Positions 1 to 27,841 of a DNA stretch of 27,841 bases are shown here, piece by piece (the stretch's first letter is position 1; the number at the start of each line of letters is the position of its first letter). Below the pieces are notes generated by a model that was not told the DNA's origin, did no database searches, and saw only the letters and a program-made list of their open reading frames with translations. The DNA comes from Candidatus Fermentibacteraceae bacterium (GTDB taxonomy: Bacteria; Fermentibacterota; Fermentibacteria; Fermentibacterales; JCC-6), in the NCBI GenBank assembly GCA_041686025.1, contig JAWLEP010000035.1, positions 1 to 27,841 on the forward strand. The letters are read 5' to 3'. Both the position numbers and the translations under genes were made by a program.

Positions 1-1092
1 CAGGCCCCCTGGACGCTTCCGTCCTTCGCCTCCATGCTCACGGGAACCACCGCCCGCAGCCACGGTGCCGGAAGGCGGCGGAACCACGAGTACGGCCTTC
101 CCCCCGCGGCGCCCTACCTGCCCGATCTTCTACGGGAGGAGGGCTACTCCACATACGCCCATCTCAACGTCTCTTTCATCGACGAGGGCCACGGGTTCAT
201 GCGGGGCTTTGGGAGTTTCAGATGCGAGAACGCGGGCGACGCCGACGCCGACGAGGTGGTGGACCGCTTTACGGACTGGGCCGATTCCCGAAAAGAGGAC
301 GGGCCCTTCTTCGCCCTTCTGCACCTATACGACCCTCATCAGCACTACGCGCCGCCGGCCCCGTACGACACCCTCTTCGGCCCCGACCCGGATGTGGACA
401 GGAACGCCTGGGAGGTGGACGACGTGGGCCTGCCGCTGGACCCCGAGAACCTGCAGCACTACCTTGCGCTGTACGACGGGGAGATAGCCTTTACCGACGC
501 GGAGCTAGGTCGGCTGTTCGGTTTCCTGCGACAGCGGGGTCTTGAGGAGACGACCCTGGTGGTGGTGGTTGCGGACCACGGTGAGGAGTTCCTGGAGCAC
601 GGCGGAGTGGACCATGGCCACACCTTCTACCAGGAGCTGCTGCACGTGCCCCTTCTGATAAGCGGGCCGGGAGTGTCCGAGGGACGGGTGGACTCCGGCT
701 GGGTGGGCTCCTACGACCTGGCTCCCACCCTGCTGGCACTGGCCGGCGCCGAAGTGCCGGAGGTGATGGAGGGACGGGACCTCTTCACCGGCTCCGGTGA
801 GACCCGGACCATTCCCAGCAGCGGGGTGATCATCGCCCCCCAGAACCTCCCCAGGCCCTGGCACTGCGCCGTACTCCGCGACGGGGCGAAGACCTACCGT
901 CTGAAGGAGGAGGGGGAGGTGGAGGACCTGAGCACCGATCTGGCCAGGGACCCCATGGAGAGAAACCTGACGGTCGGAGGCGACTCCACACTGGTGGACG
1001 CCTACATGACATCTTCGCGCCTCTGGGAGCCCGTACGGGCCGACTGCGAAGGGACCGACAGGGAGAGGCTGCGCGACATCGGGTACTTCTGA
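1..1092 (+). CDS. Sulfatase-like / alkaline phosphatase superfamily hydrolase, 5'-partial
   Basis: Frame is open from base 1 (QAPWTLPSFASMLTG). Motifs LHLYDPH, YDGEI, VADHGEEFLEHG..HG..YQELLHVPL and C-terminal RLRDIGYF are typical of sulfatase-like proteins. The start lies upstream of the window. Confidence 0.85.
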   Translation, partial: QAPWTLPSFASMLTGTTARSHGAGRRRNHEYGLPPAAPYLPDLLREEGYSTYAHLNVSFIDEGHGFMRGFGSFRCENAGDADADEVVDRFTDWADSRKEDGPFFALLHLYDPHQHYAPPAPYDTLFGPDPDVDRNAWEVDDVGLPLDPENLQHYLALYDGEIAFTDAELGRLFGFLRQRGLEETTLVVVVADHGEEFLEHGGVDHGHTFYQELLHVPLLISGPGVSEGRVDSGWVGSYDLAPTLLALAGAEVPEVMEGRDLFTGSGETRTIPSSGVIIAPQNLPRPWHCAVLRDGAKTYRLKEEGEVEDLSTDLARDPMERNLTVGGDSTLVDAYMTSSRLWEPVRADCEGTDRERLRDIGYF

Positions 1093-1099
1093 CCCGAGC

Positions 1100-4000
1100 C
1101 TAGAGCCTGCGGGCCAGTATCACCACCTCCACGGCTTCCCGGACCTCTCCGGAGGCGGGCCGGCAGCGCAGGAAGACGATGTACCTCCCCACCGGCATCC
1201 TGGCCCCGTTCTCATCGCTGCCGTCCCACTGGAGCGCCAGGCTGCTGCCGCACTCCATGCGCTCCGTCAGCGTCTTCACCACCCTTCCCTGTACGTTGTA
1301 GATCCGGGCTGTGACCGTGTTGCCGGAGGTTTCGGCGTTCATGGATATGTTCAGAACGTCATCGTGGCCGTCGCCGTCGGGGGAGAAGGGGCTGGGCCAC
1401 ACGGCCAGGAACGGGCCGCCCTGCTGTCCGGACGAGGCGCTGTTGGGCCCGCCAGGGGTGCCGCCCTCGGCGCATCCGGTCCAGTTGGATGCTTCCCAGC
1501 CGGGGGCCGGGGCCTCTATCCTCTCCAGGCTGCGGCCGGTGTCCCCGCCCCAGTCGTCTCCGTAGGGGACGCGGTCGATCACCTGGCCGGAGGCCAGGGA
1601 GAGACGCAGGTCGTCGGCCCAGCTCTGTCCCTGCTGGTTGGTGTTGTTGAGAGTGGGCCATGTCTGCGGCTGGATCACGGGAGCCTCCACATCGGGCCAG
1701 GCCTCCCAGAAGGCCGTTGAATCGGAGCAGAGCACAGCGTAGTCCCCGGGCTGCAGAAGGATCGACGCCTCGGTCACGGAGGTGGTGTCCCGGGAGTCGG
1801 AGAAGCGGACTTCCGCCAGATCTACCGGCCCCGTGCCGGGGCAGACGTGCAGTTCCACCCACTCGGGCCTTCCCGGAGCGGGGCTGTACATGATCTCGTT
1901 GATGACCAGGGAGTAGGGCCTGTTCCAGATGACGCGGGCTGTGTCATTGGCCGGGTTGGTGTCGGCCTGGCAATGGGACACCGCCAGCAGCAGCGCCGGC
2001 GCGTCTGCGGCCGTCCACTGAGCCGGTATCTGTATGCTGTCGCCGGGCGACATCGCGCCTGCGGTCCAGGAGAAGATCTCCTCGGAAGGCTCGGCCAGGG
2101 AGTCGCCGTCGGCGTCCTCGTACAGAGCCAGAACCAGATCTCCCTGCCCTATGGGCTCCGTTCCGGCGCTGGTGAGAAAGGAGGTGAGGGTGACCTGCGA
2201 CTCCGGGGCCCCCATGGGCGGGTCGGCGGTCAGGAGCGTCACCGCGGCATCCGGCCCGGTGTACACCTCGGGCGGCGGCCCGCCGGGGGTGGGCCCCTCC
2301 GAGGAGGAGAACCAGTTGTCCTCCCGGTCCGGGCCCTCGAGGTCGATGCGCTGTACGCTGCCGCCGGTTCCGGGATCGAAGGGAATGCCGTCCAGCCCGT
2401 CATCGTCACGCTCAAGGGGGTCGTCGTCCGGGACCGGCGTCCCGTAGGTGGACATAACGAAGTCGTTGGTGGTACCGCCCGGTCCGTAGAGGGTGATGGG
2501 GTCGCTGCCGGTGAGCCCGTTGCCCAGGGCGGCGTTGGTGACGGTAAGGACCAGGGTGCCCGGAGGAAGGTCATAGGGCTGTTCTCCGTCGGGGTAGTCC
2601 TTGTCCAGTATCAGGGCGAAGCAGCCTTCGGGGAGGTAGCTGCCGTAGGCGGCGTCGGGGTCCGATACGGAGCCGGGCTCCATGGCCACCAGGGAATCCA
2701 CGGCGTCTCCGTCGGTGAAGCGGCATCCGGTGAGGTCGAAGACCCCCGGGCCGGGATAGTACAGCTCGATCATCTCGTCGCAGGCCTGGTCCTCAGGGGT
2801 GCACACCACCTCGCTCACCACCACGTCCCCGCCATCGCCCACCACCACCCCGATCCTGCCGAGGTCGTTCGACCCGTCGGGGTCGTCGGGGTGCGACGAC
2901 AGGGCCGCCATGAGGTAGTTGCCCTCGGGGCGAGTCGCAACGGTCTGCACCGTCAGGGTGTCTCCCGGGGCCAAGGGCGGGAGGTCCACCTCCTCCAGAA
3001 CCTCCCCGGAGCCCGGAAGCGAGTCGTTGTCCTGGTCGTCGAAGAAGATGACCTTTCCCCCGGACACCTCTTCCAGACCCGCGTTCAGAGCCAGCGCAGA
3101 CAGGGTTAGGGGCTCGTAGGGATCGGGATTGGCCGGGGAGGCGTCCATGCTCACCACCGCCAGGTCACAGTCGTGCTGGGGGTAGGGCACCCAGCCCGGA
3201 GTGGCGCCGTATCCCGAGCTCTCCCAGGTCCACTCGGCATCCGGGAGCAGGGGCGAGATGCGCTGGACTCCGCAGCCGTCGCCGGGGTCGAATGGGATTC
3301 CGTCGGCGCCGTCGTCGTCGCAGCCCAGGGGGTCGTCGGACAGTATCGGCGTGCCGTAGGTGGACATCAGGCTGGAGAGCGATGAGTCGGCGTGGTGGTA
3401 GAGAAGGACCGGGTCGTTGGTGGTGAGGCCGTTGCCCAGGGTCTTGTCGTCGGTCGTCACCACTACGGTGGACTCCGGCAGCTGGTAGGGCTGCGTACCC
3501 TGGGGGTAGTCGCTGTCCAGGATGAGGCCGACCCTGCCCCCCGGGAGGGCGGGCAGGGCGAGGGCGTCGGGGTCTGTTATGCCCCCGCCCTCCCAGGCCT
3601 GCAGGACGTCCAGGGCGTCGCCGTCGGTGATGTGGCAGCCGGCCAGCAGCAGCGCCCCCGGACCCGGGTAGTAGACCTCTATCATCTCGTCGGTGGTCTC
3701 GTTCAGGGCGTTGGCGACCACCTCCGTGATCACCGCCGGGACGCCTCCCCCGACGGCCAGGGGCATCCTGTCGTAATCGTCTTCGGGGCAGCCGTCCTCG
3801 GGGACATCTGCCAGGGCGGAGGGGATGTACCAGCCGGTCTCCAGGGTGACCTGCACGCTGAAGGTGTCGGTCACTCCCGGCTGGAGGTCGGCCGCCGGCC
3901 AGGAGCCCAGGATCTCCGATTGCTGGGGGATGGAGTCTCCCCAGGCGTCTAGGAACAGGTATAGCTCCCCCGAGGAGGGCGGCACCGTGCCCCAGCAGAG

Positions 4001-4711
4001 GAACGCCGCATGGATGCTGAAGGGCTCTCCACCGGGAGGGTCGGGGGAATCGGTCCATATCCCCACGCATGACACGTTGACCGTATCCGGGGGCGGCTCG
4101 GTGGGGGAGCCCGGAGAGCCTCCAAAGGGGCCCCTGAACCACGATCCCTCCTGATCGGGCGCGGTGAGCGGGTACCTCTCCACCGTGTAACCTTCCCCCG
4201 GGTCGAAGGGTATGCTGTCCAGGCCGTCGTCGTCACGCTCCTCCCAGCTGTCCGAGGGAACCGGGGTACCGTAGGTGCTGACTGCGTTGCTGTCGGCGGT
4301 GCCCCCGGGATCGAACAGGGTCAGGGGATCGCTGGAGGCGGCCAGGCCGTTGCAGATGGCATGGTCGCCGGTGGTCATTATCAGGGTCCCATCCGCGATG
4401 TCGTATACGGGATCGTCCGGGTAGTCCAGCTCGAAGACAAGGCAGAAGCCCCCCGGAAGCAGCGTGTCTGTACCCGTTACCCCCTCCGGGTGCGGGAAGG
4501 TGCCGTGTGAGGACTCGTCCCAGGCCTCCAGGTAGTCCAGCGCGTCACCGTCGGTGAGTGACCATCCGTCAAGGGCCAGAGTGTCGGGGCCGGGGTTGTG
4601 TATCTCCACGAACTCGCCGGTAGTATCATCCAGGGGGTTGGACGCCACCTCGGTGATCACGGGCGGTGTCTGGGAAACGACAAGGACGGCAATCAGCGTT
4701 ACGGGTTCCAT
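1100..4711 (-). CDS. Secreted multi-lamin-tail-domain protein with CARDB-like spacers and C-terminal FlgD-Ig/sorting domain
   Basis: 1203-aa ORF with a short hydrophobic N-terminus. Four LTD-type starts (ITEVASNP..EFVEI, ITEVVANA..EMIEV, VSEVVCTP..EMIEL, INEIMYSP..EWVEL). CARDB-like segments ending in D.D.SND / DTNPAND. C-terminal PSPFSPDGDG..RIYNVQGRVVKTL..WDGSDENG..GRYIV. Confidence 0.85.
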   Translation of the reverse strand: MEPVTLIAVLVVSQTPPVITEVASNPLDDTTGEFVEIHNPGPDTLALDGWSLTDGDALDYLEAWDESSHGTFPHPEGVTGTDTLLPGGFCLVFELDYPDDPVYDIADGTLIMTTGDHAICNGLAASSDPLTLFDPGGTADSNAVSTYGTPVPSDSWEERDDDGLDSIPFDPGEGYTVERYPLTAPDQEGSWFRGPFGGSPGSPTEPPPDTVNVSCVGIWTDSPDPPGGEPFSIHAAFLCWGTVPPSSGELYLFLDAWGDSIPQQSEILGSWPAADLQPGVTDTFSVQVTLETGWYIPSALADVPEDGCPEDDYDRMPLAVGGGVPAVITEVVANALNETTDEMIEVYYPGPGALLLAGCHITDGDALDVLQAWEGGGITDPDALALPALPGGRVGLILDSDYPQGTQPYQLPESTVVVTTDDKTLGNGLTTNDPVLLYHHADSSLSSLMSTYGTPILSDDPLGCDDDGADGIPFDPGDGCGVQRISPLLPDAEWTWESSGYGATPGWVPYPQHDCDLAVVSMDASPANPDPYEPLTLSALALNAGLEEVSGGKVIFFDDQDNDSLPGSGEVLEEVDLPPLAPGDTLTVQTVATRPEGNYLMAALSSHPDDPDGSNDLGRIGVVVGDGGDVVVSEVVCTPEDQACDEMIELYYPGPGVFDLTGCRFTDGDAVDSLVAMEPGSVSDPDAAYGSYLPEGCFALILDKDYPDGEQPYDLPPGTLVLTVTNAALGNGLTGSDPITLYGPGGTTNDFVMSTYGTPVPDDDPLERDDDGLDGIPFDPGTGGSVQRIDLEGPDREDNWFSSSEGPTPGGPPPEVYTGPDAAVTLLTADPPMGAPESQVTLTSFLTSAGTEPIGQGDLVLALYEDADGDSLAEPSEEIFSWTAGAMSPGDSIQIPAQWTAADAPALLLAVSHCQADTNPANDTARVIWNRPYSLVINEIMYSPAPGRPEWVELHVCPGTGPVDLAEVRFSDSRDTTSVTEASILLQPGDYAVLCSDSTAFWEAWPDVEAPVIQPQTWPTLNNTNQQGQSWADDLRLSLASGQVIDRVPYGDDWGGDTGRSLERIEAPAPGWEASNWTGCAEGGTPGGPNSASSGQQGGPFLAVWPSPFSPDGDGHDDVLNISMNAETSGNTVTARIYNVQGRVVKTLTERMECGSSLALQWDGSDENGARMPVGRYIVFLRCRPASGEVREAVEVVILARRL

Positions 4712-4718
4712 TTACACA

Positions 4719-4748
4719 AGAATATTTATCTGTGGTAAGGGGGGTCAA
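4719..4748 (-). promoter_or_regulatory. Putative sigma70 promoter (TTGACC-18 nt-TATTCT) for the lamin-tail protein, probably leaderless
   Basis: On the minus strand, TTGACC at 4748-4743 and TATTCT at 4724-4719 lie in an AT-rich patch. The -10 box ends 7 nt before the ATG at 4711 and no Shine-Dalgarno sequence is present. Confidence 0.5.
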
Positions 4749-4752
4749 CCCG

Positions 4753-5241
4753 CTACTGGGGCTGGGGCCAGGGCTCCGGAAGGATGAGCAGTATCTCCCG
4801 CAGCAGCTCGTCGGTTCCGGTCAGAAGCCAGCTTCCGCCGAGGTTGACGGCCTTCACCGAGAAGCTGTCGGAGTCGAGGCTGATTCGGACCTCGCAGGTG
4901 TCGGACAGCATGTCGGGGGCGGTGAACTCCGGGTCCAGCTCCTCCACTGCGCGGCGGGACGTAGTTGTGCCCGTGAGAAGCTCCAGCATGTCCAGCGGCA
5001 TCCAGCGTGACACCTCCCCCGGAGCCGCCTCCAGGAGAAGATGGCTGAAGAGAGCCGACTGCCTTTGGGCCGGCATGGCGGCCACCCGGTCCCGGAAGGA
5101 CCGGCAGGCCTCGGTGAGGCGCTCGGTCTCTCCGGGAGCCAGCGTCTGCAGGAAAGCGGCACGGTCTCCGTCCACGAGGGCGTTCCATGCGCCGCTGGCG
5201 GCCTCCTCGGGGGAGGAGGCCCCCATCGGCTGCATCAGCAC
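4753..5241 (-). CDS. Hypothetical exported protein, NTF2-like/DUF4878-like
   Basis: SSPEEAASGAWNALVDGD near the start and VKAVNLGGSWLL near the end resemble NTF2-like periplasmic domains. The start is uncertain: GTG at 5241 or an in-frame ATT at 5268. Confidence 0.6.
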   Translation of the reverse strand: MLMQPMGASSPEEAASGAWNALVDGDRAAFLQTLAPGETERLTEACRSFRDRVAAMPAQRQSALFSHLLLEAAPGEVSRWMPLDMLELLTGTTTSRRAVEELDPEFTAPDMLSDTCEVRISLDSDSFSVKAVNLGGSWLLTGTDELLREILLILPEPWPQPQ

Positions 5242-5272
5242 AAGCTGCAGCAGCAGAGCGTAGAGAATCGCG

Positions 5273-5995
5273 CTACTCCCTTATCTTGTAGGTGATCGTG
5301 ACGTCCACACCCATGGTGAAGCTCCCGGGGCTTACGTCGGGGGCCGACATCTCGCCGGCGTAGCCGCCGTAGCCCATGGTGCTGTAGTCGGTCATGGGGT
5401 AGTAGTTGGTGTACTCGTTGACCATCGTTATCTCTCCCAGCTCGACGCCCAGACCCTCGGCCAGCTGCCCGGCCTTCTGCTGTGCCTTCTCCACGGCGTC
5501 CGCCCGGGCCTCGGCGGCCAGTTCGAACCTGTCCTCGAGGGTAAAGCTGACGGAGCTAACCGTGTTCACGCCCGACTCCATCATGATTGCCAGGAACTCA
5601 CCAACGCTGTCCGGGTCACGGATGTCCGCGCGCAGGTAGTGCGAAAGGTGGTAGATGATCTCGCCGGTCTCGTTATAGGTGACCGGGTCGTACTCCTTCT
5701 CGGTCCACAGGCTGTAGGAGCTGGTGTAGATATCGTCCTCTGGGAGTCCCATCTCCATGGCAGCCGCGATGGCGGCGTCCACCTTCTGCGCCGCTTCGTC
5801 GGTCACCTCTGCCGGATCGTCACCGGTTATGTCCACCGCGAATATGACCACCGCCATGTCCGGCTCGGCGCTGGCGGTGCCGTTTCCGGTGACGGTGACC
5901 TGGTTCTGCCCCGCGTAGCCGTAGTAGTTCTCCTCTTCGCCGCAGGCCGCCAGCAGCATCAACGCCGCCAGAGCCACAAGTGCCGCTCTCGCCAT
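5273..5995 (-). CDS. SIMPL (DUF541) domain lipoprotein
   Basis: ATG at 5995 with GAAGGAG RBS and lipobox LAAC. Motifs VTVTGNGTASAEPDMA, EARADAVEKAQQKAGQLAEGLGVELG and terminal VTITY. Confidence 0.9.
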   Translation of the reverse strand: MARAALVALAALMLLAACGEEENYYGYAGQNQVTVTGNGTASAEPDMAVVIFAVDITGDDPAEVTDEAAQKVDAAIAAAMEMGLPEDDIYTSSYSLWTEKEYDPVTYNETGEIIYHLSHYLRADIRDPDSVGEFLAIMMESGVNTVSSVSFTLEDRFELAAEARADAVEKAQQKAGQLAEGLGVELGEITMVNEYTNYYPMTDYSTMGYGGYAGEMSAPDVSPGSFTMGVDVTITYKIRE

Positions 5996-6115
5996 CCCGG
6001 GGTCTCCTTCCCTCTGGTCCCATATGTACTGGGTCAATATATCTGTTTCCGACCGCAACCCGTATACAAAGGCCTCGGCCTTCTCATTCCATTCGGCCCG
6101 GCGGAAGGGACAGCC

Positions 6116-7900
6116 ATGGAGCGGATATCGCCCACCTGGGACCTCGACAGCATCTACCAGGGCGGTTCGGAATCGCCGCGGATGCAGGCAGATCTGCAGA
6201 GGGCGGACCAGATGACGAAAAAGGTGAAGGGTCTGGCGGAGGGAGGCTGTCCCGGCGCCGGGCAGGAGTACGGCCTGAAGAGGCTGCTTCTGGACTACTC
6301 GGACGCCCTCATGCTCACAGAGCAGCTGGACTCCTTCGCCGAGTGCCTGCTGGCCGCGGATACCACCGACCGCAGGGCGGCGATACCGGCGGCCAGGGTG
6401 GCGGTGTGCAGGGGCAGGCTGGAGGCGGCGGCGGTGAGGATCGGATTTCGGCTGCTGGAGCTGGCCGACGATGAGCTGGGAGAGCTTCTGGACTGCAGCG
6501 AGCTGCGAGAGGTGGCCTTCGCCGCATGTGAGATGCGAAGGTCTGCGGAGAGGCGGATGGACGCCGGCCGTGAGGCCCTGGCCAGCTCACTGGCGGTGGA
6601 CGGCTACCACGGCTGGAGCCGCATGTACGATGCGCTGGTGGGGGAGGTGAGGGTCAGCTACGATTCCGGGGAAGGGGTTCGCTCGGTATCCGCCGGCCAG
6701 GCCCACAACCTCATGAGAGACCCCTCGCGCCGGCTGCGAAAGAGCGTCTTCGAGGGGTGGAAGCGGGCGTGGGGCGAAAGGAGCGAAGCCTTCGCCGAGG
6801 TGCTGAACAGCCTGGCGGGATTCCGTCTGTCTCTCTACCGGGGCCGGGGGTGGGACTCTCCGCTGGCGGAGACGCTGGAGGTGAACCGGACGTCGCAGAA
6901 GACGCTGGAGGCCATGTGGGAGGCGGTGGAGGCCGCGGCTCCCCGGCTGGGCAGTTACCTGGCGGCAAGGGCTGGAAGGATGGGCCTTCCGGCCCTCAGC
7001 TGGTACGACCTGGAGGCGCCGATGTCGGCCGACTCGGGGAAGCTGTCGCTGCAGGAGGCGGCGGAGATGGTGGCCGGCAGGTTCAGGGAGTTCTCCGGGG
7101 AGATGGGGGAGTTCGCCCGCAGGGCCCTGGAGGAGGGTTGGGTGGAGTCGGAGGACAGGGAGGGAAAAGCCCCTGGCGCTTTCTGCACCGACTTCCCTAT
7201 TGCCGGCCAGTCCAGGGTGTTCACCACCTTCGGCGGCGACCTGTCGTCGGCGGCCACGCTGGCGCACGAGCTGGGCCACGCCTGGCACGGCCACGTCCTG
7301 CGGGACAGGCCCTACATGGCCCGGCTGTATCCCATGACCCTGGCGGAGACGGCCTCGACCTTCGCGGAGGCCCTGGTGGCCGGCGCCGCCCTGGAAGCGG
7401 CCGGGACCGAGACGGACAGGATGGCGGTCCTGGACGGCCTGGCCGGCGAGGCGGTGACCATGCTGATGAACATCCGGGCGCGGTTTCTCTTCGAGACCCG
7501 CTTCTACCGCCTGCGGGCCGGGGGGGCTCCGCTGCCCGCCTCCGGGCTCTCCGAGCTGATGGAGGAGGCCCAGAGGGAGGCCTACTGCGATTCGCTGGCC
7601 GAGTACCACCCCCTCTTCTGGTGCTCGAAGCTGCACTTCTACGATACCCGGCAGCCCTTCTACAACTGGCCCTACACCTTCGGGTACCTGTTCAGCATGG
7701 GGCTGCGGGCCCGGGCCAGGGACGCCGGAGAGGGCTTCGCCCACCGCTGGCGGGCGCTGCTGGCCGACACCGGGTCCGGGACGGTGGAGGAGCTGGCCCG
7801 CAGGCACCTGGACGCGGATCTCACCGATGGCGGGTTCTGGGAGTCGGCGGTGGCGGAGGCGGTCCGGCCGGCCGAGGAGCTTACTCGCCTATTATCTTGA
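6116..7900 (+). CDS. pepF: M3 family oligoendopeptidase (PepF-like)
   Basis: ATG at 6116 ([14 protein letters not shown]). Motifs [19 protein letters not shown] (HExxH), [10 protein letters not shown] and [17 protein letters not shown]. Confidence 0.9.
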
Positions 7901-8297
7901 CCAGGACCCGCTTGCGGCGCCTGCCGTCAAACTCGCCGTAGAAGATCTGTTCCCAGGGCCCCAGGTCCAGCTCGCCGTCGGTGATGGCCACCACCACCTC
8001 CCGGCCCATTATCTGGCGCTTCATGTGGGCGTCGGCGTTGTCCTCGGCGCCGTTGTGCCGGTACTGGTCCACCGGAGCGTGGGGGGCCAGACGCTCCAGC
8101 CAGTCGTCGTAGTCCCGGATCAGACCCGGCTCGTCGTCGTTGATGTAGACGCTGGCCGTGATGTGCATGGCGTTCACCAGGCAGAGGCCCTCCCTGATGC
8201 CGCTGCTCTCCACGTGCTCCTCTATGGTGGGGGTGATGTTTATGTATCCCCGGCGGTCGGGGGTGTTGAACCACAGGTAGTCGGTGTGCGATTTCAT
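7881..8297 (-). CDS. yjbQ: YjbQ/UPF0047 family protein (secondary thiamine-phosphate synthase)
   Basis: Motifs MHITASV.IND, HN..EDNADAH.K and [26 protein letters not shown]. Confidence 0.92.
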
Positions 8298-8313
8298 ACC
8301 CTTCAGCCCTTCC

Positions 8314-8622
8314 TCATTCCAGCTCCGTCTCGAAGATGTCCATTCCGGTGCGCATGACCTCCCAGCGGGGGTCGTAGAGCAGCTGACGCGCCCGGTCCAG
8401 CAGCTTCTCCACGCCGGAGGCGCTTCCGCTTACGCAGCCGGCGGCTATCCAGGCGAAGCGGACGTCACCGGTGGGGCCCACCTGGGCGGCGGACAGACCC
8501 CGGTTGCGCAGCCTGTCCAGCAGCGACCGCACCGGGGCCCGCCTCTCCTTCAGCGACCGGCAGCCGTGGAAGCGCAGCTGCGCCACCACCACGCCGGAGA
8601 ACGCCTTGCCGCTTCCGCCCAT
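8314..8622 (-). CDS. DUF503 (YlxP-like) protein
   Basis: 102 aa with [35 protein letters not shown], matching the DUF503 pattern SLKEKR..V.SL...L. Confidence 0.75.
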
Positions 8623-8637
8623 AGCCCCCCCCGAGCA

Positions 8638-8747
8638 GTGCCTGACGTTAACTGGTTAACTATTTCCAGTCGCGGGTATGATGAAGGATGCGGGGCGGTT
8701 CTGCAAACACCGAATGCGAAAATAGTTAACTAGTTAACGTCAGGCAC
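8638..8747. mobile_element. 110-bp MITE-like element with 28-bp terminal inverted repeats
   Basis: GTGCCTGACGTTAACTGGTTAACTATTT (8638-8665) and AAATAGTTAACTAGTTAACGTCAGGCAC (8720-8747) match at 27/28 as inverted repeats around a 54-bp spacer. The repeat is certain, but mobility is inferred and no target-site duplication is visible. Confidence 0.6.
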
Positions 8748-10943
8748 CGATCGGAGGAAGAGGGCGGCCAGGGGGGGAAGGGTGAGGCAGACCGACCAGT
8801 CGTGGCCGTGCCAGGCCTCGGGGTCGGCGGCCACCTCGCCGAGGTTGCCCACTCCGCTGCCGCCGTAGTGCTGCGAGTCGGTGTTGAGCGCCTCCCTCCA
8901 TGTGCCGCCTTCGGGGACGCCTATCCGGTAGCCCTCGCGAACCACGGGGGTCATGTTGAAGACGCACACCACCTTCTGCTCGCCCTCTCCGGCCTCCCGG
9001 ACGAAGGAGACCACCGTGGCGGCCTGGTCGCGGAAGTCGATCCAGCTGAACCCCCGTGAGGAGCAGTCCTGCCTGTACAGGGCGGGGGAATCCCGATAGA
9101 GACGGTTGAGGTCTCCCACCAGCCTGGAGACGCCACCGTGCTCGGGATACTCCGCCAGGGCCCAGTCCAGCTGGCTTTCGTGGTCCCACTCGTCCCACTG
9201 GCCCAGCTCGGCGCCCATGAACAGCATCTGCTTGCCGGGGTGGGCCCACTGGTAGGCCAGCAGAAGCCGGAGGCTGGCCATCTTCTGCCAGCGGTCCCCC
9301 GGCATCCTGGACAGCAGCGAGGCCTTTCCGTGCACAACCTCGTCGTGGGACAGGGGAAGGAGGAAGTTCTCCGTGTAGGCGTACAGAAGGGAGAATGTGA
9401 GGTCGTTGAGGTGGTGCTTGCGGTGCACGGCCTCCTTGGACATGAACCGCAGGGTATCGTGCATCCAGCCCATGTTCCACTTCAGCGTGAAGCCCAGGCC
9501 GCCGAGGTGGGTGGGCCTGGTTACACCGGGCCACGCGGTGCTCTCCTCGGCTATCATCATCACTCCGGGATGCAGGCCGTGGGCCCGGGAGTTAAGCTCC
9601 TTCAGAAAGTCTATGGCCGCCAGGTTCTCGTTGCCGCCGTAGCGGTTGGGCAGCCACTGGCCGGCCTCCCGGGAGTAGTCCAGGTAGAGCATGGAAGCGA
9701 CCGCGTCCACCCGCAGGCCGTCTACGTGGTAGCGGTCCAGCCAGAACAGGGCGCTGGCCAGCAGGAAGTTGCGCACCTCGTTGCGGCCGTAGTTGAATAT
9801 CAGCGTGTCCCAGTCCGGGTGCCGTCCCAGACGGGGGTCCTCGTGCTCGTAGAGGGCGGTGCCGTCGAAGCGGGCCAGGGCGAACTCGTCGTCGGGAAAG
9901 TGCGCCGGCACCCAGTCCAGTATCACCCCTATTCCGCTGCGGTGGCACTCGTCCACGAAGGCGGCGAAGTCCCCGGGGGTGCCCAGCCTGCTGGTGGGCG
10001 AGAAGTAGCCCGTGGTCTGGTAGCCCCAGGAGGCGTCGAAGGGATACTCCATGATGGGCAGCAGCTCGATGTGCGTGAAGCCCAGGCCGCGGACGTAGGG
10101 TATCAGCTCCCGCCGCAGGAAGTCCCAGGAGACGGGAGACCCGTCGTCGGGCCTTCGCCAGGAGAGGGCGTGCACCTCGTAGACGGAGACGGTGGAGGAG
10201 AGGGGGTCGGTCTTCGCCCGGGCCTTCATCCACTCGCCGTCGCTCCATTCGTAGGGGGAGGGGTCGGCCAGCACGGAGGCGGTACGGGGACGGAACTCGC
10301 TGCGCAGGGCCAGGGGGTCGGCCTTCTCCACGATCCGGCCCTGGGCGGTGCGGATGGAGAACTTGTAGAGGTCGCCGGGGGAGGCCAGGGGCACGAACAG
10401 CTCCCACATTCCGGAGGAGCCCCTGGTTCGCATGGGATGGCGCCTACGGTCCCAGCCGTTGAAGTCGCCCACCACGCTCACCTGGCGGGCGTTGGGGGCC
10501 CATACCGAGAACAGGGCCCCACGTACCTGGCCCACGCTCCATATCCGGCCGCCCAGGCGCTCGTAGAGCCTCTCGTGCCTGCCCTCTCCCAGGAGGTGCA
10601 GGTCCATCTCCCCCAGCTGCGGTCCGAAGGCGTAGGGGTCCGGCGTCTGCCAGCGGCTTCCGTCGTCGGCCTCGAACTCCAGCAGGTAGGGGAAGTCCTT
10701 CCGGCCCGGCTCCGAGATCCAGGTGAACAGGCCTTCGGGATGGACCCGCGACATCTCCTCGGTCCCTCCGTCACCCGGGCGGATCCAGGCCCTCTTCGCC
10801 GCGGGGCAGAAGGTGCGGACCTCGGTCCTGCCTTCGTGCTCGGGGCCCAGCGGATGGCGGCCCAGCAGCGCGAAGGGGTCGGCCAGACGCACTTCAACTA
10901 CGCTCTCTATCTCGCTGCTGCTCAGTACGGTATCGCTGCTCAA
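8730..10943 (-). CDS. glgB: 1,4-alpha-glucan branching enzyme (GH13_9)
   Basis: TTG start with GGAGG RBS. Motifs FSVWAPNA, YEVH..SW, SWGYQ, DWVPAHF, DGLRVDAVASMLY, IAEEST, KWNMGWMHD and LSHDEVVHGK. Confidence 0.97.
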   Translation of the reverse strand: MSSDTVLSSSEIESVVEVRLADPFALLGRHPLGPEHEGRTEVRTFCPAAKRAWIRPGDGGTEEMSRVHPEGLFTWISEPGRKDFPYLLEFEADDGSRWQTPDPYAFGPQLGEMDLHLLGEGRHERLYERLGGRIWSVGQVRGALFSVWAPNARQVSVVGDFNGWDRRRHPMRTRGSSGMWELFVPLASPGDLYKFSIRTAQGRIVEKADPLALRSEFRPRTASVLADPSPYEWSDGEWMKARAKTDPLSSTVSVYEVHALSWRRPDDGSPVSWDFLRRELIPYVRGLGFTHIELLPIMEYPFDASWGYQTTGYFSPTSRLGTPGDFAAFVDECHRSGIGVILDWVPAHFPDDEFALARFDGTALYEHEDPRLGRHPDWDTLIFNYGRNEVRNFLLASALFWLDRYHVDGLRVDAVASMLYLDYSREAGQWLPNRYGGNENLAAIDFLKELNSRAHGLHPGVMMIAEESTAWPGVTRPTHLGGLGFTLKWNMGWMHDTLRFMSKEAVHRKHHLNDLTFSLLYAYTENFLLPLSHDEVVHGKASLLSRMPGDRWQKMASLRLLLAYQWAHPGKQMLFMGAELGQWDEWDHESQLDWALAEYPEHGGVSRLVGDLNRLYRDSPALYRQDCSSRGFSWIDFRDQAATVVSFVREAGEGEQKVVCVFNMTPVVREGYRIGVPEGGTWREALNTDSQHYGGSGVGNLGEVAADPEAWHGHDWSVCLTLPPLAALFLRSVPDVN

Positions 10944-10955
10944 TGTGCCTCCGGG

Positions 10956-12308
10956 TCAGAGGATGATTAGCATGCCCAGCCCCAGCAGGAGCAGGTAGCC
11001 CACCGAGTCGGTGAAGGCGGTCAGCAGTATGTTGCTGCCCAGGGCGGGATCGCGGCCTATTGCCCGGAGCATCAGGGGGATGGCGGCGCCCAGAATGCCA
11101 GCCAGACCCATGTTGGCCACCATCGCCATCAGCACCACCAGTCCCAGCAGATGCGCTCTCTCCACCCCGGGGTAGACCAGGGCTATGGAGCCGGCCACCA
11201 TACCCGCCACCAGCCCCAGCATCACTCCCAGGGCGGCCTCTTTCAGCACTGCCCGGAGCCCGGATGAGAACTCCAGCTCCCCCAGGGCCATGCCCCGGGT
11301 GATGACGATGAGCGACTGGTTGCCGGCGTTGCCCCCCATGCCGGCCACCAGGGGCATGAAGGCGGCGATTATGGCTATGTTGGAGATGACGCCCTCGAAG
11401 CGGCTGACCACGAAAGCGGCCACGGATGCCGTGAAGAGGTTCACCCACACCCAGGGGAACCGCTGCCGGAAGGCAATCCGCACCGGCGTGAACACACGGT
11501 CCGCCTCCGAGAGGCCGGCCATCCTGTACATGTCCTCGGTGGCCTCCTTCTCCATGACGTCGAAGAGGCTGTCACCGGGTATCACGCCCACCAGCCGGTG
11601 GCTGTCGTTCACCACCGGTACCGCCATCAGGTTGTAGCGGCGGGCTATGGAGGCGGCATCCTCGCGGTCGGTGTTCTCGTTGACGGTGAAGGGGTCGGTG
11701 AGCATCAGGTCCCTGACCGGAGTGTCCTGGGGACAGGTCACCATCCTCCGCAGGGGAATGACACCCGCCAGGCGTCCCGCCTCCTCCAGAACGTAGACGT
11801 ACAGCGGCGCCTCCACGTCCTCGCTCTGGCGGCGGATGGTGTCCACCGCTTCCCTGGCGGTCATGGAGACGTCCACGGACATGAAGCTGGTGGTCATGCA
11901 GTAGCCGGCGGAGTCCTCGGGGTATATCAGAAGACGCTCGATGGCGCTGCGCTGCGCGGGGGGAAGGAGGGCCAGTATCGCCTCGTGCCTGTCCTCGGGG
12001 ATGGTGGCCAGGAACTGCAGGGCCTCGTTGGAATCCAGCTCCTCCAGTATGCTGGCTATGCGCTGGTCGTTCAGGGTCTCCAGAACGTCCTGCAGAATGC
12101 CCTCCGGCAGCTCGGCAAGGACGTCGCCCACCTTCTTCTGCTTGAACAGGACGCTGACCAGGGTGGCGGACTCGGACCTGGTGAGGCTTCCGAAGATCTC
12201 GGCGATGTCCGCGGGGTGCAGCTTGCCTATGGCCAGCCCGGCGCGGCTGATGGCTCCGCTGGCCAGCAGCTTGCGGATGTACTCCACGTGCGTGTGCGTC
12301 AGTCTCAT
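10956..12308 (-). CDS. mgtE: Magnesium transporter MgtE
   Basis: LHPADIAE N-domain, YPEDSAG..MT, a CBS pair, EATEDMYRMAG, GMGGNAGNQS and DPA...TAFTD. The ATG at 12308 has an AAAGGGG RBS. Confidence 0.95.
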   Translation of the reverse strand: MRLTHTHVEYIRKLLASGAISRAGLAIGKLHPADIAEIFGSLTRSESATLVSVLFKQKKVGDVLAELPEGILQDVLETLNDQRIASILEELDSNEALQFLATIPEDRHEAILALLPPAQRSAIERLLIYPEDSAGYCMTTSFMSVDVSMTAREAVDTIRRQSEDVEAPLYVYVLEEAGRLAGVIPLRRMVTCPQDTPVRDLMLTDPFTVNENTDREDAASIARRYNLMAVPVVNDSHRLVGVIPGDSLFDVMEKEATEDMYRMAGLSEADRVFTPVRIAFRQRFPWVWVNLFTASVAAFVVSRFEGVISNIAIIAAFMPLVAGMGGNAGNQSLIVITRGMALGELEFSSGLRAVLKEAALGVMLGLVAGMVAGSIALVYPGVERAHLLGLVVLMAMVANMGLAGILGAAIPLMLRAIGRDPALGSNILLTAFTDSVGYLLLLGLGMLIIL

Positions 12309-12330
12309 GCCGACCCCTTTCGACGCCACT

Positions 12331-12358
12331 AAGCTACACAAACTGGCATACCTGTCAA
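12331..12358 (-). promoter_or_regulatory. Putative sigma70 promoter for mgtE-glgB (TTGACA-16 nt-TAGCTT)
   Basis: Perfect TTGACA at 12358-12353 and TAGCTT at 12336-12331 on the minus strand, just upstream of the mgtE RBS. Confidence 0.55.
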
Positions 12359-12397
12359 CGAACCGGCGGCAAGAGAGTGCGAAGACGCCGGCTCTGA

Positions 12398-12426
12398 TTG
12401 ACAGCAGGGGGGCTCTGCGCTAGCAT
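12398..12426 (+). promoter_or_regulatory. Putative sigma70 promoter for the PilZ-PorV-kinase-miaB operon (TTGACA-17 nt-TAGCAT)
   Basis: TTGACA at 12398-12403, a 17-nt spacer and TAGCAT at 12421-12426, followed by a GGAGG RBS before the ATG at 12463. Confidence 0.7.
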
Positions 12427-12462
12427 TACGGGGAACGCTCAAAGGGTCAGGAGGAGGGACAG

Positions 12463-12810
12463 ATGGCTGATTTCAACGGGGAAGACCGCCGCGATTTCCC
12501 GCGGGCAGCCCTGCGATTCGACGTAAGAGTTGACACCGATGACATGCCCGTGCTTCCCGTGCGGGCGCTGAACCTCAGCGCCTCGGGCATTTACTGCGAG
12601 AGCAGCAGGAGCATAGGGGAACTCAAGCGGGTTCAGCTGGTTCTTAAGATCGATGATTGGGACATGGAGATAAAGGCCCGGGCAGTGGTTATCCGGGAGG
12701 AGGAGTTCCCGGACGGAAACTACGGAATCGGCATGTTCTTCACCAGCATCCCCGACGACGCCCGGGCAACCATCGCGGAGCTGGTGGCCACCAGAAAAGG
12801 AAAGGCCTGA
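12463..12810 (+). CDS. Single-domain PilZ protein (c-di-GMP binding)
   Basis: RRDFPR (RxxxR) and NLSASG (N/DxSxxG) motifs, with C-terminal YGIGMFF..I. Confidence 0.9.
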   Translation: MADFNGEDRRDFPRAALRFDVRVDTDDMPVLPVRALNLSASGIYCESSRSIGELKRVQLVLKIDDWDMEIKARAVVIREEEFPDGNYGIGMFFTSIPDDARATIAELVATRKGKA

Positions 12811-12815
12811 CCCCG

Positions 12816-13907
12816 ATGAACAAGCCCTTCAGAGCCATGGCGGCGGCTGCGGTGCTGGCGGCAGCCGTTCCGTCGGCTGCCACCAAGTACGCCGGAGAGT
12901 TCATGTACATTGGCGCAGGCGGAAGGGCGCTGGGCATGGGAGGGGCATACGCCTCCCTGGCGGCCGACGCCACCGCCGGCTACTGGAACCCGGCGGGGCT
13001 GGTGAGGATGGTCGGCTCCGAGGCCCAGCTCATGCACTCCGAGCGCTTCGGGGGCCTGGTCACCTACGACTACCTGGCCTACGGCCGCTCCGACGGAGAG
13101 ACCGGTCTGGGGGCAAGCCTGTTCCGGACGGACATGGGCGACGTTCCCAACACCACGGACATGGAGTTCTACGACACCGGCTCCGACGGAGTGTTCGGCG
13201 AGGACGGGACGGGCGAGCCCGGAGACGCCGGCGACGACGACTACGACCCGGACACCAACCCGGACGGAACCGAGGGCAACGGGGAGTGGGACCCGGGCGA
13301 GGAGATCATCTACGACGAGAGCAGGATAACCTATCAGAGCTGCGTGGACTGGGCCCTCTACCTCTCCTGGTCCCGCCACCTGACCGACCGGCTTACACTG
13401 GGCACCTCGGCCAAGGTGATCTCCAGGACCATCATGGACCACAGCGGCTGGGGCCTGGGCTTCGATGCCGGTGCCCAGATGAGGTTCTCAGACGCCTTCT
13501 CCATGGGCCTTTCCCTGCAGGACGTCTTCGGCACCTATCTCTTCTACGACACGGGGACCAGGGAGAGCGTCCTGCCCACGGCAAAGCTGGGAATGTCGGC
13601 GCAGTGGCCCATACAGAGGTTCGCCTCCGTCCTTACCTTCAGCATGGACGGGGACTTCCGCTTCGAGGGCCGCAAGGCCTCCGCCCAGTACCACATGGGA
13701 GAGGTGAGCCTGGACACCCACATGGGCTTCGAGCTGATGGTAAAGGACAGAGTGGGCCTGCGTCTGGGAGGATCGGAGGGCAGCCTGACCGCCGGCCTGG
13801 GCCTGAAGCTGGGGCTGATGGGCCGCCCGGTGAGCCTTGACTACGCATACCTGAGCCATGAGGAACTGGACAACACGCACAGGTTCTCCCTGGGCGTGGG
13901 CTTCTAG
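12816..13907 (+). CDS. PorV/PorQ-family outer-membrane beta-barrel protein
   Basis: Signal peptide, then KYAGEFMYIGAGGRALGMGGAY..LAADATAGYWNPAGL, G.GFDAG, DYAY and C-terminal HRFSLGVGF ending in Phe. Confidence 0.85.
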   Translation: MNKPFRAMAAAAVLAAAVPSAATKYAGEFMYIGAGGRALGMGGAYASLAADATAGYWNPAGLVRMVGSEAQLMHSERFGGLVTYDYLAYGRSDGETGLGASLFRTDMGDVPNTTDMEFYDTGSDGVFGEDGTGEPGDAGDDDYDPDTNPDGTEGNGEWDPGEEIIYDESRITYQSCVDWALYLSWSRHLTDRLTLGTSAKVISRTIMDHSGWGLGFDAGAQMRFSDAFSMGLSLQDVFGTYLFYDTGTRESVLPTAKLGMSAQWPIQRFASVLTFSMDGDFRFEGRKASAQYHMGEVSLDTHMGFELMVKDRVGLRLGGSEGSLTAGLGLKLGLMGRPVSLDYAYLSHEELDNTHRFSLGVGF

Positions 13908-13927
13908 GAGCGCGGGGGCCCTCCGGT

Positions 13928-14527
13928 TTGTACCTGGACGAGATACTCCGGAAGGCCGTTCACGTAGGATCCATCATCTTCCCCGCCGCAGCCGTCATCT
14001 TCGACAGGACGGACCTGGTGCTGGCCCTGGCCGCCATCAGTCTGGCCCTGCTGTTCTTCGACTACCTCAAGGCCCGTAACAAGGCGTTCAAGAACCTCTT
14101 TCTGGGCGTATTCGGAAAGATGCTCAGGCACAGCGAGGAGCAGGGGGGCATGACGGCGTCCACCATCGTGGTGGCCTCCGCGGCGCTGACCATTCTGCTG
14201 TTCCGCACGGAGATAGCCGTGGCCGCCCTGGTGTTCCTGAGCATGGGAGACAGCGCCGCCGCGCTGGTGGGCAGGCACTGGGGCCGAATCCGGCTGGTCT
14301 CGGGGCGGACGCTGGAGGGCAGCCTGGCGGCCCTCAACGTCTGCCTCCTGGCCGCCATCGGTCTGATGGCTCTGCGTCCCGCAATGGGCTGGAACCTCAC
14401 CCCCGCCGCTCTTCTGGCCGGCGCCGTGGCCGCCACCCTGGCCGAGCTGTTCGAGCTTCCCCTGGACGACAACCTCCGCATCCCCCTGGCGGCGGGACTG
14501 GTGATGGAACTGCTGGTTCCGGGCTGA
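13928..14527 (+). CDS. Dolichol/phytol kinase-like CTP-dependent polyprenol kinase, membrane protein
   Basis: EILRKAVH, LR.SE, GDSAAALVGR.WG, GRTLEGS and DDNLRIP, with multiple transmembrane segments. TTG start. Confidence 0.8.
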   Translation: MYLDEILRKAVHVGSIIFPAAAVIFDRTDLVLALAAISLALLFFDYLKARNKAFKNLFLGVFGKMLRHSEEQGGMTASTIVVASAALTILLFRTEIAVAALVFLSMGDSAAALVGRHWGRIRLVSGRTLEGSLAALNVCLLAAIGLMALRPAMGWNLTPAALLAGAVAATLAELFELPLDDNLRIPLAAGLVMELLVPG

Positions 14528-14528
14528 C

Positions 14529-15827
14529 ATGAGCCCCGTGCATAGCTTCTACCTCGAGGTCTACGGCTGCCAGATGAACGTCCACGACGCAGAGATCATG
14601 GCCGGAATCCTCACCGACGCCGGAATGAGCCAGGCCCCGTCTGCCGAAGAGGCGGACGTGATACTAATAGTGACCTGCGCGGTGCGGGAGAAGGCGGAGA
14701 CCAGGGCCCTGGGCAGGGCGGCGCAGCTCTGCGGCCTGAAGGGGGAGGAGGGGCTTCCCCTGGTGGCCATCTGCGGCTGCGTGGCCCGCGAGCACGGCCG
14801 GAGCCTTCTGAAGCGGCTGCCGAAACTGGACCTGGTGGTGGGCCCCGACAGCTACAGAGGCCTTCCGGGGCTGCTGGCGGAAAGCGGCCGCGGCTGCTCC
14901 GTGGACTTCCGTCCGGAGAGCTACGACGGCGTAAGGGCCGTGAGGAGGGACTTTCCCAGGTCCTTCGTCACCGTAATGCGCGGCTGCGACAACCGCTGCA
15001 GCTACTGCATCGTCCCCTACGTCCGGGGAAGGGAGCGCAGCAGGAGCGCCGGGGCGGTTCTGGAGGAGGTGGCCGAGCTCTCCCGGGAAGGCTACGGGGA
15101 GGTAACCCTGCTGGGCCAGAACGTGAACTCGTACCGGGACGGCTATGTGGACTTCCCCCGGCTGCTGGAGTCTGCGGCCCGGGAGGCGGCGCCGGCCTGG
15201 ATACGCTTCGTCACCAGCCATCCCCGGGACTTCGGCCCCGAGCTGGCCGGAGCCATGGCGGCGAGCGAAAACGTCTGTCCCCAGCTGCACCTTCCGGCCC
15301 AGTCCGGCAGCGACAGGGTGCTGGCCGCCATGGGCCGGGGATACACCGCGGAGCAGTACCTCGACAAGGTGGTCATGGCCAGGCGGGTCGTTCCCGGGCT
15401 GGTGCTCTCCACCGACATCATCGCCGGCTTCCCCGGGGAGACCGGGGAGGAGTTCGAGGCCACCGTGGAGCTGCTTCGCGAGGTCCGCTTCGACTACGCC
15501 TTCCTCTTCCGCTACTCGGAGAGGTCCGGTACAGCGGCGGCCCGCATGAAGGGGGCGCTTCCGGTGGAGGAGAGGCTGAGGAGGCTTCAGAGGCTGCAGC
15601 GGCTGCAGCGGGAGATAACCGTGGAGAGGTCGAAGGCGTTGGTGGGAAGACGCATGGAGGTGCTGGTCACCGGTGATGCCCGGCGCCCGGGGCAGCAGGC
15701 GGCAAGGAGCCCGGGAAACAGGATGGTGGTCCTGGAGGGCACGGACTACGGGCCGGGGGAGATGGTCACGGTAGAGATAGTCCGGGCGGACGGATGGACC
15801 CACTTCGGCCGGCCGGTCCGAGACTGA
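14529..15827 (+). CDS. miaB: tRNA-i6A37 methylthiotransferase MiaB
   Basis: YGCQMN, TCAVREKAE, GCVA, radical SAM motif GCDNRCSYCIVPYVRGRERSR, LLGQNVNSY, HLPAQSGS, TDIIAGFPGET and a C-terminal TRAM-like region. Confidence 0.92.
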   Translation: MSPVHSFYLEVYGCQMNVHDAEIMAGILTDAGMSQAPSAEEADVILIVTCAVREKAETRALGRAAQLCGLKGEEGLPLVAICGCVAREHGRSLLKRLPKLDLVVGPDSYRGLPGLLAESGRGCSVDFRPESYDGVRAVRRDFPRSFVTVMRGCDNRCSYCIVPYVRGRERSRSAGAVLEEVAELSREGYGEVTLLGQNVNSYRDGYVDFPRLLESAAREAAPAWIRFVTSHPRDFGPELAGAMAASENVCPQLHLPAQSGSDRVLAAMGRGYTAEQYLDKVVMARRVVPGLVLSTDIIAGFPGETGEEFEATVELLREVRFDYAFLFRYSERSGTAAARMKGALPVEERLRRLQRLQRLQREITVERSKALVGRRMEVLVTGDARRPGQQAARSPGNRMVVLEGTDYGPGEMVTVEIVRADGWTHFGRPVRD

Positions 15828-15830
15828 GGC

Positions 15831-16055
15831 TCAGCCCTCTTTCTCCGACTCGTCGGCGTCCAGCTCCTCCAGCACCTCGGTTACCGCCATCTCGGTCTCT
15901 GAGAGCCTCGTTCGCAGCGCCCTTATCAGATCCGCCGCCCGCCTGACCCTGGACTCCAGCTCGTCCACCGGGCAGTCCTCGCGACCGATCTGATCCACGA
16001 TCTCCGTGAGCTCCTCCATCTGCTTCTCGTATGTCATCTCATTCTTGTCGCTCAT
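15831..16055 (-). CDS. xseB: Exodeoxyribonuclease VII small subunit
   Basis: TYEKQMEELTEIVDQI...VDEL..V.RA.DLI...R..L...E pattern, AGGAGG RBS, directly downstream of xseA. Confidence 0.9.
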   Translation of the reverse strand: MSDKNEMTYEKQMEELTEIVDQIGREDCPVDELESRVRRAADLIRALRTRLSETEMAVTEVLEELDADESEKEG

Positions 16056-17475
16056 GTGATCTCCTCCTGTCGGGACGGATCTCCTCGGCCCTTGCCGCTA
16101 CGGATCCGTCGCGGAGTCGAACATCTATCCCATCACCCGGGGATACCTCCCCGGCGCTGCGTATGATGCGGCCGTCCTCATGGCGGGCTATGGCCCATCC
16201 CAGGGCCAGGACCCTCTCCGGGTCACGACTGTCCACGGAGGCCGCCAGCCTTTCCAGCCGCAGCCTGGCGCTCCCCAGAAGGGCCCTGGAGCTGCGGGAC
16301 AGCGACCTGGCCGCCTCGAAGAGCCTTCCTCGCCGGCGCTGGATACGCTGGAGCAGGCCGGCCCGCGCCAGGCCGCTGCGGGCGGCTGCCAGCTCTGAGG
16401 CGCGCATGCGCAGAAGCCGGAGGCTGTCCCTGGACAGGGCTTCGGCCAGCCCGTCTATGGAAGCCACCTCCGTCCGGGCCCGACCGCTTACGGACCTCTC
16501 CAGGGCGGCGGCCATTCCGCGCAGGCGGACGGATGCGGACCGGAGCGCCGGCCCGGCGTGGCTCTGCAGCATCCGGGCCAGAGAGTCCAGATCGGCCTCG
16601 AAACCGGCCACCGCGTCCACCAGGACGGCGGCCGCGTGGGTGGGGGTCTTCGCCCTTATGGACGCGGCCAGATCGGGCAGCGTGGTGTCCACCTCGTGGC
16701 CGATGCCGGAGACCACGGGAACCGGGCTCGCCGCTATGGCCCGGGCGATGGACTCGTCGTTCATCCAGCCCAGGTCGGTGGTGGAGCCTCCTCCCCTGGT
16801 CAGAACGATGACGTCCAGGTCCTCCTTGCACAGACGTCCTATGGCCCGGGTCACGGTAGCGCCGGTCTCCCTGCCCTGCATGGCGGCCCATGCCGCCCTG
16901 ACCCTGAAGGGGTAGCGGGACTCCTCCAGCGTCTGAAGAAAGTCCCGGCACGCCGCAGATCCGTCGGCGGTCACCAGGCCCACCTGCAGGGGCAGCCGGG
17001 GCAGTGCGAGGGCGGCGTTGGCGTCCAGAACGCCTTCGCTGCGGAGCTTCTTTGCCAGCTTCTTGAGCCTCAGGGCCTGGGTTCCCTGGCTCCAGGCAGC
17101 GTCTATGCTCTGGACCACGAACTGGTAGCGGCCCCCCTGGGGCCAGAGGTTCACCCTGCCCAGCGCCCTTATGGACATGCCCTCCCGAAGCTGGAAGGTC
17201 TCGCCCAGCCGGGCGAACTCCCGCACCACCGACGCCCTGGCGCCGGCGAAGAGGGCGCAGTCTATGGAAGCTTGCGGAAAACCGCCCCGCTGCGAGGGCT
17301 CAACCAGCTGGAAGTAGGTATGGCCCCTGCGTCCGGGCCGCGGGCTGCCGGCCACCTCTCCCCGCACCCAGACCGGATAGGGAAAGGCCGTCTCCAGCAG
17401 CGAGGATACCCGGCGGTTGAGCTCCAGTACCGAGAGGTCGCCGGCGTCAGTAGACCCTGAGGCTGTAGGAACCAC
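16039..17475 (-). CDS. xseA: Exodeoxyribonuclease VII large subunit
   Basis: LSVLELN, VWVRGEV, GHTYFQL, VGLVT...AA..DF, MQG, TRGGGS, VVSGIGHEVDTTL.DL.A...TPT and VLALGWAI. Probable GTG start at 17475 with GGGGAG upstream. Confidence 0.93.
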   Translation of the reverse strand: MVPTASGSTDAGDLSVLELNRRVSSLLETAFPYPVWVRGEVAGSPRPGRRGHTYFQLVEPSQRGGFPQASIDCALFAGARASVVREFARLGETFQLREGMSIRALGRVNLWPQGGRYQFVVQSIDAAWSQGTQALRLKKLAKKLRSEGVLDANAALALPRLPLQVGLVTADGSAACRDFLQTLEESRYPFRVRAAWAAMQGRETGATVTRAIGRLCKEDLDVIVLTRGGGSTTDLGWMNDESIARAIAASPVPVVSGIGHEVDTTLPDLAASIRAKTPTHAAAVLVDAVAGFEADLDSLARMLQSHAGPALRSASVRLRGMAAALERSVSGRARTEVASIDGLAEALSRDSLRLLRMRASELAAARSGLARAGLLQRIQRRRGRLFEAARSLSRSSRALLGSARLRLERLAASVDSRDPERVLALGWAIARHEDGRIIRSAGEVSPGDGIDVRLRDGSVAARAEEIRPDRRRSHERQE

Positions 17476-17836
17476 CCGTCTCCCCGATGTCGTGAACCAC
17501 AACGTGAGCGCTGCCGGTGTAGGGGGCATTGAGCGTGAAGCTCTCCCCGCCCCTCTCGACTCCCTCTGCGATGGCGTGCTCCCGGGCCAGCAGGTAGTCC
17601 TCGTAGTAGGGGAGGTTCATGAACCTGTCCAGGTCCATGTCGGAAGAGGCAACCACCACATCGAAATCCGCCCCATCCTCCAGGGGATCCAGGACCACCC
17701 AGTAGCTCATGCCCTCCACCAGGGAGACCGTGTACAGACAGGTGGCGCCGCGGTCCAGGGCATCCTCCGTCGCCAGGAGGGGGGAGGACTCGGACCCGGA
17801 GGCCAGGGCCAGGGCCAGCAGAAAAGCAGCAGTCAT
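17447..17836 (-). CDS. Small secreted protein, PPC (pre-peptidase C-terminal)-like beta-sandwich
   Basis: ATG at 17836 with AAAGGAG RBS and signal peptide MTAAFLLALALASG. DFDVVV...ESFTLNAPYTGSAHVVVH....GSYSLRV is PPC-like. 129 aa. Confidence 0.7.
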   Translation of the reverse strand: MTAAFLLALALASGSESSPLLATEDALDRGATCLYTVSLVEGMSYWVVLDPLEDGADFDVVVASSDMDLDRFMNLPYYEDYLLAREHAIAEGVERGGESFTLNAPYTGSAHVVVHDIGETGGSYSLRVY

Positions 17837-18087
17837 ACAGGCTCCTTTCGCGCCGTTTACGGGGAGTATGATCGCATCTGGCACCCCGGCGGTCAAGAAG
17901 AGGGAAGGTGAGGAGGGTCGCTGAGAGGGTATCCGGGGGCGGGGAAACCACCGGAAGATAGCGCGAAAGGTGATGGGATAAGCCGTAACTCGCCATAAGA
18001 AGATGAAAAATGCCATTAACGGCGTTGTTGCCGCTACGCCGTCCCAGCAAACGGCCCCACTCGGGAGCCTGCCCATGCAAGGGGGTA

Positions 18088-18101
18088 TTATAACGTTATA
18101 A
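18088..18101. promoter_or_regulatory. Perfect 14-bp AT-rich palindrome TTATAACGTTATAA (candidate operator or overlapping divergent -10 boxes)
   Basis: Self-complementary sequence near the middle of the 533-bp divergent intergenic region. Confidence 0.45.
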
Positions 18102-18369
18102 ATCGGGGATATGCTAAATGCCGGGCCGAAAAGATGGCGAAACGCCAAAATCCGCCTTCCCGCCCGGGTCCCGGTGTGGGAGGATGACCGGGGTATGGCG
18201 GAGCCAAGCGCAAAACGGCCTGCATCCGGCCATGCAAAGGTCCGTTGAGGTAATATTCCGCCCCTCGGCCGCTCCCAGCCCCGCCCATTCCCCAGGGTGT
18301 CGGGAACGGCCACGACCCTGCATAATCCCAGGGTTGCAGCAACCACACACACCGCGTGAAGGGTGGAGC

Positions 18370-19953
18370 ATGAGAGTGGAGGACCTTGTGGAGGAGGGCT
18401 CGGTAGCCGCGCGCAACCGCGAAGGCGTGATAGTCGGTCTGAAGACGGAGGTGGATTCGGCCGCGGACCTGCTGGAGCACGTGCCGGCCTCCGTGGGCGA
18501 GGGCCGCGAGGTCTACCGGAGGGGCCTGATACTGGCCCTGGACTGCGCTGCCAGAAGGGCCTTCCCGGACTGCAGGCTCTGGGTGGAGCACTCCCTGTCG
18601 CTGGGATACAGGTGCCGGCTGGAGGAACGTCCGCCGCTCCCCTCCGAGGAGATAGTGGCCGTGCTCTCGCGGCACCTGACCAGGGTGGTCGAGGAGGGCC
18701 TGCCCATCGAATGGGTCGAGGTGAAGGACGCCGGCAAGGCTCCCCGGGCCTGCGGGGCCCTGCTGCGCTGGGCGGAGGGAAAACGGCCCATGAGGGTCAA
18801 CGTTCTGGAGAGCTCCTGCGCCTTCGCAATGGGCCCGGCGGTTCCCGACACCTCCTGGCTGCAGAGATGGGAGCTCAAGCCCACCGGCAGGGATTTTGTG
18901 CTCCGCTTCCCCGGGTCGGCCACCTGGCCGGAGATCAGCCCCTGGGAGCCCAGGCCGAAGCTGGCCCGGGAGTTCGACCTGGAGGAGCGTCACGGAGCCA
19001 GGATGGGCGTGCGAACGGTGGATGAGCTCAACACGCGCACCCGCGAGGACGGCGGAAGGAGGGTAGTGGTGATGAGCCACTTCTACCAGACCTTCCGGCT
19101 GGTCCAGATAGTTCAGTCGCTGCAGGACAACTTTCCCAAGAAGCGGCTGATAACCATCGCCGGCCCTTCGTCCAGCGGAAAGACCACCGTGGCCAGGCTG
19201 CTGACCACCTACCTGCGGGCCAAGGGTTTCGGCGCCAAGTCGGTGAGCGTGGACAACTACTTCCGCCACAGGGAGGACACCCCCCTGGGAGTGGACGGCA
19301 GGCCGGACTTCGAGTGTCTGGAGGCCCTGGAGACCGAGCTGTTCGGCAGACACCTGGGGCTGCTTCTGGGAGGGAAGGAGGTGAGTCTGCCCCGTTTCGA
19401 CTTCCAGAGCGGCAGGCGAAGCGACGACGTGACACCCATGCGGCTGGCGGAGACCGACTTCCTCATCATCGAGGGGATACACGGCCTCAACGACATGCTC
19501 ACCCCGGGCGTGGACCCGGAAAGAAAGTACCGGATATACGTCTCGGCGCTGACGCAGCTGAACATCGACAGGCTCACCAGGATGTCCACATCGGACAGCC
19601 GCCTGCTGCGGAGAATTGTGAGGGACAGCACCTGCAGGGGATACTCGGCGGAGGACACCATCAACAACTGGCCCATGGTCCGGCGGGGGGAGAGGATGAA
19701 CATATTCCCCTTCCAGGAGAGGGCGGATGCGATGTTCAACTCCGCCCTGCCCTACGAGCTGCCCGTCCTGCGCAACTACGCCATACCGCTGCTGAAGGAG
19801 GTCCGGCCGGGGTCGCGGGCCTATCACACCGCCGACCGGCTGCTGCGTCTTCTGGACCTTGTCATACCCATAGATTCGGAGATGGTGCCCAAGCTGAGCC
19901 TCCTCCGGGAGTTCATAGGCGGCTCCCTGCTGGACGAAAGCGAGAGGAAGTAG
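18370..19953 (+). CDS. Nucleoside (uridine) kinase / PRK-family protein with ThrRS-like N-terminal region
   Basis: ATG at 18370 with GGAG RBS. Walker A IAGPSSSGKTT, VDNYF, DFECLEAL, IIEGIHGLN, YVSALTQLNID, RLLRRIVRD and IFPFQE.AD.MFNSAL.YEL. Confidence 0.88.
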   Translation: MRVEDLVEEGSVAARNREGVIVGLKTEVDSAADLLEHVPASVGEGREVYRRGLILALDCAARRAFPDCRLWVEHSLSLGYRCRLEERPPLPSEEIVAVLSRHLTRVVEEGLPIEWVEVKDAGKAPRACGALLRWAEGKRPMRVNVLESSCAFAMGPAVPDTSWLQRWELKPTGRDFVLRFPGSATWPEISPWEPRPKLAREFDLEERHGARMGVRTVDELNTRTREDGGRRVVVMSHFYQTFRLVQIVQSLQDNFPKKRLITIAGPSSSGKTTVARLLTTYLRAKGFGAKSVSVDNYFRHREDTPLGVDGRPDFECLEALETELFGRHLGLLLGGKEVSLPRFDFQSGRRSDDVTPMRLAETDFLIIEGIHGLNDMLTPGVDPERKYRIYVSALTQLNIDRLTRMSTSDSRLLRRIVRDSTCRGYSAEDTINNWPMVRRGERMNIFPFQERADAMFNSALPYELPVLRNYAIPLLKEVRPGSRAYHTADRLLRLLDLVIPIDSEMVPKLSLLREFIGGSLLDESERK

Positions 19954-19956
19954 ATT

Positions 19957-21870
19957 ATGCACATTACCATGATGGTTCTGGTGCTGCTGATGGCCCCCCG
20001 GCCCGAGCAGTCCAACATCGCCTGGACCCGGCCGCTGAACCCGCCGGGGGCCTCCGCCCTCGAGCCTCCGCAGCACTCCTTCGACGTGCTCCACTACGAC
20101 CTCTGGCTGGACGTATATCCCGACGCCTCGCAGCTCACCTGCACCGCCACCCTTACCCTGACCCCCACCGAGGAGAACGTGGAGGAGATAGGCCTCAACC
20201 TGAGTTCCATGGCGGTGGACTCGGTCTGGGACACCTCCGGCCCGCTCTCATACAGCCAGCCCGGCGACTCCCTGATCGTGCAGCTGGCCGGGCCCGCCGG
20301 TACGGGGGATACGCTGGAGGTCTCCATCTCCTACGGGGGCGAGCCCTGGAACGAGGGAACCGGCGGCTTCGGCGGCTTCTGGTTCCGCCCCAGCATCCCC
20401 GTGGCCTTTCAGATGGGAGTGGGCATCTACACCGACCCGCCCTCGGTGGGCCGGGCCATGTTCCCCTGCTGGGACCATCCCTCCGACAAGGCCACCTTCG
20501 AGTTCCACGTCACCTGCCCGGACACCCTCTACGCCGTGGCCAACGGAGACCTCTTGAGGGTTACTTCCGAAGGCGGCCGGGCCCTCTACGAATGGAACCT
20601 GGACCAGCCCATGAGCACCTACCTGGCTGCGGTGTCGGTAGGTGACTACACGGTCCTCACCGACTCCACCTACGACTGGATCAAGTACTACGTCTACGAA
20701 TGGGACGTGGAGGACGCCCTGGGGAGCTTCGCCAACGTGGACCTGATCATGGACCAGCTCCAGAGCCGCTACGGGCCCTACCCTTGGGACTGCAAGTTCT
20801 CCTACGTGCAGACACCCAAGGGGGACATGGAGCATCTTAGCCAGGTGTACCACCTGGCCATGCTGATCAACGGGAGCACCACCTACGACTGGCTCCTGGC
20901 CCACGAGCTGGGCCACCAGTGGTGGGGGAACTGCGTCACCGAGAGCCAGTGGTCGGACGTATGGCTCTCCGAGGGCTTCGCCACCTACACCGAAGCCGTC
21001 TGGCAGGAGCACTACGGCCAGGAGGAGTACGACGACTACATGGTGAACCAGATCATGATCCCCTACCTGCAGAGCGGCGAGACGTTTCCGCTGGCCGGAC
21101 CCTCCACCCCGTCGGAGTACTGGAGCTACACCACCTACGAGAAGGGGGCCAGCGTCCTGCACATGCTCCGTTACGTGGTGGGAGACGGCGAATTCTTCGC
21201 CGCGCTGGACGAGTACTTCGACCACCATTCCTACGGCCTGGCCACCACCGACGACCTCCGCGACCACTTCGAGAACGTTACCGGGGACGACATGGACTGG
21301 TTCTTCGACACCTGGGTGTGGGGAGAGGGCTACCCGCTCTACGAGATGGACTACGACTGGTCCCAGTCCGGGTCGGACTGGGAGCTGACGGTGGACGTCA
21401 GCCAGGTTCAGACCACCCCCACCATATTCTCCATGCCCCTGGAGTTCCTGGTGGAGGGAGCCTCCCAGGACACGGTGGTGGTGATGTGGAATGATCAACA
21501 GTACGACACCGAGACATTCCTGCTGCCCTTCGAGCCGCAGTCGGTAAGCTTCGACCCCTACCACCACATCCTCTCCACCCATCTCACGGGCGTGGATGAC
21601 GACCCCGTTCCCCCGCCGGGAGGCGCCGGCACCATGATGGCCCGTCCCAACCCGGCATCCGTCTCCACCGTCATCGTCTGGGACGGGATGGAGGAAAGGA
21701 ACGGAGAAGCGAGGCTCTTCGACCTGGCAGGAAGATCTGTGCGGCGGGCCTCCATGGAGGCGGGAACGGCAACCCTGGACCTGAGGGGACTTCCCTCGGG
21801 GACCTACTTCGTGGAGGCCAGGGCGGCGGGAGGTCTGCGGCAGGTCTGCAGGCTGGTGGTGGTGGACTAG
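19957..21870 (+). CDS. Secreted M1 family aminopeptidase with C-terminal T9SS-type sorting domain
   Basis: FDVLHYDL, FPCWDHPSDKAT, PMSTYL, GDMEH, HELGHQWWG..WLSEGFATY and YEKGASVLHMLR. C-terminal PNPAS...LFDLAGRSV...LPSGTYFV...RLVVVD. Confidence 0.92.
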   Translation: MHITMMVLVLLMAPRPEQSNIAWTRPLNPPGASALEPPQHSFDVLHYDLWLDVYPDASQLTCTATLTLTPTEENVEEIGLNLSSMAVDSVWDTSGPLSYSQPGDSLIVQLAGPAGTGDTLEVSISYGGEPWNEGTGGFGGFWFRPSIPVAFQMGVGIYTDPPSVGRAMFPCWDHPSDKATFEFHVTCPDTLYAVANGDLLRVTSEGGRALYEWNLDQPMSTYLAAVSVGDYTVLTDSTYDWIKYYVYEWDVEDALGSFANVDLIMDQLQSRYGPYPWDCKFSYVQTPKGDMEHLSQVYHLAMLINGSTTYDWLLAHELGHQWWGNCVTESQWSDVWLSEGFATYTEAVWQEHYGQEEYDDYMVNQIMIPYLQSGETFPLAGPSTPSEYWSYTTYEKGASVLHMLRYVVGDGEFFAALDEYFDHHSYGLATTDDLRDHFENVTGDDMDWFFDTWVWGEGYPLYEMDYDWSQSGSDWELTVDVSQVQTTPTIFSMPLEFLVEGASQDTVVVMWNDQQYDTETFLLPFEPQSVSFDPYHHILSTHLTGVDDDPVPPPGGAGTMMARPNPASVSTVIVWDGMEERNGEARLFDLAGRSVRRASMEAGTATLDLRGLPSGTYFVEARAAGGLRQVCRLVVVD

Positions 21871-21888
21871 ACAACCGGCCGGCGGGCC

Positions 21889-22206
21889 TCAGATCACATC
21901 GGAGGCGGCCGCCAGGCCGGCGTGGAGAATCAGGCCGGCGTCCAGGCCCCTCTCCAGGTCTGCGGGAGCCAGAAGCTCCGCTATCTCGGTGCCGTTCATG
22001 TACAGCCGGTCCCTCTGGGGGACCTCGGAGGAGGACTCCACCGTCTCCCTCCTCGTGGACAGGCTGACCCGGACCCCCATGGGGGAGAGGTGCCTCTGGA
22101 GGGAATCCACGGCGTTAAGCAGGTCGGTCTCGGAAATCGGACGCGCGGAGCAGGGCCGGCCCGAGCCGTCCACGCTTATCACCGCGTTGACCAGCAGGGC
22201 CCCCAA
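21889..22206 (-). CDS. DUF2703-like small protein (thioredoxin-like, degenerate Cys motif)
   Basis: TTG begins 1 nt after the sucD-like stop. LLNAVDSLQRHLSPMGVRVSL...DRLYMNGTEIAELL resembles DUF2703 but only one Cys is present. Confidence 0.5.
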   Translation of the reverse strand: MGALLVNAVISVDGSGRPCSARPISETDLLNAVDSLQRHLSPMGVRVSLSTRRETVESSSEVPQRDRLYMNGTEIAELLAPADLERGLDAGLILHAGLAAASDVI

Positions 22207-22207
22207 G

Positions 22208-23179
22208 TCAGGCCCGCAGGCCCAGAGTCCGCGCCGTGCTGGCGAACACCGCGTCCGGCCTCTCCACCACCACGGCTCCCGCCTTCTCCAGGGCCTTGCG
22301 CTTGGCGCCGTAGGCCTCTTCGGGGTTGCGTATCATGGCCCCGGCGTGGCTCTGGGCCACCCCGGCCTCGGTGTACTTGCCCCCCAGGAACACCACCACG
22401 GGCTTTGAGATCTCACCGGACTCCATGGCCCTGGCCAGGTCGTTCTCCTGGCTGGTGCCGGTCTCGCCGTAGACGGCAATCACCTTCGTACGGGGGTCGG
22501 CCTCGAAGGCCCTGGCGGCGTCCGGGATGCTTACTCCGGGAATGGGATCCCCGCCAACGCAGACCACCGCTGAGACTCCGGGATAGTCCTCTCCCCACAG
22601 GGGGCCGAAGCTGCCGTCCTCCCGGGGGCCGGGAAGGTTGGGCCGGCAGTGGAAGGCTCCCAGCAGCTGCGACAGCCCGCCCGAGCGGGATATCACCCCT
22701 ACGGAGCCGGGAAGGTAGTTCTTCCGCGCCCAGCTGGCCCGGCCGCCTATCAGGCCGAACAGGTAGCCGGAGGTGTCCAGGAGGCCCACCGTGTTGGGGC
22801 CCAGGAAGCGGCAGCCCTTGCGGGACGACAGCTCCTTGAGGACGGCGGCGTCGTGGGTGGGGACGCCGTCGGCGGTGAGGACCAGGAATCCGAGCCCGGC
22901 CTCCATGGCGTCGGAGGCCGCGGACCTGGCCGCTTTGGCCGGAACGTAGAACACCGCCGTGTTGAGCTCGGGGTGGGCCTTTACGGCCTCGGAGGCCGAG
23001 TCGTAGACGGGGGTTCCGTCCACTTCCTGGCCGCCCTTGCCCGGCGTGCAGCCGGCCACGATGTCGGTTCCGAACTTCCTCATCAGCCTGGTCCTGCTCC
23101 TGCCCTGACGGCCGGTGATGCCGAAGACCAGGACCCTGGGCTCCTCCACGTCCGCCAGATGCTCCAGTATGCCGCCCAT
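22208..23179 (-). CDS. Acyl-CoA synthetase (NDP-forming) alpha subunit, SucD-like
   Basis: [45 protein letters not shown] and phospho-His motif SHAGA. TGATG overlap with the upstream beta subunit. Confidence 0.9.
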
Positions 23180-24675
23180 CACTCGACCTCCTCGGGAAGA
23201 TCAAGAACAACTCTAAGCTCGCCGTTTCCCTCCAGCAGAGACGCGGTCTCGCACATCAGGCATCCTGTGCAACGCGACTCCGGGTTCGGCACCAGGGTCC
23301 GGGAATCGGCGTCCCATGTGAGGTAGCCGGTGGGGCAGGCCTCCAGCAGGTGGTGGGGACGCTCCCCGCAGAGCTCGGGGAAGAAGAAGAACTTTCCGGG
23401 AGGGACCTCGGTCTCGAAGGTGGGCTCTCCCTGCGGGAGGGAGGGAGGATCCACTCGTATCGGCTCCTTCGCAGCTATCGGGGGTATGTCCTCCACCATG
23501 GCGTTGGGGAATATCTCGGCCCTGTAGTGCCGGACCGCCACCGGCAGCCCTTCGGAGACCCTGTCGAACAGGCCGTGGGCCAGGTCCTCGTCAGTGCCTC
23601 CGAACCTCAGAAGCGCCGGGAGGGGGGTGGGAGACTCCCGCAGAGCCTTCCATACCGCCGCCGCCAGGTGGTGCTGGTTCTGGAAGGCCATTCCCGAGCC
23701 CGTGAGGAGCAGGACGTGGGCGCCCTCCTGGGAGAGGATGGTCCGGAGGATACGGTAGCTCTTGAACGCCGAGAGGCCGCCGGAGGTGTCCGACTCGTTC
23801 ATGGTGTAGATGTCGTCGCGGCCGCCGGTGGTCATCTCCCACAGCATCTTCCCGCCGCCGCCGCAGAGGTTGGTGGCCACCCTCCAGGCGTCCTCCGGGG
23901 GTTCGCTTCGGTTCTGGCGGAAGAAGCCGGTACCCGAAGGGTCGGCCTCGTTTATCCTCTCCACGGCCTGCTCCAGCGGAAGCAGCTCGCGGTGGCCGCC
24001 GCCGGCGGGAGTGAAGAGCTCACGGTCCTCCTTCGCCACGGCCCTGCTCTCGTACTCCGCCCGGCAGTCGATCACCAGGGGGGTGCCGTCCTGCAGGACG
24101 CCTATGGGATTGGCCTCCAGCACCAGCAGACGGTAGCGGATGAAGGCCCGCACCATGCCGTGAAGAAGCGAGGCGACCATCTCCGGCTCGGGCAGCTGCG
24201 GAAGACGCTCGCGGATGGCCTCCTCAGAGGGGGGAGAGGTGAGGGAGAAGGGCATCCGCAGCAGCGTATCCGACCTCTCCTCCACGCCGGAGCCCCCTTC
24301 GGAGCTGAACAGGAGGACTCCCCGGGGGAGCTTGCCCTCTCCGCCCAGGTCCAGCGTACAGGCGGCGTAGTACTCGCCGTACAGCTCCGCGGGGCTGGTG
24401 ACCAGGACGCCCTCGGCCTGTCCCCAGGGGCCGGGGGAGAGGAGCTCGCGCATGGCCAGGCTCATGGCCTCGCTGTCGGTGACGTGCCTGACCAGTCCCC
24501 GGCTGGCCCGGCTGGTTGCTCCGGGGATCTGCGCCTTGACGTAGGCGGGCGGGGCGGGCGGCGGCTCCGGAATGCCGGCGCCTGCGGGGAAGAAGACCCC
24601 CTCCACCACCGGCACTCCCTCGCCGGTGAGGAGCTTTCTGGTTCTGTACTCGGGCAAGGCTGGCATAGCGCTCAT
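23179..24675 (-). CDS. Divergent acyl-CoA synthetase beta subunit (SucC-like ATP-grasp) fused to a C-terminal ferredoxin-like domain
   Basis: LPEY..RKLL...GVPV, YVKAQI, EYY, SSEGGSGVEE, LEANP, NESDTSGG and LRFGGT.E. C-terminal ACPTG...CTGCLMC. Confidence 0.85.
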   Translation of the reverse strand: MSAMPALPEYRTRKLLTGEGVPVVEGVFFPAGAGIPEPPPAPPAYVKAQIPGATSRASRGLVRHVTDSEAMSLAMRELLSPGPWGQAEGVLVTSPAELYGEYYAACTLDLGGEGKLPRGVLLFSSEGGSGVEERSDTLLRMPFSLTSPPSEEAIRERLPQLPEPEMVASLLHGMVRAFIRYRLLVLEANPIGVLQDGTPLVIDCRAEYESRAVAKEDRELFTPAGGGHRELLPLEQAVERINEADPSGTGFFRQNRSEPPEDAWRVATNLCGGGGKMLWEMTTGGRDDIYTMNESDTSGGLSAFKSYRILRTILSQEGAHVLLLTGSGMAFQNQHHLAAAVWKALRESPTPLPALLRFGGTDEDLAHGLFDRVSEGLPVAVRHYRAEIFPNAMVEDIPPIAAKEPIRVDPPSLPQGEPTFETEVPPGKFFFFPELCGERPHHLLEACPTGYLTWDADSRTLVPNPESRCTGCLMCETASLLEGNGELRVVLDLPEEVE

Positions 24676-24691
24676 CCCTCCTGGGAATGGA

Positions 24692-25762
24692 TCATGCGTG
24701 ACCGTCGGGGGGCTCGATTCCCCTCTCGGCGGCTTTCCTGCGCATCTCGCGGTCGGTCCTGGCCACGGCCCGGCTCCACTGCAGGGCCACGGGCAGCTTC
24801 AGGCTGTAGAGGAAGTTGTACTCGGTGTAGCAGGAGGCGGTGCAGGCCTGGCAGGGCAGCTCGGAGGCGGCCCGGAAGGCCTGTTCGAATCCCACATCCA
24901 ATGCATTCTTCGCCTGGGGGTAGAGGCCGATCAGCAGCGAGCAGGGGTAGACCCTGCCGTCCACGTCGATGTTGCAGTACATCCTCCCCGCCCGGCAGGA
25001 GACCCCATGGAACCGCCGACCCAGACGGGTACTCGAGAAGTCGGGCCATTCCGCCAGGCTCCCGAGGTAGTGGGTGGAGTTGGCGATGGGTGCCCCGGCC
25101 CGCTTCATCTCCAGCAGCCTCCCCAGAGCCTCCCCGTACTCCTCCCGGGTGGGCATCAGCCCGGAGGTGTCGCCCCCCAGCTTCTCGTTGTGGTGGAGGG
25201 TCTGGAAGGTGGTGAGGAAACCGTATCGCTCCGCGGTCTCCATGATGTAATCGAGGTGGTTTATGTTGTTGCGGGTGAGGACGGTGATGGTCCACATCCG
25301 CGTCCTCCCCGAGGCCACCTCCATGGCGGCGGTCACCTTGTCGAAGCTCCCCGTCTCCCGGTTGGCGTCATGGGCCTCCCGGGGCCCGTCGAAGGCCAGC
25401 ACCAGATGGTCTATGTTGTCGAGTATCTCCCTCCTGGCGGGGATCAGGTAGCCGTTGCTGTCCACGCTGACGTAGATCCCCAGCGACCTGGCGTAGGCGC
25501 ACAGCTCCACTATGTCCCGCCGCATGAGGGGCTCGCCGCCCCAGACCCCCAGCCTCTGGGTGCCGGCATCCCTCATCTGGGAGAACAGGTCCTTCCACTG
25601 CTCCGTGGACAGGTCCGGCCTGTTCTGCTCGGGAATCTGGCAGTAGGTGCAGCGGCTGGGGCAGTGGTCGGTGACGCTGGCCATGACGTTCACCGGCCTC
25701 CTTCGGCCCAGCAGCCCCAGCACGGCCGAGATTCCCATTCTCATCTGCCCGAGGAGGTTCAT
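24692..25762 (-). CDS. Radical SAM enzyme with SPASM/twitch domain
   Basis: CPSRCTYC (CxxxCxxC), WGGEPLMR, SNG, CRAGRMYCNIDVDGRVYPC and CQACTASC. Confidence 0.92.
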   Translation of the reverse strand: MNLLGQMRMGISAVLGLLGRRRPVNVMASVTDHCPSRCTYCQIPEQNRPDLSTEQWKDLFSQMRDAGTQRLGVWGGEPLMRRDIVELCAYARSLGIYVSVDSNGYLIPARREILDNIDHLVLAFDGPREAHDANRETGSFDKVTAAMEVASGRTRMWTITVLTRNNINHLDYIMETAERYGFLTTFQTLHHNEKLGGDTSGLMPTREEYGEALGRLLEMKRAGAPIANSTHYLGSLAEWPDFSSTRLGRRFHGVSCRAGRMYCNIDVDGRVYPCSLLIGLYPQAKNALDVGFEQAFRAASELPCQACTASCYTEYNFLYSLKLPVALQWSRAVARTDREMRRKAAERGIEPPDGHA

Positions 25763-26787
25763 GATCCTTCACCGCCTTCCGGCATGCCGGCCCACTGCGG
25801 TCCGTAGGGGCAGGACTCGATCCAGCGGGCGGCCTGCCTGTCCTGGCCGGTAAGGCGGTAGGCCAGACGGTACCACATCTTGGCCGCGCGCTTGAGGGGC
25901 CCCATAAGGGGCCCGTCCGAGCCCGGACAGTCCCGGTTTCCGCGGAGCCTGCCCTCCACCTGCGCCACGAAGTTGGGGCGGGGGGGGGCGAAGTCGAAAC
26001 TGGGGACCTTCGAGAGGGGGGGCAGCGCCTTTTCCTCCCAGTCCCCGTTCCCGTCAACCCGTCCCCTGGCCTTGCGCACGGTCTCTATGTCGTCGGGGTC
26101 GAACCCCATCAGTCGGGCCAGGGACTCGTCCATGGCCACCCTGTCGGTGGACGCCGCCACGAAGTCCGTCTGCCTGGGAGTTCCCGGCTTGGGCCCGTTT
26201 CCCTCCAGGGATACAGTTCCGTCCGCCAGTGTGAGAACCACTGGAATCCTCTCGTTCACCGCCGTCAGATAGTCGGCCAGGCGGCAGTGGTAGTTGTGGC
26301 GGTTGTCGTCGAGGCATCCGTAGAGGTTCTTCAGGGCGGCGGATATGGTGGTGCGGTAGTGGGTCTTGACCACGGGCACCGACACCACCGGCATCCTGGT
26401 GCAGATCTCGGGAATGGAGAACTCCAGCTCCCCGGCCCTGACGGGCACCCATTCGTGCTCGGAGAAGTTGTGCCACAGAAGGCCCCGCCTCTCGGCCGCC
26501 TGCCGCATCCCGGTGACCTCGAAGGCCCGGGTGGCATTCACAAGCACCTGGCTGGACTCCCCCAGCCAGATCCTGCCCACGTGACCCTCCAGGTAGGAGG
26601 CCACCGCCTCCACCACCCAGGGGGAGGTATCCACCCCGGGACGGACGAAGTCCCAGGTGAGGTTTATCTTCAGCAGCACATCCATACCGGCGGGTAGAAG
26701 GGTCCTGGCCTCGACTGCGTCGAGGACCTTGTGCACGGCCCGGGATACCCCCTCGCGGGTGGATGCGTAGTAGACGTTGCTGTCCAC
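25759..26787 (-). CDS. DUF362 domain protein
   Basis: VLLKINL, T.P.VV.AV, GES, VPVVKTH, ALKNLYG, DG...EGNGP and DRVAMD...RLMGFDP. Probable GTG start at 26787 behind a GGGAGG RBS, with an ATGA overlap into the radical SAM gene. Confidence 0.88.
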   Translation of the reverse strand: MDSNVYYASTREGVSRAVHKVLDAVEARTLLPAGMDVLLKINLTWDFVRPGVDTSPWVVEAVASYLEGHVGRIWLGESSQVLVNATRAFEVTGMRQAAERRGLLWHNFSEHEWVPVRAGELEFSIPEICTRMPVVSVPVVKTHYRTTISAALKNLYGCLDDNRHNYHCRLADYLTAVNERIPVVLTLADGTVSLEGNGPKPGTPRQTDFVAASTDRVAMDESLARLMGFDPDDIETVRKARGRVDGNGDWEEKALPPLSKVPSFDFAPPRPNFVAQVEGRLRGNRDCPGSDGPLMGPLKRAAKMWYRLAYRLTGQDRQAARWIESCPYGPQWAGMPEGGEGS

Positions 26788-26807
26788 AGCCCTCCCTTCA
26801 ACCGGGT

Positions 26808-26816
26808 AATATAGCA
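26808..26816 (-). promoter_or_regulatory. Putative extended -10 promoter (TGCTATATT) for the DUF362 operon
   Basis: TGnTATATT on the minus strand about 20 nt upstream of the GTG at 26787, within the short divergent intergenic region. Confidence 0.4.
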
Positions 26817-26882
26817 TTGACCGCCTGAGGTCACAGTCCGTATTAGTTACCTGCATGGTATGGTTTTCACGAAAGGGGGAAC

Positions 26883-27841
26883 ATGAGTCTGAGGATTATG
26901 GCCGTAATGGCGGCAGTGGCTGCCCTGGCCTATGCCACGCCGCAGTTCCAGAGTCCCACCTGGATGTACTCGGGAGGGGCCCGGATAGACGTGGGCTACT
27001 ACGCCGCTCCCTGCGTGACGGACTGGGACGGGGACGGCAACAAGGATCTGCTTCTGGGCCAGTTCACCAGCGGCAAGATACGGTTTTACGCCAACGACGA
27101 CGGCAACGACTCCCCGGTATTCACCGGCTACGACTTCCTGCAGGCCGACGGTTCGGACATCTCCGTCCCTGCCGGTTGATGCACCGGCGCGACGAATCCA
27201 CAGGCTGTGGATTGGAACGATGACGGACTCGAGGATCTAATAGTCGGCGACCGCAACGGCTACATGCACTACTTCCGCCGCACGGGCAGCGGCGTGAACG
27301 ACCTCACCGACGAGGGATATGTCGAATCCGGTGGCTCGGCAATCGATGTGGGCTCCAACGCGGCACCCGCCTGCGTCTACGTCCACGCGGACGGAAGCCG
27401 GGAGAGGCTGGACTGGAACGAGGACGGCCTCTGCGACATGCTGGTGGGGCTGCAGGGCAGCTACCCCTCGGGCAGCAACCTGCGCATCTACCTCAATGAG
27501 GGCAGCAACGCCAATCCCGTCTTCAACGGGTACGAGAACATCCCCGGCGACTACGGCTACAGGTTCTGCCCGCAGGTGGCGGACCTCAACGGAGACGGCA
27601 AGAAGGACGTCGTGGCCGGCAACAACGACGCCAACATCGTCTACTACGAGAACGTGGGGACGAACGCTTCCCCGCAGTTCGGCACGGGGGTGAACCTCCA
27701 GGCCGGAGGCTCGACCATCGACCTGTACGCCGGGACGAGGCTGTGGGTGGACGACTGGAACTCCGACGGCCTGCTGGACCTGCTGGTGAGCGACTACGAC
27801 GGCTACGTCTACGTCTACCTGCAGGCCGAAGAGGGTATCGC
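26883..27841 (+). CDS. Secreted FG-GAP/VCBS-repeat beta-propeller protein with in-frame TGA (candidate selenoprotein, U99-C100), 3'-partial
   Basis: RBS, ATG and signal peptide, then repeat 1 (DWDGDGNKDLLLG). TGA at 27177-27179. The same frame stays open for 220 more codons to the window end, giving four more repeats: DWNDDGLEDLIVG, DWNEDGLCDMLVG, DLNGDGKKDVVAG and DWNSDGLLDLLVS. Confidence 0.8.
27195..27213 (+). promoter_or_regulatory. Candidate bacterial SECIS element
   Basis: AATCCACA-GGC-TGTGGATT forms a perfect 8-bp stem with a G-initial apical loop, 23 nt 3' of the in-frame TGA. Confidence 0.65.

Follow-up and report, generated by a model that had tools for sequence, protein, structure and literature searches.

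A predicted selenoprotein family of exported five-bladed beta-propellers with a vicinal Sec-Cys pair

The TGA at position 27177 of a 27,841-nucleotide contig from a Candidatus Fermentibacteraceae bacterium (contig C35; the whole contig is the window analysed here) very probably codes for selenocysteine (Sec, U). Comparison of relatives makes it close to certain that UGA is recoded at this site through a SECIS element in Sec-competent genomes, and we consider it very likely that three predictions hold jointly: Sec recoding, an exported five-bladed propeller, and a U-C pair carried on an inserted loop. Judged from sequence comparison, the selenoprotein family is real and missing from the catalogues, and its fold is unlisted for selenoproteins; the bacterial selenoproteome would gain with it a new fold as well as a new cellular location. 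Members are common: in the order Fermentibacterales 31 of 35 genomes have matches, and TGA copies occur in at least 56 of 251 Planctomycetota genomes. It would offer a testable case for selenium chemistry outside the cytoplasm, and a natural Sec/Cys/Gly series with which to ask what selenium adds.

The interrupted reading frame and its hairpin

The frame starts at ATG 26883 and runs for 98 codons to TGA 27177-27179 (codon 99); a Cys codon follows, and the frame then stays open for 220 codons up to the contig end, as the first-pass annotation of the window had read it. The window being the entire contig of a 2.7 Mb genome (95% complete, 67% G+C), the read-through gene is cut at the contig end. 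Full-length relatives in the order are mostly 385-430 aa long, and a database fragment that is 97% identical (P0001) extends about 96 aa further. The features are as follows:

26874..26879, + strand: purine-rich run resembling a ribosome-binding site, 3 bases upstream of the ATG (from the sequence; putative function)
26883..27841, + strand: read-through protein gene, 319 codons present, cut by the contig end
26883..26936, + strand: N-terminus resembling a signal peptide, about residues 1-18, with an A-x-A end (from the sequence; helix 2-15 in the model)
27021..27047, + strand: Asp-rich A-B loop of blade 1, D47-D55, putative Ca2+ site by analogy with propellers described in PMC8023676
27177..27179, + strand: in-frame UGA, codon 99, predicted selenocysteine from the comparison of relatives
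27180..27182, + strand: Cys100, partner of U99; the loop joining strand D of blade 1 to strand A of blade 2 is extended by 4-5 inserted residues, which carry the pair
27195..27213, + strand: SECIS-type hairpin with a 7-bp stem and an AGGCU loop that begins 22 nt past the UGA
27210..27236, + strand: Asp-rich loop of blade 2, D110-D118 (alignment of repeats)
27411..27437, + strand: Asp-rich loop of blade 3, D177-D185 (alignment of repeats)
27582..27608, + strand: Asp-rich loop of blade 4, D234-D242 (alignment of repeats)
27753..27779, + strand: Asp-rich loop of blade 5, D291-D299 (alignment of repeats)
27825..27841, + strand: start of the linker toward an Ig-like, T9SS-type C-terminal tail, which is cut off here (on the basis of P0001)

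Database records reflect the interruption. Gene callers use GTG 27207 as a fragment start, 76 of 120 database hits begin at or after residue 105, and 112 of 120 N-terminal fragments end at the UGA column, so that one gene is routinely annotated as two, with the signal peptide on one protein and the sorting tail on another. The first-pass annotation was mistaken in finding no ATG before the end of repeat 2: an in-frame ATG lies at codon 128, within that repeat. It was right that the genetic code is not changed genome-wide. TGA terminates 11 of 19 other window ORFs chosen by eye (a twentieth, listed on the wrong strand, being left out), and tRNA-Trp is present with a CCA anticodon only, which rules out such a recoding; tRNA-Sec is the only UCA-anticodon tRNA found in the genome.

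Codon 27177 is bridged, with its letter unchanged, by contigs from two DNA runs and one RNA-library run, and the sequencing error that had been envisaged is thereby refuted. RNA-library contigs cover the gene, one of them crossing the UGA; such contigs are silent on level, strand and transcription. The strain sampled in run X6 shows 26 differences, none of them in the TGA, the Cys codon or the hairpin; 22 are listed in the gene, of which 18 are synonymous. Against two relatives, dN/dS is 0.08-0.19 before the TGA and 0.115 and 0.13 after it. By this measure the 3' part of the gene is under purifying selection, contrary to the pseudogene decay against which the first reading had warned.

The hairpin at 27195-27213 had been overlooked. 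It fits the published constraints for a bSECIS (stem of 4-16 bp, loop of 3-9 nt, G in one of the first two loop places, 16-37 nt from the UGA, MFE of at most -7.5; PMC13188914), with a folding energy of -15.5 kcal/mol, and the selD gene of the same genome has an identical AGGCU loop 21 nt after its own UGA. Folding of the single sequence gives a modest z-score of -2.07, nine of 200 shuffles being equally good. The remaining blades of each gene served as control: with four genes left unparsed, the five core pairs are found at 107 of 114 blade-2 positions versus 6 of 410 positions elsewhere in those genes, and at 104 of 110 versus 6 of 144 when matched for the encoded peptide (P-x-x-[VA]-D). The second pair covaries (A-U in 88 cases, G-C in 16), rare codons are forced by the hairpin (CCA in 86 of 110), and none of the six non-TGA homologues examined keeps the stem intact. 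Within the genome the strict hairpin occurs only at the two paralogues described here, and a genome-wide scan for UGA plus hairpin returned 86 loose matches and no additional convincing gene. Rfam has no match at the hairpin.

The genome possesses the complete Sec machinery for which a search had been proposed. selA adjoins selB on contig C17, while selD, itself carrying a UxxK TGA, and tRNA-Sec (71.3 bits, cut-off 47) are on contig C36; selA is present in all 35 genomes of the order. By eye, the eighth and last pair of the acceptor stem of this tRNA-Sec (C36:8234-8330) looks like a G-A mismatch. Conserved TGA, machinery and SECIS-type hairpin together support the selenoprotein reading that the first-pass annotation had put forward.

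Conservation of the UGA and the residues that replace it

A single genome of the order can have as many as 10 matches. One TGA is present in 79 of the 80 best (E <= 4e-32). The genome itself has a second copy, at C39:16300-17502 (400 codons, 39% protein identity), with U-C-C at the site and an identical hairpin. As the TGA is found both in this divergent paralogue and in nearly all best matches among relatives, it is not there by chance. We read the DNA of 58 distinct genes of the order, and all have TGA at the common column: 51 encode U-C, five C-U, one U-x-x-C, and one U without a nearby Cys. Cys is thus adjacent to U in 56 of these 58 genes, and in 59 of 60 Planctomycetota genes.

The latter come from a sample of 251 Planctomycetota genomes (G041-G293), of which 65 match the family profile (E <= 1e-40, seven candidates scored per genome). 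We fetched 70 of the 86 matches; 60 of the 70 have TGA at the site, 59 of them as U-C. Every one of the 56 genomes that hold a TGA copy also has selA, a gene present in 187 of the whole sample of 251; the five genomes that match the family but lack selA hold no TGA copy. Since the genomes are kin and not independent, this co-occurrence test overstates the association. For five of the nine 'no-TGA' genomes the match is to more distant subfamilies. A selA share of 187 in 251 is in itself high for Planctomycetota, a phylum with few described selenoproteins.

Searching metagenome DNA for the pattern (UGA-Cys plus hairpin) gave 119 distinct matches listed, of which at least 107 pass the family filter; two further ones, among the matches listed, are members on inspection. 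At four of the 107 loci (L201, L203, L227, L307) the frame closes 49-76 codons past the UGA, by frameshift, decay or assembly error. The names of truncated protein fragments add WOR-3, at the protein level only. Plasmids gave no match to the family pattern, and viral contigs three distinct pattern matches, none of them in the family. A Hydrogenedentota-centred sample gave weak matches in seven of 81 genomes, none with a stop, and two very small phyla gave none (0 of 2 and 0 of 1 genomes).

The proposed check for TGA or Cys at the column in homologues came out in favour, with one caveat: Cys-Cys forms do exist, but Gly-Cys outnumbers every other non-Sec state. In 44 full-length database homologues the pair reads Gly-Cys 31 times and Cys-Cys twice, two have another residue followed by Cys, and nine have no Cys. 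The column was found with TGA, Cys or Gly and not with Trp, the residue that had been named as contrary evidence. Cys occupies the Sec position in L098, L108, P0105 and P0114. In a tree of 165 sequences, built with the motif columns removed and without five distant loci and three proteins that aligned poorly, four Cys-Cys forms nest singly within U-C clades, whereas Gly-Cys makes up two clades. Repeated change from Sec to Cys is typical selenoprotein behaviour; large Gly-Cys clades are atypical, and imply that the U-C pair is dispensable in some branches. P0007, P0008-P0010 and L058 are members from the order that have an intact frame but lost the UGA; four of them lost the Cys as well (E-T, E-F or A-W at the pair), and one keeps D-C with the hairpin lost. 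P0007 is 84% identical to a TGA member, and there, as in P0008-P0010, both residues of the pair are gone from an intact frame.

Two other accounts of the interrupted frame were considered. The UGA could be read as Cys, Gly or Trp, by a non-canonical tRNA or by leakage, or it could be a true stop between two polypeptides that together form one propeller. Gly being the commonest residue in non-TGA homologues would fit the former, and the GTG start at 27207 and the many N-terminal fragments terminating at the column would fit the latter. However, the sole tRNA found with a UCA anticodon is tRNA-Sec, co-occurrence with selA is strict, and the hairpin, which matches the selD SECIS, includes GTG 27207 in its 3' arm. 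Moreover, the downstream frame has no signal peptide but leads to a sorting tail that requires prior export, and the stop at the column is TGA in all 58 + 60 genes, never TAA or TAG. We hold this account to be very improbable. As for a sequencing error or a fresh pseudogene, the gene is seen on a single contig cut at its end, and four of the 107 metagenome loci close early; but the TGA recurs in independent runs and is conserved in two phyla, and dN/dS is about 0.1 on either side. The independent runs and the dN/dS values rule this explanation out, and we give it practically no weight.

Propeller fold, sorting tail and fusions

The protein has five Asp-rich FG-GAP/VCBS repeats, each blade with a DxDxDG-type loop, and matches Pfam FG-GAP_3; one repeat precedes the TGA and four follow it, in line with the first reading. 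An AlphaFold model from 46 sequences has five blades (pLDDT 94.8, pTM 0.91), and the tail comes straight after the five repeats. Five-bladed propellers come out on top in a wide structural alignment (Z 18.2, rmsd 3.2, 247 residues aligned, 10% identity), and in Foldseek seven-bladed FG-GAP proteins reach no more than TM 0.45; such a ranking identifies the fold, not the function. A repeat family known from solved structures with seven blades would apparently gain a five-bladed member here.

According to the model, the U-C pair would lie on a pocket-side loop inserted at one blade, a position read from secondary structure: the loop bearing U99-C100, from blade 1 strand D to blade 2 strand A, exceeds its counterpart in blades 1 and 5 by 4-5 residues. 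Apart from the repeat scaffold and the peptide encoded by the hairpin, the two phyla have no conserved site in common other than U-C. No acidic pocket residue outside the repeat loops, such as the catalytic carboxylates in the central pocket of GH43/GH32-type glycosidases, is conserved across both. An Arg-lined anion site (R124, R227, R286) was rejected as a family mechanism, being conserved in the order and not in Planctomycetota. In blade 3, inserted residues separate strand A from the Asp loop (about 27375-27410 of the window), a feature that only the closest relatives, L021 and L051, share.

Members from the order have an Ig-like tail, in some of them with a match to a T9SS type A sorting domain, so that the suspected C-terminal sorting domain seems to hold in relatives. 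TIGR04183 scores above its cut-off in L027 and P0007, just below it in L075, and does not match L021; PF18962 is found on many database fragments of the family. The window contains a PorV/PorQ-family gene, above cut-off, at 12816-13907 (+), and the genome has 20 C25 matches. A PorP search gave no match anywhere, controls included. Elsewhere in the window are a large exported protein with a FlgD-like end (1100-4711, - strand) and an M1 peptidase with a T9SS-type tail (19957-21870, + strand); the genome has many similar tails, apparently a T9SS-like secretome.

Three homologues (L103, L105, L197) have a C-terminal fusion to DsbD_N, in which a C-x4-C pair is kept. They are three of about 170 TGA loci, many of which are cut short, and a single-sequence model of a fused member reaches a pLDDT of only 42. 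The present genome, at 95% completeness, has no DsbD_N match, only a DsbD_TM/CcdA-like gene.

No conserved gene neighbourhood beyond local synteny was found in 252 flanking frames (76 + 81 + 95 scanned out of 76, 94 and 105 listed, with frames of paralogues and some short loci excluded). Upstream of the gene, divergent DUF362 and radical SAM genes occupy 24692-26856 (-); DUF362 also adjoins L021, L026, L028, L030 and L031, which we read as local synteny.

Possible roles of the U-C pair and relation to known systems

In the mechanism that we propose, SelB bound to the hairpin 22 nt downstream would in all likelihood bring Sec-tRNA to UGA 99 and so yield a protein of about 415 aa, with the 98-aa termination product expected as a by-product. 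The protein would be exported by its signal peptide and, as the model and homology suggest, fold into a five-bladed FG-GAP/VCBS propeller whose Asp-rich loops probably bind Ca2+. Given the T9SS-type tail in this lineage, it would probably end up at the cell surface. The U99-C100 loop would lie on the face where related propellers take ligands, the other pocket residues varying by clade. Our best guess, a tentative one, is that U-C cycles between selenolate/thiol and a vicinal selenenylsulfide as a redox centre. The substrate would be extracytoplasmic (a disulfide, a peroxide or an oxidised surface protein) and chosen by the variable pocket, and the pair would be re-reduced by a DsbD/CcdA route. 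We lean to a redox role because it is the pocket that varies and not the chemistry, because the U/C order flips or opens to U-x-x-C, and because of the three DsbD_N fusions. The guess is weakened by the absence of DsbD_N here, by the Gly-Cys clades that do without the pair, and by the distance of a surface-secreted copy from periplasmic reductant. In its widest form the proposal is that these are the first beta-propeller selenoenzymes: a large family, rich in paralogues, of exported five-bladed VCBS proteins with extracytoplasmic vicinal Sec-Cys redox activity, shown at the surface by a T9SS-like route in Fermentibacterota, present also in Planctomycetota and WOR-3, and part of the reason why the Sec machinery is kept. 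This whole is a little less likely than not.

With Sec inserted, the pair could serve otherwise. U-C might form a stable oxidised eight-membered ring, a platform for a ligand such as a sugar ring in a surface lectin or glycan-binding propeller, selenium easing formation of the strained ring in anoxic, reducing habitats. Lectins of the PVL/tachylectin type build their sugar pocket from a GW motif in loop D-A'. U-C occupies that loop in one blade only, and the residue ahead of the pair is usually aromatic (Trp before U at 50 of the 107 metagenome loci listed, Tyr-Gly in many members from the order). One 1,5-alpha-L-arabinanase is a five-bladed GH43 enzyme. A vicinal disulfide is described in it (PMC8960804) and vicinal disulfides also in PQQ dehydrogenases (PMC13384848), and the D-A' loop forms the sugar pocket in tachylectin-2 and PVL according to PMC8023676. 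The T9SS-type tails, the multiplicity of copies per genome and the variable pockets would also suit a binding platform. On the other hand, selenoproteins of known function are mostly catalytic in the account of PMC13188914, the U-x-x-C, C-U and U-only variants alter the ring geometry, and neither the DsbD_N fusions nor the absence of a carbohydrate-gene neighbourhood would be expected; we consider a ring platform unlikely. Binding of a soft metal or metalloid (Hg, Cu, Ag, As) by U-C, in an extracellular scavenger or carrier, would be in keeping with the metal-related selenoproteins with C-U motifs in Table 1 of PMC13188914 (SaoL, HgcA, MbdU) and with MerR-type neighbours at three related loci, all of one genus, and seems to us quite improbable. 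A redox centre stays our preferred role for the pair.

The 119 families in Table 1 of PMC13188914 (2026), most of whose entries are thioredoxin-like or metabolic enzymes, contain no FG-GAP, VCBS or propeller protein, in line with the initial impression of an uncharacterised selenoprotein class. Term searches of BSepDB (PMC13326102) and deep-Sep (PMC12013277) returned no such family, the selenoprotein models of NCBIfam (June 2026) do not match the gene, and our literature search found the family described nowhere, supplements and subscription journals outside its coverage being places where it may be mentioned. Like other SelB/SECIS genes, the family has an in-frame UGA, a hairpin in frame 16-37 nt downstream with a loop G, selABCD in the genome, and Cys homologues; unlike them, Gly replaces Sec more often than Cys does.

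Adjacent Se/S or Cys-Cys pairs able to form an eight-membered ring are found in SaoL, HgcA, KCU-star, PQQ alcohol dehydrogenases and RexT, in unrelated folds or pathways, whereas the pair described here is mostly U-C and sits in an exported five-bladed propeller. Mammalian thioredoxin reductase also has a vicinal Cys-Sec centre. The five-bladed GH43, GH32, GH62 and glutaminyl cyclase proteins are alike in fold (Z 15-18) but only 5-14% identical, a shared fold that demonstrates no function. Asp-rich A-B loops, a signal peptide and Ig-like partners are shared with VCBS/FG-GAP propellers (integrin alpha, PVL, CRTAC1, AUDH; PMC8023676), and there are weak sequence matches to integrin alpha, UmbA4 and CRTAC1; the solved VCBS/integrin members named in PMC8023676 have seven blades and no Sec, versus five blades in our model.

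The closest precedent is in Table S9 of Kim et al. 2016 (PMC4807772), with four Sec candidates labelled 'ASPIC UnbV; FG-Gap', Gly in the closest hit and a SECIS for three of the four; they are absent from the selenoprotein section of that paper. They are likewise Planctomycetota FG-GAP genes split at a UGA, but carry ASPIC/UnbV (PF07593), which we found in none of 16 family sequences and none of 29 + 8 tails. UGA-containing ASPIC/UnbV genes were recovered at five of 29 Planctomycetota loci (L150, L159, L163, L167, L173). Because their UGA comes after five to six repeats and without an adjacent Cys, we set them apart as what is probably a sister family using another site, likely the family of the 2016 candidates if, as we infer, the sites match. 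In these five genes the UGA is read at D-x-U, and a similar hairpin accompanies it.
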